Positions 1-37,882 of a stretch of DNA of 37,882 nucleotides are shown here, one piece after another. The position numbers and the translations under genes are program-made. The notes under the pieces were generated by a model. It was not told the origin of the DNA. It saw nothing but the letters and a program-made list of their open reading frames with translations, and did no database searches. How positions within the stretch are numbered: the stretch's first letter is position 1; each line of letters starts with the position of its first letter. The DNA is from Bdellovibrionales bacterium (GTDB lineage Bacteria > Pseudomonadota > Alphaproteobacteria > UBA9219 > RFNS01): the NCBI GenBank assembly GCA_039808825.1, contig JBDHTV010000001.1, positions 1 through 37,882 on the forward strand, in the 5' to 3' direction.

Positions 1-828
1 CGCCTGCTGGTGTTCGGCGCGGTGCATGGCGATGAGATTTGCGGGCCGATCGCCATCAACCGCATCATGCCGGAATTCGAGAGCGGCAAATACGCGCTCA
101 AGCAAGGCCGCCTCACCTTCGTGCCGATCTGCAATCCGCGCGCTTATGAGCAGAATGTCCGCTATACTGAACGCAACCTGAACCGCAACCTGCTGCCGCA
201 GGAAGTGCCGGATTGCTATGAAGCGGTGCTCGGCAATCTGCTCTGCCCGCTGATCCAGGATTGCGATGTTCTGCTCGACATCCATTCCTATCATGTCGGC
301 GGCCCGGCCTTTATCTTCATCGATCCGGCGGACAAGCCCAATATCGCCTTTGCGACCGCGCTCGGCGCCGATACGGTCATCAGCAACTTTGCTGGAGCCA
401 TTAGCGCCACCGGGCGCAGCACGGGCGATGCCGCCAATTGGTCGATCGGCACCACCGAATATGCCCGCATGTTCGGCGCGATGTCCGTGACGCTCGAATG
501 CGGTCAGCATCGCGCACCGGAAGCGCCGGAAATCGCTTATCAAGCCATTCTCGGTGCGCTGCGCCATCTCGATATGCTCGCCGGTTCGGCACCCGCTGCG
601 GGCAAAACCCGCCATGTCGTGGTCGAAAGCGTCGTCTATCGCGATGACGAAGGTCATTTTGCCAAGCCGTGGCAGCATCTCGACAATATTCCGGCCAAGG
701 CCGTCATCGCAACGCGCGCGAACGGCGAAGTGCTGTATGCGCCCAAGGACAGCGTCATCATCCTGCCCCGCGCCGATGCCGAAATGGGCGCCGAATGGTA
801 TTATCTAGGGCATGAAGCGCCGGTCTGA
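1..828 (+). CDS. Succinylglutamate desuccinylase/aspartoacylase (AstE/AspA, M14-like zinc hydrolase) family protein, 5'-truncated by the window edge
   Basis: The frame is open from base 1 (RLLVFGAVHGDEICGP...). It has an H-x-x-E zinc-ligand motif (VHGDE) near the N-terminus and a later D-I-H-S motif typical of the family. Stop codon at 826-828. Confidence 0.7.
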   Translation, partial: RLLVFGAVHGDEICGPIAINRIMPEFESGKYALKQGRLTFVPICNPRAYEQNVRYTERNLNRNLLPQEVPDCYEAVLGNLLCPLIQDCDVLLDIHSYHVGGPAFIFIDPADKPNIAFATALGADTVISNFAGAISATGRSTGDAANWSIGTTEYARMFGAMSVTLECGQHRAPEAPEIAYQAILGALRHLDMLAGSAPAAGKTRHVVVESVVYRDDEGHFAKPWQHLDNIPAKAVIATRANGEVLYAPKDSVIILPRADAEMGAEWYYLGHEAPV

Positions 829-1084
829 TCCGGCCATTTTGCAGCAGCGAAAGGTCTGCCCCTGACCTGAAACACAATCTTATCAAACCGCTAGACGGCT
901 ACGCCGTCACCGCACGTTCTACTTCAAGGCCGGACGCTATAGCATTTTTTAGCAAGTGATTTTTTCCTACCAAATTATCCGAAAAGAGCTATTTTAAGCC
1001 CTATCGTTGGGCGGGCGTGCCGCCGCAGCAATCCGATAGTTTTTCCATGGGAACGGTCCTGCGCCAAGCGGACCGAAAGATGCA

Positions 1085-4027
1085 ATGTCTCTGCAGCAAC
1101 AAACCTTCCTATCCGCCGCCAATGCCGACTTCGTCGCCGAGCTTTATGCGCGCTATCGTGCCGAGCCCGCGAGCGTCGATGCCAGCTGGGCCGCCTTCTT
1201 CAACGATCTGCGCGACGACGAAAAAGTCCTGCTCGGCGAATTGCGCGGCGCCTCCTGGGCCCCCCGCCCGAGCAACAAGATCGTCGGCAGCACCTATAGC
1301 GACGAGCCAGCAAAGACCCCGGCAAAAGGCGCCAAGACCGATGGCAAGGCGACGGAAGCCAAGGCTGCTCCGGCGCCCGAGCAGCTGCGCGCGGCGACGC
1401 AGGACAGCCTGCGCGCCCTGATGCTGATCCGCTCGCATCGCGTGCGCGGCCATCTCACCGCCAATCTCGACCCGCTGGGCCTGATGCAGCGCGCCGGCAA
1501 TGCCGAGCTGACTCCCGCCTATTATGGCTTCACTGAAGCGGATATGGACCGCCCGATTTTCATCGACGGCGTGCTCGGTTTCGAGACCGCGACGCTGCGC
1601 CAGATCATGGCGCGGCTGCAGGCCACCTATTGCGGTACGGTCGGCGTCGAGTTCATGCATATCCAGAGCCCGGAAGAAAAGCACTGGCTGCAGACCCGCG
1701 TCGAATCCGGCGCGCTGCAAAGTACGCTCAGCAAGGCGCAAAAGACCAAGCTGCTGCAACGGCTGATGGCAGGCGAAGGCTTCGAGAAATTCCTGCAGGT
1801 CAAGTTCACGGGCGTGAAGCGCTTCGGGCTTGAGGGCGGCGAAACGATGATCCCGGCGCTTGAAGCGATGATCGAGCGCGGCGCGGAGCTCGGCCTGCGC
1901 GAAATCGTGGTCGGCATGGCGCATCGCGGCCGTCTCAACGTCCTCACCAATATTCTCGGCAAGTCTTTCACCGCGATGTTCGCGGAATTCCAGGGCACCA
2001 GTGCCTACCCCGACAGCGTGCAGGGTTCAGGCGACGTAAAATATCATCTCGGCACCTCAACCGACCGCGAATTCGCGGGCCAGACCGTGCATTTGACCAT
2101 GAACCCGAACCCGTCGCATCTCGAATGGGTCAACCCGGTCGTGGTCGGCCGCGTGCGCGCCAAGCAGCAGCAATTCTCCGGCAGCCACCGCACATCGGAC
2201 GACGCGCGCGGCCAGGTCGCCGCGTTGCTCATCCATGGCGACGCCGCTTTCGCCGGTCAGGGCATTGTTCCGGAAACGCTGATGCTGTCCGAACTGCTCG
2301 GCTACCGCACCGGCGGCTCGCTGCATTTCGTCATCAACAATCAGGTCGGCTTCACCACCAGCCCGCAATATTCGCGGTCTGGCGTTTACTGCACCGATGT
2401 CGCCAAGATGGTGCAGGCGCCGATTCTGCATGTGAACGGCGACGATGTCGAAGCGGTGGCGCGCTGCGCCGTTCTGGCGATGGAATATCGCCAGCAATTC
2501 AACCGCGACGTCGTGGTGGATATGGTCTGCTATCGCCGCCATGGCCATAACGAGAGCGACGAGCCCGCTTTCACCCAGCCGCAGATGTATGCCGCGATCA
2601 AGCAGCATCCGACGATTTTCGAAGTCTATAGCAAGCAACTGATCGCCGAAGGTTCGATCACGGCGGCGGAAGCCGAGGCGGTGCAGAAGGACTTCATGAG
2701 CCGCATGGAAAAGGATTTCCAGGCCGCGACGACCTACAAGCCGAACAAGGCCGATTGGCTCGAAGGCAAATGGCAGGGGCTGGAAGCCGCGCAACGCGGG
2801 GAAGAAGCGCTGGTCCCGACCGGCGTCGCGTTAAAGACGCTGCAGGAAGTCGGCAAGGCCATCAGCAGCGTGCCGGACAGTTTCGCCATCAACCCCAAGA
2901 TCGCCAAGCAGCTTGAAGCCAAGCGCGCGATGATCGAAACCGGCGAAGGCCTCGACTGGGCCACCGCCGAGGCGCTCGCCTTCGGCACGCTGTTGCTGGA
3001 GGATACGCATGTCCGCCTGTCCGGGCAGGATGTCGGCCGCGGCACCTTCTCGCATCGTCATGCCGTGCTTTACGATCAAAATACGGAAGAGAAATATCGC
3101 CCGCTCAGCAATATCCGCCCCGAGCAGGCCATCTTCGAAGTGCATGACAGCCCCTTGTCTGAAGCGGCGGTACTCGGTTTCGATTACGGCTTCTCGCTCG
3201 CCGAACCGCATGCGCTGGTCTGCTGGGAAGGCCAGTTCGGTGATTTCGTCAACGGCGCGCAGATCATCATCGACCAGTTCATCGCCTCGTCGGAATCCAA
3301 GTGGCTGCGCATGTCGGGCATCACGCTGCTGTTGCCGCACGGCTATGAAGGCCAAGGGCCGGAGCACAGCTCCTGCCGCATCGAGCGGTTCCTACAGCTC
3401 TGTGCCGAAGAGAACTGGCAGGTCGCAAACTGCACCACGCCCGCCAATTATTTCCACATCCTGCGCCGCCAGATGCGCCGCAAGTTCCGCAAGCCGCTCG
3501 TACTCGCGACGCCAAAATCGCTGCTGCGCCACAAGCTCTGCGTTTCCAAGCTCGCCGAGTTCGGGCCCAATACCGGCTTCCTGCGTGTGATCGGCGATAC
3601 CACCGCCGGGCTGCAGCAAGGTCCACGCGTCAAGCGCGTTGTGCTCTGCAGCGGCAAGGTCTATTATGATCTCTTCGCTGCGCGCGAAGCGCAGAAGATT
3701 GACGATGTCGCCATTGTCCGCCTTGAGCAGTTCTATCCCTTCCCGCACAAGCTCCTCGCCCAGGAACTCGCACGCTATCCGAACGCCGATATCGTCTGGT
3801 GCCAGGAAGAGCCGGAGAACCAGGGCGGCTGGCAGTTCGTGGACCGCCGGATCGAAGCCGTGCTCACCGAACTTGGCGGCAAGGTCAAGCGTCCGGTCTA
3901 TGTCGGTCGCGTGCCCGGCGCCGCGCCCGCCACCGGCTCGCTCAAGCGCCATAACAAGGAGCAGGAAGCGATCGTCAATCAGGCGCTCGGTGCCGCAACC
4001 GCGACCGCGCTGGCAGCCAATGGTTGA
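1085..4027 (+). CDS. sucA: 2-oxoglutarate dehydrogenase E1 component
   Basis: 980-aa ORF. Characteristic N-terminus (FLSAANADFVAELYARY...W..FF), ThDP-binding region (GDAAFAGQG, NNQVGFTT) and length match SucA. It lies directly upstream of sucB. Confidence 0.97.
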   Translation: MSLQQQTFLSAANADFVAELYARYRAEPASVDASWAAFFNDLRDDEKVLLGELRGASWAPRPSNKIVGSTYSDEPAKTPAKGAKTDGKATEAKAAPAPEQLRAATQDSLRALMLIRSHRVRGHLTANLDPLGLMQRAGNAELTPAYYGFTEADMDRPIFIDGVLGFETATLRQIMARLQATYCGTVGVEFMHIQSPEEKHWLQTRVESGALQSTLSKAQKTKLLQRLMAGEGFEKFLQVKFTGVKRFGLEGGETMIPALEAMIERGAELGLREIVVGMAHRGRLNVLTNILGKSFTAMFAEFQGTSAYPDSVQGSGDVKYHLGTSTDREFAGQTVHLTMNPNPSHLEWVNPVVVGRVRAKQQQFSGSHRTSDDARGQVAALLIHGDAAFAGQGIVPETLMLSELLGYRTGGSLHFVINNQVGFTTSPQYSRSGVYCTDVAKMVQAPILHVNGDDVEAVARCAVLAMEYRQQFNRDVVVDMVCYRRHGHNESDEPAFTQPQMYAAIKQHPTIFEVYSKQLIAEGSITAAEAEAVQKDFMSRMEKDFQAATTYKPNKADWLEGKWQGLEAAQRGEEALVPTGVALKTLQEVGKAISSVPDSFAINPKIAKQLEAKRAMIETGEGLDWATAEALAFGTLLLEDTHVRLSGQDVGRGTFSHRHAVLYDQNTEEKYRPLSNIRPEQAIFEVHDSPLSEAAVLGFDYGFSLAEPHALVCWEGQFGDFVNGAQIIIDQFIASSESKWLRMSGITLLLPHGYEGQGPEHSSCRIERFLQLCAEENWQVANCTTPANYFHILRRQMRRKFRKPLVLATPKSLLRHKLCVSKLAEFGPNTGFLRVIGDTTAGLQQGPRVKRVVLCSGKVYYDLFAAREAQKIDDVAIVRLEQFYPFPHKLLAQELARYPNADIVWCQEEPENQGGWQFVDRRIEAVLTELGGKVKRPVYVGRVPGAAPATGSLKRHNKEQEAIVNQALGAATATALAANG

Positions 4028-4100
4028 CCGGCGCGCCGCTAAGTTCTAAGTCACAGGTCAAAGTTTTTGTTCAAAAATTCTCTCCGTTAAGAGGCCCGTC

Positions 4101-5333
4101 ATGAGCACGCAAATCATCGTCCCACCCATGGGTGAATCCGTCAGCGAAGCCACCGTCGCCAAATGGCTGAAGCAGGTGGGCGACAGCGTGAAGGTGGATG
4201 AGCCGTTGGTCGAGCTGGAAACCGACAAGGTGACGCTGGAAGTCAACGCGGCGGTCGCCGGCGTGATCAGCGCCATCAAGGCCCCGGCGGGCAGCAATGT
4301 TGCCGTCGGCGCCATTCTCGGCGAAATCGGCGGCACAGCCGCCGGTGCCGCTCCGGCTGCCAAGGCCGCACCTGCCGCGGAACCGGCCAAGACGGCAGCA
4401 CCGGCGCAAGCCGCCGCGACGCCGTTCGTCATGCCTGCCGCGCAAAAGCTGGCCGCCGAAAGCGGCGTGAACCCTTATGCCATCAGCGGGTCCGGCCTCA
4501 ATGGCCGCGTCCTGAAGGAAGATGTGCAGGCCGCGGCAAGCGGCAAATCCGCCGCCCCGGCGGCGGCCCCCGCGGCTGCTCCGGCTCCTGCCGCCAAGGC
4601 CCCGGCGGCCCCCTCTGGCCCGCGCGCACGCGGCGACCGCGAAGAACGCGTCCGCATGACCCGTCTGCGTCAACGTATTGCCGAGCGGCTCAAGGATGCG
4701 CAGAACACCGCCGCGATGCTCACGACCTTCAATGAAATCGACATGACGAACGTCATTGCGCTGCGCAACCAGCACAAGGACAATTTCGAGAAGAAGCACG
4801 GCGTCAAACTCGGCTTCATGAGCTTTTTCGTCAAGGCCTGTATCGTGGCGCTCAAGGAGCTGCCCGCGGTCAATGCCGAAATTGACGGCGATGATCTCGT
4901 TTACAAGAACTATTACGATATCGGCGTCGCCGTCGGCACGCCGCAAGGCCTCGTCGTGCCCGTGGTGCGCGATGCCGACCAGCTGAGCTTCGCCGCGACC
5001 GAAAAGACGATCGGCGATCTCGGCAAGAAGGCGCGCGACGGCAAGCTCAGCATGGCCGAGTTGACCGGCGGCAGCTTCACCATCACCAATGGCGGCGTCT
5101 ATGGTTCACTGATGAGCACGCCGATCCTGAACCCGCCGCAATCCGGCATTCTCGGCATGCACGCCACCAAGGAGCGCGTCGTCGCCGTCAACGGCAAGAT
5201 TGAAATCCGCCCGATGATGTATGTTGCCCTGTCTTATGACCATCGCATCATCGACGGACGCGAAGCCGTGACCTTCCTGGTGCGCGTCAAGGAATGCATC
5301 GAGAATCCGGAACGCATCTTGCTTGATGTCTAA
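4101..5333 (+). CDS. sucB: Dihydrolipoyllysine-residue succinyltransferase (E2 of 2-oxoglutarate dehydrogenase)
   Basis: Lipoyl domain ([11 protein letters not shown]), Ala/Pro linkers, a peripheral-subunit-binding domain ([31 protein letters not shown]) and a catalytic domain with DHRIIDG. AAGAGG Shine-Dalgarno sequence 7 nt upstream of the ATG. Confidence 0.95.
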
Positions 5334-5358
5334 GCGCGTGCTGATGGGATAACCAGCC

Positions 5359-5721
5359 ATGCCGTCCAAGTTTCGTCTGCCGCTCTTCTGCCTTGCTGCC
5401 CTGCTGGTCGGCCTGTCGGATATGGCGGCAGCGCGCATGGCGGCACCGCGTAACGGCCTGAGCAGTTACGAAGCCAGCATCGACCGTTCCTGCCAGACGG
5501 ACGCCGATTGCACGGTCAAGGATGTCCATAATTGCTGCGGCTATTATCCGGCCTGCGTGAACAAGGATGCCAAGACCGATCCCGCGCTGGTGCAGCAGCT
5601 CTGCGCCAAAGAAGGTATGGCCGGTGTCTGCGGCTTTCCCGCCATCAGCAGCTGTGGTTGCGTCGCTCACGCTTGTCAGCCGGCCGGCAATGGCAGCCCG
5701 ATGGCACCGGTTGCCCAATAG
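5359..5721 (+). CDS. Small secreted cysteine-rich hypothetical protein (120 aa) embedded between sucB and lpdA
   Basis: N-terminal signal-peptide-like segment (KFRLPLFCLAALLVGLSDMAAA) followed by about 95 aa containing 10 Cys (CQTDADC, NCCGYYPAC, QLC, GVC, SSCGC, HAC). Same strand and tight spacing with sucB and lpdA. I recognise no family. Confidence 0.55.
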   Translation: MPSKFRLPLFCLAALLVGLSDMAAARMAAPRNGLSSYEASIDRSCQTDADCTVKDVHNCCGYYPACVNKDAKTDPALVQQLCAKEGMAGVCGFPAISSCGCVAHACQPAGNGSPMAPVAQ

Positions 5722-5757
5722 TTTGTTTCATAACTTCATAACGCCAAGGTAAAGAAC

Positions 5758-7164
5758 ATGTCCGAACAGAATTTCGATCTCGTCGTCATCGGCGCCGGCC
5801 CCGGTGGTTACGTTGCCGCCATCCGCGCTGCCCAGCTCGGCATGAAGGTCGCTTGTGTCGAATCGCGCGCCACGCTCGGCGGCACCTGTCTCAATGTCGG
5901 CTGCATCCCCTCCAAGGCGCTGCTCACCAGCTCCGAGAAATATGCCGAAGCGCGCGACCATTTTGCCCAGCACGGCATCAAGGTCGGGACGCTGAGCTTC
6001 GACCTCAAGGGCATGATGGAGCACAAGAACAAGGTGGTGAAGGACAACACCGCGGGGATCGAGTTCCTGTTCAAGAAGAACAAAATCACCCGCTTCACCG
6101 GACGCGGCACGATTACGGCGCCCGGCCAGATCATGGTGCGCGGCGAAGGCGGCACGCAGGCGCTCAAGGCCAAACATATCCTGATCGCGACGGGTTCGGA
6201 ATCCACACCGCTGCCCGGCATCGTGGTGGACGAAAAGCGTATCGTCACTTCGACCGGCGCACTTGAGCTTGCCGTCGTACCCAAGACCATGGTCGTGATC
6301 GGCGGCGGCGTGATCGGGCTTGAAATCGGCTCGGTCTGGCAACGGCTCGGCACGCAGGTCACCGTGGTCGAATTCGCCGACCGCATCCTGCCGACGATGG
6401 ATGCCGAAGTCTCGAAGCATATGCAGCGCATTCTCGGCAAGCAGGGCATGCAGTTCAAGCTCGCGAGCAAGGTCACGAGCGCGATTGCCGGTGCGCATGA
6501 TGTCGGACTGACGCTCGAAGCCGCGGCGGGCGGCAATCATGAGACGATGATTGCCGATATCGTCCTCGTCGCCGTGGGCCGCCGCCCCTTTACCGAAGGG
6601 CTGGGGCTGGAAACGGTCGGCGTCGCGCTCGACGAGCGCAAGCGCATCAAAACCGACGCGCATTTCGCCACCAATGTGCCGGGCATCTATGCCATCGGCG
6701 ACGTCATCGCCGGACCGATGCTGGCCCACAAGGCGGAAGAGGAAGGCGTGGTTTGCGTCGAGATGATCGCGGGTCAGAAGCCGCACCTCAATTACGACGC
6801 GATCCCCGGCGTGGTCTATACCTGGCCGGAAGTCGGCAGCGTCGGCAAGACGGAGGAAGAGCTCAAGAAAGCCGGAATCGCCTACAAGACCGGTAAGTTC
6901 CCCTTCTCGGCCAATGGCCGCGCCCGCGCGATGGGCGACAGCGAAGGCTTCGTCAAGATCCTGGCCGATGCAAAGACCGACCGGGTGCTTGGCGCGCATA
7001 TCATCGGACCCGATGCCGGCACGCTAATCGCCGAAGTCGCGATGGCGATTGAATTCGGCGCCAGCGCCGAAGATATTGCGCGCACCTGCCATGCCCATCC
7101 GACGCTCAACGAGGCGGTCAAGGAAGCGGCGTTGGCGGCAGATGGCCGTGCCGTGCATATCTGA
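5758..7164 (+). CDS. lpdA: Dihydrolipoyl dehydrogenase (E3)
   Basis: FAD-binding GAGPGGY, redox-active disulfide [10 protein letters not shown], a second Rossmann motif (GGGVIGLE) and C-terminal HAHPT. 468 aa. Confidence 0.95.
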
Positions 7165-7169
7165 GCGAC

Positions 7170-7610
7170 TTACTTTTCCGGCACGCCGAAAATGACGGGA
7201 CGCGGCCCGACAAAGGCCGCCGGACGTACGGCTTGCGGATTGGACAATAGCTTCGGATCAAAGCCGGCAGGTTTGCCCACCGCTGCTTCACGTTGCTTGC
7301 TGGCGGCCTGCGCCAAGGCAATATCCGCTGTCTGCTTGCCGTTATAATCATGATAGGCCGTACCGGGCTCGCGGCTATGATCGGTCAGGAAAACGACCTT
7401 GCCGGGTTCAAAACGCACAGCCAGCATCTTGCCAAGCAAAATGTGATGCTCTTTCTGCGCGGCGAGTATCCGCTCGGCCTGCGCTTCCGTAATTGTCTTG
7501 CCTTTTGCAAAAGGCTGGTGAGCCTGCGCCTGATTATAGAGCGCCTGCAGTACCAGCGCAGGGCGCGTGTCACCAATCGCTATGCCACCAGGTTCAACCA
7601 TATCGCGCAT
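7170..7610 (-). CDS. Hypothetical protein (146 aa). Possibly the C-terminal part of a longer gene interrupted by an in-frame TAG at 7620-7622
   Basis: Open frame with normal codon usage but no obvious Shine-Dalgarno sequence upstream of the ATG at 7610. It is in the same frame as the upstream ORF 7620-7844. No family recognised. Confidence 0.45.
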   Translation of the reverse strand: MRDMVEPGGIAIGDTRPALVLQALYNQAQAHQPFAKGKTITEAQAERILAAQKEHHILLGKMLAVRFEPGKVVFLTDHSREPGTAYHDYNGKQTADIALAQAASKQREAAVGKPAGFDPKLLSNPQAVRPAAFVGPRPVIFGVPEK

Positions 7611-7619
7611 GATGATGGC

Positions 7620-7844
7620 CTATTCCGGATCGATCATTGGAATGATGACAACGCCGCGCTCGCCTTCAGGCCCGCGGCGTGGACGGTGTGGCCCGCCGCT
7701 CGGATCATCGCCGGACGGCGGGTAATATGGCATGGGCGCGGGCAACGGAATCTGCGGCGCATCGCGATCACGCCGACGCTGGCCCTTGTCAGGGATGGGG
7801 AACCAACCGCCTTTGGGAATTTCAATATCAAACTTGCCTGGCAT
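7620..7844 (-). CDS. Hypothetical Pro/Arg-rich small protein (74 aa). Possibly the N-terminal part of a longer interrupted or readthrough gene
   Basis: The ATG at 7844 is preceded by a strong SD (GGGGAGGA, 5-nt spacer), so I prefer it to the ORF-track start at 7898. The ORF ends at TAG 7620-7622 and is in frame with 7170-7610. Confidence 0.4.
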   Translation of the reverse strand: MPGKFDIEIPKGGWFPIPDKGQRRRDRDAPQIPLPAPMPYYPPSGDDPSGGPHRPRRGPEGERGVVIIPMIDPE

Positions 7845-7936
7845 GTCATTCCTCCCCCGTTGCGCCGAACAGGAAAAGGCTAGCACGAAGCGCCGCAAGT
7901 AAAAGCGGATTATGCACTAAAGGTTAATAACCAGCG

Positions 7937-9460
7937 TTATGACTGCAGCAGGCTCTGCCCGTCCATCGCCGCCGGTTGCGGCAGACCGAGCAGAGCGAGC
8001 AAGGTCGGCGCGACATCGGCGAGCTTGCCATCCGCCAGCCCAGTCACGCCAGCCGGGGCCCCCGCCAGGAACATCGGCACCCGGTTCAACGTATGGGCCG
8101 TATGCGGCCCTTTGGTGACCGGGTCAACCATCATTTCACAATTGCCGTGGTCGGCAGTGACGAAAATGGCTCCACCCTGACGTCTGACCGCCGCAACCAG
8201 CGCACCAAGCCCCTGATCAACCGCCTCGACCGCCTTGATCGCCGCCGCCAGGATGCCGCTATGCCCCACCATGTCGCAATTGGCGTAATTGATGACGATA
8301 AGGTCAAACTTGCCGCTATCGACCGCCGCGACGACTTGCGCCGTGACTTCCGCCGCCGACATTTCCGGTTGCAAATCATAGGTCGCGACCTTGGGCGAAG
8401 GTACGAGAATGCGTTCTTCACCGGGATAAACGGCCTCAAGGCCGCCATTGAAGAAGAACGTCACATGCGGATATTTCTCGGTTTCCGCGATGCGCAGCTG
8501 CTTGAGCCCGGCGCGTGCCACGATCTCGCCGAGACCGTCGCGGATATCCTTCGGCGGAAACAAGGTTGTCAGGAAGGCGTTAAGCGCTGCGGAATATTCG
8601 ACCATGCCGACGGCAGCCGCGAACCTGACCACACGCCCGCGCTTGAAACCATCGAATGCCGGGTCAAGCACGGCGGTCAGGATTTCGCGCGCCCGATCGG
8701 CCCGGAAATTAGCGCACAAAATGGCGTCACCGTCCTTCATGCCCTGATAATCCGGCATGGTCAGCGGCGGCATGAACTCATCGCCGGTCCCGGCTTTGTA
8801 ATGTTCGCGCAACACCGCGATCGGGTCGACCACGCGTACGCCGCGCGCATCGACGAGCAGGTCATAAGCCTGCTGCACGCGCTCCCAGCGCTTGTCGCGG
8901 TCCATCGCGAAATAACGTCCGCACAGGGTTGCAAGTCGCACGCCGGGCAACGCGCCGATAGCATTGATAACCTCAGGCAAAACCTCCGCTGCCTGCTGCG
9001 GCGGCACGTCACGGCCATCGAGCCAGACATGAAAAGCAACCGGCACGCCGGCGGCGCTCAGAATCTGGGCCAGCGTCAGCATATGCGCCTGGTGGGCGTG
9101 TACGCCGCCTGGCGACGTCAGGCCAAGCAAATGACAGGTGCCGCCCGACTGCTTGAGTTTATCGATCAACGCATGCAGCGCCGGATTACGTGCCAGTTCG
9201 CCACTCGCAATCGCGCGATCGATCATCGGCAAATCCTGGAACACCACCCGGCCCGCGCCAAGGTTCATGTGTCCGACTTCGGAGTTGCCCATCTGCCCCT
9301 TGGGCAAGCCGACCTGCTCTTCGCAGGCATCGAGGAAACCGCGCGGGCAGCTCGCCCACAGCGCATCGAAATTAGGTTTATGCGCCAGGGCGACGGCGTT
9401 ATTGTCCGTCTCTGTTCGCCAACCAAACCCATCGAGAATACATAACACAACCGGTTTCAT
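7937..9460 (-). CDS. gpmI: 2,3-bisphosphoglycerate-independent phosphoglycerate mutase
   Basis: 507 aa. N-terminus CILDGFG, then GNSEVGHMNLGAGR, ADHGN and the overall iPGM length and layout. Confidence 0.93.
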   Translation of the reverse strand: MKPVVLCILDGFGWRTETDNNAVALAHKPNFDALWASCPRGFLDACEEQVGLPKGQMGNSEVGHMNLGAGRVVFQDLPMIDRAIASGELARNPALHALIDKLKQSGGTCHLLGLTSPGGVHAHQAHMLTLAQILSAAGVPVAFHVWLDGRDVPPQQAAEVLPEVINAIGALPGVRLATLCGRYFAMDRDKRWERVQQAYDLLVDARGVRVVDPIAVLREHYKAGTGDEFMPPLTMPDYQGMKDGDAILCANFRADRAREILTAVLDPAFDGFKRGRVVRFAAAVGMVEYSAALNAFLTTLFPPKDIRDGLGEIVARAGLKQLRIAETEKYPHVTFFFNGGLEAVYPGEERILVPSPKVATYDLQPEMSAAEVTAQVVAAVDSGKFDLIVINYANCDMVGHSGILAAAIKAVEAVDQGLGALVAAVRRQGGAIFVTADHGNCEMMVDPVTKGPHTAHTLNRVPMFLAGAPAGVTGLADGKLADVAPTLLALLGLPQPAAMDGQSLLQS

Positions 9461-9525
9461 GCCTGCCCCTCATCCAATCAGTATCGAGCAAATTTATAAC
9501 AAGCAGACCTGATGGTCAAAGTTGC

Positions 9526-10968
9526 TCATTGGCCCTCTGGCACCAGTATGGCTAGGGCAAGATTTTGGGGTTTGCCGCCAAAATTGAGCGTTACGCGGGT
9601 TCGGCTTATGACCTTACCGTAACGCAAAGCAAAATACTGCTCATCCGGATTATTGTCTTCATCCCAAATCACCACGGCGCCTTCCTGCTGTATCCGGAAT
9701 GCCGAGACCCAGGGGCTCAGACTGATTTCTCCCATGTTGGATACTTGCGGCCGGAAACGACTGTACCAAGCCGCGTTGCCGCCGAACCAGTTATCACTCA
9801 TCACCACGTTGAGCGGCAAACGCCAGCCTTGCTTCATCCATAGATCGTCAGCCGCGCGCGCCAGCTCCCGCCCGGGGAAATTTGTGCGCCAGCAAGGAAA
9901 ACCAAAGGGCGCACTGAATCGAGCCCCAATCACCAGGCAAAGCGGAACAACCGCCAGCGCCACCCCATACAACAAGCTTGCTTTACGGCTTCTGTCCCAG
10001 CTTGGCTGCCAGCGCAAAGCGCACCACAGGCCGATGAAAGGCCACAAGGACATACCCCACATGTCACGCGGCTTGCCTCCAAGCACCAAAGCCGCGAGCA
10101 GCATGACGGCCAGCGGCACCCAACACAGCATGGTCAGATAACGCGTGCCAGGCGACGGCAGAACCGGCCGCGGGTTGCGGGCCAGCCAGCACAGCAACGC
10201 CACGGGCGAGACGATGAGCAACTGATTGAGCCCAAACAGGCCGACATAAAGCATTGTCTGCCAGAAATGCTCGACCGGTATGGCGCGCGACTCGGCATAA
10301 GCCAGCGGCAACCAGTTCGACTCCACGAGCCAGATAAAATGCGGCAGGAAAATCAGCGCGGCTACCAACCCGCCGAGCCACGGGCCTGGCGTATAGAGCA
10401 CGCGCCGCGCCACCGGCTCACAGAGCAGAAAGAGCGGGAAACTCAACAACAACAGGGCAAAGCTGTATTTGCCCAACATGCCCAGCGCGGCGCATAGACC
10501 GAATAACGCCCAATCCCACCAGCGCCCCTCCGTACACCCGCGCCAGAAAAACAGGCCACATAAGGCATAGAGCGGGATTTGCACGACATTCGGGTTAAAT
10601 TCAGTAAAAGCGATGGTGAAATAGAGACAGCCGGACATCGCCATCAGCCCGACGCTGACGGCGCTTATCGGCAACAGCATTTTACCCAGTTGCCACAGGG
10701 CAGCATAGGTCAGAACCAGCGCGCAGCCGCCCAGCGCATAGATGCCGAGATCGCTCTGACCGCCGAGGATCGCAGCGCATTCGAGCAGCCACGCCTGCAA
10801 CGGCGGATGCTTATAGGTGCCGATCGGCCAGGCATGGCCCCAGGCTAACCCCTCGATCGTATCAAGCGGCAGATTCTGGAAAACCAACGCGGGCAGCAGC
10901 GTCCACAACAGCCCCTGCCCGACCGCATGCAACCAGAAGCGCTGCGCGTCAGTCAGGCTGATGGTCAT
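9526..10968 (-). CDS. ArnT-like (GT39/GT83-type) polytopic membrane glycosyltransferase
   Basis: Roughly a dozen hydrophobic segments, with an ArnT/PMT-like N-terminal region (HPPLQAW, GKYSF). The start is set at the ATG at 10968 (MTISLTD), which has an AAGGA SD 8 nt upstream. It overlaps the stop of the upstream GT2 gene by 20 nt. Confidence 0.7.
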   Translation of the reverse strand: MTISLTDAQRFWLHAVGQGLLWTLLPALVFQNLPLDTIEGLAWGHAWPIGTYKHPPLQAWLLECAAILGGQSDLGIYALGGCALVLTYAALWQLGKMLLPISAVSVGLMAMSGCLYFTIAFTEFNPNVVQIPLYALCGLFFWRGCTEGRWWDWALFGLCAALGMLGKYSFALLLLSFPLFLLCEPVARRVLYTPGPWLGGLVAALIFLPHFIWLVESNWLPLAYAESRAIPVEHFWQTMLYVGLFGLNQLLIVSPVALLCWLARNPRPVLPSPGTRYLTMLCWVPLAVMLLAALVLGGKPRDMWGMSLWPFIGLWCALRWQPSWDRSRKASLLYGVALAVVPLCLVIGARFSAPFGFPCWRTNFPGRELARAADDLWMKQGWRLPLNVVMSDNWFGGNAAWYSRFRPQVSNMGEISLSPWVSAFRIQQEGAVVIWDEDNNPDEQYFALRYGKVISRTRVTLNFGGKPQNLALAILVPEGQ

Positions 10969-11908
10969 CCGGGAATCCTTCGCGCGCGGCAATGAGATAA
11001 AGCGGCCGCGCCTTGACCTCGTTGAACACGCGGCCAAGATATTCGCCAATGACGCCAAGACTGATGAGCTGGATGCCGCCCATGAACAAGACCGCCACCA
11101 TCAAAGAGGCGAAGCCCGGCACATCGACGCCGTAAATCATGGTATCGACGATGAGATAGGCGCCATACACCAACGCGAACAGTGAGAAGCCCACGCCGAA
11201 GGCCGACCACACCTTGAGCGGCACGTTACTGAAGGCGGTAATGCCGAGCACGGCGAAGCCGATCAGGCGCAAAATGGGGAATTGGCTGCGGCCATGCAGC
11301 CGCGGCGCGATTGCGACCGGCACCGTGACGCGCTTGAAGCCAACCCAGCTGACCACGCCCTTCATATAGCGGTTGCGCTCCGGCAGCTGCAGGATGGCCT
11401 GCACCACACGCCGATCATAAAGATTGAAATCGCCGAGCCCCACCGGAATATCGATCTCGCTCATACGCGACATGAAATAATAATAGGCCCGCGTCAGCGC
11501 CCGGCGTAGCGGATGGTCGTGCTCGCGGCCTTGCCGCAGCGTCATCACGATCTCGCCCCCCTCCCGCCAAGCCGCCAGCATACCGCGGATGGTTTCCGGC
11601 GGGTGCTGCAAATCGCAATCGAGCGTGACCACGCATTGCCCGCTCGCCGCTTCGAGCCCGCAATTGAGCGCCGCTTCCTTGCCGAAGTTGCGCGACAGAC
11701 GAATCAGCCGCAGGGCCGGATAACGCGTGCGCAAATCCTGCATCACCGCCCAGCTATTGTCGGTCGAGCCGTCATCGATGGCGATCACCTCGTATGACAC
11801 CCCGTCCGGCGCAAGAACGGCGTGGATTCGGGCGAGTATTTCGGGCAGATTAAGAGCCTCGTTGCGGGCAGGCAGCACCACAGACAAGACAGGGGCGGAA
11901 TGGGTCAT
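10949..11908 (-). CDS. GT2-family polyprenyl-phosphate glycosyltransferase (ArnC / bactoprenol glycosyltransferase-like)
   Basis: LSVVLPARNE...IAIDDGSTD...VTLDCDLQHPPE motifs plus two C-terminal transmembrane helices, which is typical ArnC/GtrB architecture. The start is uncertain (ATG 11908 preferred; GTG 11938 possible). Confidence 0.8.
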   Translation of the reverse strand: MTHSAPVLSVVLPARNEALNLPEILARIHAVLAPDGVSYEVIAIDDGSTDNSWAVMQDLRTRYPALRLIRLSRNFGKEAALNCGLEAASGQCVVTLDCDLQHPPETIRGMLAAWREGGEIVMTLRQGREHDHPLRRALTRAYYYFMSRMSEIDIPVGLGDFNLYDRRVVQAILQLPERNRYMKGVVSWVGFKRVTVPVAIAPRLHGRSQFPILRLIGFAVLGITAFSNVPLKVWSAFGVGFSLFALVYGAYLIVDTMIYGVDVPGFASLMVAVLFMGGIQLISLGVIGEYLGRVFNEVKARPLYLIAAREGFPDDHQPD

Positions 11909-11961
11909 GCAAGGCACGGCATTGTTAAGACAGTCCACAAATTAGGCCGGGCGACCCCTTG

Positions 11962-12804
11962 ATGCAAATGGAAGATTCAGCCCTGAAAGCGATTGTCGTC
12001 TGCGCCGACGATTTTGGCCTCGACAGCGGCATCAGCCAAAGCATCCTCCACCTCGTCGAACAGCGCCGGATCAGCGCCGTCAGCTGCATGGTCAACGGCA
12101 AGGATTGGGAAAAATCGGCCCGGCATCTGCGCGCGTTCCGCGACGAGATCGATATCGGGTTGCACCTGACTCTGACCGAACTGACCCCGCTCACCCAAAT
12201 GTTCCGGCTCGCGCCGGAAGGGCAGCTGCCGCTGCTCGGCAGCCTGCTCCGGCAAACGTTCCTGCGCCAGCTCGACGCGCAGGAAATTGCCTATGAAGCC
12301 CGTCAGCAGGTCGAGGCTTTTGTCGCCGGGATCGGCAAGCCGCCGAGCCATATCGACGGCCACCAGCATGTCCACGTCTTTCCTGTCATTCGCGAAGCCG
12401 TGCTGACGCTGGCGGCAGAATGCGACAGCTATGTCAGGCTCTGCACCACGCCGTGGCAGGCTCAGCGTGCCGGATTGGCGACGCCGGGCAAGGCAATGGT
12501 CATCAATATCATGGCGCGCGGCTTTAACCAGCAGCTGCTGGAACGGCAATTCCGTCACAACCCGCAATTTTTCGGGCTGCATGCGTTCAATCCGGAAGCG
12601 CCGGTCGAGCCGTTGTACCGCGATTGGCTTGCCGCGGCCGACACCGGCTGCCTGATCAACTGCCATCCCAGCACGGGCCTGTTTCTCGAAGATCCGTTGG
12701 CCAGCTGGCGGCAATATGAGCACGGCTTCCTCGCCGGGCCGGCCTGGCCGGAGCTGCTCGCCGCACAGGGCTGCCGCCTCACCCGCCTGCCCTATACGCT
12801 TTAA
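11962..12804 (+). CDS. YdjC/ChbG/HpnK-family carbohydrate deacetylase
   Basis: N-terminal IVVCADDFG, SCMVNG and GHQHVH motifs characteristic of the YdjC-like family. Divergent from the GT2 gene. The ATG at 11962 or 11968 is the likely start. Confidence 0.75.
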   Translation: MQMEDSALKAIVVCADDFGLDSGISQSILHLVEQRRISAVSCMVNGKDWEKSARHLRAFRDEIDIGLHLTLTELTPLTQMFRLAPEGQLPLLGSLLRQTFLRQLDAQEIAYEARQQVEAFVAGIGKPPSHIDGHQHVHVFPVIREAVLTLAAECDSYVRLCTTPWQAQRAGLATPGKAMVINIMARGFNQQLLERQFRHNPQFFGLHAFNPEAPVEPLYRDWLAAADTGCLINCHPSTGLFLEDPLASWRQYEHGFLAGPAWPELLAAQGCRLTRLPYTL

Positions 12805-12881
12805 GGCCCGGCAACTTAAAGTTTTGTGCCGTTCACCATAGTCCGATATATTTCCGACACATTCAGACCTTAAAGCGTGTC

Positions 12882-14909
12882 ATGGCCAAATCCTGGACCC
12901 AAAAACTGAAGGCCCGTCTGGCCAGCTTCCTGCCCGGCAGCAAGAGCAAAGGCGGGCGTCGCGTCAAGCTCAAGCGCCGCCAGCCGCTCGATTGGGGCTG
13001 GGTGGCACGCGCCATGATTCTCTGCACCATCTGGGGCGGCGTTGCGCTCGTCACCATCGTCGGCTGGTATGCTTATGACCTGCCTGATATTCACGAAATC
13101 GAAGGCCGAACCCGCAAACCCTCGATCACCGTTCTGGCCGAAGACGGCACCCGCATCGCCCGCTTCGGCGATTTTTTCGGCGCGCAAGTCCATGTCCGCG
13201 CCATGCCGAAATCGTTGGTTAACGCCGTGGTCGCGGTCGAAGACCGGCGTTTCTACCAGCATTTCGGCGTCGATCCGCTCGGCCTGCTGCGCGCCATTTA
13301 TGTCAATATCCGCGCCGGGCATATGGTGCAAGGCGGCTCCACCATCACCCAGCAGCTGGCCAAGAATTTGTTCCTGACACCGGACCGCACTTTGCGCCGC
13401 AAGATTCAGGAGATGCTGCTCGCCTTCTGGCTTGAGCACGAATATAGCAAGGATCAGATTCTGACCGCTTATCTCAATCGCGTTTATCTCGGCGCCGGGT
13501 CCTTCGGCGTCAATGCCGCGGCAGAGACCTACTTCGCCAAACCGCTGCCGCGTCTGACTTTGTTCGAATCCGCCGTCATCGCCGGACTGCTCAAGGCTCC
13601 GAGCAAATACGCCCCGACCAACGACCCCGAGGCGGCACGCGACCGCGCCAGCGTCGTGCTCAGTACGATGGTCGATGCTGGCTATATCACCGAGGCCGAA
13701 CGCCAACAGGCGCTCGCCACCGCGAGCAAATCAGTCGCACAGCAACAGAAATATGACGGGCGCTATTTCGCGGCCTGGATCGCCGGTCAGGCCCAACAAT
13801 ATGCGCAGACGCTGGGTCAGGATCTTGTCGTCAGCACGACGCTTGACCCGAAGCTGCAGCAGGCCGCAGAACGTTCTCTCGACAAGGCGCTGGCTGACGC
13901 CGCGCGCAAGAAACAGAACACCGAACAAGCGGCCCTGCTCTCGCTGAGCCCGGACGGTGCGATCCGTGCCTATGTCGGCGGCGCCGATTTCGACGATAGC
14001 TCCTACGACCGGGTGAGCAGCGCGCGCCGCCAGCCCGGCTCATCCTTCAAGCCATTCGTATTTCTTGCCGCCATTCTCGACGGGCTGACCCCGGGTTCGA
14101 CCGTCTATGACGGCCCCATCGATATCGGCGATTACGCGCCCGACAACTACAAGGGAAAGTATTACGGCGAAACGACGGCGCGCGAGGCGCTGGCCCATTC
14201 GATGAACTCCGTCGCCGTCAAGCTGATCCAGGAGCATGGCGTGGACAAAGTGCGCCGCATCGCGCGCAAGCTCGGAATCGCCAGCCCGCTCGGGCAGGAT
14301 CTCTCGCTCGCTCTCGGCACCAGCGAGGTTTCGCTCTACGAGATGACGGGCGCCTACGCCGCCATCGCCGCGGGTGGTCAGGCCGTCTCGCCCTACGCCA
14401 TCAAGGAAATTCGCACCCGCGACGGCGTCGTGATCTATCGCCGGACCAATGTCGCGCTGCCGCGCCTCGTCGAAGCCGAAGCCGTCGGCACACTCGTCGA
14501 TATGATGCAGAGCGTGCTGGCCAGCGGCGGCACCGGCGCGGGCGCCGCCATTGGCCGTCCCGCCGCGGGCAAGACCGGTACGACCCAAAGCTACCACGAT
14601 GCCTGGTTCGTCGGCTTCACCGCCGATTACATTACGGGCGTGTGGTGCGGCAACGACGACAACCATGCCATGAACAAGATCACCGGCGGCACCATCCCGG
14701 CCCGCATCTGGCATGATTTCATGCAGACCGCGGAAAGCGGCCTGCCGGTGCGCGACTTGCCCGCGCTGGATCATACCGGGGGATTCTGGACCGCACGCAC
14801 TCCCGGCACGAGCGATAGCGAACACAAACCGACCGCGACCAACGGCCCGGTACTCGACGCCGTGGACAGTGTCGGCGATTTGATTAGCCGTTTGTTGGGT
14901 GGTAGATAG
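12882..14909 (+). CDS. Class A penicillin-binding protein (bifunctional GT51 transglycosylase / transpeptidase)
   Basis: N-terminal membrane anchor. GT51 motifs (EDRRFYQHFGVDP, GGSTITQQLAKN, RKIQEM). Transpeptidase motifs SSFKP (SxxK), SMN (SxN) and KTGTT. 675 aa. Confidence 0.9.
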   Translation: MAKSWTQKLKARLASFLPGSKSKGGRRVKLKRRQPLDWGWVARAMILCTIWGGVALVTIVGWYAYDLPDIHEIEGRTRKPSITVLAEDGTRIARFGDFFGAQVHVRAMPKSLVNAVVAVEDRRFYQHFGVDPLGLLRAIYVNIRAGHMVQGGSTITQQLAKNLFLTPDRTLRRKIQEMLLAFWLEHEYSKDQILTAYLNRVYLGAGSFGVNAAAETYFAKPLPRLTLFESAVIAGLLKAPSKYAPTNDPEAARDRASVVLSTMVDAGYITEAERQQALATASKSVAQQQKYDGRYFAAWIAGQAQQYAQTLGQDLVVSTTLDPKLQQAAERSLDKALADAARKKQNTEQAALLSLSPDGAIRAYVGGADFDDSSYDRVSSARRQPGSSFKPFVFLAAILDGLTPGSTVYDGPIDIGDYAPDNYKGKYYGETTAREALAHSMNSVAVKLIQEHGVDKVRRIARKLGIASPLGQDLSLALGTSEVSLYEMTGAYAAIAAGGQAVSPYAIKEIRTRDGVVIYRRTNVALPRLVEAEAVGTLVDMMQSVLASGGTGAGAAIGRPAAGKTGTTQSYHDAWFVGFTADYITGVWCGNDDNHAMNKITGGTIPARIWHDFMQTAESGLPVRDLPALDHTGGFWTARTPGTSDSEHKPTATNGPVLDAVDSVGDLISRLLGGR

Positions 14910-14915
14910 TCGCGC

Positions 14916-15866
14916 ATGGCCGTTTACACCCAAATCACCCAGCCACAGCTGGCAGACTATCTGCATGCATTCGCCCTGCCGCCGCTCGCCGGTTTTTCCG
15001 GCATTGCTGCAGGCGTTTCGAACACAAATTATCTGGTGAACTTCACCGATGGGCAGAAGCTGATCCTGACCTTATTCGAGGATCGCACGCCGTGGAACGA
15101 TCTGCCCTATTTCATGGCGCTGATGGAGCATCTCGCCGCGCTCGGCATTCCTTGCCCGCGCCCGGTGCGCACACGCGACGGCGACGCGTTGCACGATATC
15201 GCCGCACATCCCGCTGCGATGGTCAGTTTTCTGCCCGGCGCCTCGATCACGCAGCCGGAAGCGCGGCATTGCGCTGAAATGGGCACGCTGCTTGGCCGCA
15301 TGCATCGCGCCGTCGTCGATTTTCCGGTGACGCGGCGTAATAGCATGGGGCCTGAGGTCTGGTGCGATTTGCTCGCGCGCAGCGCCGACGGCACGCAGAC
15401 GACCGCCGACATTATCCATCACGCCGAACAGGTCCGCGCGCAATGGCCGCATGATTTGCCGCAGGGCGCGATCCATGCCGACCTGTTCCCGGACAATGTC
15501 TTTTTTACCGCGGACCGTCTGACCGGCGTCATCGATTTCTATTTCGCCTGCCATGACCATCTCGCCTATGACCTTGCCATCGCGCTCAACGCCTGGTGCG
15601 TCGATAAGCAAGGCCAGCTGCAAAACAGCCTGGCCCGCTCGCTGCTCCATGCCTATCAGGCCGAGCGCCCCTTGACCGCCGCCGAAATCGGCGCGATGCC
15701 GCTGTTGTTACAGGGGGCGGCCTTGCGCTTCCTCGCGAGCCGCCAATATGACTGGGTCAACCGCCCGCCGGACGCGTTACTGACGCCGAAGGATCCGCAG
15801 GAATACCGCCGCATTCTGGCTTTCCATATCGAAAATCCGCTGCTGTTCCCGGACCTGCTGCCATGA
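14916..15866 (+). CDS. thrB: Homoserine kinase, type II (aminoglycoside-phosphotransferase fold)
   Basis: MAVYTQI...L..FL..Y N-terminus, GVSNTNYL, and the catalytic region [12 protein letters not shown] of ThrB type II enzymes. 316 aa. Confidence 0.85.
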
Positions 15867-16318
15867 CGGGAACCTTGATCGAGATTTTCACCGACGGCGC
15901 CTGCAGCGGCAACCCGGGGCCCGGCGGCTGGGGCGCCTTGCTGCGCTGGAAGGATCAGGAAAAAGAGCTCTCGGGCTACGAAAAGGAAACGACCAATAAC
16001 CGCATGGAGTTGATGGCGGCGATCATGGCGCTTGAAAGCCTGAAACGCGCCGCAACCATCAAGCTTTATACCGATAGCAACTATCTCAAAGACGGTATCA
16101 CCAAATGGCTGCCTGGCTGGCAAAAGCGCGGCTGGAAAACCGCCGATAACCAACCGGTCAAGAACAAGGATCTCTGGCAGCGGCTGCAGCAGGCGGCGAC
16201 ACCGCATCAAATCGATTATATCTGGGTGCGCGGCCATGACGGCCACGTCGAGAATGAACGCGTTGATGCGTTGGCCCGCGCCGCGATCAAGGAAGCGCAA
16301 AACGCGCGCCGGGGCTAA
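15863..16318 (+). CDS. rnhA: Ribonuclease HI
   Basis: [28 protein letters not shown] and [12 protein letters not shown] motifs. 151 aa. ATGA start/stop overlap with thrB. Confidence 0.93.
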
Positions 16319-16782
16319 TTACTTTCCCAGTCTTCCGGCGGGCCGAGAACTTTAATCGCCGTACCGAAGATATGCGTTTCATAAACGGGCACATAGAGCA
16401 TCTGCCTCTGCTGCACCGTATAACGCAGCACCTGATACTGCGCATGGATGATGGCATCGGCGCCGATGCTGAAGGCCAGCTCCTGCATCTGCTCAATCGC
16501 GCGCCGCGTCGCTTCATCGGGATCGATAAGCTGGTTGCCGCCAAACTCGGCGTAGCCGATGGTGCGTACCGTATCAAGCACGGCGTAGCGATATTTGACC
16601 TCGCCGCTGATGATGCGGATGCCGCGCACCTGCTGCTCGCGCTCGGCTTCCATGGCCTGCGCCCGTGCGGCTTCTTCCTGCTTGGTCCGTTCGGCACGCT
16701 CATATTCAGCGCGCGCTTTTTCGCGTTCCTCACGGGCCTTGCGCATCTTGTCTTTCATCGAGCCCAGCATGGCCGCACCCAC
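16315..16782 (-). CDS. Hypothetical protein: N-terminal charged coiled-coil segment plus a YbjQ/UPF0145-like domain
   Basis: The C-terminal part (A..QM..LA...GADAII...Y......FGTAIKV) resembles the YbjQ family pattern. The N-terminus is a K/R/E-rich helix ([30 protein letters not shown]). The start is uncertain (GTG 16782 or ATG 16770). Confidence 0.45.
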
Positions 16783-16800
16783 TCAATGTTCCATTGATGA

Positions 16801-17640
16801 CTATACCATACCGATTGCTTGCCAAATACTTACCGGCGCGGCCCCGGCCGCCCGCAGATGCCGCAGCGTAACCGACTGGTCACGCTTGGCATAGCGGCGG
16901 CCTGCGCTATCGGTCAGCAACCTGTGGTGATGATAAGCCGGAACCGGCAAGCCGAGCAAGGCCTGCAACAACCGGTGGACATCCGTGGCGCGCAGCAGGT
17001 CTGTCCCGCGCGTAACGAGCGTCACCCCCTGCGCCGCGTCGTCCACCACGACAGCCAGATGATATGCCGCCGGCGTTTCCTTGCGCGCCAGCACGATATC
17101 GCCAAAATCCTCGGGCCGTGCCTGTTGTGCCCCATGCGCGGCGTCGTGCCAGGCCAGCGGCCCGGCCTGTCGTGCCGCTGCAACCATATCGAGGCGCCAG
17201 CAATAGCTGGCTCCAGCCATCATGCGCGCCTGCCGCTCATCCGGACTGAGCCCGTGGCAGAGGCGCGGATAGCGCGCCCCCTCCGGCCCATGCGGCGCAT
17301 GCCCAGCGGCGGCAATTTCGTCGGCAATTGCCTTGCGGGTACAGAAACAAGGATAGAGCAGCCCCCTCTCGCGCAGCTGCGCCAATGCGGCAGCATAGGC
17401 GGGGAAATTCTGCGATTGCCGCAACACCGGCTCTTCCCAGCGCAGGCCGAGCCAGTGCAAATCCTCGAAGATCGCCGTGATGAATTCCGCATGGCACCGC
17501 GTCGGGTCGATATCCTCGATCCGCAACAGGAACCGCCCACCCTCTCCCGCCTGCTGCGCCGCGAATGCCGCGGCATAGGCATGGCCGAGATGCAGATAGC
17601 CGGTCGGGCTCGGGGCAAAGCGCGTCACCGGCATAGTCAT
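16801..17640 (-). CDS. gluQ: tRNA glutamyl-Q(34) synthetase (truncated GluRS paralogue)
   Basis: RFAPSPTGYLHLGH (HIGH motif) and a GluRS catalytic core, but only about 279 aa with no anticodon-binding domain. The start is set at the ATG at 17640 (MTMPVTRF), which overlaps the upstream stop as ATGA. Confidence 0.85.
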   Translation of the reverse strand: MTMPVTRFAPSPTGYLHLGHAYAAAFAAQQAGEGGRFLLRIEDIDPTRCHAEFITAIFEDLHWLGLRWEEPVLRQSQNFPAYAAALAQLRERGLLYPCFCTRKAIADEIAAAGHAPHGPEGARYPRLCHGLSPDERQARMMAGASYCWRLDMVAAARQAGPLAWHDAAHGAQQARPEDFGDIVLARKETPAAYHLAVVVDDAAQGVTLVTRGTDLLRATDVHRLLQALLGLPVPAYHHHRLLTDSAGRRYAKRDQSVTLRHLRAAGAAPVSIWQAIGMV

Positions 17641-18296
17641 TCCATCGCGGCGATTTTCTGCAGCACGCCGTGCGCCAGTTCCTGCTCCGGCTGTAAGGAA
17701 AGCGCCTGCCGCGCATCCTTCTTCGCTTGCGCGGGAATATTGAGCTTGAGCCAGCAATCGGCGCGCAGCGCCAGCGCATTGGCGTCGTTGGGCGCAAGCC
17801 GCAGCGCGTAGTCAAGCTCGCGTTTTGCCTCCCAGAATTGTTCGGACTGCATCAGCACGGTCGCGTGGTCCTGCCAGGCTACCGGGTCTTTCGGCGTCAA
17901 TTTAATCACGCGCGCGAAGGCAGCCCCGGCTGACTTCAGATCATTCGCGCGCATGGCGGCCCAACCCGCCTTGCCATAGGCGCGCGCCGCTTCGGCAGGC
18001 TGCGCCTGTTGCGCCGCCAGCTGCAGGAAATATGTGGCGGCCTCATGGTAAGCGCCGATATTGAATTCCGCCGTCGCCGCGCACAGCAAAGCTGCCGCAT
18101 CCCGCGGATTGGCCTTCAGTCGCGCACCAGCCTGCGCCAACGCATGATCGGGCGTCGGCTCGACCTGTTTGAGGCAATCGTCGGGTTCGGCTCGTGCCGG
18201 AGCCGCAAAAAGCAGGAACAATCCCAGCAATGCCCGGGCCGCCTTGCGCGCGCCGGATAAAGCTTCTAGCCTGTTTGTCATGTCGCGTATTTTCAT
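17637..18296 (-). CDS. Secreted TPR-repeat protein
   Basis: Signal-peptide-like ALLGLFLLFAAPARA followed by Ala/Leu-rich 34-aa TPR-like repeats. Translationally coupled to gluQ. Alternative start at 18281. Confidence 0.6.
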   Translation of the reverse strand: MKIRDMTNRLEALSGARKAARALLGLFLLFAAPARAEPDDCLKQVEPTPDHALAQAGARLKANPRDAAALLCAATAEFNIGAYHEAATYFLQLAAQQAQPAEAARAYGKAGWAAMRANDLKSAGAAFARVIKLTPKDPVAWQDHATVLMQSEQFWEAKRELDYALRLAPNDANALALRADCWLKLNIPAQAKKDARQALSLQPEQELAHGVLQKIAAME

Positions 18297-19161
18297 CTTC
18301 GGCCTCGGTTATAGCGCATTGGCGCTCGCAGGGCAGCTGCGAAGTTTAGGCTGGGACGTCGCTGGCACAGCGCGCCGCCCGGACAAGATCGCCGATTTAC
18401 GCCAGCTCGGCTTTACCGTCTACCCTTTCAGCCGCACCACGCCGCTTGGCGTCGGTACCGCCGCGCTCGCCGATTTTCCTTATATCCTCCATTCCGTGCC
18501 GCCCGACGATCTCGGCGACCCGGTTTACGATCTGCATAGCTGCGATATCGTCAACCAGAACCCGAATAGCCGTTGGGTCGGCTATCTTTCGACCACCGGC
18601 GTTTATGGCGACCATCTGGGCGCGCGGGTCACTGAGACTTCGACCTGCGCGCCCACCAATCCGCGCACGGCCATGCGTGCCAAGATCGAACGGCGATGGC
18701 TAGAGCTGCAGGAACGCTGCGGCGTTCCGGTGCATATTTTCCGACTGGCTGGTATTTACGGTCCCGGCCGCAACGCGTTGCGCGACCTGCAGCGCGGCCA
18801 GGCCGTCCCCATCGTCAAACCGGGGCACCGCTTCAACCGGATTCATGTCGAGGATATCGCGCAAAGTTTGCTGGCCTCGATGCATAAGCCCGCGCCCGGC
18901 AACATCTATAATCTGGCCGACGACGAACCGGCGGACAGCGCCACCGTCGTGCGCCACGCCGCCGGGTTGCTTGGCTTGCAGCCCCCCACTCCCGTCGATT
19001 TTGCGGCCGCCAATCTCTCGCCGCAAGCGCATAGCTTTTATGCCGACAATAAAATCGTCGATAATACGAAGCTCAAGCAGGAACTGGGCGTTCGGCTCAA
19101 ATATCCGAGTTACCGCGAAGGGCTGCAAGCCCTGCTGGCAACGGAAGCACGTCGCAACTAA
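18280..19161 (+). CDS. NAD(P)-binding Rossmann-fold (SDR / epimerase-like) protein
   Basis: The start is trimmed to the ATG at 18280 so that the glycine-rich dinucleotide loop (IFIFGLGYSALAL) sits at the N-terminus. The later YLSTTGVYGD and FRLAGIYGP motifs are typical of atypical SDRs. Confidence 0.65.
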   Translation: MSRIFIFGLGYSALALAGQLRSLGWDVAGTARRPDKIADLRQLGFTVYPFSRTTPLGVGTAALADFPYILHSVPPDDLGDPVYDLHSCDIVNQNPNSRWVGYLSTTGVYGDHLGARVTETSTCAPTNPRTAMRAKIERRWLELQERCGVPVHIFRLAGIYGPGRNALRDLQRGQAVPIVKPGHRFNRIHVEDIAQSLLASMHKPAPGNIYNLADDEPADSATVVRHAAGLLGLQPPTPVDFAAANLSPQAHSFYADNKIVDNTKLKQELGVRLKYPSYREGLQALLATEARRN

Positions 19162-19195
19162 AGCGTTTTTCCCTTACGCGTAACCCAAAATTCCG

Positions 19196-19209
19196 GATAT
19201 ATTGCAATA
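19196..19209. promoter_or_regulatory. Perfect 14-bp palindrome TATATTGCAATATA, candidate operator/promoter element upstream of the 19232 ORF
   Basis: Read directly from the sequence; it is its own reverse complement. It lies 23-36 nt upstream of the ATG at 19232 in an AT-rich stretch. Confidence 0.35.
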
Positions 19210-19231
19210 TAAGAAAAAGCAGGACTACCAC

Positions 19232-19495
19232 ATGCAAGATAAGGTTTTAGTACGCTACGGCGTTGTTGATATTTTGCGCATCGAGCATGACAAAATAAGG
19301 CTTACGCTCGCGGGAAAAATTATTATCGTGCCGCATGAAAGGTTCAAAGGCAGTAATGGCGTCTGGGGCACTGCCTATGACTTGACCAATGCTTTTTATG
19401 AGACGGACCATACCCGTCTTTCCGCTGAAACGCGGGCCGTATTGCAGGAAAATATCCGGCTAGGCCACCACGAAACACCTTGTATGTTCGAATAA
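19232..19495 (+). CDS. Hypothetical small protein (87 aa), first gene of a low-GC two-gene module
   Basis: The ATG at 19232 has an AGGA SD 7 nt upstream (the ORF-track TTG at 19202 is less likely). The stop is at 19493-19495, 2 nt before the next ATG. No family recognised. Confidence 0.45.
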   Translation: MQDKVLVRYGVVDILRIEHDKIRLTLAGKIIIVPHERFKGSNGVWGTAYDLTNAFYETDHTRLSAETRAVLQENIRLGHHETPCMFE

Positions 19496-19497
19496 CC

Positions 19498-20787
19498 ATG
19501 CTGCCAAACCAACCTCAGGCGATCAGGCGTTTGGTGCGTGATAAAGCGCAAACCGATGCCCGCAATATTAGCGTCGTTTATTCCGGCCCACAGAATCTCG
19601 GTCGCGCTCTTGCCGCCGATCTGGCTGACGATGACCCCACGAAAAACAACCATGCCCGGGCCAAGCATTTTGCTCATGCGACCGGCGCGAATATTATTGA
19701 TCGCACTACGGCGGGCAGAATGCTCGTTAATCACAGCAGCGATGTGTATGTCTTATTGAGCGAAGCACGTAAAGCCGAGACCGATGCGCGTTTCCCCGAT
19801 AGGAGTGATCCCGCCTACAACACGGCGTTACAACGTGCAATTGACCACGGACGGCATCAGGCGAACTGTATTTTCAGTCTGATATCGCGTGAAATGTGCA
19901 CCACGTTGAGCGGAGCAGTTCGTACTTTTGTTTGTGGAGCAGGCGCCGACCGGGTATTTCGGCAAGACGAACTCGAATCGTTGATGCAGAATCGCGATAT
20001 CACCAGTATCAATGGCGTGGAACGTCAACGTTTTGAAAAAGTCTATCATGCGGAGCGCATCGCCGCACGGCGGAATGCAGCAACAGATGAGCGCACAGAA
20101 CTCACCCGCACGTTCCGCGCCATTTGCCTCGCCGAGTTGCGGCAGGATCGGGCACAGGCTTTCCGCACCGGCGATCCCGGCTTAATTCAGGATGTCGTGC
20201 TGCGGCATGAAATTTATCGCGGCCAGCAGGCCATAGAAAACGGCGCACCGCCCGAGCCGATCGAGGCCGTGCGCGTCCGCATCGCGGAACGCAGCGCAAA
20301 AATCATCGCCTTCACCCAGAACCGCAATCGCAGCGAAGCCCGCGCGGGGATCGAAGCCATCATGGCGGCGCGGGTCAAGCAAGGTGTTTTAACATCGGAA
20401 CACGCGGCGGCATTATCCGCCAAATTGACGGAAAAGCTGGCCGACCCGCACCGGGCCTATCGCATCAACCAGTCGCTTAAAATGCAAAAAGCGATGGAAC
20501 GCATCAGACACCAGGCCGATCCTTATGCGATGGGCGATTACACGCGGCTTTATACCGCGTTGCTGACCGATACCCAGCTCATCAAACATCGGCACGTCAC
20601 GACCGGCAACGTTCCTGCACCGGAAACAACGATCCAGCGCGCAGGCACCGCCTTTTCCGACCATGTGCGGACGCAGCAGCAGCGGGCCTACGCCCATATG
20701 GGCCAGGAAATCGCGGCAAGCCGCACGCGGCAAAACAAAGCGGGCGCAGCGGCAAACGCCAAGCCGCGCCTCCTGCCCACGACCTGA
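19498..20787 (+). CDS. Hypothetical 429-aa protein: globular N-terminal domain of about 190 aa plus a long Arg/Ala/Gln-rich helical tail. Possible NAD-utilising (ADP-ribosyl-cyclase-like) enzyme, unverified
   Basis: Long ORF that is not a shadow of any gene on the opposite strand. The start is taken at the ATG at 19498 (MLPNQPQ), right after the upstream stop. Motif order: VVYSG ... NIIDRTTAGRML ... SREMCTTLSGAVRTFVCG ... FRQDELESL. Confidence 0.55.
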   Translation: MLPNQPQAIRRLVRDKAQTDARNISVVYSGPQNLGRALAADLADDDPTKNNHARAKHFAHATGANIIDRTTAGRMLVNHSSDVYVLLSEARKAETDARFPDRSDPAYNTALQRAIDHGRHQANCIFSLISREMCTTLSGAVRTFVCGAGADRVFRQDELESLMQNRDITSINGVERQRFEKVYHAERIAARRNAATDERTELTRTFRAICLAELRQDRAQAFRTGDPGLIQDVVLRHEIYRGQQAIENGAPPEPIEAVRVRIAERSAKIIAFTQNRNRSEARAGIEAIMAARVKQGVLTSEHAAALSAKLTEKLADPHRAYRINQSLKMQKAMERIRHQADPYAMGDYTRLYTALLTDTQLIKHRHVTTGNVPAPETTIQRAGTAFSDHVRTQQQRAYAHMGQEIAASRTRQNKAGAAANAKPRLLPTT

Positions 20788-20788
20788 A

Positions 20789-21538
20789 TTAATCGAGTTT
20801 GTTGCCGAAAGTGATGAAGTGCCAGACTTCGGGCCGCTCCTGCTTGAGCCGCCGCAAGAGGCTCTCGATCTTGGCGTAGCAGGGTTGGCGCAGCCCGTGA
20901 CATTCCACGAGCGGCCCAACCGGCGCGAAATAGAGCCCTAGCCCCTCCAGCATGCGCAGCAGCGCCGGTTCCGCCAGCGCCGAGAGGTGCGTGATATGCG
21001 CCTCGCGCGCCATCATCAGCAGCACGCGCAACAGCCCAAGACTGACATGCGGAATACGCCGCTGATTGTCGCCGTCGAGCCACGGGCTCACCGCGCCATA
21101 TTCGCCGTCGTTCCAGCGGCGGCGAAATTCCTTGGCAATGAGGAAGCGCGATACTTCCGCGGTGCTTTCAGCCGGGCAGTCCTGTTGCAAGATCGGAGCA
21201 AGGGCAAAGCTCGGCAATGGCGTTTTCGCATCGGGCAGAATAAGCCTTATTGTGCCGATGAAGCGGTTATCGGGCAGATAGCATAGCACGGCCTGCCGCG
21301 CCCTGGCGTCGAACGCATCGGTCTCCAACTGTTCGGGATAATCCGCCGGGTTCAGCAGCTGCCGCTCCTCGCACAGCCCGCGATAGCGCAGATGATAGGC
21401 TGCGTTGGCGAGCGCGCTTGTCGCCGCAGGCAACGCTTCAAAATACTGCAAATATTGTTGCGTGAGATCGGCCGGGTCGGCATAGCGGGCTTCGGCGGGT
21501 TTGCGTCCGCGCCGTTTCGCTGTCAGCGTCGTTGACAT
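20789..21538 (-). CDS. GNAT-fold N-acyl amino acid synthase / PEP-CTERM-exosortase-associated-type acyltransferase (LuxI/FeeM-like)
   Basis: 249 aa. The pattern IGTIRLILPD....LP...........AEVSRF.I.KEFRRR ... LGLLR.L...A....ITH..A..EP.LLRML..LG..F...GP..E.HG.RQPCY matches what I remember of this acyltransferase family. Confidence 0.7.
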   Translation of the reverse strand: MSTTLTAKRRGRKPAEARYADPADLTQQYLQYFEALPAATSALANAAYHLRYRGLCEERQLLNPADYPEQLETDAFDARARQAVLCYLPDNRFIGTIRLILPDAKTPLPSFALAPILQQDCPAESTAEVSRFLIAKEFRRRWNDGEYGAVSPWLDGDNQRRIPHVSLGLLRVLLMMAREAHITHLSALAEPALLRMLEGLGLYFAPVGPLVECHGLRQPCYAKIESLLRRLKQERPEVWHFITFGNKLD

Positions 21539-21810
21539 GAAACAACCTCAAAAAATGAATCGGCTTTAATAAGTTCCATTCTGCCGTGCAGATATTAACG
21601 CCGCGTTGGCGAATGCTGGCATTTAGTTGATATCCAATACAGTAAGACGGCCTGCAAAATACTGCATTTGCCGCAACCACATTCACCCGGTGCCCATCCT
21701 GCGGCATCATGGCCAGACCGTTAATAAACGTCCGGCTTCTTCATAAAATCTTTAACATCACGGCGCATCTTGCCTGCGCTGGCACTTCTTTTCGTACGCA
21801 AGGTCATCAT

Positions 21811-23244
21811 ATGTCCCAGAAAACCCCCATCACGGTCGCCTATGGCGACGGCATTGGCCCTGAAATCATGCCCGCTGCGCTGCAGGTGCTGGAAGCCGCC
21901 GGAGCACAGCTCGCGCTGGAGCCGATTACCATCGGCGAAAAAATTTATCTGAGCGGCAACACGACCGGTATCGAAGACAGCGCCTGGGAATCCCTGCGCC
22001 GCACCAAAGTGTTCTATAAGGCTCCCATCACGACCCCGATCGGCGAAGGTTATCAGAGCCTCAACGTCACCGTGCGCAAAACGCTAGGCCTGTTCGCCAA
22101 TGTCCGTCCCTGCGTCGCCTATCATCCCTTCGTCGCGACGAAATTTCCGGGCATGGATGTCGTCATCGTGCGCGAGAACGAGGAAGACCTTTACGCCGGT
22201 ATCGAATATCAGCAGACACCGGACGTCATGCAATGTCTGAAGCTGGTGAGCGTGCAAGGCTCCGAGCGCATCATCCGTTACGCGTTCGAATATGCGCGCC
22301 AGTTCGGCCGCAAGAAGGTGACCTGCCTGCACAAGGCCAATATCATGAAGATGACGGACGGGCTGTTCCGCACCATCTTCACCCGCGTCGCAGCGGAATA
22401 TCCGGAAATCGCCAATGATCAGATGATTATCGATATCGGCACCGCGCGTCTCGCCGCGCAGCCGAACAGCTTCGATGTGATCGTCACGCTCAATCTGTAT
22501 GGCGACATCATCTCCGACGTCGCCGCTGAAATCACCGGTTCGGTCGGCCTCGGCGCTTCGAGCAATATCGGCGCGCAGGTCGCGATGTTCGAGGCCATCC
22601 ACGGCTCCGCCCCGCAGATCGCGGGCCAGAATATCGCCAATCCGTCCGGCTTGCTGCTTTCGGGCGTACTGATGCTGCTCCATATCGGCCAGGCCGAGGT
22701 TGCGGCGCGCGTGCAGAACGCCTGGCTGCGCACGCTGGAAGAAGGATTGCATACCGGCGACATTTATAAAGAAGGCTTGAGCAGGCAAAAGCTCGGCACG
22801 CAGGAATTCGCCGCCGCCGTCATCGCGCGTCTGGGGCAAGTGCCGCAGACCATGCCCGCCGCCAACTACCGGCAGCGCGGCGCGATGCAGATTCCCGCCG
22901 TGCCGGTCATCCCGCCCCAGGAACAGGAGCTGGTCGGCGTGGATGTGTTTATCGGCTGGACCGGTACGACGGATTCCCTTGCCGCCAGACTGCTCCAGCA
23001 CAAAATGCCCGAACTGCAACTGACGATGATCACGAATCGCGGCGTGCGCGTCTGGCCGAATGGATTCGCGGAAACGATGTGCAGCCAGCATTACCGTTGC
23101 CGTTATACGGGCACGAAGGTCACGCAAAAAAACATCGTTTCGCTCTTGTCACAATTGACCGATAGCGGCTGCGATATTTTGATGACCGAAACGTTACGCA
23201 ATTTCTCTGGCAAGCGCGCTTATTCGCTCGGACAAGGTGAATAA
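21811..23244 (+). CDS. icd: Isocitrate dehydrogenase (isocitrate/isopropylmalate dehydrogenase family, alphaproteobacterial type with C-terminal extension)
   Basis: The start is trimmed to MSQKTPITVAYGDGIGPEI. Family motifs include VRENEEDLYAG, NLYGDIISD and EAIHGSAP. About 130 extra C-terminal residues follow the dehydrogenase core. Confidence 0.88.
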   Translation: MSQKTPITVAYGDGIGPEIMPAALQVLEAAGAQLALEPITIGEKIYLSGNTTGIEDSAWESLRRTKVFYKAPITTPIGEGYQSLNVTVRKTLGLFANVRPCVAYHPFVATKFPGMDVVIVRENEEDLYAGIEYQQTPDVMQCLKLVSVQGSERIIRYAFEYARQFGRKKVTCLHKANIMKMTDGLFRTIFTRVAAEYPEIANDQMIIDIGTARLAAQPNSFDVIVTLNLYGDIISDVAAEITGSVGLGASSNIGAQVAMFEAIHGSAPQIAGQNIANPSGLLLSGVLMLLHIGQAEVAARVQNAWLRTLEEGLHTGDIYKEGLSRQKLGTQEFAAAVIARLGQVPQTMPAANYRQRGAMQIPAVPVIPPQEQELVGVDVFIGWTGTTDSLAARLLQHKMPELQLTMITNRGVRVWPNGFAETMCSQHYRCRYTGTKVTQKNIVSLLSQLTDSGCDILMTETLRNFSGKRAYSLGQGE

Positions 23245-23313
23245 AATCTTAAGAGCGGATTCGCGCGGCACGAAAAACACGCTAGGAAAAATTTTCCGCA
23301 TTTTTTCCATGAC

Positions 23314-23328
23314 CGGCAATTTTTGCCG
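23314..23328. promoter_or_regulatory. Inverted repeat CGGCAA-TTT-TTGCCG between icd and fliF. Candidate operator (FlbD/ftr-like) or weak icd terminator
   Basis: Perfect 6-bp arms with a 3-nt spacer, read from the sequence, followed by ATTTTGTT. It lies about 130 bp upstream of the fliF start. A TTAA-N7-TTCA element (23335-23349) is adjacent. Confidence 0.3.
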
Positions 23329-23456
23329 ATTTTGTTAATGACATATTCATAGAAACCACGCCATCCTGCACCCAACATCGCGGCACGATATTTGCCATCA
23401 AGCGATAGCAGCGGGGTGCAAAACCAGCCCCGCATCATTAAGGCGGGAGCAGGAAC

Positions 23457-25145
23457 GTGGATAGTTTGATGCAAACCTTGCGCAATCTGGGGCCGATACG
23501 TCTGGCGGCCATCGGCATTGTCGCGGTCTCGCTGCTCGGCTTCTTCACCTTCATGACCACGCGCATGACTTCGGCGCAGATGGCGCTGCTCTATAGCGAC
23601 CTCGACGGTCAGGATTCGAGCGCCATCGCCAAAAAGCTCGACGGCATGAAAATCCCGTTCGAAGTTTCCGCCGACGGCAAGACCATCAAGGTCAGCAGCG
23701 ACATGGTCGGCAAGGCGCGTATGGCGGCGGCGGGCGAAGGACTGCCGCGCGGCGGCTCCATCGGCTACGAGATCTTCGACCAGAAGGAAGGCTTCGGCAC
23801 CACCAGCTTCGTGCAGAACATCAACCATCTGCGCGCGCTGGAGGGCGAGTTGGCCCGCACCATCGGCACGCTCAACACGGTCAGTTCCGCCCGCGTCCAT
23901 CTCGTGCTGCCGCAACGTGAATTATTCAGCCGTACCGAAACCCACGCCACCGCCAGCGTGTTCCTGCGTCTGCGCAATTCGCTCTCGAACGAGCAGGTCA
24001 ACGCCATCAAGAATCTGATCGCCGCCGCCGTGCCGCAGCTTCATACTGACGAAATCTCGATTGTCGACGACAAGGGCAATCTGCTCGCCAAGCCAAAGGG
24101 CACGGACGACGCCGACAGTATCAACGGCGCGAACCAGACCGAAATGCGTGCGAGCTTCGAGCAGACACAGGCGCGCAAGATTGAAGATTTGCTGGCGCAG
24201 AGCATCGGCTTCGGCAAGGTGCGCGCGAAGGTCTCGGCAGAGATGGACTTCGACCGCATCGTGACCCAGTCCGAAATTTACGACCCGGAAAGCCAGGTCG
24301 TGCGCTCGCAGCAGACCACAAGCGAAGAATCGAAGAACGCCGAAGGCGCCAATGGCGGTGCCGCCACGGTGCAGACCAACCTGCCCGCCGGCATCGAGGC
24401 GGGCGGCGGGAGCAGCAATAACTCCAATAACCGCAGCGAAGAAACGCTCAATTACGAAATCAACAAGACTGTCCGCAACCAGATCCGCGAAGGCGGCCAG
24501 ATCCGCAAAATGTCGGTCGCGGTGATGGTCGATGGCCGCTACGAAATGGAAAAGGACAAGGACGGCAAGGAAGTCAAGGACGGCAAGCAGAATTATATTC
24601 CGCGCACCGCGGAAGAGATGGATCAGATCAAGGCCCTGGTCCGCAGCGCCATCAGCTTCGACGCGACGCGCGGCGATACGGTCGAGGTCATCAATATGCG
24701 CTTCCAGCAGCCGGAGGCACCCGCCGACCAGCCGCTGCTTAATATGATGTTCGGCTTCCCGAAGGAAGACTTCATGCATCTCGTCGAAATTCTGGCGATG
24801 GCCGGTATCGGCGTGCTGGTGCTGCTGCTGGTGGTCCGCCCGCTGCTCAATCGCGTGCTCGAGTCGGCCAATTCGCTCGGCCAGGCGGCGCAGGATAATA
24901 CCAACGCCCTGCTCGCCGGCGGCGGTCAGGCGCAACTCACCGGCGGCCTGGGTGCGCCCGGCGGTCTGCTGACCGGCGGCGTGGGCGACGACGAGCCCGG
25001 TGCGCTCGAGCAAATGATCGATATCGGGCGCGTCGAAGGCCGCGTCAAGGCCTCGTCGCTGCGCAAGATCGGCGAGATCGTCGAAAAGCACCCCGAGGAG
25101 TCGGTGGCGATATTGCGGAACTGGATTTATCAGGAAAATCGTTAG
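23457..25145 (+). CDS. fliF: Flagellar M-ring protein
   Basis: 562 aa. N-terminal transmembrane segment, YscJ/FliF-type periplasmic region (LYSDLD...KL....IP), a second transmembrane segment near the C-terminus, and a C-terminal FliG-binding tail (...VAILRNWI). GTG start with a GGAGCAGGA SD. Confidence 0.92.
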   Translation: MDSLMQTLRNLGPIRLAAIGIVAVSLLGFFTFMTTRMTSAQMALLYSDLDGQDSSAIAKKLDGMKIPFEVSADGKTIKVSSDMVGKARMAAAGEGLPRGGSIGYEIFDQKEGFGTTSFVQNINHLRALEGELARTIGTLNTVSSARVHLVLPQRELFSRTETHATASVFLRLRNSLSNEQVNAIKNLIAAAVPQLHTDEISIVDDKGNLLAKPKGTDDADSINGANQTEMRASFEQTQARKIEDLLAQSIGFGKVRAKVSAEMDFDRIVTQSEIYDPESQVVRSQQTTSEESKNAEGANGGAATVQTNLPAGIEAGGGSSNNSNNRSEETLNYEINKTVRNQIREGGQIRKMSVAVMVDGRYEMEKDKDGKEVKDGKQNYIPRTAEEMDQIKALVRSAISFDATRGDTVEVINMRFQQPEAPADQPLLNMMFGFPKEDFMHLVEILAMAGIGVLVLLLVVRPLLNRVLESANSLGQAAQDNTNALLAGGGQAQLTGGLGAPGGLLTGGVGDDEPGALEQMIDIGRVEGRVKASSLRKIGEIVEKHPEESVAILRNWIYQENR

Positions 25146-25160
25146 CGGAGCTGATGGATT

Positions 25161-26183
25161 ATGGCGGTCAAGGTTCGTGACGACATCCGGGGTTTGAGCG
25201 GGGCGGAAAAAGCCGCCATCGTCATCCTGTCGCTGGGCGAAGAACAGGCCTCGCGCATCTTCTCGCACATGAATGACGAAGAGATCAAAGAACTGTCGCA
25301 GGTCATGGCCAATCTCGGCAATGTCAGCTCGAACCTCGTCGAGCGCCTGTTCGTGGAATTCGCCGAGCAGATGTCGTCGACCGGCTCGCTCGTCGGCACG
25401 CTGGAATCGACGGAGCGGCTGCTCTCCAAGGTGCTCGACAAAGGCCGCGTCGAGAATATCATGGAAGATATCCGCGGCCCCGCCGGCCGCACCATGTGGG
25501 ACAAGCTCGCGAACGTGAACGAGAGCCTGCTCGCCAACTACCTCAAGAACGAATATCCGCAAACCGTCGCCGTCGTCGTCTCCAAGATCAAGCCGGACCA
25601 CGCCGCGCGCGTGCTCGGCCAGCTGCCGGAAAGCTTCGCTATGGAAGTGGTGATGCGCATGCTGCGGATGGAAACGGTGCAGAAAGACGTGCTCGAAGAT
25701 ATCGAACGCACGCTGCGCAACGAGTTCATGAGCAACCTCGCCCGTACCAACCGCCGCAACCCGCATGAGGTCATGGCGGAAATCTTCAACAATCTTGACC
25801 GCGCCAGCGAAGCGAAGTTCATCGCCTCGCTTGAAGAGCGCAACCGCGACGCCGCCGAGAAGATCAAGGCGCTGATGTTCACATTCGAAGACCTCGGCAA
25901 GCTGACCGGCCCCGCGATTCAGGCGATTCTGCGCGTTGCCGATAAGGGCAAGCTGCCACCTGCGCTCAAGGGCGCTTCGGAGTCCATGCGCGACCTGTTC
26001 TTCAGCAACATGTCGGAACGCGCCGCCAAGCTGCTCAAGGAAGATATTCAGGCGCTCGGCCCCGTGCGCATGAAAGATGTCGAGGAAGCGCAGGCCACGC
26101 TGGTCAACGCCGCCAAGGATCTCGCCGCCAAAGGTGAAATCATCATCAAGGGCCCGGGCGAAGAAGACGAGATGGTCTATTGA
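25161..26183 (+). CDS. fliG: Flagellar motor switch protein FliG
   Basis: 340 aa. [17 protein letters not shown] start, [16 protein letters not shown], and a C-terminal torque-helix region. Confidence 0.93.
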
Positions 26184-26185
26184 TC

Positions 26186-26869
26186 ATGGCAATCCCCCAG
26201 CCCCCCGCACAAAAATTCCTCTTCAACCGCTCGTTCGACAACTTGCAGGCCGAAAGCGCACAGCCGAAAGAACCGCCGCCGCCGACTTATTCGCAGGCCG
26301 ATCTCGACAGCGCACGCGAGAGCGCCATGCAGCAAGGCTTCGCCGCCGGACAGGACAGCGCGCAGCAGACCCAGCAGGCGCAGCTGCTTAGCGTGACGGA
26401 AACGCTCGCGACCCAAATTGCGGCGGCCTTTGATGCCGCCGCGGCGAACCGGCAGGCGCAGGAACAGGATATCGGGGATATCGCGCTCGCCATCGCGCGC
26501 CGCTTGCTGCCTGAGATCGTGAGCGAAAACGCGCTGCAGACGGTGAGCGGCATGGTCGCGCAGGTCTGCAAGGATATGGCGCGCGAACCGCGCCTGGTCG
26601 TGCGCGTGCCCGATGCGTTGCTCGACCCGTTGCAACAGCAGTTGTCCAGTATCACGCAGCAGCAGGCCTATGCCGGCAAAATCGTGCTGCTCGCTGACGA
26701 CACGCTGCACGCGGGCGACTGCAAGATCGAATGGTCGGACGGCGGCATCGAATGCAGCAGTGCTGCCATCTGGCAACAGATCGACGAAGCCGTGCGCCAG
26801 GCCAAAGTGCTGGCCCGCAACGGCGAACTGCCTTCCCCTTCCCCCCAATCCCCCAGCGTGCAGGAGTAA
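26186..26869 (+). CDS. fliH: FliH/FlbE-like flagellar assembly protein
   Basis: It occupies the position between fliG and fliN that FlbE/FliH occupies in the Caulobacter fliF operon. Gln/Ala-rich helical N-terminal half and a small C-terminal domain. Sequence similarity is only weakly recognisable by eye. TTG 26180 is an alternative start overlapping the fliG stop. Confidence 0.55.
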   Translation: MAIPQPPAQKFLFNRSFDNLQAESAQPKEPPPPTYSQADLDSARESAMQQGFAAGQDSAQQTQQAQLLSVTETLATQIAAAFDAAAANRQAQEQDIGDIALAIARRLLPEIVSENALQTVSGMVAQVCKDMAREPRLVVRVPDALLDPLQQQLSSITQQQAYAGKIVLLADDTLHAGDCKIEWSDGGIECSSAAIWQQIDEAVRQAKVLARNGELPSPSPQSPSVQE

Positions 26870-26875
26870 CGCACC

Positions 26876-27208
26876 ATGAGCAACCCGGAATCCCTCGAAC
26901 TCAGCGAACTGCCCGGCGGCACGGAACCTCCCGCGGGTGGCGGCGGACCGGCTGCCACGGTCGAAGATCTGGGCGCGGTCTATGGCATCCCCGTGCAGGT
27001 GTCGGCCGTACTCGGTAAGGCCGAGATGCCGGTGAGCCACTTGCTCAAGCTCGGCCGTGGCGCCGTCATCGAACTGGACCGCAAGGTCGGCGAAGCCATC
27101 GACATCTATGTCAACAACCGGCTCGTCGCGCGCGGCGAAGTCGTGGTGGTGGAAGACCGGCTCGGCATCACGATGACGGAAATCATCAAGGCCGAACAAT
27201 CCTCGTAA
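26876..27208 (+). CDS. fliN: Flagellar motor switch protein FliN
   Basis: 110 aa. SpoA-domain signature (V.V.AVLG......L..L..G.VIELD......IDIYVN..L.A.GEVVVV.D..GI.....I). Confidence 0.88.
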   Translation: MSNPESLELSELPGGTEPPAGGGGPAATVEDLGAVYGIPVQVSAVLGKAEMPVSHLLKLGRGAVIELDRKVGEAIDIYVNNRLVARGEVVVVEDRLGITMTEIIKAEQSS

Positions 27209-27246
27209 GTTCTGAATAAAACAGGATATTTTTAAAGGAACCCAAT

Positions 27247-28611
27247 ATGCGTTTACTGATTGTCGGCCATCTTGAGGGCTATATTACCGAAGCGGGGCGC
27301 ATTGCCGTCAGCCGTGGCGCGAAAGTGTCGCATATCGACGATATCGACCCGGCGCTCAATGCATTGCGCAGCGGCCAGGGAGCCGATTTGGTCATGTGCG
27401 ACATCAAGCTTGATATCGCCAAATTCATCGAAAATCTGAAGGCCGAACGCATCAATGTGCCGGTCGTGGCCTGCGGCATCGGCACCGACGCCAACGCCGC
27501 CGTGCGCGCCATTCGCGCCGGCGCCAAGGAATATGTGCCGCTGCCGCCGGATGCCGACCTCATCGCCGCCGTGCTCGAGGCCGTGACCGAGGAGAGCAAT
27601 ACCGTCGTCGCGCGCGATCCCGCCATGCGCGCCGTACTCGACATGGCCGACCGCATCGCGCCGAGCGACGCCTCCGTGCTCATCACCGGCGAGAGCGGCA
27701 CGGGCAAGGAAGTGGTGGCCCGCTATATTCACCGCAAGAGCCGCCGCGCGACACAGAATTTCGTTTCGGTCAATTGCGCCGCCATACCGGAAAATCTGCT
27801 GGAATCCGAGTTGTTCGGCCATGAGAAAGGCGCTTTCACCGGCGCCATCGCGCGGCGCGTCGGCAAGTTTGAGGAAGCGCATGGCGGCACGCTGCTGCTC
27901 GATGAAATCAGCGAGATGGATTTGCGCCTGCAAGCCAAGCTGCTGCGCGCGATTCAGGAGCGCGAAATCGACCGCGTCGGCGGCACGCAGCCGGTCAAGG
28001 TCGATATCCGCCTGCTCGCCACCTCGAACCGCAACCTGGAGGACGAGGTCAAGGCCAAGCGTTTCCGCGAGGATCTTTATTTCCGGCTCAATGTCGTGAA
28101 TCTCAAGCTGCCCTCGCTGCGCGAGCGTCCAGCCGATATCGCCTCGCTCGCCACGCATTTTGCCGATAAATACGCGATGGCGAACGGCATGGCCCCCAAG
28201 ACGCTGACGCCGGAGACCGTGGCCGCGCTCACCGCGCACCACTGGCGCGGTAATGTCCGCGAATTGGAGAACACCATGCATCGCGCCATCCTGCTGGCGC
28301 GCGGCAACACGATCACGCCGGACGCCGTCATGCTTCCCGGCCAGAGCTTCGCGCCGGAAGGGCTGCAAAGCAGCACGCAAGCCGCTGTGGGCGCGGCGCC
28401 GGGCAGCCAACTCGTCGGCCGCACCGTCGCCGATGTCGAGCGCGATCTGATCATCGATACGCTGCAGCACACGCTCGGCAACCGGACGCATGCCGCGAAT
28501 ATTCTCGGCATCTCGATCCGTACCCTGCGCAACAAGCTCAAGCAGTATTCGGAAGAGGGCGTGACCGTGCCTGCCGCTGCCGCGGGCGAAGCTGAACAGG
28601 CCGCTTCATGA
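27247..28611 (+). CDS. flbD: Sigma-54-dependent flagellar transcriptional regulator FlbD
   Basis: Receiver-like N-terminus very similar, as far as I remember it, to Caulobacter FlbD (MRLL.VG...G.....GAKVSH.......NALR.GQGADL.M.D...D; VPVVACG; AGAKE.IPLPPDA.LIAAVL). AAA+ domain with Walker A GESGTGKE and GAFTGA. C-terminal Fis-type HTH. Confidence 0.9.
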   Translation: MRLLIVGHLEGYITEAGRIAVSRGAKVSHIDDIDPALNALRSGQGADLVMCDIKLDIAKFIENLKAERINVPVVACGIGTDANAAVRAIRAGAKEYVPLPPDADLIAAVLEAVTEESNTVVARDPAMRAVLDMADRIAPSDASVLITGESGTGKEVVARYIHRKSRRATQNFVSVNCAAIPENLLESELFGHEKGAFTGAIARRVGKFEEAHGGTLLLDEISEMDLRLQAKLLRAIQEREIDRVGGTQPVKVDIRLLATSNRNLEDEVKAKRFREDLYFRLNVVNLKLPSLRERPADIASLATHFADKYAMANGMAPKTLTPETVAALTAHHWRGNVRELENTMHRAILLARGNTITPDAVMLPGQSFAPEGLQSSTQAAVGAAPGSQLVGRTVADVERDLIIDTLQHTLGNRTHAANILGISIRTLRNKLKQYSEEGVTVPAAAAGEAEQAAS

Positions 28612-30728
28612 GCGAAGCGACGGGCACCAGTCTCGTCGCCCGACCGCCCGGCGCACCTGGCGGCAACGCGACGGAACAGAGCATCTGGCGGCGCGGCGAA
28701 GTCTGGCTCGCGCTCGGCTTGATGACCATCCTGTGCGCGCTGGTCGTGCCGCTGCCGCCGCTGTTCGTCGATATGGGTCTGGCAATTTCGATCACGCTTG
28801 CGGTCGTGATTCTGATGACCGTGCTGTTCATCACCCGCCCGCTTGATTTCAGCTCCTTCCCCACCGTGCTACTGATCGCGACGCTGTTACGCCTCTCGCT
28901 CAATCTCGGCACCTCGCGCCTCATCCTGGCGCACGGCAATGAGGGTGAGGAAGCGGCGGGCCAGGTGGTGCGCGCCTTCGCCAGCTTCGTGATGGGCGGC
29001 GATTTTATCATCGGCGTCATTGTTTTCGCCATCATCACCGTCGTCAATTTCGTCGTCATCACCAAAGGTTCGGGCCGTATCGCGGAAGTCGCGGCGCGCT
29101 TCACCCTCGACGCCATGCCCGGCAAGCAGATGGCGATCGACGCCGACCTCTCCTCCGGCCTCATCGACGAAGCGGAAGCGCGCCGCCGCCGCAAGGAGCT
29201 GGAGGACGAAAGCAGCTTCTTCGGCGCGATGGACGGTGCTGCAAAATTCGTGCGCGGCGACGCCGTTGCCGGACTCATCATCACTTTCATCAACGTCATC
29301 GGCGGCATCGCCATCGGTACCATCCGTCACGGCATGAAAGTGATGGACGCCTCCGACAGCTATGTCCGGCTGACGGTCGGCGACGGGCTGGTCACGCAAA
29401 TTCCCGCCCTGCTCGTCTCGGTCGCCGCTGGTATGCTGGTGTCGAAGGCGGGGCAGACCGGTTCGACCGACAAGGCCCTTTTCACCCAGCTTGGCGGCTA
29501 TCCGACCGCGCTGGGCCTCACGTCGGCGATGCTGACCACGCTCGCCGTCATTCCCGGCATGCCGATGCTGCCTTTCATGATGCTGGGCGGCGTCTCCGGC
29601 TATATGGCATGGTTCATCTCCGGCAAACAGAAAACCCTGCGCCTGCAGGCGGCGGAGGCGGAAGCGGCGCGCGCCCAGGCCGTGCCGGTCGCGGAGGAAC
29701 CGATTACCAAATCGCTCGCCATCGATACCGTGCGGCTCGAGCTCGGTTATTCGTTGCTTGCGCTCATCAACAGCGATCAGGGTCATAAGCTGACCGAGCA
29801 GATCAAGGGCCTGCGCAAGCAGCTCGCGACCGATATGGGCTTCATCCTGCCCGCCGTTCGGATTCAGGATAACCTGCAACTGCCGCCCAATACCTATGTC
29901 ATCCGCTTCAAGGAGATCGAGGCCGGACGCGGCGAGTTGCGTCCCGGCATGATGCTGGTCATGGACCCGCGCGGCGAACCGATCGCGCTGCCCGGCGAAC
30001 CGACCACTGAACCGGCCTTCGGTCTGCCCGCGATGTGGATCGATCAGACCTATCGCGAAGAGGCGCTGTTCAAGGGCTATTCCGTCGTCGACCCGCCGAC
30101 CGTCATCACCACGCACCTGACCGAGCTGGTGAAGGACAACATGGCGGAAATGATGTCCTATGCCGAGACGCAGAAGCTGCTCGACGAGCTCGGCAAGGAA
30201 CAGCAGAAGCTGATCGGCGACATCATCCCGAGCCAGATCACCATCGCCGGGCTGCAGCGCGTGCTGCAGAGCCTGCTCAGCGAACGCATCTCCATCCGCG
30301 ACTTGCCCACCATTCTGGAAGGTGTTGCGGAAGGCGCCAACAGCTCGCGCAACCTGACGCTGATCGCCGAACATGTCCGGATGCGGCTCGCGCGGCAAAT
30401 CTCCGACCAATATACCAACGATATGGGCTATATCCCGCTGCTCACGCTCTCGCCGGAATGGGAGCGCGAATATAGCGAGGCGCTGGTCGGCCAGGGCGAC
30501 GAGCGGCAACTGGCGCTGGCGCCCAGCAAATTGCAGCAATTCATCCGCGGCGTGCGCGAAGCCTATGACCGCCATGCCCAGATGGGCGACCACCCGGTGC
30601 TGCTCACCAGCCCCGGCATCCGCCCTTATGTCCGCTCCATTATCGAGCGCTTCCGCCCGAGCACGGTCGTGATGTCGCAGAACGAGATTCACCCCAAGGC
30701 CAAGATCAAGACGCTGGGGCAGATATGA
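28608..30728 (+). CDS. flhA: Flagellar export apparatus protein FlhA
   Basis: 706 aa. FHIPEP-family motifs (FPTVLLIATLLRL.LN..STRLIL, ARFTLDAMPGKQMAIDADL) and a C-terminal cytoplasmic domain. ATGA overlap with flbD. Confidence 0.95.
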   Translation: MSEATGTSLVARPPGAPGGNATEQSIWRRGEVWLALGLMTILCALVVPLPPLFVDMGLAISITLAVVILMTVLFITRPLDFSSFPTVLLIATLLRLSLNLGTSRLILAHGNEGEEAAGQVVRAFASFVMGGDFIIGVIVFAIITVVNFVVITKGSGRIAEVAARFTLDAMPGKQMAIDADLSSGLIDEAEARRRRKELEDESSFFGAMDGAAKFVRGDAVAGLIITFINVIGGIAIGTIRHGMKVMDASDSYVRLTVGDGLVTQIPALLVSVAAGMLVSKAGQTGSTDKALFTQLGGYPTALGLTSAMLTTLAVIPGMPMLPFMMLGGVSGYMAWFISGKQKTLRLQAAEAEAARAQAVPVAEEPITKSLAIDTVRLELGYSLLALINSDQGHKLTEQIKGLRKQLATDMGFILPAVRIQDNLQLPPNTYVIRFKEIEAGRGELRPGMMLVMDPRGEPIALPGEPTTEPAFGLPAMWIDQTYREEALFKGYSVVDPPTVITTHLTELVKDNMAEMMSYAETQKLLDELGKEQQKLIGDIIPSQITIAGLQRVLQSLLSERISIRDLPTILEGVAEGANSSRNLTLIAEHVRMRLARQISDQYTNDMGYIPLLTLSPEWEREYSEALVGQGDERQLALAPSKLQQFIRGVREAYDRHAQMGDHPVLLTSPGIRPYVRSIIERFRPSTVVMSQNEIHPKAKIKTLGQI

Positions 30729-30740
30729 CAGGTTTGAACC

Positions 30741-31733
30741 ATGCGGCTTAAATCCTTCCACGGCCAGACGATGACCGAGGCGATGCGTCTGGTGCGCGAG
30801 GCGCTCGGCGAGGACGCCATCATCGTTGCCACCCGCGACGACGAGATGGGCGGTGTACGCGTGACCGCCGCGATGGACGATGCACCGCCCCCGCCGCCCA
30901 CCGCACCGTCGCCCGACGAAGACATCATCACCCAGATCGCCGACGCGCTGCATTATCACGGCATTTGCGCCGCCCTGTCGGAAAAGCTGCTCGCCACCGC
31001 GACGCATTTCGCCGAGGACGATGCCGTCATCGCGCTCGCCGCCGGGTTTGACGCGCATATGCCGTTCAAGCCGGTCGGCTTCGACAGTCCCGCCGGTCAG
31101 GCGCCGCGACCTATCGTCCTGGTCGGTCCGCCGGGCGCGGGCAAGACGCTGACCGTGGCCAAGCTCGCCACGATGGCGCGGCTGCAGAAGAAGCCGGTGA
31201 CCGTTATCACCACCGACCTGGTGCGCGCGGGCGGCGTGGACCAGATCGCGGCCTTTACCCGTCTGCTGCAGATTCCGCTGCTCGAAATCGAGGAGCCGGA
31301 AGCCGTCGGCGACACGATGACGGAGCTGGCCCCGAAAGGGCTCGTCGTCGTCGACACCTCCGGGCGCAACCCCTATAACGAGCCGGACCGCAAGGAGCTG
31401 CAGCGCATGATCGGCCGCCTGCCCTGTACGCTCGCGCTCGTCATGGCCTGCGGCCAGGATACGGCAGAGGGCACGGAAATGGCGCGCGCCTTCAGCAGCC
31501 TCGGCGCGGACCGCATGATTTTGACGCGCGCCGATCTCACGCGCCGCTTCGGCTCCATGCTCAATATCGCGTTCGAGAGCGGTCTCGCGCTCGCCACATT
31601 GAGCCAGTCCGCCAATGTCGCGGTGCCGCTGCAGCCGCTGAACCCGATCACGCTCGCGCGCTGCGTCATGACGCCCGGCGCGCTGCTGCAACCGCAAACC
31701 AGCCGTCCGGCCCAGACCGGCACCCATGCTTAA
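30741..31733 (+). CDS. flhF: Flagellar biosynthesis SRP-type GTPase FlhF
   Basis: FlhF-type N-terminus (MRLKSF.G.TM.EAM..VR..LG.DAII), G1 GPPGAGKT, G3 DTSGRN, and a divergent G4 (TRAD instead of TKLD). Confidence 0.85.
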   Translation: MRLKSFHGQTMTEAMRLVREALGEDAIIVATRDDEMGGVRVTAAMDDAPPPPPTAPSPDEDIITQIADALHYHGICAALSEKLLATATHFAEDDAVIALAAGFDAHMPFKPVGFDSPAGQAPRPIVLVGPPGAGKTLTVAKLATMARLQKKPVTVITTDLVRAGGVDQIAAFTRLLQIPLLEIEEPEAVGDTMTELAPKGLVVVDTSGRNPYNEPDRKELQRMIGRLPCTLALVMACGQDTAEGTEMARAFSSLGADRMILTRADLTRRFGSMLNIAFESGLALATLSQSANVAVPLQPLNPITLARCVMTPGALLQPQTSRPAQTGTHA

Positions 31734-31750
31734 AAGGTAATGAGGATATA

Positions 31751-32554
31751 ATGACCGAACCCACGCCCTTTCCTGCCGCCGCAGCCGCCACACCGGCCCC
31801 GGCCTTGCGCGTGCCGAACCTTTATGCCGTGGCGAGCGGCAAAGGTGGCGTCGGCAAAACCTGGTTTTCCGTCACGCTCTGCCACACGCTCGCGGCGCGC
31901 AATAAACGCGTGTTGTTGTTCGACGGCGATCTTGGCCTCGCCAACATCGATATCCAGCTCGGGCTGACGCCGGAGAAAGACCTCGGCGCGGTCATGGACG
32001 GCAGCGTAACGCTCGCCGGCGCGGTGACGCGCTACGCCGAAGGCAAGTTTGATATTCTGGCCGGGCGATCCGGCTCCGGCAATCTCGCGACCCTGCCGAC
32101 GCAAAAACTGAGCGGCCTGCGCAACGACCTGATCGCGCTCGCAGCGCGCTATGATCATGTTGTTATCGATCTCGGCGCCGGGGTGGACCGTGCCACGCGC
32201 CATATGGCAGGGCCCGCCGCCGTCAGCTTCGTCGTCGTGACCGACGAGCCGACCTCGCTCACCGACGCCTATGCCTTCATCAAGCTGGCGCGCAGCGCCG
32301 ATCCGGAATCCGATCTGCGCGTCGTCGTCAATATGGCGAGCAATGCCAATGAAGGCATGCGCACCTATGAAACGATCCGCAAGGCTTGCGAGACCTTCCT
32401 GCGCTACACGCCGCAGCTCGCGGGCATCATCCGCCGCGACAGCAAGGTGCGGGAGGCTATCCGGGCCCAAACGCCGGTACTGATCCGCTCGCCGGAATCC
32501 GAGGCTGCCGCCGATGTCGCCGCGCTGGCCGATAAAACCTTCGGGCGCGGCTAA
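31751..32554 (+). CDS. flhG: MinD/ParA-family ATPase FlhG (FleN/MotR-like)
   Basis: Deviant Walker A SGKGGVGKT, LLFDGDLGLAN, VVIDLGAG. Located immediately downstream of flhF. GAGGA SD. Confidence 0.8.
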   Translation: MTEPTPFPAAAAATPAPALRVPNLYAVASGKGGVGKTWFSVTLCHTLAARNKRVLLFDGDLGLANIDIQLGLTPEKDLGAVMDGSVTLAGAVTRYAEGKFDILAGRSGSGNLATLPTQKLSGLRNDLIALAARYDHVVIDLGAGVDRATRHMAGPAAVSFVVVTDEPTSLTDAYAFIKLARSADPESDLRVVVNMASNANEGMRTYETIRKACETFLRYTPQLAGIIRRDSKVREAIRAQTPVLIRSPESEAAADVAALADKTFGRG

Positions 32555-32557
32555 CCC

Positions 32558-34237
32558 ATGTCGGGGATCACGCCAACACCGCCCACGACCGGCATGTTGG
32601 TGAATGAAACCCCCTTGCCGCCTATCGCTGTCGGCACACCCACGGCACTGCCTGCCGCGCTGCCCGTGCAGGTCATCGCCCTGCCTGCCGCGCTACCACC
32701 GCCAGCCCAGACGCCCGTGACCATCGACGGCATGTTGCAGCTCTTGCTCAACGGCAAAGCGACCTTCACGACCGACGCCGGCGACGTCACGCTCAATCTG
32801 CCGCAGTTGCCGGGCAATCCGGCACTGTTTCAGGCGATCAAGAATTTCGTCGCCGATGGTACGCCGTTGCAGCTCAAGCTGCAGCCGAATGTGAACGGCG
32901 TACTCGACGCGCAGTTGCTGTTTCCAGTCAATCATGTCGCGCAAACGGCAGTCCAGACGACCAGCGTCAACCTGACCAGCTTTATCGGCCAGACACTGCA
33001 GGCGATTTTGCTGCCGCCCGCTGCCAAACAACCAAGCGGCGGCAATGCACCTGGCAGCTCCGCCAAAAGCGGGCCCGGACAGGCGCAAGGCGGCGCAAAC
33101 AGCAGCCAGCCAGCCAGCCCACCGATAACGCCACAAGCCGCGACCGCCAGCCAGCGCCCCACGCCGCAACAGCCGGGCGGCAATCGGCTGGAGCAAATCA
33201 TCCGCAGCATGTTGCCTGCCGCGCCGACCGTTACCGCTGCCGCAGCACAGCCACCGGCACAGTCCGCTGCTGCTGCCACCGGCCCGTTGCCGGTCAATCT
33301 GCAAGCCTCGAGCGCGCTGACCAACGGCGCGCCGGTGCTGAACCTCAAGCTGCAGCAGATTATCCCGCCGGGCCAGCCGCTGCCGCAGCTTCAGCCAGAC
33401 GAAGTGTTGCTCACGGTGCCGGACCAGGCCGAGCGCAGCGCGCTGCCGCTCGTGACGAGTGGCAACAGCAGCCTGCTGCTCAAAACCGCCGCGCCTTTGC
33501 TGCCGGGCAGTACGTTACTCGTCAAGCTATTGCCTGGCGCAACACCAGGCACGTTGGAATTGCATGAGCCTAAAACCTGGCCGGCATTGCAGGAACTGCT
33601 GAACAACATGGCCACCAGCCAAGCCCCCGCTCTGCAACGTTTCCAGCAACTGCGTTTGCCGCAGGGGAACGCCGCCCTACCCGGCGCACTGCTCTTCGTT
33701 CTTTCCGCGCTGCAATCCGGTGACAGCGCCCCTTGGCTCGGCCATAGCGGCGTCAGCACCATTGAACAGAACCAGAAGACATTGCTTGATGCGTTGCAGC
33801 AGGAATTCCGCCACGCGGTTAGCACGACCAGCGACCCGGTGGTCGGCGAATGGCGCAGCTATCAGCTGCCGGTACTGGACCAGAACCAGCTCCAGCCGCT
33901 GCATATCTATGTGCATCATAATCTGCGCCACCAGCCAAACGGCGGCGACGGCCAGACGCAAGAGGCGCAAACGCCGGTCAAACAGACGCGCTTTATCATC
34001 GACGTCACCTTTACCCGGCTCGGCAAGATGCAGTTTGACGGCTTCGTGCAGGCCAAACAGTTCGATCTCGTCATGCGCAGCGAACAGCCAATTGCGCCGG
34101 AGCTGCGCGACGAGCTACGCGCCGCTTTTGCGGACGCCGTAACGGCCAGCGGCTATCAGGGCCAGATGCTGTTCCAGACCGGCAACCATAACTGGCTTTA
34201 TCTTGCCCCCAATCTGCATGATAACCGCCGGATTTAA
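32558..34237 (+). CDS. Pro/Gln/Ala-rich protein with a FliK-like C-terminal domain (candidate hook-length control protein)
   Basis: 559 aa, low-complexity N-terminal two thirds. The C-terminal segment FIIDVTFTRLGKMQFDGFVQAKQFDLVMRSEQPIAPELRDELRAAFADAVTASGYQG has the L-G-x-hydrophobic ... L...L..L...G layout of the Flg_hook domain. The start is 3 nt after the flhG stop. Confidence 0.5.
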   Translation: MSGITPTPPTTGMLVNETPLPPIAVGTPTALPAALPVQVIALPAALPPPAQTPVTIDGMLQLLLNGKATFTTDAGDVTLNLPQLPGNPALFQAIKNFVADGTPLQLKLQPNVNGVLDAQLLFPVNHVAQTAVQTTSVNLTSFIGQTLQAILLPPAAKQPSGGNAPGSSAKSGPGQAQGGANSSQPASPPITPQAATASQRPTPQQPGGNRLEQIIRSMLPAAPTVTAAAAQPPAQSAAAATGPLPVNLQASSALTNGAPVLNLKLQQIIPPGQPLPQLQPDEVLLTVPDQAERSALPLVTSGNSSLLLKTAAPLLPGSTLLVKLLPGATPGTLELHEPKTWPALQELLNNMATSQAPALQRFQQLRLPQGNAALPGALLFVLSALQSGDSAPWLGHSGVSTIEQNQKTLLDALQQEFRHAVSTTSDPVVGEWRSYQLPVLDQNQLQPLHIYVHHNLRHQPNGGDGQTQEAQTPVKQTRFIIDVTFTRLGKMQFDGFVQAKQFDLVMRSEQPIAPELRDELRAAFADAVTASGYQGQMLFQTGNHNWLYLAPNLHDNRRI

Positions 34238-34275
34238 CGGAGATTTTTGCCGTTCTCGCCGGATAAAAATTGCGC

Positions 34276-34304
34276 TTGACCTGCGGCAGAACTGCGGGCA
34301 CATT
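34276..34304 (+). promoter_or_regulatory. Candidate sigma-70-type promoter for tRNA-Gly (TTGACC-17 nt-CACATT)
   Basis: The -35 hexamer is a 5/6 match to consensus, the spacer is 17 nt, and the -10 is poor (3/6). It lies about 40 nt upstream of the tRNA 5' end. Confidence 0.25.
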
Positions 34305-34345
34305 GCGCGCCTTACGGGGGCACTGCCCGCGTATGAATTTGCCGA

Positions 34346-34420
34346 GCGGGCGTAGCTCAGGGGTAGAGCATAACCTTGCCAAGGTTAGGGCCGAGGGTTC
34401 GAATCCCTTCGCCCGCTCCA
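34346..34420 (+). tRNA. tRNA-Gly (anticodon GCC)
   Basis: Hand-folded cloverleaf. Acceptor GCGGGCG/CGCCCGC, D-arm GCTC-AGGGGTA-GAGC, anticodon stem TAACC/GGTTA with loop TTGCCAA, T-arm GAGGG-TTCGAAT-CCCTT, discriminator T and encoded CCA. 75 nt. Confidence 0.93.
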
Positions 34421-34430
34421 AAAAACAAAA

Positions 34431-34460
34431 CAGCGGGCTTCGGCCCGCTGTTTTGTTTTT
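34431..34460 (+). terminator. Rho-independent terminator after tRNA-Gly (extended palindrome, potentially bidirectional)
   Basis: CAGCGGGC-TTCG-GCCCGCTG stem-loop followed by TTTTGTTTTT and preceded by AAAAACAAAA, so the stem can extend in either orientation. Confidence 0.75.
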
Positions 34461-34498
34461 GGACTCATGCAAACGCCCCCACTCGGTTAGGAGCATCC

Positions 34499-34870
34499 AT
34501 GTTCCTCCTCAAATATTTCCGCGGGCTTTTTGCCAAGCCTTCCCTCGCCATTCAGCCTATGCAGCAAACAACCTGCCTCACTGACATTATGGCCGCTTGG
34601 CCTATTCTTAAAACAGGCACCTGGCATTATGGCAACGGTACGGACATAGCGGTTCGTATAGTGGAGAGCCCTCTTTACTCAGGCTCGGGCGATTATGAAG
34701 ATCCGCCAGAAATCAGCGATGATCGCGACGAAATATGTTACTGCATCGGCTATGAAGCATCGGGCTGCCCGGCCAAGTTTATTTACTGGCTAAACATTCC
34801 AACACTTGCCGAAGCAATCAGTCTTACGGAAGAAAAATTCCCGGGCATTCGGTGGGACGCCGTGAGCTGA
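34499..34870 (+). CDS. Hypothetical protein (123 aa), orphan ORF downstream of tRNA-Gly
   Basis: The ATG at 34499 has an AGGAG SD 6 nt upstream. The ORF-track start at 34376 would run through the tRNA and terminator, so I rejected it. G+C is lower than the surroundings. No family recognised. Confidence 0.45.
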   Translation: MFLLKYFRGLFAKPSLAIQPMQQTTCLTDIMAAWPILKTGTWHYGNGTDIAVRIVESPLYSGSGDYEDPPEISDDRDEICYCIGYEASGCPAKFIYWLNIPTLAEAISLTEEKFPGIRWDAVS

Positions 34871-34914
34871 AGCATCAGGCCGCGTCATTACAAACGTGTT
34901 CGCTTTTTGGCCCA

Positions 34915-35754
34915 TCACCCCACCAGCCGTTCGCCGCTTGCGACAAGCTCAGCGATAAAAGCATCGTCTTTCAGATATTGTTGCAGATGCGACCGCATCT
35001 GTTCCGCACCCACTCGTTCGCGCAGGCGCTGATACCAGACCCGGAACACCGGGAATTTGCGCACATTGTGATAGTGGAACAAAATCTCGGCATAAGGCCG
35101 CCAGGTGACATAGAGATCGTCAAGCTGCGGACAGATCGCGATCATCTCATCGTCATCGGTATGGCGCCAACAATTGAACATGCCGTGAAAGCCGAAAGTC
35201 GGGCGATCCGGCGTGTGCCGCTCATAGGCGAACTGGTCGGCAACCGCCTCCGGCGCAAATTTGATGCCGTGATATTGCTCCAGCGGCTCGCGCACCGTGT
35301 GGCAGAAATAGACATCGTCGAAAAACGCACCCGCCTCCGGTAGCGGCATCTCCGCCATGATATCGAGCAACTTTTTGGAGCGCAGGCAAAAACCGCTATT
35401 GCCGACGCGCCGTCCTTCGATATGCCACGGCCATTTCGCGCCGATGAAATCATAGTCGTAGAACTTGTCCGTCCATGCGCCCGTATCGACGATATAGCCG
35501 TCATATTGGACGAGCAGGTTGAAGGCGGAGTTGGTGTGTCTGGTCAGGTTGCGGCAAACCAACGGCGCGTAATCGATACCGCGGAAGGGCGGCACGACCT
35601 CGACCCGGAACGGCGCGTCAACCGCCTGACCAGCGATCATCACCACATCGGCGAAGTCGCACTGTTCCATGCACAGCTTGACCGCCCGCACGGTCAGCTC
35701 ATAATTAATGGAAGTGACGGCGCAGAGCGTGACATCGGGCAGTTGCAGGCGCAT
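34915..35754 (-). CDS. DUF5672-like protein (putative glycosyltransferase-fold enzyme)
   Basis: 279 aa. YDFIGAKWPW....RVGNSGFCLRSKKLL resembles the DUF5672 signature (IGAPW ... GNGGFSLR) as I remember it. Confidence 0.6.
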   Translation of the reverse strand: MRLQLPDVTLCAVTSINYELTVRAVKLCMEQCDFADVVMIAGQAVDAPFRVEVVPPFRGIDYAPLVCRNLTRHTNSAFNLLVQYDGYIVDTGAWTDKFYDYDFIGAKWPWHIEGRRVGNSGFCLRSKKLLDIMAEMPLPEAGAFFDDVYFCHTVREPLEQYHGIKFAPEAVADQFAYERHTPDRPTFGFHGMFNCWRHTDDDEMIAICPQLDDLYVTWRPYAEILFHYHNVRKFPVFRVWYQRLRERVGAEQMRSHLQQYLKDDAFIAELVASGERLVG

Positions 35755-35847
35755 GACGACCTTGTCGGCAGAGTTTTTGACAAAAGCCTGTCGCGCACGG
35801 CAGAATCGGCTATCCTCGCCACAGGAAAAGTCAGACTGCGCCGCTTT

Positions 35848-37638
35848 ATGAAAAATGCCAATCCATCATTTGCCCTGATGCAAAAAGCGGTAGCCCTGCA
35901 TCAAAAAGGCCAGGTCGCGGAAGCGGAAGCCGCCTATCGCCAGGTATTAAACACCACGCCGCGCCATGCCGATGCGCTGCGGCTGCTCGGCGGATTGTAT
36001 CTGCAGATCAATCAAGCTGAGCAGGCCATTCCCTGCCTGCAACAGGCCTTGAGCCTGACGCCGAACCAGCCTGAGCTGCTCAACAATCTCGGCGTCGCGT
36101 TGTGCAGCCGTGGTCAGCTCAACGATGCGCTGCAGTGCTATCAACAAGCCATTCAGATAGCCCCCAACTATGCCGGGGCCATCGATAATCTGGGCCAGCT
36201 CTATTACAGTGCCGGGAAGCTCGATGACGCCGCGACCTGCTTTGAACGCTCGCTGCAGCTCAACGCCCAGAATCCTGGCGCGTATGTTTTGCTCGGCGAT
36301 ATTTATCAGCTGCAGGGCAGCCCGGATAAAGCCATCGCACGCTATCAGGAAGCGCTGCGCCAATTGCCCGACCATCCCGATATTCTGACCAAGCTTGGCA
36401 ATCTGCTGCGCGATCAGGGCCGATCGGCAGAGGCTTGCGCCATATATCAGCGTCTGGCCCAACTCAAACCGAACGATGTTTCGGTGCATCTCAATCTCGG
36501 CGTGATCTACCGTGATATGGGCGATTTGAACCAAGCGCTGACCGAATATGATGCCGCGCTCAAGCTTAAACCCGATGCGCTCGATGTGCTGGTCAACCGC
36601 GCCGGGCTGCTGGTCGAGCTTGACCGCCCGGCCGAAGCCGCCGCCGCTTATGACGCGGCGTTAGCGCTCAACCCGCGTCAACCCGCGGCGCAATGGGGCA
36701 AATCGCTCGCGCTACTGATGCAAGGCGATTATGCGGATGGCTGGCGGCTTTACGAAACGCGCTTCGCCTATAAGCCCAAGCCCGGTCCGGCGCCGCGCGT
36801 GCCGCGCTGGCAGGGCGAGCCGCTCGCCGGCAAAGAGCTGCTGATCTGGGGCGAGCAGGGTCTTGGCGACGTACTGCAATTTGTGCGCTATGCCCGGCTT
36901 TGTCACGAACTGGGCGCGCAGGTGACGGTACAGTGCGACGCCGCGCTCACGCGCCTGCTCGGCAACTGCCCCTCTATCGCTGCCGCCGTGAACGTGATCG
37001 ACCAGCCGGATTTCGATTTTCAGATTCCGGTCATGAGCCTGCCGCACCGGTTCGGCACGACGCTCGCCACCATTCCGCATGACGTGCCTTATCTGTATGT
37101 GAGCGATGCCGCGCGGGCGCAATGGCAGCCCTACTTTGTCGAACCCGGCGCGCCACGCATCGGCCTGGTCTGGGCCGGCAATCCGCGCAAGGTGCAGATC
37201 GACGCGCACGCGACCGACCGGCAGCGCAGCCTGACGCTCGACCATTTCCGTCCCCTGCTCACGCTCGACGGCTATCGCTTCTATAATCTGCAAAAGGGTG
37301 AAGCGAACGGGCAACTGGCCGCCGCCGGGTTGCAGCACCGCATCAGCGATCCGATGGGCGACGTGGCGGACTTCATGGACACGGCGGCGATCATCGAAAA
37401 TCTCGATCTGGTGATCTCCGTCGACACCTCGGTCGTGCATCTCGCGGGCGCGCTCGGCAAACCGGTCTGGGTGCTCTCGCGCTTCGGCGGCTGCTGGCGC
37501 TGGTTGCGCAACCAGCCGCAGAGCCCCTGGTATCCAACTGCGCGCATATTCGGTCAGACGGCGTCCGGCGACTGGAGCAGTTGCATCGCCGCCGTCACCG
37601 CCGCGCTGCAGGAACGGCCGCTTAACGCAAACCGATAA
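35848..37638 (+). CDS. TPR-repeat protein fused to a GT9-like (heptosyltransferase-fold) glycosyltransferase domain
   Basis: The start is trimmed to the ATG at 35848 (MKNANPSF). About eight 34-aa TPR units (A...Y...L...P....A...LG) are followed by GEQGLGDVLQFVRYARL and VISVDTSVVHLAGALGKPVWVL, typical of GT9-type domains. Confidence 0.75.
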   Translation: MKNANPSFALMQKAVALHQKGQVAEAEAAYRQVLNTTPRHADALRLLGGLYLQINQAEQAIPCLQQALSLTPNQPELLNNLGVALCSRGQLNDALQCYQQAIQIAPNYAGAIDNLGQLYYSAGKLDDAATCFERSLQLNAQNPGAYVLLGDIYQLQGSPDKAIARYQEALRQLPDHPDILTKLGNLLRDQGRSAEACAIYQRLAQLKPNDVSVHLNLGVIYRDMGDLNQALTEYDAALKLKPDALDVLVNRAGLLVELDRPAEAAAAYDAALALNPRQPAAQWGKSLALLMQGDYADGWRLYETRFAYKPKPGPAPRVPRWQGEPLAGKELLIWGEQGLGDVLQFVRYARLCHELGAQVTVQCDAALTRLLGNCPSIAAAVNVIDQPDFDFQIPVMSLPHRFGTTLATIPHDVPYLYVSDAARAQWQPYFVEPGAPRIGLVWAGNPRKVQIDAHATDRQRSLTLDHFRPLLTLDGYRFYNLQKGEANGQLAAAGLQHRISDPMGDVADFMDTAAIIENLDLVISVDTSVVHLAGALGKPVWVLSRFGGCWRWLRNQPQSPWYPTARIFGQTASGDWSSCIAAVTAALQERPLNANR

Positions 37639-37882
37639 TCACGCGTGATTCCGGCGAGGCCGTTTCCAGCACCATGAGCAGATCGGGCAAGGCAAGCGCA
37701 ACGCAGCCCGCGGTCGGCGCATAATCCGGCTGCGCGCAATGCAGGAAAATGGCGCTGCCCATGCCGGGATGCACCGGCGCATCGTTGTAACCAAGCGGCA
37801 CGATGACGTCATAGACATGATCGTCGCGCCACAGCCGTTCAGCGCTGGCCGGATAAGGATGCAGCACGAACTGGTTATAGCC
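37622..37882 (-). CDS. L,D-transpeptidase (YkuD-domain) protein, 5'-truncated by the window edge
   Basis: The C-terminal catalytic motif GSAIFLHCA....PTAGCVAL (His ... Cys) is present. The frame stays open to base 37882. It overlaps the convergent TPR-GT9 gene end by 17 nt. Confidence 0.7.
   Translation of the reverse strand, partial: GYNQFVLHPYPASAERLWRDDHVYDVIVPLGYNDAPVHPGMGSAIFLHCAQPDYAPTAGCVALALPDLLMVLETASPESRVIIGLR

Follow-up and report, generated by a model that had tools for sequence, protein, structure and literature searches.

Organization of the orf87-orf429 module

The locus described here lies within a 37.9-kb window (the whole stretch of DNA that was analysed) and consists of two intact open reading frames on the plus strand. 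The first, orf87 (ATG at 19232, TAA at 19493-19495), encodes a protein of 87 aa (10.0 kDa, pI 6.5), and the second, orf429 (ATG at 19498, TGA at 20785-20787), a protein of 429 aa (47.8 kDa, pI 10.0). The genes are separated by 2 nt (CC), and the coordinates agree exactly with the two same-strand ORFs of the initial annotation of this DNA; both show the GC1>GC2<GC3 pattern typical of coding sequence. Between the stop codon of the upstream SDR-family gene and orf87 there is an AT-rich leader of 70 nt (19162..19231, plus strand), whose direct reading revealed a palindrome, TTACGCGTAA, at 19174-19183, a perfect 14-bp palindrome, TATATTGCAATATA, at 19198-19211, and a ribosome-binding site, AGGA, at 19221-19224, 7 nt 5' of the orf87 start codon. 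The leader is the presumed promoter/operator region, from which both genes would be transcribed; a sigma-70 consensus scan of the leader did not find a promoter. Since orf429 does not possess a Shine-Dalgarno sequence of its own, translational coupling would be fitting; the 2-nt gap would couple translation and, thus, both proteins would be made together.

The module is marked by its base composition. The hand-counted G+C contents of the initial annotation (38% against 67%) agree with the computed values of 38.3% at 19201-19260 and 66.7% at 18961-19020. For the segment 19201-19500, the G+C content is 46%, compared with the window mean of 61.4%, and such a low value, or one below it, occurs in only 0.8% of all 300-nt segments in the window. 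The GC3 values are 0.51 for orf87, 0.53 for codons 1-190 of orf429 and 0.71 for codons 191-429, compared with 0.71-0.83 for the neighbouring genes.

Upstream, the module is flanked by the SDR-family gene and downstream by a convergent gene for a TIGR03694 acyltransferase; the latter occupies the place directly behind orf429, where no immunity gene was found. All other genes in the window have housekeeping or flagellar functions, and a defence-island context was therefore rejected for it. The window also contains no T4SS, relaxase, integrase or transposase genes and hence offers no grounds for proposing that this copy of orf429 is secreted. Synteny with the two closest genomes stops exactly at the 3' end of the SDR gene, and the pair is absent from both at this locus. 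The G+C dip, the low G+C content of the DNA that carries its relatives (38-50%) and the synteny break point to the orf87-orf429 module as foreign DNA that was probably acquired horizontally. Att-like direct repeats were not found around the module. Moreover, its insertion boundaries cannot be defined, because none of the 80 loci with an SDR orthologue that were inspected for an empty site has an adjacent acyltransferase or IDH gene.

orf429 is related to ADP-ribosyl cyclase/CD38 enzymes

As a single sequence, orf429 stayed below threshold in Pfam (E≤1), NCBIfam, PADLOC and PHROGs, phmmer against the PDB returned nothing, and a word-indexed homologue search returned only orf429 itself. A full HMMER search with orf429, in turn, collected 91 distant relatives. 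The profile of this family, including orf429, matched the Pantoea ADP-ribosyl cyclase (ARC) toxin (9ro8, E=4.6e-14), Tac1 (9ouf, 6.6e-9) and Aplysia cyclase (1lbe, 3.2e-6); with the trimmed profile, the respective values were 4e-11, 5e-8 and 2.2e-5. Against a family HMM constructed without it, orf429 scored 170.5 bits. The Pfam family PF02267 gave weak matches in 26 of 81 relatives (best 4e-7), and orf429 itself fails the gathering score, which reflects the limited sensitivity of a model centred on metazoan sequences and is compatible with the profile result. The family profile thus supports the assignment of orf429 to the ADP-ribosyl cyclase/CD38 superfamily. In this way, a protein that is not seen by Pfam, NCBIfam, PADLOC or a single-sequence PDB search could be placed confidently through a profile derived from exhaustive HMMER searching.

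The initial annotation had guessed at such a relationship from the order of four short motifs; the family profile bears this out as homology, and in the register proposed. VVYSG corresponds to FWSG, IIDRT to TLEDT, SREM...GAVRTFVCG to (W)xxAS...GEVxxMVxGS, and FRQDELESL to the block with the catalytic Glu. All four are conserved across 86 aligned relatives and hence are family motifs rather than chance resemblances. Two residues are invariant (86/86), namely S130 (codon 19885-19887), which aligns with S144 of Aplysia cyclase and S193 of CD38, and E158 (codon 19969-19971), the Glu of DELESL, which aligns with Aplysia E179, CD38 E226 and Tac1 E573. In the IIDRT block, D68 (codon 19699-19701) occupies the position of Aplysia E98, CD38 E146 and Tac1 E516, and is Asp or Glu in 65 of the 86 relatives; because orf429 has Asp and not Glu at the CD38 E146 position, its product ratio cannot be predicted. 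Neither of the losses that the initial annotation named as refuting, that of the DELESL Glu or that of the IIDRT block, was observed. Among the remaining columns, T70 is conserved in 80 relatives, S29 in 71, G30 in 74, G73 in 81, G139 in 85, T143 in 80 and F154 in 84. The pocket tryptophans of CD38, W125 (W77 in Aplysia) and W189, are represented by Y28 and F126. Position 28 is aromatic in 81 relatives (Tyr in 66, Trp in 8, Phe in 7), so that the aromatic character is kept and Trp is rare. At position 126, the second pocket aromatic, located four residues before S130, Trp occurs in 44 relatives and Met in 24. The replacement of both tryptophans, which Tac1 has as well, and the reading of ELP.L as ELESL in orf429 count against an NAD(P)+-cleaving enzyme. 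In Tac1, activity and toxicity were both lost only on mutation of the residue equivalent to E226 (PMC12356396).

Structure prediction is consistent with this assignment. A single-sequence AlphaFold2 model of orf429 was unusable (pLDDT 52.8, below 50 for the N-terminal domain). The model of residues 1-262 reached a pLDDT of 86.6 and a pTM of 0.86, with pLDDT above 90 across most of the ARC core. In a Foldseek search of the PDB with this model, all top seven matches were ARC-type NADases, with 9ro8 at probability 1.00 (TM 0.65, target-normalised), 9ouf/Tac1 at 0.98, and five chains of Vibrio RDTND NADase entries at 0.97 for the best of them. The E-values were weak (best 0.027) and the query-normalised TM was 0.34, which is low because about 40% of the model consists of family-specific helices. 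Hence, orf429 is predicted to have the ARC three-dimensional fold, as judged from a modelled and not a solved structure.

The core fold and active-site residues of Aplysia cyclase, human CD38 and BST1 (PF02267) thus recur in orf429, which, unlike these metazoan cyclases, has neither the N-terminal disulphide-rich helical lobe nor a signal peptide or membrane anchor, carries Tyr/Phe for Trp, is apparently cytoplasmic, comes with a partner gene and obtains no Pfam score. No transmembrane or signal-peptide-like stretch was found in orf429, in agreement with the initial annotation, or in orf87, the maximum mean Kyte-Doolittle value over 19 residues being 0.87 for orf429 and 0.64 for orf87.

On the basis of these correspondences, the N-terminal domain of orf429 would bind NAD+ or NADP+ in the cleft between two lobes, with E158 as the catalytic carboxylate and with S130, D68 and the aromatics Y28 and F126 lining the pocket. 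The bond between nicotinamide and ribose would be broken to give ADP-ribose, with cyclic ADP-ribose as a possible intermediate or second product, and unchecked activity would be expected to drain the NAD(P)+ of the cell.

Such chemistry need not imply toxicity. Non-toxic bacterial ARCs exist, e.g., Nac1 from Actinophytocola oryzae. In the work of Colautti et al., ARCs that bacteria encode apart from toxin systems were seen to produce cyclic ADP-ribose without being toxic (PMC12356396). orf429 might likewise be a signalling or metabolic enzyme that makes cyclic ADP-ribose or a related nucleotide, with orf87 as its regulator and no role in conflict. Like Nac1, orf429 lies outside a polymorphic toxin locus, and the window copy sits amid housekeeping genes, away from any genes for secretion or mobility. 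However, Nac1 carries a signal peptide, is not accompanied by an apparent partner gene and shows Ala in place of the second acidic residue; none of this applies to orf429 with its D68. Moreover, the family is sporadic and borne mostly by mobile elements, and the pair is compositionally foreign in the window and, at this locus, missing from both of the closest genomes. A housekeeping function would not be expected to show such a pattern, and we regard a Nac-like role as distinctly unlikely.

Domain architecture of orf429

The ARC catalytic core (19555..20022, plus strand; residues ~20-175), delimited by the profile, the conserved columns, the AlphaFold2 model and Foldseek, stands at the N-terminus of orf429. 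It is followed on the same strand by a family-specific helical extension of ~75 residues (20023..20247; residues ~176-250), recognized by conservation and by AlphaFold2 helices, and by a long basic, Ala/Arg/Gln/Thr-rich helical tail (20248..20787; residues ~251-429), recognized by alignment to the closest full-length relatives. The extension bears the motif R..F..(A/T)FR.IC.AEL.Q.R..A..TGD...D...R..Y and is conserved across 44-86 relatives, E213 being present in 77 of 86. Its modelled helices (176-192, 203-224 and 227-247; pLDDT about 90-97) are predicted to pack onto the ARC core, and it is missing from the toxin domains of 127-159 residues in the PDB.

The Arg/Ala/Gln-rich helical C-terminal region noticed in the initial annotation is recovered by composition and prediction, since Ala, Arg and Gln account for 16%, 12% and 7% of residues 191-429, for which helix is predicted. 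The segment 263-429 has a pI of 10.6, and the final 30 residues carry a net charge of +4. Over the whole family, a positive charge at the C-terminus is a mild trend (mean +1.9, compared with +0.4 for internal windows; sd 2.9). The tail itself is common only to the closest full-length relatives; it aligns with P0004, P0010, P0020 and P0032 at 17-20% identity, and the motifs DP.(K/R)AYR and AKPR(L/I) are shared with them. End motifs specific to subfamilies also exist at the C-termini of the family. A BID or other known domain was considered for the tail and rejected, as it had no Pfam or PDB-profile match. With the net charge of +4 at its end and the shared AKPR(L/I), the tail may carry a signal of another type. 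A search of orf429 and eight long relatives for trafficking domains (LXG, PAAR, VgrG, Rhs, CdiA, TPS) gave none. We consider the basic tail to be a candidate delivery or recognition region. In orf429 it may be truncated, because the protein ends before its closest relatives, without their last ~10-20 residues, and its stop codon abuts the neighbouring gene, 1 nt from the stop codon of the latter.

The upstream partner gene

The small-partner idea of the initial annotation gained ground from the relatives. In all nine whose contexts were informative, a partner gene lies 4-30 nt upstream of the ARC gene on the same strand. The gaps recorded in relatives are 4, 5, 5, 5, 5, 12, 14, 24, 27 and 30 nt, compared with 2 nt in the window. 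Several of the relatives' partners are homologous to one another, clearly so in the case of L090_102 and L092_85 (E=1.7e-14); for the upstream proteins L082_127 and L096_138, similarity to other partners was not found. The proteins, orf87 included, could not be identified with Imm74 or any other known family, since Pfam gave no match.

orf87 had no match in Pfam, NCBIfam, PADLOC or PHROGs, and a homologue search across 5.8e9 proteins found only orf87 itself. Compared with the partner profile, it gave a weak HMM E-value of 0.028, which was nevertheless the best among 833 six-frame ORFs; hhalign aligned it in register over 57 columns (P=4.9e-4), with a G..I.VP.E motif common to both. These comparisons point to a marginal homology of orf87 to the partners of related ARC genes. 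We propose orf87 as a candidate neutralizing (immunity/antitoxin) protein and/or chaperone for orf429, which in the producer cell would bind orf429 and neutralize it. A small co-oriented upstream gene, as in the VbhTA layout, is present in the window and in nine relatives; the likeness is one of arrangement.

Relatives of orf429 and genes for conjugative transfer

In six of the nine informative contexts of relatives, the ARC gene is adjoined by relaxase, coupling-protein or DotI genes. The gene order is relaxase-DUF736-partner-ARC in L090 and L091, DotI/IcmL adjoins the partner-ARC pair in L092 and L093, and the order coupling protein-77aa-222aa-ARC occurs on a Gloeothece plasmid (typed as conjugative) and on two metagenome contigs. 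P0032 is a fusion of a Zeta_toxin domain with ARC and lies beside two coupling-protein genes, and in L094 the ARC gene is followed downstream by genes for an orphan N6/N4 DNA methyltransferase and a ResIII helicase. Transfer genes beside the ARC gene were not found in the window, in L082 or in L096; the last contains another pair that stands alone, surrounded by housekeeping DNA. With tblastn, the ARC domain was found on one plasmid (Gloeothece NC_014534) and in no phage. A scan for metagenome loci with alignment A3 gave 89 pattern matches, of which none was confirmed. The defence-island context considered in the initial annotation was not borne out, as the relatives recur beside conjugative-transfer genes instead, and PADLOC gave no match at E≤1 for orf87, orf429 or the neighbour. 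A conjugative T4SS context is not among the settings given for ARC domains in PMC12356396 and PMC12605009. We propose that the orf87-orf429 module comes from an ARC clade that has not been described before and whose main carriers are conjugative plasmids and integrative elements.

Comparison with known NADase toxins

Bacterial NADase toxins of the ARC/CD38 fold were predicted in 2012 (PMC3482391) and characterized in 2025 (PMC12356396, PMC12605009); the view of the initial annotation that no described system has this composition therefore stands for the architecture and the context and falls for the fold. Experimental proof of bacterial CD38-fold NADases dates from 2025 and covers only C-terminal warheads of T6SS, T7SS and CDI systems or secreted stand-alone cyclases. 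The polymorphic toxins of this fold include Tac1 of Streptococcus parasanguinis (T7SS, 9ouf), PAAR-ARC of Pantoea ananatis (T6SS, 9ro8) and the 'Tox-ARC' of 2012. With Tac1 and PAAR-ARC, the orf429 family has in common the catalytic fold, the motif order (FWSG/YSG, T(L/I)E.T, W..aS..YA..sG.V and ELP.L..N..VT.I), the catalytic Glu and Ser, invariant in the orf429 family, and the pairing with a small protein. Unlike in Tac1, PAAR-ARC and CdiA-ARC, the ARC domain of orf429 is N-terminal instead of C-terminal and no trafficking domain accompanies it; unlike in Tac1 and PAAR-ARC, the helical extension and the long basic tail come after it, a partner gene that does not encode Imm74 is located upstream, and relatives lie beside conjugative T4SS genes. 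The locus and its ~90 distant relatives thus show a different arrangement, i.e., ARC first, then helical extension and basic tail, with an upstream partner and recurring relaxase or coupling-protein neighbours.

The layout of orf87-orf429 resembles that of VbhA/VbhT from Bartonella schoenbuchensis and its kin (FicT or PezT with a BID domain; PMC5675462), in which a small upstream neutralizer gene precedes a toxin with an N-terminal enzymatic domain and a C-terminal helical extension. In addition, the fusion of a Zeta/PezT-type domain to ARC in one relative recalls the PezT-type exported toxins. The orf429 fold is ARC, and not FIC or Zeta, its tail has no similarity to BID, and, unlike VbhT/VbhA, the copy in the window is not near a T4SS.

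A proposed toxin recruited by conjugative elements, or a possible anti-defence factor

Given these likenesses, we consider it somewhat more probable than not (roughly 55%) that orf87-orf429 encodes an NAD(P)+-cleaving toxin and an upstream neutralizing partner, of a type that has been recruited by conjugative elements for type IV secretion and that is represented here by a stand-alone chromosomal copy. The substrates of conjugative T4SSs include toxins of toxin-antitoxin systems that carry C-terminal extensions and whose genes immediately follow the relaxase gene (PMC5675462). In conjugative elements, the ARC genes would similarly stand directly downstream of relaxase or coupling-protein genes, and the long basic tail would probably serve there as the recognition region for type IV secretion, in parallel with VbhT-type toxin-antitoxin toxins that are exported alongside DNA. 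If this mechanism holds, the ARC fold would be one more of the few folds of toxin-antitoxin-type enzymes known to accompany DNA during conjugation, with consequences for our view of what plasmids do to recipient cells and of the source of NAD-targeting effectors. An NAD-depleting toxin sent into recipients would, at the same time, seem to hinder the spread of a plasmid.

The positions of the relatives' genes, in transfer or leading-type regions near relaxase, DUF736 and coupling-protein genes, would also suit an anti-defence or establishment factor. The ARC enzyme would perhaps be injected with DNA and manipulate NAD-derived immune signalling in the recipient, e.g., by hydrolysing cyclic-ADP-ribose-type messengers from TIR/Thoeris-like systems rather than by killing, and the partner would be a chaperone or adaptor. 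A plasmid would pay a price for a toxin that kills its recipients, cADPR hydrolysis is a second activity of the bifunctional ARC enzymes (PMC12356396), the methyltransferase and ResIII helicase genes of L094 lie downstream of the ARC gene, and the Zeta fusion in P0032 matches the 'polyvalent protein' theme of conjugative elements (PMC5512222). However, a plain NADase would fit the invariant Glu and the acidic residue in the place of E146 just as well; a small upstream gene in tight coupling is more typical of a toxin-neutralizer pair; an establishment function would have no obvious use in the window copy and in L096, which stand alone in housekeeping DNA; and tblastn found no phage homologue. 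We therefore hold an anti-defence role to be unlikely. Its most far-reaching form, a CD38-fold clade that is exported with DNA by the T4SS, checked or escorted by its partner, and that rewires NAD-derived immunity of the recipient instead of simply killing it, is quite improbable; if true, anti-defence proteins would gain a new enzymatic class, and the ARC fold a secretion route not known for it so far.

The copy in the window

Under the toxin-neutralizer reading, the window copy would be a horizontally acquired, stand-alone module that now acts as a toxin-antitoxin-like pair. Its meaning for the source genome is modest, namely that a small island, probably of toxin-antitoxin type, was gained by horizontal transfer amid housekeeping genes. 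Alternatively, the module could be the stranded, functionless piece of a former integrated conjugative element, whose ORFs have simply not had time to decay since a recent insertion. The synteny break at the SDR gene with no mobility genes around it, the shortened C-terminus of orf429 next to the neighbour's stop codon, the odd GC3 step within orf429 and the lack of a close relative for testing purifying selection would all fit such decay, which we nonetheless judge rather unlikely. Both ORFs are uninterrupted, all invariant family residues are kept, and neither the ribosome-binding site nor the arrangement for coupling has been lost. Moreover, the host-like GC3 of the C-terminal half (0.71) suggests long residence under selection or recombination and not recent decay, and a similar stand-alone pair is maintained in L096.

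An ADP-ribosyl cyclase/CD38 fold in orf429

When the 429-aa product of the downstream gene of the module (orf429) was searched on its own, no match came from Pfam, NCBIfam, PADLOC, PHROGs, the PDB or a word-indexed protein search. When 1.84 billion cluster representatives were scanned exhaustively with HMMER, 91 proteins passed the cut-off E<=1e-3 (best 4e-15); their common core corresponds to orf429 residues ~20-250, and a family HMM built without orf429 scored it at 170.5 bits. A profile of 81 relatives matched the Pantoea ananatis ADP-ribosyl cyclase toxin (PDB 9ro8, E=4.6e-14), 9ouf (E=6.6e-9), which is the Streptococcus parasanguinis enzyme Tac1 according to its Foldseek description, and Aplysia ADP-ribosyl cyclase (1lbe, E=3.2e-6). 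The three ranked in the same order with a trimmed profile of 44 sequences, and PF02267 gave weak matches for 26 of the 81 relatives (best 4e-7). The chain name of 9ouf in the PDB sequence file, 'Ribonuclease', is misleading, the structure being described as an ADP-ribosyl hydrolase.

Profile alignments to solved ADP-ribosyl cyclase (ARC) enzymes place the four CD38-like motifs noticed in the initial annotation in the register it had proposed. The pocket aromatic Y28 (Aplysia W77, CD38 W125) is Tyr in 66, Trp in 8 and Phe in 7 of 86 relatives, and the second acidic residue, D68 (Aplysia E98, CD38 E146), is Asp or Glu in 65 of the 86, while the active-site serine S130 (Aplysia S144, CD38 S193) and the catalytic glutamate E158 (Aplysia E179, CD38 E226) occur in all of them, and no other column is invariant. 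Loss of both activity and toxicity in Tac1 follows only from mutation of the E226 equivalent, and the E146 equivalent governs release of the cyclic intermediate (PMC12356396). Residues 1-262 were modelled by AlphaFold2 with the 86-sequence alignment (pLDDT 86.6, pTM 0.86), and the top seven Foldseek hits in the PDB were all ARC-type NADases: 9ro8 (probability 1.00, TM 0.65 normalised to the target), five chains from RDTND NADase entries of Vibrio vulnificus, and 9ouf. No E-value is better than 0.027, a modest figure that reflects how much of the model is family-specific helix. We therefore assign the N-terminal domain of orf429 to the ARC/CD38 fold with high confidence, its catalytic set being intact. 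The finding is real, and its original interpretation was essentially right.

Architecture compared with described bacterial ARC proteins

Bacteria were already known to have ARC enzymes; what is new is the architecture, the position of the partner and the association with conjugative elements. In the 2012 Tox-ARC prediction (PMC3482391) and in both 2025 studies (PMC12356396, PMC12605009), ARC is a C-terminal warhead behind LXG, PAAR, VgrG, Rhs, CdiA or TPS, with an immunity gene (Imm74 or another) downstream, whereas the ARC core of orf429 is N-terminal and the small gene of the module lies upstream. The same papers describe a few partner-less 'Nac' ARC enzymes, and a Nac-like cyclase serving the cell's own signalling is an unlikely alternative for orf429.

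The ARC core is followed by a conserved helical extension of ~75 residues (motif ING..R...AFR.IC.AEL.Q.R..A..TGD...D...R..Y), which in the model packs against the core (pLDDT >90), and by a long basic helical C-terminal tail, for which only the closest full-length relatives (P0004, P0010, P0020 and P0032) gave an alignment and in which we found no known domain, BID included. Tails differ by subfamily: the last residues are ...PPPP(Q)QS(Q/P)KR(G/S)R in the Gloeothece plasmid protein (P0093) and its nearest relatives, and ...(A/T)GLH in another subgroup; a third carries ANPHL internally. Such motifs may be subfamily-specific recognition signals.

Layout and composition of the module

Recomputed coordinates put the two same-strand ORFs exactly where the initial annotation had placed them. 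The small upstream gene, orf87 (87 aa), runs on the plus strand from ATG 19232 to TAA 19493-19495, and orf429 from ATG 19498 to TGA 20785-20787, with a gap of 2 bases (CC). An AGGA lies 7 nt ahead of the orf87 ATG and orf429 lacks its own ribosome-binding site, so that the layout fits termination-reinitiation coupling. Neither protein contains a hydrophobic segment; for orf429, the initial annotation had likewise seen no signal peptide or transmembrane segment.

The hand-counted G+C values were also exact (38.3% at 19201-19260, 66.7% at 18961-19020). The interval 19201-19500 has 46% G+C and is among the lowest 0.8% of 300-nt windows, the mean of the whole window being 61.4%; the DNA of relatives has 38-50% GC, matching the 47-53% of the 5' part of the module. 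GC3 is 0.51 in orf87, 0.53 in orf429 codons 1-190 and 0.71 in codons 191-429, the last reaching the level of the neighbouring genes (0.71-0.83). This step is absent from the homologous genes in the compared loci L081-L094; chimeric origin and uneven amelioration are both possibilities.

The leader of orf87 is 70 nt long, and a sigma-70 scan of it found no promoter. It holds two palindromes, TTACGCGTAA (19174-19183), shortly past the stop of the preceding SDR gene, and TATATTGCAATATA (19198-19211), a perfect 14-bp palindrome ending 9 nt ahead of the AGGA; the pair may represent a remnant of a terminator and an operator or -10 region. At the other end, a single nucleotide separates the orf429 stop from that of a convergent acyltransferase gene (20789-20791, minus strand). 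Here orf429 is ~10-20 residues shorter than P0004, P0010 and P0020, stopping right after the common AKPR(L/I) motif, and its 3' end may mark the junction of a deletion or recombination by which the gene lost its terminal part. That the whole module is a decaying remnant is distinctly unlikely, the catalytic set being intact.

Genomic context of the relatives and their upstream partners

Conjugation genes were found in six of the nine informative contexts of relatives, and each of the nine has a gene in the same orientation that stops 4-30 nt ahead of the ARC start. The order is relaxase, 58 aa, DUF736, 102 aa, ARC in L090/L091 (P0010); DUF736-like, 85 aa, ARC, with a convergent DotI/IcmL gene downstream, in L092/L093 (P0020); and coupling protein, 77-aa membrane protein, 222 aa, ARC in L081, L084 and L086/L087, L081 being the Gloeothece verrucosa plasmid NC_014534, typed as conjugative. 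In L094/L095 (P0032), two coupling-protein genes precede genes for 466, 186 and 178 aa and a Zeta_toxin+ARC fusion, with a DNA methyltransferase and a ResIII gene downstream. L082/L083 (P0030) has 127 aa, ARC, an excisionase-type HTH gene and a type I restriction-modification system; L096 (P0033) has 138 aa and ARC amid housekeeping genes, as in the window; L097 (P0022) is a 1.4-kb contig with no more than 93 aa and ARC; and L098 (P0019) reads 391 aa, ARC, 409 aa, 116 aa.

In the fusion protein P0032 (L094 8001-10208, 735 aa), the ARC domain and tail are joined to a Zeta_toxin kinase domain (E=1e-30), so that a single polypeptide has two toxin-type, nucleotide-directed domains. In the cyanobacterial-type plasmid loci, the conserved predicted membrane protein of ~77 aa always lies between the coupling-protein gene and the 222-aa partner (L081 6998-7228, L084 3970-4203, L086 2196-2429), and the N-terminal part of the latter has a weak RepB_primase_C match (2.2e-5).

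The 102-aa (L090) and 85-aa (L092) partners are clearly homologous (E=1.7e-14) and share similarity with the 222-aa proteins, in the C-terminal third of these, and with a part of the 186-aa protein. With an HMM of these six partners, orf87 was the best of 833 six-frame ORFs (E=0.028), and hhalign aligned it with them over 57 columns in the same register, including a G..I.VP.E motif (P=4.9e-4). The 93-aa partner in L097 was marginal (P=0.007), and the 127-aa (L082) and 138-aa (L096) partners showed no similarity. The small partner suggested in the initial annotation is hence well supported as a conserved arrangement, while its membership, with the other upstream partners, of one homologous family is tentative. 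An arrangement that is kept while sequence is poorly conserved is the usual pattern of fast-evolving immunity proteins or antitoxins.

Proposed function and origin

The best-supported reading, in which we infer activity, product, toxicity and neutralisation alike, is that orf429 is a predicted NAD(P)+ glycohydrolase that would be held harmless by its co-translated partner. By analogy with exported toxin-antitoxin toxins, the ARC proteins of this clade may be exported by conjugative T4SS. VbhT, Methylobacterium FicT and Chelativorans PezT have been shown or proposed to be conjugative T4SS substrates (Harms et al., PMC5675462), and the clade mirrors them in its position by relaxase and coupling-protein genes, in the N-terminal enzyme with a C-terminal extension, and in the Zeta-ARC fusion. 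An injected anti-defence enzyme acting on cADPR-type signals is another, unlikely, explanation of such loci. Under the reading as a neutralised NAD(P)+ glycohydrolase, the copy studied here would be a stand-alone, toxin-antitoxin-like gene pair that either remained from a conjugative element or was captured from one; integrase, transposase, relaxase and secretion genes are absent from the 37.9-kb window.

Chromosomal surroundings

The window is ordinary chromosome. Its left part carries, in order, sucA, sucB, lpdA, phosphoglycerate mutase, glycosyltransferases, YdjC, PBP1A, an APH-family kinase, RNase H, gluQ, a TPR protein and the SDR/epimerase-family gene that precedes orf87; after the module come the convergent acyltransferase, isocitrate dehydrogenase, fliF, fliG, a sigma-54 activator, flhA, flhF, a MinD-like gene and tRNA-Gly. 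The closest genomes in a species-level collection, two uncultured Rhodospirillales MAGs (SDR orthologue 75-77% identical), both retain gluQ-TPR-SDR, and synteny ends exactly at the SDR 3' end (window ~19134). Beyond it, the MAG loci (L001 6859-11696, L002 864-6450) carry an RNase E/G-like gene, maf, infA, hisG and murA, none of which is in the window; therefore the entire right-hand 18.7 kb, not the module alone, is placed differently. At 90% identity, FlhA of the window clusters with no other sequence among 15 billion proteins, so the lineage is barely sampled, which accounts for part of the 'orphan' status of orf87 and orf429.

The acyltransferase gene (20789-21538, minus strand) encodes a FeeM/GNAT-like TIGR03694 'PEP-CTERM/exosortase system-associated acyltransferase' (196 bits) and sits alone, no exosortase or PEP-CTERM gene being recognisable anywhere in the 37.9 kb. 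A second low-GC spot (23101-23400, 45.7%), the minimum of the 300-nt profile, extends across the last part of the isocitrate dehydrogenase gene and the spacer that precedes fliF. Past the tRNA-Gly(GCC) gene (34346-34420), G+C is lower (51-54% at 34501-35100) along a stretch that contains unassigned ORFs and, on the minus strand, a DUF5672 gene (region 34346-35754); this stretch could be another small island. Directly behind flhF and the MinD-like gene lies a 559-aa ORF (32558-34237, plus strand) with no Pfam match at E<=1e-4, which may encode an unrecognised flagellar-cluster protein.
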